Shown: piece by piece, positions 1-7,549 of the stretch
How positions within the stretch are numbered: position 1 is the first letter of the stretch
Layout of the letters: each line of letters opens with the position of its first letter
Virus record (IMG/VR): IMGVR_UViG_2675903665_000006
Direction: 5' to 3' (one strand)
Length of the DNA: 7,549 nt
Origin: a virus
Lineage: Duplodnaviria; Heunggongvirae; Uroviricota; Caudoviricetes
The notes under the pieces: generated by a model
Seen by the model: only the letters and a program-made list of their open reading frames with translations
What the model was told of the DNA's origin: nothing
Databases searched by the model: none
Made by a program: the position numbers and the translations under genes

Positions 1-192
1 GATGTTCAAATCATCTCATACAAAAAATACGAAAATCAGTAACGGCTAGAAATCATTCAATACATGCACTCTCGAAATTGCATCAGCCAACCGCAGAACG
101 TTATTTCAAAGCCTACTAGCTGCCTTACTTTTTTCCTCAATAACACGTCGCCAGCAGGAAACAACCTAATCCCTGTTTTGGGCCTCAAAGTT

Positions 193-211
193 GCTAATGA
201 TAATCATTTTC
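193..211 (+). promoter_or_regulatory. Fur box (iron-dependent repressor operator) upstream of sitA
   Basis: GCTAATGATAATCATTTTC matches the 19-bp Fur consensus GATAATGATAATCATTATC at 17 of 19 positions (counted by hand); lies ~80-95 bp upstream of the sitA start. Confidence 0.6.
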
Positions 212-235
212 ATTTTATATAGGTTGTGCTATAAA
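206..235 (+). promoter_or_regulatory. Putative sigma70 promoter core for the sit operon (weak -35 inside the Fur box, -10 TATAAA at 230-235)
   Basis: TATAAA at 230-235 is a 5/6 match to TATAAT, with a poor -35 about 17-18 bp upstream overlapping the Fur box and the MntR palindrome starting at the -10 edge. Hexamer choice is uncertain; other candidates exist. Confidence 0.25.
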
Positions 236-255
236 ACATAGCCGTTGCTATGTTT
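234..255 (+). promoter_or_regulatory. MntR-type operator (Mn-responsive repressor site)
   Basis: Perfect inverted repeat AAACATAGC-cgtt-GCTATGTTT seen directly, between the Fur box and the sitA start; it resembles the enterobacterial MntR operator as I recall it. Confidence 0.55.
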
Positions 256-287
256 GTTCTAATTTTGCTCACTATAGGTACTAAATT

Positions 288-1202
288 ATGCACTCGATAA
301 AAAAAGTAACCATGCTCTTGGGGGGCCTCGCACTCACCTGCTCGATCGCATTTCAGGCAAGTGCAACTGAAAAATTCAAGGTCATTACAACATTTACCAT
401 CATCGCGGATATGGCCAAAAACGTGGCGGGAGATGCTGCAGAAGTCTCATCTATAACCAAGCCTGGTGCAGAAATTCATGAGTATCAGCCTACCCCTGGC
501 GATATTAAACGTGCGCAGGGGGCACAACTGATTCTCGCCAATGGTATGAATCTGGAATTGTGGTTCCAACGCTTTTACCAGCATCTCAATGGGGTTCCAG
601 AAGTAATTGTCTCTTCGGGTGTGACGCCTGTAGGGATCACCGAAGGACCCTATGAGGGCAAACCTAACCCCCATGCATGGATGTCGCCAGATAATGCTCT
701 GATTTACGTCGATAATATTCGTGATGCGTTGATAAAATACGATCCGGCAAATGCACAAACCTACCAACGCAATGCCGATACTTATAAAGCCAAGATTACC
801 CAAACCCTTGCCCCCCTGCGTAAGCAGATTACGGAACTCCCTGAGAATCAGCGGTGGATGGTCACCAGTGAAGGGGCTTTTTCTTATCTCGCACGCGATT
901 TGGGGCTAAAAGAGCTTTATCTGTGGCCGATTAATGCCGATCAACAAGGAACACCGCAGCAGGTACGTAAGGTTGTTGATATAGTTAAGAAAAATCATAT
1001 CCCGGCAGTCTTTAGCGAGAGTACGATTTCCGATAAACCAGCGCGTCAGGTTGCGCGTGAAACCGGCGCACACTACGGCGGTGTGCTCTATGTCGATTCC
1101 CTGAGCACAGAAAACGGCCCGGTACCGACATATATCGACCTTCTTAAGGTTACTACCAGTACGCTGGTACAGGGAATTAAAGCCGGGAAAAGGGAGAAAT
1201 AA
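288..1202 (+). CDS. sitA: Periplasmic Mn2+/Fe2+-binding protein of an ABC transporter (cluster A-I, TroA/PsaA/YfeA-like), 304 aa
   Basis: ORF with an N-terminal signal peptide (basic n-region KK, hydrophobic core [19 protein letters not shown] cleavage-like motif). Candidate metal ligands in [19 protein letters not shown] and YVDSLS. Weak SD (AGGT, 8-nt spacer). An alternative ATG at 312 lacks the basic n-region. Confidence 0.9.
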
Positions 1203-2029
1203 TGATGCAATCTGCAGGCATTGTCGTTAATGATGTTGCTGTCACCTGGCGTAACGGGCACACAGCACTGCGCGATGCATCCTTCACAGTACCAAGTGGA
1301 TCTATTGCCGCTCTGGTTGGGGTAAACGGTTCCGGAAAATCGACGTTGTTTAAAGCGATTATGGGATTTGTGCGTCTGACCAGCGGAAAGATATCTGTTC
1401 TGGGTATTCCCACGCGACAGGCGTTACAGAAAAACCTGGTTGCCTACGTCCCTCAGTCAGAAGAGGTTGACTGGTCATTTCCTGTACTGGTGGAAGATGT
1501 GGTGATGATGGGCCGCTATGGGCATATGGGTATGTTGCGTATCGCCAAAAAGAGGGATCGTCAAATTGTCACCGATGCGCTAGAACGTGTCGATATGGTG
1601 AATTTTCGCCATCGACAAATCGGCGAGCTTTCCGGTGGACAAAAGAAACGCGTCTTTCTGGCGAGAGCGATTGCACAGCAGGGTGATGTGATCCTGCTGG
1701 ATGAACCTTTTACTGGCGTTGATGTGAAAACCGAAGCCAAAATCATCAGCCTGTTGAGGGAGTTACGCGCGGAAGGCAAAACGATGCTTGTCTCAACGCA
1801 CAATCTCGGATCCGTCACGACATTTTGCGATTATACGGTCATGGTCAAAGGCACCGTCCTGGCAAGCGGGCCGACAGACACCACTTTTACAGCCGAGAAC
1901 CTGGAGCTGGCTTTTAGCGGCGTACTGCGCCATGTCACACTTAACGGCTCGGAAGAAAGCATTATTACTGACGATGAACGCCCTTTTGTGGCTCATCGAC
2001 CGTCAGCGGTGCAGAGGGAAGAAAGATGA
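1202..2029 (+). CDS. sitB: ABC transporter ATP-binding subunit for Mn2+/Fe2+ import, 275 aa
   Basis: Walker [13 protein letters not shown] signature LSGGQKKR, Walker B ILLDEP, H-loop STHNL. SD GGGAG upstream; the ATG overlaps the sitA stop (TAATG). Confidence 0.9.
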
Positions 2030-2883
2030 ACGTGCTACTGGAACCCTTCAGCTATGAATATATGCTCAATGCGATGTGGGTCTCGGCGATGGTCGGCGGT
2101 CTCTGCGCTTTCCTGTCATGCTATCTGATGCTAAAAGGCTGGTCGCTGATTGGCGATGCGTTGTCGCACTCTATTGTCCCGGGTGTTGCGGGGGCATATA
2201 TGCTGGGGCTTCCGTTTTCTCTGGGAGCCTTCTTTTCCGGCGGACTGGCTGCGGGCAGCATGCTGTTTCTTAACCAACGCACCCGCTTAAAAGAAGATGC
2301 CATCATCGGCCTGATCTTCTCGTCCTTTTTTGGCCTGGGGCTGTTTATGGTGTCATTGAACCCGACATCTGTGAACATTCAGACCATCGTCCTGGGCAAT
2401 ATTCTGGCAATCGATCCGGCGGATATCCTGCAACTCACTATCATTGGCATTCTCTCGATCATCGTGCTTTTTTTCAAATGGAAAGATCTTATGGTGACCT
2501 TTTTCGACGAGAATCACGCCCGTGCTATTGGATTGCATCCGGGCAGATTAAAACTCCTCTTCTTCACCCTGCTGTCGGTTTCGACCGTTGCGGCGCTGCA
2601 AACGGTTGGTGCCTTTCTGGTGATCTGTCTGGTGGTGACTCCCGGAGCAACAGCATGGTTGTTAACCGATCGTTTTCCCCGCCTGCTCATGATTGCTGTA
2701 ACTATTGGCAGTGTAACCAGTTTCCTCGGCGCGTGGGTCAGTTACTTTCTGGACGGCGCGACAGGTGGAATCATCGTGGTGGCGCAGACACTGCTGTTTC
2801 TTTTAGCATTTGTCTTTGCGCCCACCCATGGGCTTTTGGCAAATCGTCGGCGTGCGCATAAGGCGCTGGAGGATCGCTCATGA
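2026..2883 (+). CDS. sitC: ABC-3 family metal permease subunit, 285 aa
   Basis: Highly hydrophobic polytopic protein; its start overlaps the sitB stop (ATGA), indicating translational coupling; same length and architecture as the adjacent paralogue. Confidence 0.88.
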
Positions 2884-3737
2884 TGGCATTATTACTGGAG
2901 CCACTGCAGTTCACCTTTATAAGTCACGCACTGCTGATTTCACTGGTAGTTTCCATACCCTGTGCGCTGCTGTCGGTCTTTCTGGTCCTGAAAGGTTGGG
3001 CACTGATGGGTGACGCGATGAGTCATGCGGTTTTTCCTGGCATCGTGCTTGCCTGGATTCTGGGGTTACCTTTGGCTACAGGGGCATTCGTCGCCGGAGT
3101 ATTCTGCGCGGTGGCGACGGGATACCTGAAAGACAACAGCCGAATCAAGCAAGATACAGTGATGGGGATTGTTTTTTCTGGCATGTTTGCCGCAGGTCTG
3201 ATCTTGTATATTGCAGTCAAACCAGACGTACATCTTGACCATATTCTTTTCGGCGACATGCTCGGGATAACCATCGGCGATATAATCCAGACGGTGATTA
3301 TTGCTGGGCTGGTTACACTTGTTATTAGCGTAAAATGGCGAGATTTTTTGCTGTTCAGCTTTGATTATCAACAGGCGCAGGTAAGCGGTTTGCATACGAG
3401 ATGGCTGCATTATGGGCTGCTGTGCATGGTCTCTATGACCATTGTGGCGACGCTGAAAGCGGTAGGTATCATTCTCTCCATTTCTCTGCTCATTGCGCCT
3501 GGCGCCATTGCGGTACTCCTGACACAACGCTTTCATATTGCGCTCCTACTGGCGACTGGCATATCGGTAATAGTGTCAATGACTGGTGTCTGGTTGTCCT
3601 TTTTTATCGACAGCGCACCAGCTCCGACGATTGTCGTCTTATTCGCGGTTTTGTTCATCATGACGTTTGCCGTTACCAGCATCAACGCACGCAAAAAGGG
3701 AAACTCCCATACACAGGATCTGTTATCACCCAATTAG
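2880..3737 (+). CDS. sitD: ABC-3 family metal permease subunit, 285 aa
   Basis: Paralogue of the preceding permease (shared motifs such as LKGW.L.GDA.SH..PG); its start overlaps the sitC stop (ATGA); stop TAG at 3735-3737. Confidence 0.88.
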   Translation: MMALLLEPLQFTFISHALLISLVVSIPCALLSVFLVLKGWALMGDAMSHAVFPGIVLAWILGLPLATGAFVAGVFCAVATGYLKDNSRIKQDTVMGIVFSGMFAAGLILYIAVKPDVHLDHILFGDMLGITIGDIIQTVIIAGLVTLVISVKWRDFLLFSFDYQQAQVSGLHTRWLHYGLLCMVSMTIVATLKAVGIILSISLLIAPGAIAVLLTQRFHIALLLATGISVIVSMTGVWLSFFIDSAPAPTIVVLFAVLFIMTFAVTSINARKKGNSHTQDLLSPN

Positions 3738-3784
3738 CACAACATCCGAGAACAGCAACACCCGATACTTTTTCCTGGCTTCCA

Positions 3785-3809
3785 GCAACGGGGTTTCTTC
3801 CTCCGTTGC
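3785..3809. terminator. Weak hairpin in the convergent intergenic gap between sitD and the small membrane-protein gene
   Basis: GCAACGG (3785-3791) and CCGTTGC (3803-3809) form a 7-bp stem with an 11-nt loop. No adjacent U-run on either strand (the nearest T-run is at 3823-3829), so any terminator function is doubtful. Confidence 0.2.
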
Positions 3810-3828
3810 ATATACAGCTCACCTTTTT

Positions 3829-4128
3829 TCACCCACGATTAACCAACAGCCAGACCAGCAGACACGCCACCACCGGCACAGCAAAATCCATCAGGCTTGC
3901 CACATCCCAAACACGCGGATCAAAACCGCCCCACCACGGCATGTTAATCCGCTTGCCATGCCCGAACATTTCAATCCAGCGATATTCTGCCTGGGTGTGT
4001 TCACGCGCAATGAAGAACGTACAACCGGCTATCGCTCCGTAAGCCCAGTTCCCGGTAAAAAGACCAATCAGTAGCTGCGCAGCCACAGCACAAAGAGCAT
4101 GAAGGAAAGGTGTTATATCCATTTTCAT
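3829..4128 (-). CDS. Small inner-membrane protein of unknown function, ~97-102 aa, two predicted TM helices
   Basis: Clean ORF with two hydrophobic helices (FLHALCAVAAQLLIGLFTGNWAYGAIAGCTFFI and FAVPVVACLLVWLLV) flanking a charged, Trp-rich loop (REHTQAEYRWIEMFGHGKRINMPWWGGFDPRVWD). The track start at 4137 is TTG; in-frame ATGs lie at 4128 and 4122, the latter with AGGA 5 nt upstream. The overlapping +-strand ORFs look like low-complexity noise. Confidence 0.55.
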   Translation of the reverse strand: MKMDITPFLHALCAVAAQLLIGLFTGNWAYGAIAGCTFFIAREHTQAEYRWIEMFGHGKRINMPWWGGFDPRVWDVASLMDFAVPVVACLLVWLLVNRG

Positions 4129-4140
4129 CCTACCCAATAA

Positions 4141-4167
4141 AACGGGGCGCTCGGCCCCTTAATATTA
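4141..4167 (-). terminator. Rho-independent terminator-like hairpin just downstream of the 346-aa fibre-like gene, possibly bidirectional
   Basis: GGGGC (4144-4148) and GCCCC (4154-4158) form a GC-rich stem with a 5-nt loop; on the - strand it is followed by GTTTTATT, on the + strand preceded by an A-run and followed by TTAATATTATTT. The stop of the 346-aa gene is at 4165-4167. Confidence 0.45.
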
Positions 4168-4190
4168 TTTAGACGCAAGCGCCGCCTCAA
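4162..4190 (-). promoter_or_regulatory. Putative sigma70 promoter for the small membrane-protein gene, embedded in the 3' end of the fibre-like gene
   Basis: On the - strand: TTGAGG (plus 4190-4185), 17-bp spacer, TAATAT (plus 4167-4162). Hexamers found by eye; unverified. Confidence 0.2.
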
Positions 4191-5205
4191 TTGCAGATAA
4201 TCTTTGTCTTAATTCTGCGTTTTCTTCTTCCAGTGCTGTTATTCTGTCGTCTGACTCTCTGACTACCTGAACAAGCAAGCCAGTAACACCAGAATAATCT
4301 ACAGTGTAATACCGTTCACCTTCTTCTCCATCTAATCCACTCCCGCCGTCTGGATATTTCATCATAGACCCTACGGCTTCGGGGATGGCTTCCAGGGTTT
4401 CTTGTGCAATAACACCAGCGTAAGGCATACCGTTTTCTTTAAGCGTGTATGTATAGCCGTTCATTTTACGAATGCGGTCGGTTGCATTATCGATCACCTG
4501 AATATTGTCTTTCAGATCCCGGTCAGAGCCTTGATTAAATGCACTTGCATTGCACGCGCCGTTAACCGTTAATTCGTAGGTATTGCTGGTAGTTTTCTGC
4601 GCATAGAACATATAAGCGCCACCATCAACACCGACTTCATAAACAACAGGACGGCTGGAGTTGCCCCACAATTGAGCAGTAACACCAGCATAAGCGGTTC
4701 CCTGTGTGTTTAATGTCATGGTTGACCCATGATTGGCATATTTGATCTGTAATGTGTCGGTGTAATCAAATTTAATAAGCGCGTTACTTCCACGCTTACT
4801 GTATGACATAAGGCAGTTACCCATTTTGAGGTATCCGCTGTCACCGGGAAAAATCATCGTACCGCCATAAAGGTTGGTAAAGTCCCAGCAAATGTTTGTC
4901 CCGTTATCGTTCAGGTTAAGGCGCGCCATTGCGTTACCTGGACTGTCTATCCATTTTTTGAGGTATAGTTCGCAATACGCATCCTCAACACCTGCCGTCC
5001 TGTGAGTTGAGCGGAGTTTTCTCCCAAATATAGCTCCGCTAGTTGGCAATACCTGCTGATACCATGAAGCAGACCAGTCACCAACGGTTTCATCTTTGCT
5101 GTCTACATATGATTTTGTTGCGTAGCTTCCTTGATCGTTTTTTAATTTGCTAACGTCGGATTTTAGCGTTTTGATGTCTTCAGGAATTACTGTCGATGTA
5201 GCCAT
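4165..5205 (-). CDS. Tail-fibre/tail-spike-like receptor-binding protein with a C-terminal Peptidase S74 intramolecular chaperone domain, 346 aa
   Basis: C-terminus SDRDLKDNIQVIDNATDRIRKMNGYTYTLKENGMPYAGVIAQETLEAIPEAV...ITALEEENAELRQRL fits the S74 auto-cleaving chaperone pattern (Ser/Lys dyad, GxIAQE, PExV, terminal coiled coil). LWGNSSRPVVYEVG resembles a P2 H-type fibre motif. SD GAGGA is 7 nt upstream of the ATG. Confidence 0.85.
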   Translation of the reverse strand: MATSTVIPEDIKTLKSDVSKLKNDQGSYATKSYVDSKDETVGDWSASWYQQVLPTSGAIFGRKLRSTHRTAGVEDAYCELYLKKWIDSPGNAMARLNLNDNGTNICWDFTNLYGGTMIFPGDSGYLKMGNCLMSYSKRGSNALIKFDYTDTLQIKYANHGSTMTLNTQGTAYAGVTAQLWGNSSRPVVYEVGVDGGAYMFYAQKTTSNTYELTVNGACNASAFNQGSDRDLKDNIQVIDNATDRIRKMNGYTYTLKENGMPYAGVIAQETLEAIPEAVGSMMKYPDGGSGLDGEEGERYYTVDYSGVTGLLVQVVRESDDRITALEEENAELRQRLSAIEAALASK

Positions 5206-5214
5206 TTTTCTTCC

Positions 5215-5496
5215 TCACATCCAGCCACGAAGTTGATGCTCAACAGCAACCACGTATTCATCGAATATTGACGATTTTTTTGCATCATTAATGATGCGCA
5301 CGTTTACAAAATATCCGTCTTCCTTAACACATACCGGCTCGCCATCTTCGGTAAGTTCTCCGGTTTCTTTGTACACGTTACCTATCACGTCAATAAGAAT
5401 ATCATCCTGCATCGACTCATCATCATAATAGCCGATACTCTCCATAAAGGCCGAAAAGTCGGCCCTGTCGACAAATTTGAGTGTTAAATCTTTCAT
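5215..5496 (-). CDS. Hypothetical acidic protein, 93 aa, translationally coupled to the upstream tail-fibre gene
   Basis: Its ATG overlaps the fibre gene stop (TAATG); its own stop overlaps the SD of the next gene; rich in Asp/Glu. No family recognised. Confidence 0.55.
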   Translation of the reverse strand: MKDLTLKFVDRADFSAFMESIGYYDDESMQDDILIDVIGNVYKETGELTEDGEPVCVKEDGYFVNVRIINDAKKSSIFDEYVVAVEHQLRGWM

Positions 5497-7102
5497 TAGA
5501 TTAACTCCCCCACCTGAGCATCAGTCAATGCCTTGTGCCATATTCTGAAATTCCTGACATGACCAAATAAATGACGTAACCCGGCTGTAGTCTGGCCTCC
5601 AATACGGATAATTGCGGTGTTCTGAATATAGGACCATGTGGCTTTTGTTTCGCTGGATATACGCCCGTTACTTACTGAGCACGTAGACTGATCTGACTTT
5701 ACACGCATCCCCATAACCATTTTTTCAAGCAATGCGTTTTCGTTTACCCGTCTGTTAGCTCCTCCAATATCGCAATAAGGAAATCCGTCATAATCTGTTG
5801 AACGACCGAAGCCAAGAATAATAGCCGCTCCGGTTTGATGACCACCGGTATCAAAAACACGTGGCGCTGCATTTGGCGTTTTATACCAGTTCTTATGTAC
5901 CTCACAAAGAACCGTAAAAGGAAGATTATAAAGGTTATTCTTGATTGGGACTGTCACCATATCGCTTGCGCGAGTGCTTGCAGTTATATCAGTTACAATA
6001 AATGACGAAGCACTTGATCCACCTTCCACTTGTGGAGTTGCGATATCCAGATAGTCTCCAGATGCTGTGCCTGAACCTTTTACTGGAGCATATTGAACCA
6101 TCGCACCAATCATGCTCTCTGTATCTAGTGCATTAATTGTAGCCTGATAGAAAATCCAACCAGTAGCCTCATCTTTTACAGCCTTTGCAATAATACGATT
6201 TGCTGCACCACCAGTCTTATCAATTACAAGTGTTGATAAATTGAGGTAAGCATCTCCCAAAAAAGTGTAAGTAGAACCATCATGATGTTCAAATCTTAAA
6301 CGACACCTTATATTTTCAACATCACTTCTGACACGGCATGAAATGGTCACATATTTTTCATCACCTGTGACATCAAATCCTTTACTGCCAGAAACCGTTA
6401 CGATATTAATCGCACTTGTCTGATCAATAAGAGTATCTTTTACAGTAAATCTCCCATAAGTAAAATTAAAAGAATCCGTGGATATTTCTGTGAGTTCCAG
6501 ATTGCCTGACTTATTCCATTTAGATGGATTTGTTGAATTAAGCAGAAGATTAGTTCTTTGCCCCTCAATAAGCAGGCCATCACGTTCAAATCGCGGCTCG
6601 TCAATGGCAGCCTCTGTCAGTACACCAGATTTATTAATATAGGTTGCTTTCGATGCGCGTTTAAACTTAACAACCTTGTCACCAGGCATCGTTATTTCAT
6701 CATCACCAATAACAATCTTTTTATATGATGGCGAAAAGCCCGTAATCATATCCAGTGAATCGTTAAACGGTATCCACACATCTGGAAGCGGCTGCAAAAC
6801 TTGTTTATACGGCTCCGCAGCCTGGCTTGCATACTCTCTGGCTGCGTCTTCACTTGCTTTTGCAGCCGTCTGGCTTGCAGCGGATGCTTTCGCCGAGTTA
6901 GCCGCCGCAGTCTCGCTCGCCTTTGCGTTGGTTTCACTGGTTTTTGCAGCTTTTTGACTGTTGGCTGATGCAGTGGCAGAAGAAGCCGCCGCACTTGCAG
7001 AACCAGCTGCGGCACTCTCGCTTTGGGCTGCAGCATCCTGACTGTTTTTCGCCGCAGTTTCACTGGCTTTGGCATTCGACCAAAACGGGAAGCTAATCGC
7101 AT
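5496..7102 (-). CDS. Stf-like side tail-fibre protein, N-terminally truncated: Ala/Ser-rich repeat region plus a C-terminal LamG/ConA-like lectin-type domain; start unresolved, possibly a pseudogene
   Basis: The body frame is open from 7115 to the stop at 5496-5498 and encodes ...AKASETAAKNSQDAAAQSESAAAGSASAAASSATASANSQKAAKTSETNAKASETAAANSAKASAASQTAAKASEDAAREYA..., typical of lambdoid Stf fibres, ending FGHVRNFRIWHKALTDAQVGELI (LamG-like tail). The only SD+ATG (AGGAG, ATG at 7102-7100) is one base out of frame; the first canonical in-frame start is TTG at 6797. Confidence 0.7.
6800..7080 (-). repeat. Degenerate short tandem repeats encoding the Ala/Ser/Thr-rich (AAKxSETxA-type) fibre shaft
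   Basis: Reiterated imperfect units such as cgccgcagtctcgctcgcctttgc and cgccgcagtttcactggctttggc on the + strand; translation on the - strand gives repeating A-K-A/T-S-E-T-A-A motifs. Confidence 0.5.
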
Positions 7103-7161
7103 AACAGTAACTCCTTTATGAAGGCATAAAATTAATAAAATTTTTTTCGCTTAATATCATC

Positions 7162-7203
7162 CCCCTCGGTTATCGTTAACAAAAAGACAACAATTCCGAG
7201 GGG
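7162..7203. other. Inverted repeat (8-bp arms, 26-nt loop) in the intergenic region upstream of the tail-fibre gene
   Basis: CCCCTCGG (7162-7169) and CCGAGGGG (7196-7203) are exact reverse complements; the loop contains GTTAAC; an AT-rich tract (7110-7150) follows on the - strand before the fibre SD. Confidence 0.4.
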
Positions 7204-7211
7204 AAGGACCA

Positions 7212-7508
7212 TCAAATCAGGTCAGTTCGGGACTGACCAACCTGCCGAGTGAAAAGCAGTAACAGCGCGATCAACTCATCAGCGTTTTTTCTGACAAGAG
7301 GAGTATGATTCTCCAGGCTATCCAGTAAGTCATGCAGCTCATTATTGACCTGGTGGAGCACCTTAAAGAGTGCACCAGAATCCCGGCAGCTCTGATATGC
7401 AAGATTTGCCTGAACAGCACGATTCTGCATGATCCCGATTTGTGCGATTGCGTCTTTCTGCTGATCGCCTGTTGGCTGATAAGTGGTGTTAAAAGAAAAT
7501 GCGCTCAT
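7212..7508 (-). CDS. Hypothetical protein, 98 aa, phage-associated by context
   Basis: ORF with strong SD (AGGAGG, ~5 nt spacer) before the ATG at 7508-7506; stop TGA at 7214-7212; predicted largely helical; no family recognised. Confidence 0.55.
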   Translation of the reverse strand: MSAFSFNTTYQPTGDQQKDAIAQIGIMQNRAVQANLAYQSCRDSGALFKVLHQVNNELHDLLDSLENHTPLVRKNADELIALLLLFTRQVGQSRTDLI

Positions 7509-7549
7509 AATTCCTCCTGTATCTGATGTTTTCAGCCCCCATCATCTGT

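Follow-up and report, generated by a model that had tools for sequence, protein, structure and literature searches.

The window analysed here comprises the whole of a 7.5-kb draft contig (AOQY01000105.1, 7,549 nt), so flanking sequence does not exist. Four plus-strand genes between positions 288 and 3737, all intact (4/4), overlap by 1–4 nt in the layout of a single operon (Table 1). Judged by sequence, they are a Sit-type ABC importer, sitABCD: the RefSeq homologues of sitA carry the annotation SitA, and sitB reached 591.9 bits against NF011630, "manganese/iron ABC transporter ATP-binding protein" (cut-off 393). The four-gene plan, with a ZnuA-fold binding protein, an ATPase and two ABC-3 permeases, matches that of Salmonella SitABCD and of the MntABC/PsaABC cluster A-I importers. 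From what is established for Sit/MntABC-type transporters, the encoded system would transport Mn2+ and Fe2+.

Table 1. Features of the 7,549-nt window.
Feature	Position	Strand	Evidence
Fur box GCTAATGATAATCATTTTC, upstream of sitA	193–211	+	2 mismatches to 19-nt Fur consensus
MntR-type palindrome AAACATAGC-N4-GCTATGTTT, upstream of sitA	234–255	+	perfect match
sitA, periplasmic metal-binding protein	288–1202	+	PF01297 ZnuA, 8.9e-86, residues 32–295 of 304 aa
sitB, ABC ATPase	1202–2029	+	PF00005; NCBIfam equivalog NF011630
sitC, ABC-3 permease	2026–2883	+	PF00950, 5.6e-83
sitD, ABC-3 permease	2880–3737	+	PF00950, 1.1e-75
Hairpin in 91-nt convergent spacer between sitD and phage genes, possible terminator only	3785–3809	+	centroid stem of fold
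Small phage membrane protein	3829–4122 (97 aa, public assemblies) or to TTG 4137 (102 aa)	-	phrog_1443, 1.2e-58
GC-rich hairpin then GTTTTATT, terminator-like, 3' of 346-aa fibre gene	4144–4158	-	terminator scan
346-aa tail fibre protein with C-terminal intramolecular chaperone domain	4165–5205	-	phrog_4563 full length, 1.9e-214; PF13884 Peptidase_S74, 6.5e-14
93-aa phage protein, no assigned function, after side tail fibre gene	5215–5496	-	phrog_1361, 1.7e-46
Side tail fibre (stf), 5'-truncated	5496–7078	-	phrog_1419 positions 265–793 of 793; NF048003 spike-fibre domain
Phage/plasmid junction	7076–7078		3-nt CGA microhomology, three-way alignment
F-type plasmid leading-region fragment	7076–7549	-	100% identity to many F-type plasmids

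Two operator sequences were read directly in the region upstream of sitA, a Fur box and a palindrome that is a putative MntR site by comparison with the mntH and sitA operators. The Fur-box match was found in 0 of 200 shuffles, and 0 copies of the palindrome are expected by chance (200 shuffles). The sitA promoter of Salmonella has a similar Fur and MntR operator logic. Given the established knowledge of both regulators, sit in the window is putatively under metal regulation via Fur and MntR. The sigma-70 scan called no promoter at the Fur box, and promoter calls over the window were at background (13 vs. 12.1 expected). Downstream of the operon, neither the terminator scan nor folding found a canonical intrinsic terminator between sit and the phage genes. 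The terminator reading of the spacer hairpin is weak, since the T run lies 14 nt off and the fold gives a z-score of just −0.99, and the hairpin behind the 346-aa fibre gene is only suggestive, since its −11.7 kcal/mol gives a z-score of −1.09. The terminator scan of the window was mildly enriched (12 vs. 6.9 ± 2.5), while the Rfam and tRNA scans of the window returned no matches.

Lambdoid tail-fibre genes occupy the minus strand from 3829 to 7078 and face sitABCD. The convergence of a plus-strand sit operon on a minus-strand phage fibre module, as proposed in the earlier note, was thus borne out by the coordinates (288–3737 vs. 3829–7078) and by the family matches. The membrane-protein gene is the final phage gene ahead of the cargo slot and the counterpart of gp24 of phage 21 ("putative membrane protein"), and the 93-aa gene is equivalent in position to gp23 of that phage. 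As far as 7078, the stf gene shows 100% identity to its 792-aa counterpart in strain CH4811; the first ~264 codons are missing here, and the earliest in-frame start codon is a TTG at 6797. No intact prophage occupies the locus: stf lacks residues 1–264, and the sequence upstream of 7078 belongs to an F-plasmid leading region. The only repeats recovered by a search of the window were those already known within the fibre collar region, and none resembled att sites. Membership of a prophage in the source strain is assigned by homology only, since the contig contains no integrase, att site or further phage genes. The "prophage" placed beside sit in the same note therefore holds as regards the phage genes, but these are only a fragment, which breaks off within the fibre gene, where plasmid DNA takes over. 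Likewise, the span 190–7549, described there as sit plus phage module, is correct up to 7078, but 7076–7549 is F-type plasmid DNA with 100% identity.

The base composition differs along the window. The fibre region 5500–6700 had been seen by eye as more AT-rich than the sit genes, and the calculation agreed, with a GC content of 0.410 compared with 0.503 for sit (41% vs. 50%; chi-square p = 4e-8). GC3 is 0.33 in the fibre gene and 0.48–0.61 in the sit genes. The low GC belongs to the receptor-binding part of the fibre, and sit has a GC content typical of E. coli. Composition as a sign of foreign sit was rejected: the operon is host-like at 50% GC, and the fibre is the AT-rich part. Since the sit GC is host-typical, the contrast is no evidence of a foreign origin of the operon.

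The Salmonella sit operon lies at the edge of SPI-1, outside any phage, while sit in the window has a phage-type setting. Isolated, viable lambdoid phages (phage 21, ev207, ev017, Perceval, Lambda_ev058 and others) carry sitABCD between the side-tail-fibre module and attP, and carriage of close homologues in a packaged genome was observed directly for phage 21 and >20 other isolated phages. In phage 21 (OL657228), whose linear, cos-ended genome contains sit, the order is stf, gp23, gp24 (membrane), sitDCBA, about 1.9 kb, attP and int, and window 1–4123 matches it with 99.0% identity. In strain 536, where an icd' duplication marks the prophage end, sit is flanked by fibre genes on one side and by this duplication on the other, and the same gene order is found at a second chromosomal site adjoining uspF/ompN. 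The junction of sitD with the membrane-protein gene occurs in 1187 of 5426 complete E. coli genomes. Phage 21 and the icd-site "PAI-icd" prophages (536, CFT073) share with the window the operon, its upstream region, the downstream membrane gene and the convergent placement of sit behind the fibre genes. The fibre modules differ, in that phage 21 and strain 536 lack the 346-aa S74 fibre gene and have another C-terminus of stf; compared with phage 21 and the PAI-icd prophages, the window in turn lacks every tail gene upstream of stf as well as the N-terminal part of stf itself. As reported, sitABCD, each time preceded by a fur box, is borne by 70% of the lambda phages of E. coli from the infant gut (PMC6969025), and many ExPEC have a PAI-icd with Iss and Sit (PMC7545054). 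The sit–phage association is thus already published (PMC6969025, PMC2808357, PMC7545054), and the finding is correct but ordinary, since the arrangement is documented in isolated phages and in >1000 E. coli genomes.

Exchange of cargo at one slot was also directly observed. Over 3914–7078, the fibre module and membrane gene of the window are identical to those of lambdoid prophages in strains CH4811 and L1PEag1, which lie at the uspF/ompN (Rac-side) locus. Their slot contains cdtABC-IV, an alpha/beta hydrolase and an omptin, and sit is absent from it; beside uspF, there is only a divergent sitD-like pseudogene with 63–72% amino acid identity across matching segments. Homology of both prophages to the window ends at 3836, 7 nt past the stop codon of the membrane gene. 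L013 has the identical fibre module followed by another cargo. Outside the window, the exact 417-aa fibre C-terminus adjoins cdt-IV in five places and a different cargo in a sixth, and two short contigs show no cargo downstream of it. Since the identical fibre module exists with other cargo, the content of the slot is dispensable and exchangeable. Carriage by isolated phages, the match to phage 21 and this swapping together support sit as horizontally acquired, phage-associated cargo, as the earlier note had suggested.

The contig itself is a three-part mosaic (1–3910, 3914–7078 and 7076–7549), each part being 100% identical to a different source. Window 1–3910 has 0 mismatches to the icd-site prophage of strain 536, and mismatch maps place the crossover inside the membrane-protein gene at about 3910–3914. 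The plasmid part, annotated from NZ_CP014112.1 as the region between the traM/oriT-side genes and psiB, contains a DUF932 gene reduced to its first 9 codons (ATG at 7102; the protein starts MRLASRFGR), a 98-aa hypothetical gene (7212–7508) and sequence upstream of the latter. Both stf and the plasmid DUF932 gene are truncated by the junction. Exact 61-nt and 26-nt patterns of this phage/plasmid junction were absent from the GTDB representative genomes and the JGI metagenome contigs, BLAST against PLSDB and complete E. coli genomes returned no record that crosses it, and no PLSDB plasmid spans region 6850–7300. PLSDB matches with both sit and fibre genes were considered as plasmid carriage of the phage end and rejected: pMS20655A holds minE, bluF and ymg genes, and the presence of these chromosomal genes means that it is no evidence for plasmid carriage.

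The reading that we favour, with a probability of about 0.9 for the joint claim, is that sitABCD in the window belongs to a temperate phage of the lambda type as a lysogenic-conversion ("moron") operon, and that this copy of the phage was cut, recombined and joined to plasmid DNA. The operon would fill the accessory slot where the late operon ends, with the side-tail-fibre module and the membrane-protein gene directly before it and attP behind it. It is oriented against the phage late genes and would bring its own host-regulated control, in which a Fur box over the likely promoter is followed by the MntR palindrome. With a control region of this host type, a lysogen would express the Mn2+/Fe2+ importer under metal scarcity, independently of the phage cycle. 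The operon would be spread among E. coli and Shigella by the phage and by recombination between related prophages. As to the contig, recombination within the membrane-protein gene would have linked a 536-like sit block to a fibre module that shows no difference from that of a uspF-side prophage; the fibre gene would then have been cut at about codon 265 and fused, via the 3-nt microhomology, to F-plasmid leading-region DNA.

The phage–plasmid junction could be that of a real recombinant or an assembly artefact. We tentatively entertain the former, in which the end of a sit-bearing lambdoid prophage with fibre remnants was fused to leading-region DNA of a conjugative F-type plasmid by illegitimate recombination at 3 nt of microhomology. 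The arrangement may be partly an artefact, since the three segments match three different sources with 0 mismatches each, and the plasmid junction has no second example in the collections searched. In that case, the assembler would have stitched together pieces of an F plasmid and of two distinct prophages of the strain, one a 536-like sit prophage and the other a cdt-type prophage with the fibre module of the window; sit would still be truly associated with the phage, but the fibre, sit and plasmid parts would not occur in this exact arrangement. Such a chimera would fit the small size of the contig (7.5 kb), its origin in a draft assembly, the lack of the junction in the four collections searched and the cargo beside the other copies of the exact fibre C-terminus, which is cdt-IV or a different cargo wherever it is visible. 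However, the parental types share only 29 nt (3914–3942) at the first crossover and 3 nt at the second junction, and stretches as short as these disfavour the usual long-k-mer repeat misjoin. In addition, the alleles interleave at 3910, 3911 and 3913, which resembles natural recombination or slightly different parents, and the contig was reported in 2 samples. A partial chimera was considered somewhat unlikely.

Two further explanations concern the neighbourhood of sit and the phage genes. The window could derive from a virulence plasmid of the ColV/ColBM type, on which sitABCD is well known to occur. Its right end is indeed F-type plasmid DNA, and sit is common on IncF plasmids; the region upstream of sit was matched at 990 places on plasmids. 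The sit region of pAPEC-O2-ColV (NC_007675) has the same operon with ~97% identity and, as in the window, linkage to an F-type plasmid. However, colinearity with the ColV/ColBM copies is limited to 91–3764: they share with the window only 91/100–3744/3764 at about 97%, and they have no fibre genes. These copies consist of the operon only, among IS elements and aerobactin genes and away from the leading region, with different flanks (a toxin–antitoxin pair, IS elements, iuc). Their upstream flank is of the uspF-site prophage type, whereas that of the window is of the 536 type, and the junction is spanned by no PLSDB plasmid. Such an origin is very improbable. The proposal that sit and the fibre genes are accidental neighbours, either as two independently inserted elements or through a prophage integrated beside a chromosomal sit locus, seems scarcely credible. 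It would agree with the host-like GC of sit (0.503) next to an AT-rich fibre region and with the ColV-type plasmids, which hold sit without phage genes. Against it, phage 21 and many isolated phages have sit between stf and attP, the same sit–phage junction is present at two chromosomal sites, icd and uspF, and sit in strain 536 is internal to the icd' duplication marking the prophage end. Independent insertion of the two modules as separate elements, the alternative that the earlier note had itself raised, fails on the same ground, as both travel inside one packaged phage genome.

The importance of phage-borne sit is already established, and the window adds only the clean swap of sit for the cdt-IV toxin behind an identical fibre module, together with a possible phage-to-plasmid junction. 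If true, this junction would be a caught intermediate in the passage of sitABCD from phages to conjugative virulence plasmids, which now keep the operon alone. Phage carriage of an Mn/Fe importer explains the patchy distribution of sit in E. coli and Shigella, at several chromosomal sites and on plasmids, and it ties the spread of the phage to fitness in metal-limited, oxidative host niches.

The sit operon encodes a binding protein with a ZnuA fold, two ABC-3 permeases and an ATPase that passed the NCBIfam equivalog 'manganese/iron ABC transporter ATP-binding protein' (591.9 bits, cut-off 393). Upstream of it lie a Fur box and a palindrome, both absent from shuffled sequence; the latter is a putative MntR operator, of the type known from mntH and sitA. 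Since neither a consensus promoter nor a clear intrinsic terminator was found by promoter and terminator scans and folding, transcriptional insulation of sit is only putative. Four phage genes on the minus strand converge on sitD, in agreement with the arrangement described in the earlier note.

Coordinates of the features in the window
Feature	Positions	Strand or place	Detail
Fur box	193-211	upstream of sit	2 mismatches to consensus
Palindrome	234-255	upstream of sit	AAACATAGC-N4-GCTATGTTT, perfect
sitABCD, four overlapping genes	288-3737	+	Sit-type metal ABC importer
Small membrane protein	3829-4137	-	phrog_1443
346-aa tail fibre protein	4165-5205	-	Peptidase_S74 chaperone domain
93-aa phage protein	5215-5496	-	phrog_1361
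Side tail fibre gene (stf)	5496-7078	-	PHROG family match, positions 265-793 only

The restricted PHROG match of stf, together with a first in-frame start only at TTG 6797, indicates that the gene is 5'-truncated. The S74-chaperone fibre protein is encoded separately, after stf and the 93-aa gene, whereas phage 21 and E. coli 536 both lack it, which points to a side fibre that has two parts or is branched in the phage lineage of the window module. The phrog_1443 gene is conserved, always lies between fibre genes and cargo, and has ahead of it a GC-rich hairpin that ends in a T-rich tail (4144-4158). Cargo switches at this gene, which may be a moron (phage accessory cargo) in its own right or else a recombination linker.

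The by-eye impression that the fibre receptor-binding region is AT-rich was correct, with 41.0% GC at 5500-6700 vs 50.3% in sit (chi-square p = 4e-8) and a fibre gene GC3 of 0.33. The anomalous composition belongs to this region and sit is host-like; the contrast was therefore rejected as evidence for a foreign sit.

The sit and phage genes belong to one element. In a search of deposited phage genomes, many lambdoid phage isolates carried the sit block, among them phage 21, ev207, ev017, Perceval and Lambda_ev058, which rules against separate insertions of sit and fibre module. Phage 21, 99.0% identical to window 1-4123, is annotated in the order J - stf - gp23 - gp24 (membrane protein) - sitDCBA - about 1.9 kb - attP - int. 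The block of E. coli 536 matches window 1-3910 without a single mismatch and lies between fibre genes and the icd' duplication marking the end of the icd-integrated prophage, and the same gene order recurs with 96.5-97% identity at a second chromosomal site adjoining uspF/ompN in other strains. The sitD/membrane-gene junction was found in 1187 of 5426 complete E. coli genomes. A 150-kb PLSDB "plasmid", pMS20655A (NZ_CP082081.1), has the chromosomal genes minE, ymgD and bluF around an icd-type sit prophage and is probably a piece of chromosome that was mislabelled or misassembled.

The sit-phage association is already known. Of the lambda phages induced from infant-gut E. coli, 70% carried sitABCD, which was always accompanied by a fur box and was regarded as a moron (Mathieu et al. 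2020, PMC6969025); for prophage 042p3, sitABCD is listed as cargo located 'at the tail end' (Chaudhuri et al. 2010, PMC2808357). 'PAI-icd', comprising Iss as well as Sit, is described for many ExPEC in a review of E. coli islands, which also lists a Shigella 'PAI sit' at several sites (PMC7545054), and multigene virulence morons are noted in the phage 21 genome announcement (PMC9119081). ColV-type plasmids, in contrast, have only window 91-3764, without phage genes. The upstream flank of their sit copy (pAPEC-O2-ColV, locus L009 5861-9655, compared with locus L001) is common to the uspF-site prophage type, where homology runs on upstream for about 140 nt past its limit in the 536/phage 21 type; this sequence likeness hints at the phage lineage that donated sit to ColV plasmids.

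Prophages of strains CH4811 and L1PEag1 match window 3914-7078 base for base. Homology to them ends at 3836, 7 nt past the membrane-gene stop codon, and behind their fibre module comes a different cargo: cdtABC type IV together with an alpha/beta hydrolase and an omptin. Since 1-3910 and 3914-7078 are identical to different prophage types, the window is recombinant, with parents corresponding to the 536 icd-site prophage and a uspF-side prophage (CH4811 locus L006, 11737-14979) with a cytolethal distending toxin type IV operon as its cargo. Sequence comparison puts the crossover within the membrane-protein gene, around 3910-3914, where the parental types have only 29 identical bases in common and alleles interleave at 3910, 3911 and 3913. 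When the fibre C-terminus was looked up as an exact protein, eight places besides the window contig were returned, five with cdt-IV, one with another cargo and two on short contigs ending at the membrane-protein gene, with cargo out of view; sit cargo occurred only in the window contig. At the extreme end adjoining uspF, cdt-carrying prophages hold a frameshifted, divergent sitD-like permease remnant (CH4811, L006 3341-3956; 63-72% amino acid identity to window SitD over matching segments), suggesting that this slot formerly held a different sit-like operon.

Gene content, operator sequences and orientation opposite to the phage late genes are direct observations, and both carriage in packaged phages and modular cargo exchange at the slot are established, in support of sit as horizontally acquired phage cargo. 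By the established behaviour of Fur, MntR and Sit/MntABC transporters, the operon would be repressed in a lysogen by Fe-Fur and Mn-MntR and expressed under metal limitation; Sit would then import Mn2+ and Fe2+, helping against oxidative stress, and the phage would benefit through improved host fitness.

Contrary to the earlier note, the phage module stops short of 7549. The last 474 bases (7076-7549) are not prophage; they match leading-region DNA of many F-type plasmids at 100% identity. In plasmid NZ_CP014112.1 their counterpart is flanked by the oriT/traM side and psiB, and comprises the first part of a DUF932 gene plus a hypothetical gene of 98 aa. The DUF932 gene starts at ATG 7102 (MRLASRFGR) and, after 9 codons, is joined out of frame to stf via a 3-nt CGA microhomology. 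This unique phage/plasmid junction, the single unusual feature of the window, gave 0 records in PLSDB, complete E. coli genomes, GTDB representative genomes and JGI metagenome contigs. The window makes up the whole of contig AOQY01000105.1 (7549 bp) in draft assembly GCA_000397685.1, to which the view of the source strain is confined, and its three segments are each identical to a different source, as a chimeric assembly would produce. Nevertheless, the sequence shared at the joints is very short (29 nt and 3 nt), which argues for real recombination against a repeat-induced misjoin. A chimera is judged rather unlikely; the doubt touches only the contig-specific arrangement, leaving the sit-phage link unaffected. 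If real, the junction would catch sit in passage from a phage to a conjugative plasmid, a finding of modest interest.

What the first reader, a model, noticed from the sequence alone, without database searches (positions are those of the whole stretch)
3829..4137. Small two-helix membrane protein in the cargo position between the fibre genes and the sit operon
It sits directly after the fibre-module terminator with its own SD, convergent with sitD. This is the kind of position where lambdoid prophages carry lysogenic-conversion or superinfection-exclusion genes. The protein has two TM helices around a conserved-looking charged, Trp-rich loop. Function unknown; a candidate membrane-level phage-exclusion or envelope-modifying factor, but this is speculation.
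Basis: inference. Interest (0 to 1): 0.5.

Follow-up and report, generated by a model that had tools for sequence, protein, structure and literature searches.

The report
Uncharacterised membrane protein of phage fibre modules
The ORF is a real, well-conserved 97-residue membrane protein of an unstudied family that sits directly after the receptor-binding (tail fibre or tailspike) genes in many different phages; its function is unknown and could be tested directly.

Summary
The ORF is real. The true CDS is window 4122..3829 (-), 97 aa, with SD GGTAGGA and a 5-bp GC hairpin plus T-run directly upstream. dN/dS against other copies is 0.11-0.30. AlphaFold2 (pLDDT 92) gives three helices, not two: a TM hairpin, a juxtamembrane helix, the Trp-rich loop, and a third TM.

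It occurs in at least 1900 of 5426 complete E. coli genomes. It lies directly after tail fibre, tailspike or fibre-assembly genes in lambdoid, N15-like, P22-like and P2-like phages and in Comamonas, Salmonella, Citrobacter and Desulfovibrio prophages, often with overlapping stop/start. Its sequence does not track the fibre type.

Stand-alone chromosomal homologues exist in Aeromonas, Leclercia and sphingomonads.

Published LF82 RNA-seq shows the copy with this window's architecture is silent in lysogens while the upstream fibre gene is transcribed. The hairpin therefore behaves as a terminator there.

The window is not an intact prophage: the stf gene is 5'-truncated and joined to F-plasmid DNA.

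Best guess (about 0.3): a fibre-module inner-membrane factor that blocks superinfection or re-adsorption. This is inferred, not shown.

The parts
3829..4122 (-). CDS of the 97-aa three-helix membrane protein (phrog_1443 / 'Ybl63' family); stop TGA at 3831-3829
   Evidence: Start fixed by the PHROG profile, the homologues and the SD. AF2 pLDDT 92. dN/dS 0.11-0.30.
4128..4134 (-). Shine-Dalgarno GGTAGGA, five nt upstream of ATG 4122
   Evidence: Read from the sequence. Identical in Tritos and HannyBb.
4144..4158 (-). Hairpin GGGGC-cgagc-GCCCC followed by GTTTTATT; intrinsic-terminator-like site between the fibre gene and the small gene
   Evidence: In LF82 prophage Tritos, which has the identical sequence, RNA-seq drops from log2 about 7.0 (fibre gene) to about 3.4 (small gene) across it.
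3753..4131 (-). Extent of the mobile module (gene plus 76-nt 3' flank), bounded by homology breakpoints
   Evidence: sit-bearing phages match window 3700-4131; sit-less phages match 3753-4250. ColV-type plasmids carry sit only up to about 3744-3764; homology to phage 21/Perceval begins at the start codon.
4165..5205 (-). 346-aa short tail fibre with a C-terminal Peptidase_S74 intramolecular chaperone domain; the gene directly upstream
   Evidence: PF13884 E 6.5e-14; phrog_4563 E 2e-214.
5215..5496 (-). 93-aa acidic protein (phrog_1361, unknown function) that accompanies stf genes in this phage group
   Evidence: The same gene precedes the small membrane gene directly in phage 21, Perceval and PhiR41_1.
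5496..7079 (-). 5'-truncated side-tail-fibre (stf-like) gene; lacks about 264 N-terminal codons
   Evidence: tblastn of the HannyBb 790-aa protein aligns residues 265-790 only. Stops lie upstream. phrog_1419 positions 359-793.
2880..3737 (+). sitD, convergent neighbour; a separate module
   Evidence: ABC-3.
7076..7549 (.). F-type plasmid leading-region DNA (ssb / hypothetical / DUF932) abutting the truncated stf gene
   Evidence: 100% identity to many E. coli plasmids over window 7076-7549. No record spans the junction.

Best explanation
SHOWN:
- Window 4122..3829 (-) encodes a 97-aa integral membrane protein of an uncharacterised family. The family's only labels are phrog_1443 and the UniProt name 'Ybl63'.
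- The predicted structure is a TM hairpin (4-23, 26-39), a juxtamembrane helix carrying R40-E41-H42..Q44-A45-E46-Y47-R48-W49, a Trp/Gly-rich loop (MPWWGGFD) and a third TM (74-96).
- In phages the gene is the last gene of the receptor-binding-protein (RBP) module. It lies immediately after side tail fibres, S74 fibres, P22-type tailspikes, pectate-lyase spikes or fibre-assembly genes, often with a 4-nt stop/start overlap. This holds in sipho-, myo- and podoviruses of several bacterial phyla.
- Its sequence stays nearly constant while the RBP changes.

INFERRED (expression): In this window's architecture the gene has no promoter of its own and sits behind a terminator. In an intact phage it would be made only when Q-antiterminated late transcription reads through, that is, together with the fibres during lytic growth.

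INFERRED (mechanism, about 0.3): The protein inserts in the cytoplasmic membrane and uses its conserved polar cluster (H8, R40/E41, E46, D79) and its loop to engage a conserved host envelope component, not a phage-specific one. That would hinder genome entry by superinfecting or re-adsorbing phage. It would work like the Llp or Cor exclusion genes linked to RBP genes, but at the inner membrane and independent of receptor type.

In this particular window the module is a stranded remnant with no late promoter.
For: - Gene reality and selection.
- Structure.
- Abundance: at least 1900 of 5426 complete E. coli genomes, 3927 places, median 2 and up to 7 per genome; 434 IMG/VR hits; 73 phage records.
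- RBP adjacency:
  - phage 21 stf-92aa-gene
  - HannyBb, Tritos and the N15-like plasmid-prophage, S74 fibre-gene
  - PhiR41_1 and the trp-site prophage
  - JEP4, tailspike overlapping by 4 nt
  - Gally, tailspike-gene-int
  - Halomonas phiHAP-1, tfa overlapping the gene, then sheath
  - Comamonas, J-72aa-gene
  - Pantoea-type, DUF4376 tail protein-gene
  - Salmonella, gene between two tailspikes
  - Citrobacter, J-spike-gene
  - Chelativorans, Leclercia and Desulfovibrio, tail protein or spike directly upstream
  - Aeromonas jumbo phage, next to a tail-spike-like gene
- Of 67 genome loci, 29 have a same-strand upstream ORF of at least 90 aa ending within 30 nt or overlapping.
- Among 80 E. 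coli proviruses at least four different upstream fibre types sit next to 94-99% identical copies.
- Expression coupling in LF82 RNA-seq (PMC9928086): the Perceval copy tracks stf and the 92-aa gene, not J. The Tritos copy is cut off by the hairpin.
- Concept that Sie proteins made in the lytic cycle protect progeny: preprint 10.1101/2024.03.05.583538 (abstract seen).
- Llp next to the T5 RBP gene and Cor next to tail genes are established knowledge, recalled and not tested here.
Against: - No exclusion phenotype is known. There is no homology to any Sie, defence or holin family and no informative fold match.
- Receptor-blocking Sie genes are expected to co-vary with their RBP; this gene does not.
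- Stand-alone chromosomal homologues argue for a general cellular role: Aeromonas between Pirin and RIO1 in five species, Leclercia, and sphingomonads after ligA.
- The positive-inside count suggests the conserved loop may be cytoplasmic. That would not suit a periplasm-facing block.
- Exclusion late in a lytic cycle has limited obvious value.
- The Gally copy appears to have its own promoter region and is induced 25-30-fold in DMEM and macrophages. That fits a host-benefit moron as well.
- A degenerate remnant follows the tailspike of virulent T1-like phages (HC6 group). The gene is therefore dispensable for RBP function there.
Confidence: 0.3

Rival explanations
1. A host-physiology small membrane protein, for example one that binds a metal, lipid or cofactor or tunes an envelope process. 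Phages carry it as a passenger or moron that benefits the lysogen under stress. Its place after the fibre genes would only reflect the end of the late operon being a permissive insertion site.
For: - Chromosomal, non-prophage homologues are conserved in place across species.
- Invariant H/R/E/Q/E/D residues near one membrane face look like a ligand or catalytic site.
- The Gally copy sits behind a strong terminator and an AT-rich promoter-like region. It rises from log2 about 4 (LB) to 6-7 (DMEM) and 8-8.7 (macrophages), always above the tailspike gene.
- Intact copies persist in decayed prophages (L165) and in this plasmid-borne remnant.
Against: - It does not explain 4-nt overlaps with tailspike or tfa genes, or the position between two tailspike genes or between tfa and sheath.
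- The Tritos-type copy is silent in every lysogen condition tested.
- No copy passed the moron threshold in LB.
Confidence: 0.25
2. A lysis-timing protein (holin, antiholin or holin modulator) made late, which acts in the cytoplasmic membrane.
For: - It is a small three-helix membrane protein.
- In Comamonas, Pantoea, Acidovorax and Silvania prophages it lies directly upstream of holin-like membrane genes, a Phage_lysozyme endolysin and Rz-like spanins. In L003 it overlaps the next gene by 4 nt.
Against: - Lambdoid and P22-like carriers have complete lysis cassettes elsewhere.
- The C-terminal tail is short and not highly charged.
- About 60% identity across genera is unlike holins.
- Only 1 of 78 members gave a sub-threshold holin Pfam hit.
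- Chromosomal copies exist, and RBP adjacency is the more general synteny.
Confidence: 0.1
3. A membrane-anchored helper for fibre or tailspike maturation or attachment.
For: Its position and translational coupling are those of fibre-assembly chaperone genes. It is co-expressed with stf and the 92-aa gene in Perceval.
Against: - It follows fibres that carry their own S74 chaperone and also follows bona fide tfa genes.
- It does not co-vary with RBP type.
- It has decayed behind an apparently intact tailspike in virulent HC6-type phages.
- Chromosomal homologues exist.
- No membrane protein is known in fibre assembly (established knowledge).
Confidence: 0.08
4. Mainly a conserved 'linker' that gives homologous flanks for swapping RBP cassettes, with little protein function.
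For: There is 94-99% nucleotide identity next to unrelated fibre genes, and the homology breakpoints lie exactly at the start codon and 76 nt after the stop.
Against: There is clear purifying selection on the protein (dN/dS 0.11-0.30). Residues are conserved after synonymous saturation across genera. This can only be an added effect.
Confidence: 0.05

Closest known systems
phrog_1443 (PHROGs v4, 'unknown function'); UniProt name 'Ybl63' for a 98-aa E. coli variant
   Same: Full-length match, E 1.2e-58, residues 6-101 to profile 1-96/97. The Ybl63 variant aligns end to end.
   Different: Nothing differs; this is the family. It carries no function, and no paper mentions it.
RBP-linked superinfection-exclusion proteins Llp (T5) and Cor (T1/phi80/N15), recalled from the literature
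   Same: A small envelope protein encoded next to the receptor-binding gene of the same phage.
   Different: - Llp and Cor are outer-membrane lipoproteins that block one receptor (FhuA) and are matched to their RBP.
- This protein has no lipobox (H8-A9-L10-C11, and C11 is not conserved).
- It has three membrane helices.
- It is invariant across RBP types.
- There is no sequence similarity.
Inner-membrane exclusion proteins (T4 Imm, P22 SieA, HK97 gp15)
   Same: Small phage-encoded cytoplasmic-membrane proteins that act on genome entry. This is the kind of action proposed here.
   Different: - No Pfam, PHROG or PADLOC similarity.
- Those proteins are made early or from the prophage. The copy with this architecture is silent in lysogens.
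- They are not RBP-linked.
Class I holins (lambda S type)
   Same: About 100 aa, three predicted membrane helices, a late gene, and next to lysis genes in some relatives.
   Different: - No charged C-terminal tail.
- Strong sequence conservation.
- Located outside the lysis cassette in lambdoid, P22-like and P2-like carriers.
- No holin family hit.
Accessory-gene slots after RBP genes (P22 gtr/oac between tailspike and int; P2 Z/fun between G and FI), recalled and not tested
   Same: In JEP4 and Gally the gene occupies the tailspike-int slot. In phiHAP-1 it occupies the tfa-sheath slot.
   Different: - Those occupants are independent transcription units expressed in lysogens.
- This gene often overlaps the RBP or tfa stop codon.
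- In the Tritos/window form it lacks a promoter.

Membership tests
phrog_1443 / 'Ybl63' family | Full-length profile match | tested here: met
   E 1.2e-58, 96/97 profile positions. 575 homologues at E 1e-3 or better. 440 clusters at 50% identity.
phrog_1443 / 'Ybl63' family | Core residues H8, R40, E41, Q44, A45, E46, W72, D79, P83 | tested here: met
   All are present in the window protein. E41 and W72 are invariant, and H8, R40, Q44, A45, E46 and P83 are nearly invariant (90% or more), across 78 divergent members. D79 is invariant in the two smaller alignments (40 and 11 sequences) but below 90% in the 78-member one.
Holins | Similarity to a holin family | tested here: not met
   No Pfam or PHROG holin hit for the window protein. 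1 of 78 relatives hit Phage_holin_8 at E 0.0036, below threshold.
Holins | Gene inside the lysis cassette, next to the endolysin | tested here: not met
   In the window it lies after a fibre gene and before sitD. This is also so in lambdoid, P22-like and P2-like phages. It is met only in Comamonas/Pantoea-type prophages.
Holins | Highly charged cytoplasmic C-terminal tail | tested here: not met
   The tail is NRG. The mean tail is 1.6-2.6 residues with 0.35-0.37 K+R.
Inner-membrane superinfection-exclusion proteins (Imm, SieA/SieB, HK97 gp15) | Sequence or profile similarity | tested here: not met
   No hit in Pfam, NCBIfam, PHROGs beyond phrog_1443, or PADLOC.
Inner-membrane superinfection-exclusion proteins (Imm, SieA/SieB, HK97 gp15) | Expressed from the prophage or early in infection | tested here: not met
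   From published LF82 RNA-seq: the Tritos-type copy is at background in five conditions, and none passed the moron cut-off in LB. The Gally copy is condition-induced.
Inner-membrane superinfection-exclusion proteins (Imm, SieA/SieB, HK97 gp15) | Blocks infection after adsorption | not testable with these tools
   Needs plating and DNA-entry assays.
RBP-linked receptor blockers (Llp, Cor) | Lipoprotein signal peptide with lipobox | tested here: not met
   The residues before C11 are H-A-L. C11 varies in homologues and there is no basic n-region.
RBP-linked receptor blockers (Llp, Cor) | Encoded next to the RBP gene | tested here: met
RBP-linked receptor blockers (Llp, Cor) | Co-variation with the cognate RBP or receptor | tested here: not met
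   Copies 94-99% identical lie next to at least four fibre types.
Tail fibre assembly chaperones (Tfa, DUF4376) | Similarity to a Tfa family; soluble protein | tested here: not met
   No hit. Three membrane helices. It follows true tfa-like genes in phiHAP-1 and Pantoea-type loci.
Morons (autonomous promoter-gene-terminator units expressed in lysogens) | Own promoter and expression in the lysogen | tested here: not met
   No promoter-like site in 3650-4400, and only 6 nt lie between the hairpin tail and the SD. The identical Tritos unit is silent. The Gally variant does look moron-like.

The most novel reading that the evidence does not exclude
The family is a previously unrecognised, near-universal accessory component of phage receptor-binding modules. 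It would be an inner-membrane protein, co-translated with fibres or tailspikes in sipho-, myo- and podoviruses from Gamma-, Beta- and Alphaproteobacteria and Desulfovibrio. It would act on a conserved host envelope process by a mechanism unrelated to any known exclusion, lysis or assembly protein, and it was recruited from (or donated to) a cellular gene family.
Probability: 0.25. Interest if true: 0.7.

Novelty: new variant of a known kind. Interest (0 to 1): 0.5.

Why it matters
- The gene is one of the commonest uncharacterised prophage genes in E. coli. It is in at least 35% of complete genomes, often in several copies.
- It marks the downstream edge of the exchangeable RBP cassette in many phage types.
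- If it controls phage entry or progeny survival, it would be a new exclusion principle. It would matter for phage-therapy host range and for engineered fibre swaps, which often carry the neighbouring gene along.
- If instead it serves the host, as the macrophage and DMEM induction of the Gally copy could suggest, it would be a widespread lysogenic-conversion factor in pathogenic E. coli.
- Either way, the conserved H/R-E/E/D cluster gives clear mutational targets.

Tried and rejected
- Pfam, NCBIfam and PADLOC scans of the protein, and Pfam on 78 relatives, gave nothing. The only recurrent hit was a sub-threshold resemblance to the PhoR N-terminal TM hairpin (6 of 78, best E 0.003), taken as generic.
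- A PDB sequence profile search gave 0 hits.
- Rfam on the window gave no RNA family.
- I tested whether the gene lies in a Pin-invertible segment, since Tritos and HannyBb have a pin gene next door. No convincing flanking inverted repeats were found.
- Literature searches for the gene, for 'Ybl63', for sit plus prophage plus fibre, and for Sie next to fibres found no functional study. The svsR sRNA paper and the LF82 CRISPRi preprint do not concern this gene.
- A link to the adjacent sit operon (metal binding) was rejected. sit is a separate module with its own breakpoints, and most carriers lack it.
- The conserved 135-aa antisense ORF (3667-4074 +) is a mirror of the real gene. It clusters only as the opposite strand of the target in 57 loci.

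Full report
**1. What is in the sequence**

The window holds sitABCD on the plus strand (288-3737). Converging on it from the minus strand are four ORFs:
- the ORF in question (3829-4137)
- a 346-aa fibre gene (4165-5205)
- a 93-aa ORF (5215-5496)
- a 433-aa 'tail protein' ORF (5496-6797)

Pfam and PHROGs identify the neighbours. SitD is ABC-3. The 346-aa protein is a tail fibre with a C-terminal Peptidase_S74 chaperone domain (phrog_4563). The 433-aa ORF is the C-terminal part of an stf-like tail protein (phrog_1419, positions 359-793).

The small ORF matches only phrog_1443, 'unknown function' (E 1.2e-58). The match runs from residue 6. All homologues start MD(I/L)(T/S)P. The sequence GGTAGGA lies five nt before ATG 4122. 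The true CDS is therefore 4122..3829, 97 aa.

Between the fibre stop and the SD sits a GC hairpin with a T-run (4158-4144). No sigma-70-like promoter was found in 3650-4400.

**2. It is a real, constrained protein**

Forty relatives at about 60% identity share 23 invariant positions. Most lie in AREHTQAEYRWI..FG.GKR.NMPWWGGFD.R.W. Across 78 more distant relatives (30-57% identity), E41 and W72 are invariant, and H8, R40, Q44, A45, E46 and P83 are kept in 90% or more. D79 is invariant in the two smaller alignments.

dN/dS against other E. coli phage copies is 0.11-0.30. Synonymous sites are saturated between genera.

AlphaFold2 on the alignment gives a confident model (pLDDT 92) with helices 4-23, 26-53 and 74-96.

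Which side of the membrane that segment faces is unresolved:
- It carries about 5.3 Lys+Arg, against 0.4 or fewer in the other extramembrane parts. That favours the cytoplasm.
- The depositors of phage 21 recorded a TMHMM N-in/C-in prediction, which puts the loop in the periplasm.

**3. No known family**

Every source calls the protein 'hypothetical'. The one exception is the UniProt name 'Ybl63' for a 98-aa variant, and no paper uses that name.

The exhaustive profile search found 440 clusters at 50% identity. All of the best 150 listed are short proteins of 63-146 aa.

**4. Distribution and synteny**

The gene, at roughly 85% nucleotide identity or more, is in 1900 of 5426 complete E. coli genomes. 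That is 3927 places, with a median of 2 and up to 7 per genome. It also appears in 434 IMG/VR contigs and 73 phage records.

Its position is strikingly constant. It directly follows the receptor-binding genes.

| Phage or prophage | Arrangement |
|---|---|
| Phage 21, Perceval, PhiR41_1, trp-site prophage | J-(lom)-stf-92aa-gene |
| Window, HannyBb, Tritos, an N15-like plasmid-prophage | stf-93aa-S74 fibre-gene |
| P22-like JEP4 | gene overlaps the tailspike stop by 4 nt |
| P22-like Gally | tailspike-gene-int |
| P2-like Halomonas phiHAP-1 | gene overlaps the fibre-assembly gene and precedes the sheath gene |
| Comamonas prophage (L003) | follows J and a 72-aa gene; precedes holin-like genes, a putative endolysin and spanins |
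| Pantoea-type prophages | follows a DUF4376 tail protein; a Phage_lysozyme endolysin lies downstream |
| Salmonella myovirus-like prophage | between two pectate-lyase tailspikes |
| Citrobacter prophage | after J and a depolymerase spike |
| Chelativorans, Leclercia, Desulfovibrio | tail protein or spike directly upstream |

Homology breakpoints define a 380-bp module, 3753-4131. Among 80 E. coli proviruses, copies 94-99% identical sit next to at least four different fibre genes. The gene is therefore linked to the RBP cassette but not matched to a receptor specificity.

**5. It is not only a phage gene**

Stand-alone chromosomal homologues exist in three groups:
- In five Aeromonas species it lies between Pirin and RIO1, with no phage genes nearby.
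- Five Leclercia genomes share another chromosomal context.
- In sphingomonads it follows ligA.

In virulent T1-like phages of the HC6 group, a degenerate remnant follows the tailspike gene. The N-terminal hairpin is lost, the REH motif is destroyed and there is a premature stop. Intact, motif-bearing copies do occur in Aeromonas jumbo and other phages.

**6. Expression evidence from the literature**

E. coli LF82 carries three copies, and strand-resolved gene tables are published (PMC9928086). Values are log2(fpkm+5).

| Copy | Architecture | LB | DMEM | Macrophages |
|---|---|---|---|---|
| Tritos TRITO_22 | fibre-hairpin-SD-start identical to the window | 2.8-3.8 | 3.0-3.6 | 3.2-3.8 |
| Perceval PERCE_24 | no hairpin, 12-nt gap after the 92-aa gene | 3.2-3.8 | 4.2-4.4 | 5.6-6.4 |
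| Gally GALLYPH_17 | 9-bp-stem terminator and a 190-nt AT-rich region with a promoter-like site | 3.75-4.5 | 6.0-7.0 | 7.9-8.7 |

- Tritos: the genes just upstream reach 5-8.3 in macrophages while TRITO_22 stays at background. The hairpin thus behaves as a terminator, and the gene has no active promoter of its own in any of those conditions.
- Perceval: the copy rises together with stf and the 92-aa gene, but not with J.
- Gally: the copy is always 2-2.6-fold above the tailspike gene.
- None of the three met the authors' moron criterion in LB.

In the window's arrangement an intact phage would therefore make the protein only by antiterminated late transcription. That last step is inferred from lambda biology.

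**7. The window itself is a remnant**

The stf-like gene lacks its first 264 or so codons. From 7076 onward the DNA is 100% identical to the leading region of F-type plasmids. No complete E. coli genome or PLSDB plasmid spans that junction. ColV plasmids carry sit only to about 3744-3764, without the small gene. With no late promoter in sight, expression of this particular copy is doubtful, although its ORF is intact.

**8. Interpretation**

Five things are shown:
- This is a new, abundant, constrained membrane-protein family.
- It is tightly linked to RBP cassettes across phage morphotypes.
- It is independent of RBP type.
- Its expression is coupled to the fibre genes.
- It has cellular homologues.

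What it does is not shown. I rank the explanations as follows:
- (a) An inner-membrane factor made with the fibres that acts on a conserved host envelope component and hinders entry of superinfecting or re-adsorbing phage: about 0.3.
- (b) A host-physiology protein carried as a conditionally expressed moron: about 0.25.
- (c) A lysis modulator: about 0.1.
- (d) A fibre-maturation helper: about 0.08.
- (e) Merely a recombination linker: about 0.05. This is contradicted by dN/dS as the sole explanation.
- The rest goes to something not yet imagined.

The idea of a lysogen-expressed conversion gene is weakened for this architecture.

**9. Novelty and score**

The family is catalogued but uncharacterised. 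Its general kind, a small phage accessory membrane protein next to RBP genes, is known. Its breadth, its translational coupling, its independence from RBP type and its cellular homologues are unusual. Interest is 0.5: not a surprise in kind, but an abundant, cleanly testable unknown.

Noticed in passing
window 7076-7549 and 5496-7079: The right end of the window is 100% identical to F-type plasmid leading-region DNA (ssb / hypothetical / DUF932). It abuts an stf-like gene that has lost about 264 N-terminal codons. No complete E. coli genome or PLSDB plasmid spans this junction, so the window is a rare phage-plasmid chimera or an assembly join.
   Followed up: partly
LF82 prophages Tritos (L172) and Perceval (L171); equivalent to window 4165-7079: In published LF82 RNA-seq the side-fibre genes (stf, the 92/93-aa gene, the S74 fibre) are induced 30-200-fold in macrophages. 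J, lom and the tail assembly genes stay at or near background (J rises only 3-4-fold). This implies a separate promoter in front of stf that is active in lysogens.
   Followed up: partly
window 5215-5496 (-): This 93-aa acidic protein (phrog_1361, unknown function) always sits between the stf gene and either the S74 fibre or the small membrane gene in this phage group. It may be a fibre chaperone. It has no Pfam family.
   Followed up: no
L162 2965-3162 (Escherichia phage HC6; also 6947, HC8A, ST1UNAM, PBM-2, PBM-3): Virulent T1-like and other phages carry an unannotated, degenerate remnant of the small gene 3 nt after an 859-aa tailspike gene. This looks like a footprint of RBP-cassette transfer from temperate phages.
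   Followed up: partly
L067, L069 and other sphingomonad loci: In sphingomonads the homologue directly follows, or overlaps the end of, the NAD-dependent DNA ligase gene ligA. This is a conserved chromosomal pairing with no obvious rationale.
   Followed up: no
L165 7001-7297: In an E. coli chromosome the Ybl63-type copy survives intact between int/xis and the trp operon. The whole tail region present in sister genomes (L163, L164) has been lost.
   Followed up: no
window 3667-4074 (+): A 135-aa ORF antisense to the small gene recurs in 57 related loci. It does so only as the mirror image of the real gene and is not a gene.
   Followed up: yes
L159 2789-2855 (phage Gally): A strong terminator (9-bp stem plus T-run) after the tailspike gene is followed by an AT-rich 190-nt spacer with a TTAAGA-18-TAGAAT promoter-like site and an AAGGAG SD before the homologue. 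This is a moron-like layout that contrasts with the window.
   Followed up: partly
L003 8300-9521 (Comamonas testosteroni prophage): Two unannotated multi-TM proteins (125 and 99 aa) and a 183-aa protein (phrog_3108, unknown function) lie between the homologue and an Rz-like spanin. They are probably a holin pair and an unclassified endolysin.
   Followed up: no

What the first reader, a model, noticed from the sequence alone, without database searches (positions are those of the whole stretch)
4165..5205. Compact 346-aa fibre-like protein with an S74 intramolecular chaperone but no tail-attachment domain
The C-terminal ~110 aa carry the hallmark motifs of the auto-cleaving chaperone domain found on endosialidases and long tail fibres, preceded by a receptor-binding-like region with a P2 H-type motif. 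The N-terminus is only a short Lys-rich segment, so it is unclear how this protein would join a virion. It could be an exchangeable receptor-binding cassette, a fibre that docks onto the upstream fibre, or a remnant.
Basis: partly seen in the sequence, partly recalled or inferred. Interest (0 to 1): 0.5.

Follow-up and report, generated by a model that had tools for sequence, protein, structure and literature searches.

The report
Distal side-tail-fibre subunit in prophage remnant
The 346-aa ORF is an intact copy of a very common coliphage protein, the outer, self-cleaving piece of a two-part side tail fibre. Here it sits in a phage fragment whose inner fibre gene has lost its tail anchor, so it is ordinary and probably idle.

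Summary
Window 4165-5205 (minus strand) encodes a 346-aa protein with a Peptidase_S74 intramolecular chaperone (PF13884, E 6.5e-14; Ser227/Lys232 invariant). A P2 gpH / T4 gp34-type shaft motif precedes it (hhalign 97.6%, E 2.7e-12).

The ORF is not a fragment. It matches PHROG 4563 end to end (346/346), is 100% identical to RefSeq WP_021544429.1, and occurs in 713 of 5426 complete E. coli genomes.

In intact lambdoid phages (Tritos, 2G7b, HannyBb) the gene order is J, a ~790-aa Stf-like proximal fibre, a 93-aa protein, this gene, then a 97-aa membrane protein.

The "missing" attachment domain is probably a 16-residue N-terminal peptide, M[AV]TxT[VIN]IPxDI[TK]xLK. Otherwise unrelated distal fibres of T1-like, Dhillonvirus, Nonagvirus and T5-like phages share it. 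In 194 of 194 motif occurrences it lay directly downstream of a homologue of the 93-aa gene. Published AlphaFold-Multimer models for the T5-like relative IrisVonRoten place its distal fibre on the proximal fibre.

In this window the proximal fibre gene is cut at position 7078, losing residues 1-267 and the Stf collar domain, and is fused to F-plasmid leading-region DNA. The locus is therefore a remnant next to the sitABCD moron. This is a known kind of system and of low interest.

The parts
4165..5205 (-). Complete gene for the 346-aa distal side-tail-fibre subunit (37.9 kDa), including the stop codon at 4165-4167
   Evidence: ORF list. Full-length match to phrog_4563, E 1.9e-214, 346/346. 100% identical to WP_021544429.1, 'tail fiber domain-containing protein'.
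5158..5205 (-). Residues 1-16, MATSTVIPEDIKTLKS: conserved N-terminal peptide and candidate docking element
   Evidence: 9-13 of 16 residues identical to the N-termini of swan01 gp04, KarlBarth gp30, JenP1 gp25, IrisVonRoten gp24 and FGS017 gp187, whose bodies differ. The best internal 16-mers match at only 3-6 of 16. 194 of 194 motif occurrences lie directly after a p93-family ORF.
5125..5181 (-). Residues 9-27: short heptad helix (I11, L14, V18, L21), a probable trimeric coiled-coil stalk
   Evidence: AF2 predicts a helix at residues 9-27. Homologues carry 7- or 11-residue repeat insertions at this position.
4861..5100 (-). Residues 36-115: hypervariable beta-rich segment, the candidate receptor-binding region
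   Evidence: Among 45 distinct 346-aa alleles the mean pairwise identity here is 69% (minimum 34%), against 94% for residues 1-35 and 227-346.
4528..4743 (-). Residues 155-226: shaft module of the P2 gpH / T4 gp34 type (WGxSxRPVVxExG...FYxQ...VNG)
   Evidence: hhalign against P2 gpH residues 534-611: 97.6%, E 2.7e-12. Profile against T4 gp34 residues 933-1023: E 7.5e-10. That gp34 stretch is triple beta-helix plus beta-prism (PMC5537660).
4168..4527 (-). Residues 227-346: S74 intramolecular chaperone (13.2 kDa) with the Ser227/Lys232 dyad and a C-terminal coiled coil
   Evidence: PF13884, E 6.5e-14. S227 and K232 invariant. Profile hit to the chaperone part of PDB 6f45, a long tail fiber distal subunit, E 1.7e-9. 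Predicted helix at residues 304-344.
4144..4158 (-). GC-rich hairpin followed by a T-run directly after the stop codon, terminator-like
   Evidence: Consensus scan. The number of such sites in the region is no higher than in shuffled sequence, so this is suggestive only.
5215..5496 (-). 93-aa acidic protein (10.7 kDa, pI 4.2; phrog_1361). It always lies between the proximal and distal fibre genes and may be an adaptor or an assembly factor.
   Evidence: phrog_1361, E 1.7e-46. Present in 186 phage records across lambdoid, T1-like, Dhillonvirus, Nonagvirus, T5-like and rV5-like phages. No Pfam, NCBIfam or PDB match.
5496..7078 (-). 5'-truncated gene for the Stf-like proximal side tail fibre. It corresponds to residues ~268-794 of the intact 794-aa protein and has lost its start codon and the collar (tail-anchor) domain.
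   Evidence: phrog_1419 positions 359-793. 99.9% identical to L007, which carries the intact 794-aa gene with PF08400 at residues 5-134. The reading frame is open but has no start codon upstream of the TTG at 6797.
7076..7078 (.). Recombination junction with 3-nt CGA microhomology between the phage fibre gene and the F-plasmid leading region (codon 9 of the DUF932 gene)
   Evidence: Three-way alignment of the window, plasmid L004 and phage L007. Window 7076-7549 is 100% identical to many IncF plasmids.
3829..4122 (-). 97-aa predicted membrane protein (phrog_1443) that follows the fibre cassette in nearly all related loci. Function unknown; probably a moron.
   Evidence: phrog_1443, E 1.2e-58, starting at residue 6 of the listed ORF. 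Conserved position in L001, L002 and 70+ IMG/VR loci.

Best explanation
The ORF encodes the distal, receptor-binding subunit of a two-part side (lateral) tail fibre of lambda-like coliphages.

Inferred assembly, by homology with T5 pb1 and the K1F endosialidase: three chains trimerise, guided by the C-terminal S74 chaperone. Once the gpH/gp34-type beta-helix/beta-prism has formed, Ser227 activated by Lys232 cuts Gly226|Ser227. This releases the 13-kDa chaperone and leaves a 25-kDa mature chain.

Inferred from comparative genomics and from a published AlphaFold-Multimer model of a relative: the mature trimer joins the virion indirectly. Its conserved 16-residue N-terminal peptide plus a short coiled coil plugs into the distal end of the upstream Stf-like proximal fibre, with or through the 93-aa protein encoded between the two genes. 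The proximal fibre in turn holds the tail through its N-terminal collar domain. The variable segment 36-115 would set glycan (O-antigen/LPS) specificity and can be exchanged by recombination.

Shown directly for this window: the cassette is a relic. The proximal fibre gene is cut at 7078 and lacks its start codon and collar domain. No other tail genes are present, and the fragment is fused to F-plasmid DNA beside the sitABCD moron. The intact ORF therefore cannot build a fibre from this locus. At most it is a reservoir allele that an incoming phage could pick up by recombination.
For: Identity and completeness:
- PF13884 with an invariant Ser/Lys dyad.
- Full-length PHROG match.
- An identical RefSeq protein in a prophage that has intact J and Stf genes.

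Synteny:
- The order J, ~790-aa Stf-like fibre, 93-aa gene, 346-aa gene, 97-aa gene is seen in the isolated phage Tritos and in an E. coli prophage.
- The same order from the Stf-like fibre onward holds in the 80 IMG/VR loci that were retrieved by homology to this protein.

Shared N-terminal peptide:
- Four of five distant phage lineages with a 93-aa homologue have, right after it, a gene that starts with the same peptide but has a different body of 224, 98+196, 351 or 574 aa.
- The T5-like phage FGS017 has LtfC collar, phrog_1419 fibre, phrog_1361, then a 581-aa S74 fibre starting MVTKTVIPTDITKLK.
- A motif-only scan of IMG/VR found a p93-family ORF directly upstream in 194 of 194 cases.

Modular proximal fibres: their N-terminal anchors are lineage-specific, but they share a conserved module at residues 361-440 and 761-794.

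Variability pattern typical of a receptor-binding protein: conserved N-terminus, variable middle, conserved chaperone.

Literature:
- IrisVonRoten Gp24, which has the same N-terminal peptide, is modelled as attaching to the proximal fibre Gp22 (PMC11990801).
- DT57C LtfB attaches via LtfA (PMC4728585 and PMC10713586).
- Lateral fibres made of two or more proteins are noted for small siphoviruses (PMC8594841).
- Lambda Stf residues 1-91 form the collar that holds the tail (PMC12617516).

Relic status.

Rescue of fibre genes from defective prophages by lambda has been demonstrated (PMC3945230).
Against: - No experiment or solved structure exists for this lambdoid family. The attachment is inferred from gene order, a shared peptide and a published prediction for a T5-like relative.
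- The monomer AF2 model is poor (pLDDT 62, pTM 0.32) and gave no fold match. No multimer could be run.
- The Stf C-terminal domain varies from 40 to 100% identity while the 346-aa and 93-aa proteins stay near 95%. The docking site therefore cannot be the variable lectin-like domain itself.
- Residues 2 and 4 of the peptide co-vary perfectly with the 93-aa protein type, but the two lie only about 10 nt apart, so linkage can explain this.
- The 93-aa gene also occurs without any distal fibre gene (L003; JeffSchatz). It may therefore serve the proximal fibre rather than act as an adaptor.
- DT57C LtfB has a different N-terminus, so the analogy with that system concerns mechanism only, not homology of the docking element.
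Confidence: 0.7

Rival explanations
1. It is an independent short fibre that binds the tail tip or baseplate directly, for example to J or another tail protein, and not to the upstream fibre.
For: It has its own RBS and start codon and a possible terminator. Some phages carry separate short fibres with their own anchors, such as ManiWeber Gp114.
Against: The same N-terminal peptide occurs in lambdoid, T1-like, Dhillonvirus, Nonagvirus and T5-like phages, whose tail tips differ. In every case it comes with the phrog_1419 fibre and the phrog_1361 protein. Sixteen residues plus two heptads is far smaller than any known baseplate anchor.
Confidence: 0.1
2. It is not a receptor-binding protein. It would be a cap or a trans-acting assembly factor for the upstream fibre, which has no chaperone of its own. 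One phage record labels the homologue 'endosialidase chaperone'.
For: The upstream fibre has neither an S74 domain nor a Tfa. A sister class with the same N-terminus is only 227-234 aa long and has a mature part of about 115 aa.
Against: S74 chaperones are known to act in cis on the chain they are cleaved from (PMC4690869). Residues 36-115 are hypervariable, as in receptor-binding domains. Prophages without this gene keep the proximal fibre and the 93-aa gene, so the proximal fibre does not need it.
Confidence: 0.08
3. The copy in this window is still used. It would be expressed from the plasmid or chromosome context and incorporated by a co-resident lambdoid phage that supplies the proximal fibre.
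For: The ORF, the 93-aa gene and their ribosome-binding sites are intact, and the protein is identical to an allele found in a complete prophage. E. coli genomes often hold several related prophages: the 93-aa gene is found at up to 5 places per genome.
Against: No late promoter or antiterminated operon lies upstream. The upstream DNA is the F leading region reading into a frame-shifted chimeric ORF. The promoter scan found no more sites than in shuffled sequence.
Confidence: 0.1
4. The ORF is the 3' fragment of a longer fibre gene. Its C-terminal 250 residues resemble the ends of fibres of 1200-1567 aa.
For: phrog_6578 and phrog_5668 align residues 92-342 with the C-termini of proteins of 1210 and 1567 aa.
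Against: The match to a 346-position family profile is end to end. There are 45 distinct 346-aa alleles. The gene stands alone in isolated phages. The 93-aa gene's stop codon lies 9 nt upstream. The N-terminal peptide is conserved.
Confidence: 0.02

Closest known systems
Nonagvirus JenP1 gp25 and the RefSeq 'tail fiber domain-containing protein' family (PHROG 4563; WP_021544429.1)
   Same: Same family and same architecture over the full length. The same gene order, with the fibre after a 93-aa homologue and a phrog_1419 fibre. RefSeq holds an identical sequence.
   Different: Nothing substantive for the protein itself. Only the genomic context differs: in this window the partner fibre gene is truncated and the fragment abuts plasmid DNA.
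IrisVonRoten (Bas32, T5-like) Gp22 / Gp23 / Gp24 lateral tail fibre (Humolli et al. 2025, PMC11990801)
   Same: The gene trio is homologous: a phrog_1419 proximal fibre with a lectin-like domain, a 92-aa protein, then a distal fibre with an S74 chaperone. 10 of 16 N-terminal residues are identical. The distal fibre is modelled as attaching to the proximal fibre.
   Different: Gp24 is 574 aa and 'T-shaped', with a gp12-like RBD1 and a T5-like RBD2. The window protein is 346 aa with one variable segment and a gpH/gp34-type shaft. The proximal fibre anchors through the T5 LtfC collar rather than a lambda Stf collar domain.
DT57C LtfA / LtfB branched L-shaped tail fibre (Golomidova 2016; Ayala 2023)
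   Same: A second fibre protein with a C-terminal S74 chaperone is encoded right after the first and depends on it for attachment. Each recognises a different O-antigen.
   Different: LtfB is 788 aa. Its N-terminus (MSRPLMPKSG..., similar to phiEco32 gp15) is unrelated to MATSTVIP.... There is no 93-aa gene between ltfA and ltfB. LtfA itself carries an S74 domain, whereas the proximal fibre here does not.
T5 pb1 (L-shaped tail fibre) C-terminal domain with its intramolecular chaperone (PDB 4UW7/4UW8; PMC4690869)
   Same: A Ser/Lys autoproteolytic dyad with identical spacing. The chaperone has a central coiled coil and is released after the trimer folds.
   Different: pb1 is a single 1396-aa chain with its own tail anchor. 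No pb1 chain appeared in either sequence search of the PDB.
P2 gpH and T4 gp34 fibre shafts
   Same: They share a block of about 78 residues, WGxSxRPVVxExG...FYxQ...VNG. In gp34 this block is triple beta-helix plus beta-prism.
   Different: gpH needs the separate chaperone gpG and has a baseplate-binding N-terminus. gp34 is a proximal half-fibre. Neither has an S74 domain.

Membership tests
Peptidase_S74 / intramolecular-chaperone fibre proteins | Profile match to PF13884 above the curated cut-off, at the C-terminal end of the protein | tested here: met
   52.4 bits against a cut-off of 22, residues 227-278 of 346.
Peptidase_S74 / intramolecular-chaperone fibre proteins | Catalytic Ser with a Lys five residues downstream (T5 pb1 Ser1264/Lys1269) | tested here: met
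   Ser227 and Lys232, invariant in 40 sequences. Reference spacing taken from PMC4690869.
Peptidase_S74 / intramolecular-chaperone fibre proteins | A beta-helix or beta-prism shaft immediately before the scissile bond, and a coiled coil within the chaperone | tested here: met
   Residues 155-226 are homologous to P2 gpH 534-611 and T4 gp34 933-1023. A helix is predicted at residues 304-344. The structure is inferred, not solved.
Peptidase_S74 / intramolecular-chaperone fibre proteins | Autoproteolytic release of the chaperone after trimerisation | not testable with these tools
   Requires expression of the wild type against S227A or K232A. Expected result: 37.9 kDa cut into 24.7 + 13.2 kDa.
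PHROG 4563 / RefSeq 346-aa 'tail fiber domain-containing protein' | End-to-end match to the family profile and the same length | tested here: met
   E 1.9e-214, residues 1-346 against profile positions 1-346. 94% identical to a cluster of 2132 member sequences. An identical RefSeq protein exists.
Two-part (proximal + distal) lateral tail fibres, IrisVonRoten Gp22-Gp24 type | Gene order: phrog_1419 proximal fibre, phrog_1361 small protein, then the distal fibre | tested here: met
   Present in the window, in Tritos, in 80 IMG/VR loci, in FGS017 and in IrisVonRoten.
Two-part (proximal + distal) lateral tail fibres, IrisVonRoten Gp22-Gp24 type | Distal subunit begins with the shared peptide M[AV]TxT[VIN]IPxDI[TK]xLK | tested here: met
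   9-13 of 16 identities across lineages, against 3-6 of 16 for the best internal windows. 194 of 194 motif occurrences follow a p93-family ORF.
Two-part (proximal + distal) lateral tail fibres, IrisVonRoten Gp22-Gp24 type | A proximal fibre with a tail-anchoring N-terminal domain is encoded at the locus | tested here: not met
   In the window, residues 1-267 are missing, including PF08400 and the Stf collar. The feature is met in L007, Tritos and L1PEag1. The protein therefore belongs to the family, but this locus cannot assemble the fibre.
Two-part (proximal + distal) lateral tail fibres, IrisVonRoten Gp22-Gp24 type | Physical attachment of the distal trimer to the proximal fibre | not testable with these tools
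   The only support is a published AlphaFold-Multimer model for IrisVonRoten. No multimer prediction is available here.
DT57C LtfB family (phrog_6921) | LtfB-type N-terminal 45 residues (similar to phiEco32 gp15) that dock on LtfA | tested here: not met
   The LtfB N-terminus MSRPLMPKSGAMAPYVV... is unrelated. The phrog_6921 hit covers only the C-terminal part, E 2.4e-18.
P2 gpH-type tail fibres | gpH N-terminal baseplate-binding region and a separate gpG/Tfa chaperone | tested here: not met
   Only the 78-residue shaft block is shared. No Tfa gene is present, and the protein carries its own S74 chaperone instead.
Endosialidase / tailspike depolymerases | A catalytic glycosidase domain upstream of the S74 chaperone | tested here: not met
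   No enzymatic domain was found in Pfam, NCBIfam or PDB profile searches. The mature part is only 226 aa.

The most novel reading that the evidence does not exclude
The 16-residue N-terminal peptide and the 93-aa acidic protein (phrog_1361) could form a portable plug-and-socket. In this reading the 93-aa protein is a structural adaptor at the tip of the proximal fibre, not a chaperone. Any trimeric distal protein beginning M[AV]TxTVIPxDIxxLK could then be mounted on it. Phages of at least five lineages would be swapping distal receptor-binding proteins (the 346-aa type, the 227-234-aa mini type, the 574-aa T-shaped type) through this universal joint. That would give a ready-made handle for retargeting phages.
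Probability: 0.3. Interest if true: 0.45.

Novelty: already known. Interest (0 to 1): 0.18.

Why it matters
There is little new here. The protein is a catalogued, abundant prophage tail-fibre component, and the literature already describes two-part lateral fibres with S74-bearing distal subunits.

The protein joins the virion second-hand, through a tiny conserved N-terminal peptide.

It also documents a clean rule that could help phage annotation and host-range engineering: the peptide always follows a phrog_1361 gene, across five phage lineages and several distal-protein body types.

For this window, the practical message is that the phage genes next to sitABCD are a non-functional remnant fused to plasmid DNA, not a live prophage.

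Tried and rejected
- **AF2 monomer of the 346-aa protein** (40-sequence alignment): pLDDT 62, pTM 0.32. Foldseek against the PDB found nothing with E below 0.26. This is expected for an intertwined trimer and is uninformative.
- **AF2 of the 93-aa protein** (only near-identical homologues were allowed in the alignment): pLDDT 67.6 and the five models disagree. Foldseek gave only non-significant ferredoxin-like hits such as PII, CutA1 and S10, with E at or above 0.045. A profile search of the PDB with a diverse alignment found nothing.
- **NCBIfam**: no pyocin-knob or other domain was found in the 346-aa protein. From this and the Pfam result I first judged the 'P2 H-type motif' unsupported. 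The direct hhalign against P2 gpH overturned that judgement.
- **DT57C LtfB as a homologue of the docking element**: rejected, because the N-termini are unrelated.
- **Docking on the variable lectin-like domain of the proximal fibre**: rejected, because that domain varies from 40 to 100% identity while the partners stay constant.
- **Co-variation between the 93-aa protein type and peptide residues 2 and 4**: kept only as a hint, because the two sites lie about 10 nt apart.
- **Exact search for the 47-nt junction sequence in GTDB representative genomes**: no hit. This is uninformative, since the collection holds one genome per species. No record in the E. coli or plasmid collections spans the junction either.
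- **A wider alignment of 93-aa homologues for structure prediction**: the search listed only its best 120 hits, all at 84% identity or more, and ids for the remaining hits could not be retrieved.
Full report
**What is in the window.**
The ORF list and family scans give this layout:
- sitABCD on the plus strand at 288-3737.
- On the minus strand, reading from high to low coordinates:
  - an open frame without a start codon ending at 5496, matching phrog_1419 'tail protein' at profile positions 359-793;
  - a 93-aa ORF at 5215-5496 (phrog_1361, function unknown);
  - the 346-aa ORF of the finding at 4165-5205;
  - a roughly 97-aa membrane ORF at 3829-4122 (phrog_1443).
- Beyond 7078 the sequence is 100% identical to the leading region of many IncF plasmids, covering the start of the DUF932 gene, a 98-aa hypothetical gene and ssb.

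**Checking the observation.**
- The 346-aa ORF has an ATG start and a GAGGA ribosome-binding site.
- Pfam PF13884 (Peptidase_S74) matches residues 227-278 at E 6.5e-14.
- SDRDLK begins at Ser227. Ser227 and Lys232 are invariant in 40 homologues.
- Their spacing equals that of the catalytic Ser1264/Lys1269 of T5 pb1. There the cut is Thr1263|Ser1264 and the 133-residue chaperone leaves after trimer folding (PMC4690869).
- The predicted products are therefore 24.7 kDa (residues 1-226) and 13.2 kDa (residues 227-346).
The family profile aligns residues 155-233 with P2 gpH 534-611 (hhalign 97.6%, E 2.7e-12). It also aligns with T4 gp34 933-1023 (E 7.5e-10), a stretch that is triple beta-helix plus beta-prism in the crystal structure (PMC5537660).
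- Pfam and NCBIfam showed no other domain.

**It is a complete, common gene.**
- The match to phrog_4563 runs end to end, 346/346, E 1.9e-214.
- The closest protein cluster, at 94% identity, holds 2132 member sequences named 'tail fiber domain-containing protein'.
- The gene is found in 713 of 5426 complete E. coli genomes.
- An identical protein, WP_021544429.1, sits in a cytolethal-distending-toxin prophage of strain L1PEag1 with intact J and Stf genes.
- In the isolated phage Tritos the order is tape measure, M, L, K, I, J, a 790-aa 'lambda stf homolog', the 93-aa gene, the 346-aa gene and the 97-aa gene. Phages 2G7b and HannyBb match across the same cassette.
- The same order lies beside sitABCD in an E. 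coli prophage.
- All 80 IMG/VR loci retrieved with the protein keep the four-gene order.

**How it would join a virion.**
The 93-aa gene is the thread that connects the evidence.
- tblastn finds it in 186 phage records: lambdoid, T1-like, Dhillonvirus, Nonagvirus/Seuratvirus, T5-like and rV5-like. It always sits right after a lateral-fibre gene.
- I fetched five distant loci. In four of them the next gene starts with the same peptide as the window protein:
  - window: MATSTVIPEDIKTLKS
  - swan01 gp04: MATVTVIPSDITKLKS
  - KarlBarth gp30: MVTKTNIPADITALKN
  - JenP1 gp25: MVTKTIIPTDITTLKS
  - IrisVonRoten gp24: MVTKTVIPTDITKLKN
- The T5-like Salmonella phage FGS017 shows the same pattern.
- Pairwise identity over these 16 residues is 9-13 of 16. 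The best internal 16-mers reach only 3-6 of 16.
- The bodies behind the peptide differ widely: 224 aa, 98+196 aa, 351 aa, 574 aa and 581 aa.
- A degenerate DNA scan of IMG/VR for the peptide alone returned at least 120 loci. Pooling these with the 80 loci and the fetched phage loci, all 194 occurrences with enough upstream sequence have a p93-family ORF directly upstream. The loci were chosen by homology to the protein, so only the scan loci are an independent sample.
- Two main body classes carry the peptide: the 346-aa type and a 227-234-aa 'mini' S74 fibre (PF13884 E 4.7e-6).

The proximal fibres are themselves modular.
- Their N-terminal anchors are lineage-specific. In lambdoid phages the anchor is PF08400. 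In T5-like phages the fibre gene follows the LtfC collar gene.
- All share a highly conserved block at residues 361-440 and again at 761-794.
- The lectin-like middle part (NF048003) varies from 40 to 100% identity, independently of the two downstream genes.

Within the 346-aa family, residues 1-35 and 227-346 average 94% identity. Residues 36-115 average 69%, with a minimum of 34%. This is the usual pattern for a receptor-binding protein with a fixed joint and a fixed chaperone.

**Fit with the literature.**
- Humolli et al. (PMC11990801) model IrisVonRoten Gp24 as a distal fibre, with its intramolecular chaperone attached, that sits on the proximal fibre Gp22. Gp22 carries a galectin-like domain and connects to the tail. 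Gp22, Gp23 and Gp24 are homologues of the three window genes.
- Golomidova et al. and Ayala et al. showed genetically and by cryo-EM that DT57C LtfB reaches the virion via LtfA. LtfB's N-terminus is unrelated, so the parallel is one of mechanism only.
- Maffei et al. note that lateral fibres of small siphoviruses may consist of two or more proteins.
- In Ur-lambda, Stf residues 1-91 form the collar that grips the tail (PMC12617516).

**What remains open.**
The exact socket is not established.
- The 93-aa protein could be an adaptor. The motif is always paired with it, and peptide residues 2 and 4 co-vary perfectly with its sequence type. Linkage across about 10 nt can explain that co-variation, however.
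- It could instead be an assembly factor for the proximal fibre. It persists in prophages that lack any distal fibre gene (L003) and in rV5-like phages whose downstream gene is different.
- It has no Pfam, NCBIfam or PDB relatives. Its AF2 model is weak and ferredoxin-like, without significant matches.

**State of the locus in this window.**
- Window 3836-7078 is 99.9% identical to IMG/VR contig L007, which carries an intact 794-aa proximal fibre with PF08400 at residues 5-134.
- At 7076-7078 the window switches, through a 3-nt CGA overlap, to codon 9 of the F-plasmid DUF932 gene.
- The fibre frame stays open but has no start codon before the TTG at 6797, and residues 1-267 are gone.
- The window contains no J, tape-measure or head genes.
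- No record in the E. coli, plasmid or GTDB-representative collections spans this junction. It could be a rare rearrangement or an assembly chimera.
- sitABCD next to the fibre cassette is the normal moron position in gut lambda-like phages, where it is present in 70% of them (PMC6969025).
- The 346-aa gene here is therefore an intact passenger in a dead cassette. Lambda can recover stf-region DNA from defective prophages by recombination (PMC3945230), so a reservoir role is conceivable but untested.

**Verdict.**
The protein is a known, abundant distal side-tail-fibre subunit. The apparent lack of an anchor is explained by indirect attachment through a short conserved N-terminal peptide. Interest is low. 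The only mildly new element is the strict pairing of that peptide with the phrog_1361 gene across phage lineages.

Noticed in passing
window 7076-7078, and the ORF at 6746-7102 (minus strand): There is a clean junction with 3-nt CGA microhomology between the phage Stf-like gene (codon ~268) and codon 9 of the F-plasmid DUF932 gene. It creates a 118-aa chimeric ORF that starts as DUF932 (MRLASRFG) and reads the fibre stalk out of frame. No database record spans the junction, so it may be a rare rearrangement or an assembly chimera.
   Followed up: partly
window 5215-5496 (minus strand): The 93-aa acidic protein (phrog_1361) has no known function and no Pfam, NCBIfam or PDB relatives. It is conserved immediately after lateral-fibre genes in 186 phage records from six phage groups, and is found in 988 of 5426 E. 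coli genomes.
   Followed up: partly
IMG/VR loci such as L173, L105, L176; also L087 3194-3868 (swan01 gp04): A second class of 'mini' S74 fibres of 224-234 aa shares the same N-terminal peptide and gene position. Its mature part is only about 100-115 aa, made of coiled-coil repeats plus a short segment. In the motif-only sample it is slightly more frequent than the 346-aa class.
   Followed up: partly
window 3829-4122 (minus strand): A 97-aa predicted membrane protein (phrog_1443, function unknown) follows the fibre cassette in nearly every related locus, after a terminator-like hairpin at 4144-4158. It may be a moron, for example for superinfection exclusion.
   Followed up: no
L003 (plasmid pMS20655A) 9819-12460: Some prophages beside sitABCD have the Stf-like fibre, a 92-aa homologue and the 97-aa gene but no distal S74 gene at all. 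Only 12 nt separate the two small genes, so the distal fibre is optional.
   Followed up: partly
window 288-3737, and the boundary near 3836: The sitABCD iron/manganese transporter operon is a known moron of gut lambda-like phages. The window matches the L007-type prophage only from 3836 onward. L007's closest complete-genome relative, L1PEag1, carries cdtABC in the place of sit, so the window is a mosaic at this end too.
   Followed up: partly
window 6797-7078 (minus strand): The fibre stalk is an Ala/Ser/Lys/Thr-rich repeat (...SETNAKASETAAK...). An internal repeat is visible as a second BLAST alignment at 82% identity against a neighbouring part of the L007 gene. Such repeats could promote in-frame length changes in the stalk.
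   Followed up: no
L088 4770-5649 (phage KarlBarth gp30/gp31): The gene that carries the N-terminal peptide is only 98 aa here and overlaps a 196-aa ORF with no S74 domain. This could be a split or frameshifted distal fibre, or a different two-piece distal design.
   Followed up: no

What the first reader, a model, noticed from the sequence alone, without database searches (positions are those of the whole stretch)
5496..7118. Tail-fibre gene has no in-frame start: the SD+ATG is offset by one base from the body frame
I reverse-complemented 6781-7140 by hand. The Ala-rich fibre frame is open from the TAA at 7118-7116 down to the stop at 5496-5498 but has no ATG or GTG before the TTG at 6797. 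A strong SD (AGGAG) plus ATG at 7102-7100 sits one base out of frame and yields an Arg/Lys-rich nonsense-looking 118-aa product. This fits a 1-nt indel just after the start codon (an extra G after the ATG would give MAISFPFWSNAKASETAAK...), decay of a truncated fibre, or a sequencing error; a programmed frameshift is less likely. The gene also lacks the ~200-aa N-terminal tail-attachment domain expected of Stf-type fibres.
Basis: seen in the sequence. Interest (0 to 1): 0.5.

Follow-up and report, generated by a model that had tools for sequence, protein, structure and literature searches.

The report
Plasmid–prophage junction truncates tail-fibre gene
The tail-fibre gene has no start codon because it is a 5'-truncated fragment joined, about 25 bases after someone else's start codon, to a piece of an F-type plasmid; this is an ordinary rearrangement scar, not a one-base frameshift or a recoding signal.

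Summary
The fibre frame is open from 7118 to 5496 and its first possible start is the TTG at 6797. A strong SD plus ATG (7102-7100) sits in another frame and gives a 118-aa ORF. The favoured interpretation, a 1-nt indel after the start codon, is wrong.

Window 7549-7076 is 100% identical to the leading region of F-type plasmids. It holds a 98-aa ORF, then the SD, ATG and first 9 codons (MRLASRFGR) of a 273-aa DUF932 gene. Window 7078-5400 is 100% identical, with no gaps, to an intact 792-aa lambda-type side tail fibre gene, starting at its codon 266. The two sources overlap by only 3 nt (CGA, 7078-7076). So the start signals belong to a plasmid gene. The fibre has lost 265 codons, including its PF08400 tail-attachment domain.

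The rest of the window is the usual right end of a lambda-like prophage, with the known sitABCD moron. The window is an entire 7.5-kb contig of a draft E. coli assembly. The junction was found nowhere else. It is most likely a private illegitimate recombination (plasmid integration, deletion or capture). A chimeric contig cannot be excluded without reads. Interest is low.

The parts
7212..7508 (-). 98-aa ORF of the F-type plasmid leading region (WP_001272251.1; UniRef name 'YeiA'). It lies upstream of the DUF932 gene in plasmids.
   Evidence: 100% identity of window 7549-7076 to NZ_CP014112.1 and many other F-type plasmids. The exact protein was seen on at least 1000 contigs. No Pfam or NCBIfam hit.
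7076..7116 (-). SD AAGGAG (7116-7111), ATG (7102-7100) and the first 27 nt (9 codons, MRLASRFGR) of the plasmid's 273-aa DUF932 gene.
   Evidence: The annotated start of the DUF932 CDS in L002 (3448) aligns to window 7102. Identity runs exactly 27 nt from the ATG and then stops. The full plasmid protein hits PF06067 at E 3e-53.
7076..7078 (.). Breakpoint: the 3-nt microhomology CGA shared by the plasmid and phage parents.
   Evidence: The plasmid match ends at 7076 and the phage match starts at 7078. Every chromosomal, plasmid and phage hit stops at this point.
5496..7078 (-). 3' part of a lambda-type side tail fibre gene (stf), from codon 266 position 2 to the stop of a 792-aa protein. It comprises part of the Ala-rich repeat stalk plus the C-terminal spike-fibre/lectin-like receptor-binding region. 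It has no start codon of its own and is a pseudogene fragment.
   Evidence: 0 mismatches and 0 gaps against WP_020244762.1's gene in E. coli CH4811. NF048003 GTA_spike_fiber E 3e-16. Weak match to PDB 6TB9 head spike fibre. PF08400 absent.
6746..7102 (-). Chimeric 118-aa ORF: 9 plasmid codons followed by the stalk region read in the wrong frame. Its TGA overlaps (ATGA) an in-frame ATG at 6749-6747, which gene callers use for a 417-aa C-terminal fragment (6749..5496).
   Evidence: No domain hits. The exact sequence was found on only this one contig.
5215..5496 (-). 93-aa ORF that always follows stf in this prophage module.
   Evidence: Same gene order in intact prophages.
4165..5205 (-). 346-aa second tail-fibre protein with a C-terminal intramolecular chaperone domain.
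   Evidence: PF13884 Peptidase_S74, E 6.5e-14. Annotated 'tail fiber domain-containing protein' in homologues.
3829..4122 (-). 97-aa hypothetical ORF between the fibre genes and the sit operon.
   Evidence: Called gene. Conserved position.
288..3737 (+). sitABCD iron/manganese ABC transporter operon, the moron at the right end of the lambda-like prophage.
   Evidence: ORFs, Pfam families, annotation. Reported on 70% of lambda-like coliphages in PMC6969025.

Best explanation
The region is a recombination junction, not a frameshifted gene. One parent is an F-type conjugative plasmid. It contributes its leading region up to and including the ribosome-binding site, the ATG and the first 9 codons of a DUF932 gene (window 7549-7076). 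The other parent is the right end of a lambda-like prophage. It contributes the side tail fibre gene from codon 266 onward, two further fibre-module genes, a small ORF and the sitABCD moron (window 7078-1).

The two were joined by illegitimate recombination at a 3-nt microhomology (CGA). Possible routes are plasmid integration into the prophage, a deletion within an existing plasmid-chromosome cointegrate, or capture of the phage segment by the plasmid. The join is out of frame. The plasmid start therefore drives a meaningless 118-aa chimeric ORF. The fibre body, having lost 265 N-terminal codons including the tail-attachment domain and its late promoter, is a non-functional remnant.

Shown: the two sources, the exact breakpoint, the frame relation and the missing domain. 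Inferred: that the join exists in the strain's DNA rather than only in the assembly, how it arose, and that the fragment is inert.
For: - Window 7549-7076 has 0 mismatches to plasmid NZ_CP014112.1. Identity runs exactly 27 nt past the annotated DUF932 start codon and then stops.
- 959 E. coli records carry this plasmid segment at >=80% coverage.
- Window 7078-5400 has 0 mismatches and 0 gaps to the intact 2379-nt stf of E. coli CH4811, beginning at CDS nt 797.
- All 5217 E. coli records, all PLSDB records and all 88 phage records that match stop at 7076/7078.
- The intact homologue carries PF08400 at residues 3-132; the window fragment does not.
- The gene order J-(lom)-stf-93aa-346aa-97aa-sitDCBA is seen in 179 E. 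coli chromosomes at >=80% window coverage.
- sitABCD is a documented lambda moron (PMC6969025).
- The window is the complete contig AOQY01000105.1 of GCA_000397685.1.
- Inference from how overlap and k-mer assemblers work: a 3-nt overlap is too short for a k-mer graph to misjoin two replicons, so the junction should be present in reads.
Against: - The junction is unique. It is absent from 5426 complete E. coli genomes, PLSDB, GTDB species representatives and JGI metagenome contigs.
- The chimeric 118-aa ORF is on one contig only.
- It sits in a short 7.5-kb contig of a draft assembly. No reads could be inspected, so a chimeric contig or chimeric library fragment is not excluded.
- The predicted reciprocal junction was not found in the collections searched, but these do not include the source assembly.
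Confidence: 0.8

Rival explanations
1. The junction is an assembly or library artefact. The strain has a normal F-type plasmid and a normal prophage, and the contig is a chimera.
For: - The junction occurs in a single short contig of a draft assembly and nowhere else.
- Both halves are 100% identical to common natural sequences.
- The plasmid leading region carries a perfect 300-nt direct repeat whose second copy ends about 130 nt before the point where the contig begins, so the region is hard to assemble.
Against: - Only 3 nt are shared at the join. Graph assemblers misjoin at shared k-mers of tens of bases, not at 3 nt (inference).
- A chimeric library molecule would have low coverage against two high-coverage true paths and would rarely become a consensus contig (inference).
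- The look-up tool reports the contig for 2 samples, but I could not establish whether these are independent.
Confidence: 0.17
2. A 1-nt deletion or sequencing error just after a genuine fibre start codon. Restoring one base would give a short fibre starting MAISFPFWSNAK...
For: Arithmetically, adding one base after the ATG does fuse the ATG to the fibre frame.
Against: - No fibre gene aligns to 7079-7118.
- That stretch, plus 430 nt further upstream, is 100% identical to a plasmid DUF932 gene start and its upstream gene.
- The intact fibre continues upstream of the breakpoint with 265 more codons of unrelated sequence.
- There is no gap anywhere in the 1679-nt alignment to the intact gene.
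Confidence: 0.01
3. Programmed -1 ribosomal frameshift from the ATG frame into the fibre frame, or initiation at TTG 6797 or ATG 6749, yields a functional short fibre.
For: - The 118-aa ORF's TGA overlaps an in-frame ATG (ATGA at 6749-6746), so translational coupling could make a 417-aa C-terminal fragment.
- PGAP annotates that 417-aa fragment as a protein in other genomes.
Against: - There is no X XXY YYZ heptamer in the correct register between 7102 and 6746.
- The two-frame arrangement has no evolutionary history, because it exists on one contig only.
- Any product lacks the PF08400 attachment domain. No tail genes are adjacent, since J and lom are replaced by plasmid DNA.
- The 417-aa annotation elsewhere is made on loci where the full 792-aa ORF is actually open, so it is not evidence of a real short isoform.
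Confidence: 0.02

Closest known systems
Lambda-type side tail fibre Stf ('prophage tail fiber N-terminal domain-containing protein', e.g. WP_020244762.1; isolated phages Tritos, PhiR63_1, HannyBb, 2G7b)
   Same: Codons 266-792 are identical to WP_020244762.1 and about 94-95% identical at DNA level to the fibre module of isolated lambda-like phages. It has the same downstream genes (93 aa, 346-aa S74-chaperone fibre, 97 aa) and the same sit moron.
   Different: It lacks codons 1-265 (the PF08400 domain and half of the repeat stalk), its own start codon, and the upstream J/lom genes. Plasmid DNA takes their place.
F-type (IncF) plasmid leading region: 98-aa ORF followed by the DUF932 gene, next to the SLT transglycosylase gene, oriT and traM
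   Same: 474 nt are identical to hundreds of IncF plasmids, including the DUF932 gene's SD, ATG and 9 codons. The same gene order is present in plasmid F itself, although F is only about 81% identical here.
   Different: The DUF932 gene is cut after codon 9. The oriT-proximal side (DUF932 body, SLT gene, oriT, tra) is replaced by phage DNA.
sitABCD module of ColV/ColBM virulence plasmids (e.g. pAPEC-O2-ColV)
   Same: A sit operon physically linked to IncF plasmid DNA, with 97% identity over window 91/100-3744/3764.
   Different: On ColV plasmids the sit segment ends about 7-27 nt after sitD. It carries no tail-fibre DNA and sits between toxin-antitoxin, IS and aerobactin genes, not at the leading region. 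Here 3.3 kb of prophage tail-fibre module remains attached.
stf loci that PGAP and gene callers annotate as split (partial N-terminal pseudogene + 109-120-aa 'phage tail protein' + 417-aa 'phage head spike fiber domain-containing protein')
   Same: The same alternative-frame ORF and the same 417-aa ATG-started fragment are called.
   Different: In the loci checked the 2379-nt ORF is uninterrupted (L007, L010, L012), so the split is an annotation artefact there. In the window the gene is really truncated.

Membership tests
Lambda Stf-type side tail fibre (functional gene) | N-terminal 'Prophage tail fibre N-terminal' domain (PF08400) that attaches the fibre to the tail | tested here: not met
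   The intact homologue hits PF08400 at E 7e-67 (residues 3-132). The window's 526-aa fragment has no hit.
Lambda Stf-type side tail fibre (functional gene) | Ala-rich repeat stalk plus C-terminal receptor-binding region homologous to known Stf proteins | tested here: met
   100% identity to codons 266-792 of WP_020244762.1. NF048003 E 3e-16. 189-, 42- and 21-nt repeats in the stalk of the intact gene.
Lambda Stf-type side tail fibre (functional gene) | In-frame start codon with a ribosome-binding site, located downstream of J (and lom) | tested here: not met
   The first in-frame start is TTG 6797. Upstream DNA is plasmid, not J/lom.
Frameshift pseudogene caused by a 1-nt indel | Collinear alignment to an intact homologue on both sides of a single-base gap | tested here: not met
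   Alignment to intact stf is gap-free from 7078 down and ends abruptly at 7078. The upstream side aligns to a plasmid instead.
Programmed ribosomal frameshift | Slippery heptamer in the correct register, and conservation of the two-frame arrangement among homologues | tested here: not met
   The only XXXYYYZ heptamer (CCCAAAG, starting at 7027) is in the wrong register. The arrangement was found on one contig only.
F-plasmid leading-region DUF932 protein | DUF932 domain (PF06067, about 227 residues) | tested here: not met
   Only 9 codons remain. The 118-aa chimeric ORF has no Pfam hit, whereas the plasmid's 273-aa protein hits at E 3e-53.
Lambda-like prophage right end carrying the sitABCD moron | Gene order stf - 93 aa - S74 fibre - small ORF - sitDCBA | tested here: met
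   179 E. coli chromosomes cover window 100-7078 in this order. Literature: PMC6969025.
ColV-type plasmid sit module | sit segment bounded at about window 100 and 3764, with no phage genes attached | tested here: not met
   ColV plasmid hits end at 3744-3764. In the window the phage DNA continues to 7078.
Real in vivo rearrangement (as opposed to a chimeric contig) | Reads or read pairs spanning the junction at normal depth | not testable with these tools
   No access to the reads of GCA_000397685.1. There is only the indirect argument from the 3-nt overlap.

The most novel reading that the evidence does not exclude
The contig may be a snapshot of an F-type plasmid that captured the sitABCD virulence moron directly from a lambda-like prophage by illegitimate recombination, with 3.3 kb of tail-fibre module still attached. 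That would be an intermediate in the phage-to-plasmid movement of sit that ended in the trimmed sit modules of ColV/ColBM plasmids. Alternatively, it may be an F-type plasmid fixed in the chromosome by a microhomology-mediated event that removed oriT/tra together with most of the prophage.
Probability: 0.25. Interest if true: 0.4.

Novelty: new member of a known kind. Interest (0 to 1): 0.15.

Why it matters
Mostly as a correction. What looks like a frameshifted or recoded tail-fibre gene is a truncated pseudogene at a plasmid-prophage breakpoint, so it should not be 'repaired', annotated as a fibre, or studied as a recoding site.

There is a minor wider point. If the junction is real, it physically links an IncF leading region to a phage-borne sit operon. 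That is one plausible route by which phage morons reach virulence plasmids, but a single 7.5-kb contig cannot establish it.

The side observation has practical value for annotation. An out-of-frame ORF of the fibre stalk circulates in RefSeq as 'phage tail protein', even for loci where the full fibre ORF is intact.

Tried and rejected
- **1-nt indel:** the alignment to intact stf shows no gap, and the upstream DNA is plasmid. Rejected.
- **Programmed frameshift:** no slippery site in register and no conservation. Rejected.
- **The same junction elsewhere:** not found in complete E. coli genomes, PLSDB, GTDB representatives or JGI metagenome contigs.
- **The reciprocal junction** (stf nt ..799 joined to DUF932 nt 28..): not found in complete E. 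coli genomes or GTDB representatives. These collections do not contain the source assembly, so this says little.
- **Identifying the strain from the literature:** no paper cites AOQY00000000 or GCA_000397685.
- **Literature on DUF932 in plasmid leading regions:** no hits in the library.
- **Rfam scan of the whole window:** nothing reached threshold.
- **Promoter and terminator scan of 6600-7549:** only weak consensus matches, not above the shuffle expectation in any useful way.
- **A real overlapping gene in the alternative frame of the stalk:** the open frame is reached in 4.6% of codon-order shuffles, and its database relatives arise from miscalled loci. Not supported.

Full report
**Observation.** On the minus strand, the frame that encodes the Ala-rich tail fibre is open from the TAA at 7118-7116 to the TAA at 5498-5496. 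Its first ATG/GTG/TTG is the TTG at 6797. AAGGAG at 7116-7111 is followed 8 nt later by ATG 7102-7100. That ATG is in a different frame and opens a 118-aa Arg/Lys/Pro-rich ORF ending at 6746.

**What is really there.**
- A megablast of 7549-5400 against 5426 complete E. coli genomes found thousands of matches, but none crossed one point. Chromosomal prophage hits all begin at window 7078.
- The stretch 7549-7076 matches F-type plasmids at 100% identity, under the features 'hypothetical protein | DUF932 domain-containing protein'.
- In plasmid NZ_CP014112.1 the DUF932 CDS starts exactly at the base that aligns with window 7102.
- A base-by-base comparison (alignment) shows 0 mismatches between window 7549-7076 and the plasmid. 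Identity stops 27 nt after the ATG: the window reads ATGCGATTAGCTTCCCGTTTTGGTCGA|ATGCC..., the plasmid ...GGTCGA|TATAATTC...
- The same comparison shows 0 mismatches and 0 gaps between window 7078-5400 and the intact 2379-nt fibre gene of E. coli CH4811 (792 aa, WP_020244762.1), starting at CDS nt 797, which is codon 266 position 2.
- The two parents share only CGA (7078-7076).

The SD, the ATG and the codons MRLASRFGR therefore belong to the plasmid's 273-aa DUF932 gene (PF06067, E 3e-53). In intact fibres the residues before NAKASETAAK are ...SSQTAAKTSET.

**What the fibre lost.** The intact protein carries PF08400 'Prophage tail fibre N-terminal' at residues 3-132 (E 7e-67). The window fragment has no such hit. 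It keeps the NF048003 spike-fibre domain (E 3e-16). It also has a weak sequence relative in the RcGTA head spike fibre, PDB 6TB9. The break lies inside the repeat stalk, which has a 189-nt unit in 2.3 copies and 42- and 21-nt sub-repeats.

**Context.**
- The window is the entire contig AOQY01000105.1 (7549 bp) of draft assembly GCA_000397685.1, in reverse orientation.
- Window 100-7078 is collinear with 179 E. coli chromosomes, in the order J - (lom) - stf - 93 aa - 346-aa fibre with Peptidase_S74 chaperone - 97 aa - sitDCBA.
- Isolated lambda-like phages (Tritos, PhiR63_1, HannyBb, 2G7b) carry the same fibre module at about 94-95% identity. Their matches also begin at 7078.
- sitABCD is a documented moron, present on 70% of the lambda-like coliphages in one survey (PMC6969025).
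- The phage part is itself a mosaic. Window 3836-7078 is 99.9% identical to a cdt-carrying prophage of CH4811. Window 1-4131 is 98.7% identical to another sit locus.
- On the plasmid side, the DUF932 gene normally lies next to the SLT transglycosylase gene, oriT and traM. The contig therefore keeps the side of the leading region that faces away from oriT.

**Mechanism.** The simplest account is illegitimate recombination at a 3-nt microhomology between an IncF plasmid and a lambda-like prophage. Three routes would give this product:
- a single crossover that integrated the plasmid into stf;
- a deletion inside a pre-existing cointegrate that removed DUF932-oriT-tra on one side and the prophage up to stf codon 265 on the other;
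- capture of the phage right end by the plasmid.

The fusion is out of frame. The plasmid start drives the 118-aa chimera, and the fibre body has no initiation signal of its own. The chimera's TGA overlaps an in-frame ATG (ATGA, 6749-6746), so a 417-aa fragment could in principle be made by coupling. That fragment would lack the attachment domain and there are no tail genes nearby, so I infer that it is inert.

**Real or artefact.**
- The junction was not found in complete E. coli genomes, PLSDB, GTDB representatives or metagenome contigs.
- The exact 118-aa ORF is recorded on this contig only.
- The predicted reciprocal junction is absent from the collections I could search.
- A 3-nt overlap is not the kind of repeat at which graph assemblers misjoin, which favours a junction present in the reads. 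This is inference, and I put about 0.17 on an artefact.

**Rejected readings.**
- A 1-nt indel is excluded by the gap-free alignment and the plasmid identity upstream.
- A programmed frameshift is not supported. The only XXXYYYZ heptamer is in the wrong register, and the arrangement has no conservation.

**Side finding.**
- The alternative-frame ORF of the stalk, without the 9 plasmid codons, forms a 50-member 90%-identity cluster of 109-120-aa proteins named 'phage tail protein' in NCBI and UniRef.
- In strain DLL7555, PGAP annotates a partial N-terminal pseudogene, this 109-aa ORF and a 417-aa 'phage head spike fiber domain-containing protein'.
- Yet the 2379-nt fibre ORF there is uninterrupted and differs from the intact CH4811 gene by one base.
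- The same holds for contig DBLELQ010000038.1, whose fibre ORF is 100% identical to the intact gene.
- The alternative frame is fully open in 4.6% of codon-order shuffles. I read these entries as a propagated annotation artefact.

**Verdict.** The favoured interpretation is refuted and the secondary one (a truncated, decaying fibre) is supported. The feature is an ordinary rearrangement scar that happens to be unique to one draft contig. Interest is low, at 0.15. The most novel reading still open is a phage-to-plasmid capture intermediate for sitABCD, or a plasmid locked into the chromosome, at about 0.25 probability.

Noticed in passing
window 6746-7075 (minus strand); L007 3004-3333; L010 2675-3004: The out-of-frame ORF of the fibre stalk exists in NCBI and UniRef as a 50-member cluster of 109-120-aa 'phage tail protein' entries (e.g. 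WP_425590943.1, CE10_0553). It is paired with a 417-aa 'phage head spike fiber domain-containing protein'. In at least three such loci (L007, L010, L012) the full 2379-nt stf ORF has no internal stop, so the split annotation looks like a propagated gene-calling artefact.
   Followed up: partly
window 6746-6749 (minus strand): ATGA overlap: the stop of the 118-aa chimeric ORF overlaps an in-frame ATG of the fibre frame. Gene callers take this ATG as the start of a 417-aa fragment, and it could allow translational coupling.
   Followed up: no
window 1-108 versus L008 8712-8820: The 108 nt upstream of the sit module in the window are 87% identical to the sequence that lies downstream of sitD in another sit prophage (strain WR3-3). 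ColV plasmid sit modules begin at about window 100. This suggests the sit moron sits at different places or between related flanks in different prophages.
   Followed up: no
window 3836-4131: The phage part is a mosaic. 3836-7078 is 99.9% identical to a cdtABC-carrying prophage (CH4811), where cdt replaces sit downstream of the same fibre module. 1-4131 is 98.7% identical to a different sit locus. The exchange point lies in the 97-aa ORF region between the fibre module and the cargo.
   Followed up: partly
L002 979-1278 and 2572-2871 (F-type plasmid leading region): A perfect 300-nt direct repeat in the plasmid leading region, partly annotated by PGAP as 'single-stranded DNA-binding protein, frameshifted'. 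The window's contig begins about 130 nt past the second copy, which may explain why the assembly broke there.
   Followed up: partly
window 7143-7196 (minus strand): An inverted repeat, CCCCTCGG ... CCGAGGGG, lies between the 98-aa ORF and the DUF932 ribosome-binding site. The terminator scan did not call it and no Rfam family matched.
   Followed up: no
L005 (NZ_CP082081.1, 'plasmid' pMS20655A, 150 kb, non-mobilizable): This PLSDB 'plasmid' carries typical chromosomal genes (bluF, bluR, ycgZ, ymgA, ariR) next to a lambda-like prophage with sit. It may be a misassigned chromosomal fragment. Several other very large 'plasmid' hits (377-542 kb, and one of 4.9 Mb) look similar.
   Followed up: no

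What the first reader, a model, noticed from the sequence alone, without database searches (positions are those of the whole stretch)
5215..5496. Unassigned 93-aa acidic ORF wedged between two fibre genes with overlapping stop/start on both sides
The TAATG overlap upstream and the SD-overlapping stop downstream indicate co-translation with the fibre proteins, the position usually taken by a fibre assembly chaperone (Tfa or gp38 type). It is about half the size of typical Tfa proteins and I see no Tfa-like motif. It could be a novel small fibre chaperone or adaptor, or an unrelated cargo gene.
Basis: inference. Interest (0 to 1): 0.45.

Follow-up and report, generated by a model that had tools for sequence, protein, structure and literature searches.

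The report
Small partner protein of LamG-ended phage fibres
This 93-residue acidic protein is a real, conserved phage gene of untested function that always sits directly behind one particular type of tail-fibre receptor-binding module, from E. coli phages to marine cyanophages, so it is most likely that module's dedicated assembly helper, although this copy lies in a dead prophage fragment on a plasmid.

Summary
A 93-aa acidic ORF (5215-5496, minus strand) has a TAATG overlap upstream and an SD-overlapping stop downstream.

It belongs to PHROG 1361 (unknown function). It has no Pfam, NCBIfam or PADLOC match and no convincing fold relative among solved structures.

The main result is comparative. 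In every locus examined, about 30 diverse ones and 79 of 80 close relatives, the gene lies directly downstream of a protein whose C-terminal ~430 aa match one module. That module is a GTA-head-spike-fibre-like domain ending in a LamG-type β-sandwich. The lineages include lambdoids, Drexlerviridae, Dhillonvirus, Queuovirinae, T5-like and rV5-like phages, a phage-plasmid, cyanomyoviruses and uncultured viral contigs.

The second fibre downstream is optional. It is missing in phage 21, Perceval, rV5-like phages and cyanophages.

The protein therefore goes with the upstream fibre. It is most likely a Tfa-like assembly chaperone or cap with a new fold. An adaptor role for the second fibre is less likely, and a cargo role is rejected. 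No experiment or paper addresses it.

In this window the upstream fibre gene is 5'-truncated and joined to F-plasmid DNA, so this copy is a relic.

The parts
5215..5496 (-). The finding: 93-aa acidic protein (pI 4.19), a member of PHROG 1361. The predicted fold is a small alpha/beta sandwich. Conserved motifs are MKDLTLKF (N-terminus), D-x-I-G (aa 36-39), G-Y-F-V-N-x-R (aa 61-67) and P/x-L-R-x-W-A at the extreme C-terminus.
5494..5498 (-). TAATG stop/start overlap between the upstream fibre gene and the small gene (translational coupling). Other phages have ATGA or TAATG overlaps, or gaps of 1-2 nt, at this junction.
5505..5510 (-). GGGGAG Shine-Dalgarno-like motif, 8 nt upstream of the small gene's ATG and inside the end of the fibre gene.
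   Evidence: read directly from the sequence
5496..7076 (-). 5'-truncated remnant of a lambda-Stf-type side tail fibre gene. It keeps the Ala/Ser-rich coiled-coil stretch and the C-terminal ~433-aa module that is the invariable upstream neighbour of the small gene. The intact version is 792 aa in E. coli CH4811.
6672..6797 (-). Highly conserved ~42-aa 'neck' at the start of the module (PLPDVWIPFNDSLDMITGFSPSYKKIVIGDDEITMPGDKVVKF). It is intact in all aligned phages whose second fibre carries the M.T.T.IP.DIT.LK N-terminus, and also in phage 21. It is altered in AZ21, partly deleted in rV5-like phages, and not matched by the module profile in cyanophage partners, whose matches start at about profile position 43. 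It is a candidate docking site for fibre 2 (inference).
5967..6572 (-). GTA_spike_fiber domain (NCBIfam NF048003). It is related to the RcGTA head spike fibre Rcc01080 (PDB 6tb9), which binds capsular polysaccharide.
5511..5657 (-). C-terminal end with a weak Laminin_G_3 (concanavalin-like) match. A similar C-terminal motif (...FRIWHKALTDxQ...) closes the upstream protein in the enterobacterial loci aligned and, in looser form, in the environmental ones.
4165..5205 (-). Second, short fibre (346 aa). It has a conserved N-terminal peptide MATSTVIPEDIKTLK (5161-5205), a variable middle and a Peptidase_S74 intramolecular chaperone domain (4372-4527). It is an optional third member of the operon.
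5212..5216 (-). GAGGA Shine-Dalgarno-like motif of the second fibre gene. It overlaps the TGA stop (5215-5217) of the small gene.
4144..4158 (-). GC-rich hairpin followed by a T-run, directly after the stop of the second fibre gene. It is the likely end of the fibre operon, but it is a consensus match only.

Best explanation
The ORF encodes a dedicated accessory protein for one kind of receptor-binding module. That module is the ~430-aa C-terminal part of the fibre encoded just upstream: a GTA-head-spike-fibre-like domain ending in a LamG or galectin-type β-sandwich.

Proposed mechanism:
1. The protein is made by termination-reinitiation at the fibre gene's stop codon, so it appears next to the nascent fibre C-terminus in roughly matched amounts (inferred).
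2. It binds that C-terminal module (inferred).
3. Like lambda, Mu and P2 Tfa proteins, it helps the module fold or oligomerise. It is then either released or stays as a small cap (inferred).
4. It has its own small alpha/beta fold, unrelated to Tfa, gp38 or gp57A (shown).

Shown: the gene is real and under purifying selection. Its coupling to the module is strict in every locus examined. It does not depend on the second fibre.

Inferred: physical binding, and the chaperone activity itself.

In this window the gene is intact, but it lies in a plasmid-borne prophage remnant whose fibre gene has lost its 5' part. It is probably idle here.
For: **Gene pair conserved across distant lineages**
- In KarlJaspers (Drexlerviridae), VogelGryff (Seuratvirus), phage 21, VSe12 (T5-like) and nimi (rV5-like), the protein upstream of the homologue aligns with the window's 433 aa over its full length at 46-74% identity.
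- The same pairing holds in JenP1, JenP2, L6jm, KarlBarth, AZ21, IrisVonRoten, SelmaRatti, AKFV33, 2G7b, Perceval and fp01.
- PhiR41_1 also has the small gene directly behind a side-tail-fibre gene. That gene is fragmented and was not scored against the module.
- In 79 of 80 close IMG/VR relatives an ORF, usually ~740-870 aa long, ends at the small gene's start.

**The pair reaches beyond enterobacteria**
- Synechococcus phage S-WAM2 gp197 matches the family profile end to end (hhalign probability 97.4%, E 1e-11). It follows gp196, which matches the module profile (E 2e-24).
- The same arrangement is seen in S-TIM54 and in eight environmental viral contigs where upstream DNA is available. The module match is weak in one of them, L111 (E 2.8e-4).
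- Foldseek against viral models finds only uncharacterised proteins of uncultured and cyanobacterial phages (TM up to 0.71).

**The second fibre is optional**
- It is absent in phage 21 and Perceval, where a membrane protein and sitDCBA follow.
- It is absent in PhiR41_1 and in rV5-like phages, where a terminator follows.
- It is absent in cyanophages.

**Coupling signals**
- TAATG or ATGA overlaps, or gaps of 1-2 nt, occur at the upstream junction everywhere.

**Covariation**
- Pairwise divergence of the small protein tracks the module (Spearman 0.65). The correlation is highest with the last, LamG-end segment (0.65), against 0.40 with the N-terminus of fibre 2.

**A fibre without the LamG end has no reported partner**
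- RcGTA's head fibre Rcc01080 aligns only with module residues 45-292 and so lacks the LamG-end part. It is reported to be followed by capsule genes, with no partner mentioned.

**Real coding gene**
- pN/pS is 0.32. The AF2 model is confident (pLDDT 85.8, pTM 0.73). The strongly conserved C-terminal tail is the least confident part, as expected for a segment that orders on binding.
Against: - There is no direct evidence of binding, chaperone activity or virion absence for any member.
- Small-protein identity and module identity are not tightly matched. VogelGryff has the module at 71% but the small protein at 40%, so recombination separates them, or the interface is small.
- In S-WAM2-type loci two tandem module paralogues share one small gene.
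- The mirror-tree correlations are confounded by linkage and shared ancestry.
- I could not run a complex prediction.
Confidence: 0.55

Rival explanations
1. Structural adaptor for a branched fibre. The small protein stays in the virion on the end of fibre 1 and provides the socket into which the conserved N-terminal peptide (M.T.T.IP.DIT.LK) of the second, S74-type fibre docks.
For: - It lies exactly between the two fibre genes and is coupled to both.
- In 15 of 18 diverse enterobacterial loci a second fibre with that N-terminal motif starts 3-12 nt after it.
- The full docking peptide is found only in phages that also carry the module and the small gene (61 records with at least 80% coverage).
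- Small-protein divergence correlates modestly with the fibre-2 N-terminus (rho 0.40), whereas module against fibre-2 N-terminus gives 0.05.
- The BASEL paper places IrisVonRoten Gp24 on the proximal fibre Gp22 and never accounts for Gp23.
Against: - The small gene is kept, with all its conserved motifs, where no second fibre follows: phage 21, Perceval, PhiR41_1, rV5-like phages, cyanophages and GC-rich environmental contigs.
- The docking peptide stays nearly unchanged in SelmaRatti and AKFV33, although their small proteins are only ~23% identical to the window's.
- AZ21 and fp01 have a different fibre-2 N-terminus but a typical small protein.
- A better candidate socket exists. The ~42-aa neck of fibre 1 is intact in all aligned phages whose fibre 2 has the docking peptide, and it is changed, partly deleted or unmatched in those whose fibre 2 lacks it or is absent. 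Phage 21 is the exception: it keeps the neck but has no fibre 2.
Confidence: 0.2
2. Retained distal subunit with a receptor-binding role, similar to gp38 of T2 or S16. The small protein caps the LamG-type head and forms part of the glycan-binding surface.
For: - Strict pairing with a receptor-binding module.
- The central loop (aa ~40-56) is the variable, indel-prone part of the protein.
- Its mean divergence (48% identity) is as high as that of the module (49%).
- AKFV33 ORF137 ran at 95.8 kDa on SDS-PAGE. By my calculation a 784-aa protein is about 85 kDa. This is at most a weak hint.
Against: - There are no hypervariable segments of the kind seen in gp38 adhesins.
- The N- and C-terminal motifs are conserved from coliphages to cyanophages, whose receptors have nothing in common.
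- The protein is small, acidic and without a recognisable carbohydrate-binding fold.
- No proteomic detection has been reported. The only data set found analysed four gel bands.
Confidence: 0.15
3. Unrelated cargo (moron) or a spurious ORF that merely sits at the end of the tail operon. The neighbouring sitABCD, cdtABC and membrane-protein genes are of that kind.
For: - The region downstream is a known moron site: sitABCD here and in phage 21, cdtABC in E. coli CH4811.
- Every database annotates the protein as 'hypothetical'.
Against: - It is present in strictly lytic phages of five or more lineages, inside the fibre operon, always in the same position relative to the same module.
- pN/pS is 0.32.
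- There is no PADLOC match.
- It has no promoter of its own and overlaps the fibre gene's stop.
Confidence: 0.03

Closest known systems
Tail fibre assembly proteins of the Tfa type (lambda Tfa, Mu gpU/U', P2 gpG; Pfam Caudo_TAP PF02413 and the DUF4376 C-domain)
   Same: It is encoded immediately downstream of the fibre gene and coupled to it, and it pairs with the fibre's C-terminal receptor-binding part. It travels with that part when fibres recombine between unrelated phages.
   Different: It is half the size (93 against ~175-195 aa). It has no sequence match and no fold match in PDB searches. Its client is a GTA-spike-fibre/LamG-ended module, not a Tfa-dependent fibre tip. Activity is untested.
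Alteromonas phage V22 gp27, an intermolecular chaperone of the RBP gp26 (PMC7289586)
   Same: It is a precedent for a previously unrecognised chaperone family encoded directly downstream of a marine or enterobacterial-type RBP. gp27 is required for function but absent from the mature complex.
   Different: gp27 is 21.8 kDa and carries DUF4376. It is not homologous to the present family.
T4 gp38 / gp57A and the T2/S16 gp38 adhesin
   Same: They are small accessory proteins of long tail fibres, and some are retained at the tip.
   Different: No sequence or structural similarity was found. The glycine-rich and hypervariable architecture of gp38 adhesins is absent.
Branched fibres: DT57C LtfA/LtfB (PMC4728585, PMC10713586) and the 'branching domain plus docking peptide' system of Klebsiella podophages (PMC13352976)
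   Same: In many loci the operon encodes a proximal fibre and a second fibre with a short conserved N-terminal peptide and an S74 intramolecular chaperone. That is the logic of a primary RBP carrying a secondary RBP.
   Different: Those systems are described without any small third protein. DT57C LtfA ends in an S74 domain, not a LamG-type module. Here the small protein also occurs where there is no second fibre.
RcGTA head spike fibre Rcc01080 (PDB 6tb9; NCBIfam GTA_spike_fiber)
   Same: It is homologous to the central part of the upstream module (E 9e-5 by sequence, domain E 3e-16) and binds capsular polysaccharide.
   Different: It relates to the partner module, not to the small protein. 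Rcc01080 lacks the LamG-type end and has no reported small partner. Its base protein Rcc01079 is a jelly-roll, unlike the alpha/beta model obtained here.
IrisVonRoten (Bas32) lateral fibre as modelled in the BASEL completion paper (PMC11990801)
   Same: It has the same three-gene operon: bas32_0022 (proximal fibre with a C-terminal 'galectin-like domain'), bas32_0023 (a 92-aa homologue) and bas32_0024 (the T-shaped fibre).
   Different: The paper discusses Gp22 and Gp24 only. The small protein is annotated 'tail fiber protein' in GenBank, and no role is proposed for it in the passages I retrieved.

Membership tests
PHROG 1361 (unknown function) | Full-length match to the family profile | tested here: met
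   E 1.7e-46, 157 bits, residues 1-93 on profile positions 1-92 of 92
Tfa-type tail fibre assembly proteins (Caudo_TAP PF02413 / DUF4376) | Sequence match to the Pfam or NCBIfam models | tested here: not met
   No Pfam family at E <= 1. NCBIfam gave only a chance FlhF hit at E 0.058.
Tfa-type tail fibre assembly proteins | Fold resemblance to solved Tfa or other fibre-chaperone structures | tested here: not met
Tfa-type tail fibre assembly proteins | Gene immediately downstream of, and co-inherited with, the receptor-binding C-terminus of a fibre | tested here: met
   Every locus examined, across 7 or more phage lineages
Tfa-type tail fibre assembly proteins | Required for folding or trimerisation of the fibre; binds its C-terminal tip | not testable with these tools
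   This needs co-expression and pull-down, or a multimer structure prediction.
T4-type gp38 / gp57A accessory proteins | Sequence or profile similarity | tested here: not met
   No Pfam or PHROG hit to these families
Peptidase_S74 intramolecular chaperone | S74 auto-processing domain in the protein | tested here: not met
   The domain is absent from the 93-aa protein. It is present in the downstream 346-aa fibre (aa 227-278, E 6.5e-14).
Virion structural adaptor of a branched fibre | Presence depends on a second fibre to be docked | tested here: not met
   The gene is retained without a second fibre in phage 21, Perceval, PhiR41_1, nimi, Alma, S-WAM2 and S-TIM54.
Virion structural adaptor of a branched fibre | Detected in purified virions | not tested
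   The only proteome found for a carrier phage (AKFV33) analysed four gel bands on a 10% gel, so a 10-kDa protein would not have been seen.
Anti-phage defence or moron cargo | Match to known defence families, or a variable position independent of structural genes | tested here: not met
   PADLOC gave no hit. The position is fixed within the fibre operon.

The most novel reading that the evidence does not exclude
The most novel reading not excluded is this. The 93-aa protein stays on the virion as a small hub at the end of LamG-ended fibres. It forms, alone or together with the conserved neck of fibre 1, the universal socket for the conserved N-terminal peptide of interchangeable second fibres. 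This would be a three-part plug-and-play branching system shared by lambdoid, T1-like, T5-like and Queuovirinae phages. In lineages without a second fibre it would simply cap the head domain.
Probability: 0.17. Interest if true: 0.65.

Novelty: new variant of a known kind. Interest (0 to 1): 0.45.

Why it matters
- Lateral and side tail fibres with this module are common in E. coli and Salmonella phages. They occur in T5-like, T1-like, Dhillonvirus, Queuovirinae, rV5-like and lambdoid phages and prophages. Such fibres are being modelled and swapped to reprogram host range.
- If the small gene is an obligatory partner of the module, chimeric fibres and structure predictions that leave it out may misfold or be incomplete. 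The published IrisVonRoten fibre model discusses Gp22 and Gp24 only.
- A role for the gene would add a new, structurally distinct family to the short list of fibre accessory proteins. It would also assign a role to a PHROG currently marked 'unknown function' that extends to marine cyanophages.
- For this particular window the practical meaning is small, because the gene lies in a plasmid-borne relic next to sitABCD.

Tried and rejected
**Searches on the small protein that gave nothing usable**
- Pfam, NCBIfam and PADLOC scans.
- PDB sequence profile search: only a chance OB-fold hit (Tetrahymena p19, E 0.04).
- The AFDB50 library was not available.
- Rfam scan of the whole window: nothing.

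**Homology ideas tested and rejected**
- rV5 gp29, an 88-aa ORF between two fibre genes. It is not related (hhalign probability 0.1%), and rV5's own gp41 allele lacks the module.
- V22 gp27. It belongs to a different family, DUF4376.

**Literature**
- Searches on phage 21 Stf and sit, DT57C LtfA/LtfB, BASEL, the Eligo chimeric STF work and the AKFV33 proteome found no statement about this protein.

**Technical failures**
- The search for related loci with the family alignment failed because no conserved 7-10 column stretch exists.
- The search for related loci and the protein search with the divergent member P0159 found nothing new.

**Considered and set aside**
- Programmed frameshift fusion of the small ORF to the fibre. 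The junction varies (TAATG, ATGA, 1-2 nt gaps) and has no conserved slippery site.
- A complex prediction. The tool takes single chains only. The second structure job was not spent, because no fold-search jobs remained to interpret it.
Full report
**1. What is in the window**

The window has three parts.
- sitABCD lies on the plus strand at 288-3737.
- A block of phage genes lies on the minus strand. It holds a 102-aa membrane protein (3829-4137, PHROG 1443) and a 346-aa fibre with a Peptidase_S74 intramolecular-chaperone domain (4165-5205, PHROG 4563). It also holds the 93-aa ORF of the finding (5215-5496) and an ORF (5496-6797) that matches only the C-terminal half of PHROG 1419 'tail protein' (profile positions 359-793 of 793).
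- From about 7076 the DNA is no longer phage.

In frame, the last phage ORF continues upstream through an Ala/Ser-rich coiled-coil stretch to about 7076, but it has no start codon there. Homology to intact prophage fibre genes stops at 7078. Positions 7076-7549 are 100% identical to the leading region of F-type plasmids (hypothetical gene, DUF932 and ssb, near traM).

The window is therefore a plasmid-borne sit island that carries the tail-fibre end of a phage-21-like prophage, and its main fibre gene has lost its 5' part. Phage 21 and phage Perceval have the same order: J, Stf, small gene, membrane protein, sitDCBA. E. coli CH4811 has an intact version (J, lom, 792-aa Stf, 93-aa gene, 346-aa fibre, membrane protein) with cdtABC in place of sit.

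**2. The observation**

- The ORF starts at ATG 5496-5494 and stops at TGA 5217-5215.
- The upstream TAA (5498-5496) shares an A with the ATG, giving TAATG. GGGGAG lies 8 nt upstream of the start.
- The TGA overlaps a GAGGA motif that serves the next ATG at 5205.
- The protein is acidic: pI 4.19, 21 D/E against 9 K/R.

It is a real gene.
- It matches PHROG 1361 end to end (E 1.7e-46).
- It has 218 related clusters in the large protein collection, all called 'hypothetical' or 'prophage protein'.
- A no-index HMMER scan of 1.84 billion representatives finds only 51 clusters, so the family recognisable by sequence is narrow.
- Among 34 distinct close alleles pN/pS is 0.32.

**3. What the protein looks like**

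- No Pfam, NCBIfam or PADLOC family matches.
- An AlphaFold2 model built on 19 sequences is confident (pLDDT 85.8, pTM 0.73). The order of elements is β-α-α-β-β-β-β-α, a small alpha/beta sandwich. Confidence is lower over the last ~25 residues.
- Foldseek against PDB gives nothing below E 0.01.
- Against predicted viral structures, the only significant matches are uncharacterised proteins of uncultured Caudovirales. Weaker matches are cyanophage proteins (TM up to 0.71).
- Invariant or nearly invariant positions are M1, D3, L6, F8, D36, I38, G39, G61, V64, N65, R67, R90 and W92. They form the motifs MKDLTLKF, D-x-I-G, G-Y-F-V-N-x-R and a terminal P-x-R-x-W-A at which most members end.

**4. 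Genomic company: the decisive evidence**

tblastn finds the gene in 181 phage records. In five very different phages the protein upstream of the homologue aligns with the window's 433 aa over its whole length at 46-74% identity. These are KarlJaspers (Drexlerviridae), VogelGryff (Seuratvirus), phage 21, VSe12 (T5-like) and nimi (rV5-like).

| Further loci with the same pairing | Lineage |
|---|---|
| JenP1, JenP2 | Nonagvirus |
| KarlBarth | Dhillonvirus |
| L6jm, IrisVonRoten, SelmaRatti, AKFV33, AZ21, fp01 | T5-like |
| 2G7b, Perceval | lambdoid |
| Alma | rV5-like |

- The most divergent members still match. SelmaRatti's 88-aa protein is 23% identical (hhalign E 5e-20). fp01's small protein and module match the profiles at E 2.5e-20 and 3e-55.
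- The phage-plasmid PhiR41_1 also has the small gene directly behind a side-tail-fibre gene. That gene is fragmented and was not scored against the module.
- In 79 of 80 close IMG/VR relatives an ORF, usually about 740-870 aa long, ends at the small gene's start.

The module consists of four parts.
- A very conserved ~85-aa start (mean 69% identity).
- A GTA_spike_fiber domain (NCBIfam NF048003, E 3e-16). It is related to the RcGTA head fibre Rcc01080 (PDB 6tb9, E 9e-5), which binds capsular polysaccharide.
- A variable stretch.
- A C-terminal end with a weak Laminin_G_3 match (E 0.0057). This region corresponds in position to the 'galectin-like domain' that the BASEL authors see protruding from IrisVonRoten Gp22.

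**5. The pair is older than enterobacterial phages**

- The module also hits Synechococcus phage S-WAM2. The 116-aa gene 2 nt downstream of that hit (gp197) matches the family profile from end to end (hhalign probability 97.4%, E 1e-11), including IDVVG, DGWHVNVR and a terminal P-S-R-V-F-A.
- Using gp197 as bait, cyanophage S-TIM54 and ten IMG/VR contigs were recovered.
- In all eight contigs where upstream DNA exists, and in S-TIM54, the gene directly upstream matches a profile of the module. Two cases needed HMMER's filters switched off, and one of those (L111) is weak (E 2.8e-4).
- These upstream proteins end in a similar LamG-type C-terminal motif (…YYPRRLSDEQLQALT and the like).
- What follows the small gene there is unrelated: ThyX, a terminase-like ORF, or small hypotheticals.

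**6. The second fibre is optional**

- In 15 of 18 diverse enterobacterial loci a second fibre gene starts 3-12 nt after the small gene. Its N-terminus is M-(A/V/T)-T-x-T-x-I-P-x-D-I-x-x-L-K, followed by variable receptor-binding parts. An S74 domain is present where I checked.
- Among close relatives two alleles (346 and ~234 aa) share only that N-terminus.
- BASEL GenBank records call two of these proteins 'putative lateral tail fiber chaperone', presumably because of the S74 domain.
- The second fibre is missing in phage 21, Perceval and PhiR41_1 (membrane protein next), in rV5-like phages (terminator next) and in the cyanophage loci.
- AZ21 and fp01 have a second fibre with a different N-terminus (MA-x-RID-x-INL…) but a typical small protein.
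- The docking peptide is almost unchanged in SelmaRatti and AKFV33, whose small proteins are the most divergent.
- The first ~42 residues of the module are intact in all aligned phages whose fibre 2 has the standard peptide, and also in phage 21. They are altered in AZ21 and partly deleted in rV5-like phages. In cyanophage partners the profile match starts only at about position 43.

I therefore think the fibre-1 neck is a better candidate socket for fibre 2 than the small protein. This is an inference.

**7. Covariation**

Across 18 diverse loci:

| Comparison | Spearman rho |
|---|---|
| Small protein vs whole module | 0.65 |
| Small protein vs last (LamG-end) segment | 0.65 (the highest segment) |
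| Small protein vs fibre-2 N-terminus | 0.40 |
| Module vs fibre-2 N-terminus | 0.05 |

These numbers are confounded by linkage and ancestry and count only as weak support. Identities are not always matched: VogelGryff has the module at 71% and the small protein at 40%. Recombination therefore does occur between the two genes.

**8. Interpretation**

Shown:
- A conserved, selected gene.
- Translational coupling to the upstream gene.
- Strict pairing with one receptor-binding module across very distant phages.
- Independence from the second fibre.
- No relation in sequence or fold to known fibre chaperones.

Inferred:
- The protein binds the C-terminal (LamG-end) part of the module.
- It acts in the module's folding or assembly, as Tfa proteins do for their fibres. 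It is then either released or retained as a cap.

RcGTA's head fibre lacks the LamG-type end. The paper read describes capsule genes downstream of it and mentions no small partner. This fits the LamG end being the client, but it is a single case.

The adaptor model keeps some weight (0.2). The docking peptide never occurs without the module-plus-small pair, and the published IrisVonRoten fibre model leaves Gp23 unexplained. A gp38-like retained subunit is possible (0.15). Cargo is rejected.

**9. Literature**

I found no paper that discusses this protein.
- The BASEL papers describe the fibres on either side.
- The DT57C papers describe a branched LtfA/LtfB fibre without a third small protein.
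- The AKFV33 paper names ORF137 and ORF135 as the fibre proteins, skips ORF136, and analysed only four gel bands.
- V22 gp27 is a precedent for a new chaperone family downstream of an RBP, but it is unrelated.

**10. Verdict**

The accessory protein belongs to the upstream, LamG-ended fibre.
- It is an uncharacterised family (PHROG 1361) that probably represents a structurally new variant of the known 'fibre gene plus downstream helper' arrangement.
- Its reach into cyanophages was not evident from annotation.
- The mechanism is unproven, and the copy in this window is a relic.
- Interest is moderate at 0.45.

Noticed in passing
window 7076-7549 (junction at about 7076-7078): The phage fibre gene is cut at its 5' side and joined to DNA 100% identical to the leading region of F-type plasmids (hypothetical 98-aa gene 7212-7508, DUF932 and ssb neighbourhood, near traM). 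The window is therefore plasmid-borne, and the tail-fibre block is a remnant. No complete E. coli genome in the collection has the whole window contiguous.
   Followed up: partly
window 288-3737, compared with L003 (phage 21), L102 (Perceval) and L006 (E. coli CH4811): sitABCD occupies the moron site downstream of the fibre operon, exactly as in phages 21 and Perceval. In E. coli CH4811 the same site holds cdtABC (cytolethal distending toxin type IV). The plasmid sit island thus looks like a captured end of a phage-21-type prophage.
   Followed up: partly
window 3829-4137 (-): A 102-aa predicted membrane protein (PHROG 1443, unknown function) follows the fibre genes in lambdoid prophages and in the phage-plasmid PhiR41_1, with or without the second fibre. 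It is absent from the lytic phages examined. It may be a lysogenic-conversion or exclusion gene.
   Followed up: no
window 5161-5205 (-); L001, L002, L004, L087-L093, L097, L098, L101: Second fibres in Drexlerviridae, Dhillonvirus, Queuovirinae, T5-like and lambdoid phages share a ~15-26-aa N-terminal peptide (M.T.T.IP.DIT.LK) and then diverge completely. Close relatives carry 346-aa and ~234-aa alleles. This behaves like the 'docking peptide' of secondary RBPs in Klebsiella podophages.
   Followed up: partly
window 6672-6797 (-): The ~42-aa neck at the start of the fibre-1 module is intact wherever fibre 2 carries the standard N-terminal peptide. It is altered, partly deleted or unmatched where fibre 2 has another N-terminus or is absent (AZ21, rV5-like phages, cyanophages). 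Phage 21, which has no fibre 2, keeps it. It is a candidate branching site on the proximal fibre.
   Followed up: partly
L001 5270-5947; L002 5267-6433: The BASEL GenBank records annotate the S74-domain proteins downstream of the small gene as 'putative lateral tail fiber chaperone'. By N-terminal motif and architecture they look like second fibres with an intramolecular chaperone domain, so the label is probably misleading. In IrisVonRoten and SelmaRatti the small protein itself is labelled 'tail fiber protein'.
   Followed up: partly
phage records MG065692 (Campylobacter phage C13), MG065654, MG065676, OR847733 and OR848352 (Listeria phage LM 4-11-1 / 4-14-1): Records named as Campylobacter or Listeria phages carry T5-like or rV5-like coliphage fibre operons that are 70-100% identical at protein level to E. 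coli and Salmonella phage genes. They look like mislabelled or contaminant sequences.
   Followed up: no
L099 1497-4179; L104; L105 (cyanophage S-WAM2 and relatives): Two tandem paralogues of the GTA-spike-fibre/LamG module precede a single small-protein gene. In L106 and L107 one 854-aa protein contains three tandem copies of the GTA-spike-like part.
   Followed up: no
L101 (AKFV33 orf137), paper PMC3326045: The upstream-type fibre ORF137 (784 aa, about 85 kDa by my calculation) was reported at 95.8 kDa on SDS-PAGE. The roughly 10-kDa excess is unexplained. It may be anomalous migration and should not be over-read.
   Followed up: no
window 4144-4158: A GC-rich hairpin with a T-run on both strands lies between the second fibre gene and the membrane-protein gene. 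It is a possible bidirectional terminator separating the fibre operon from the moron genes.
   Followed up: no
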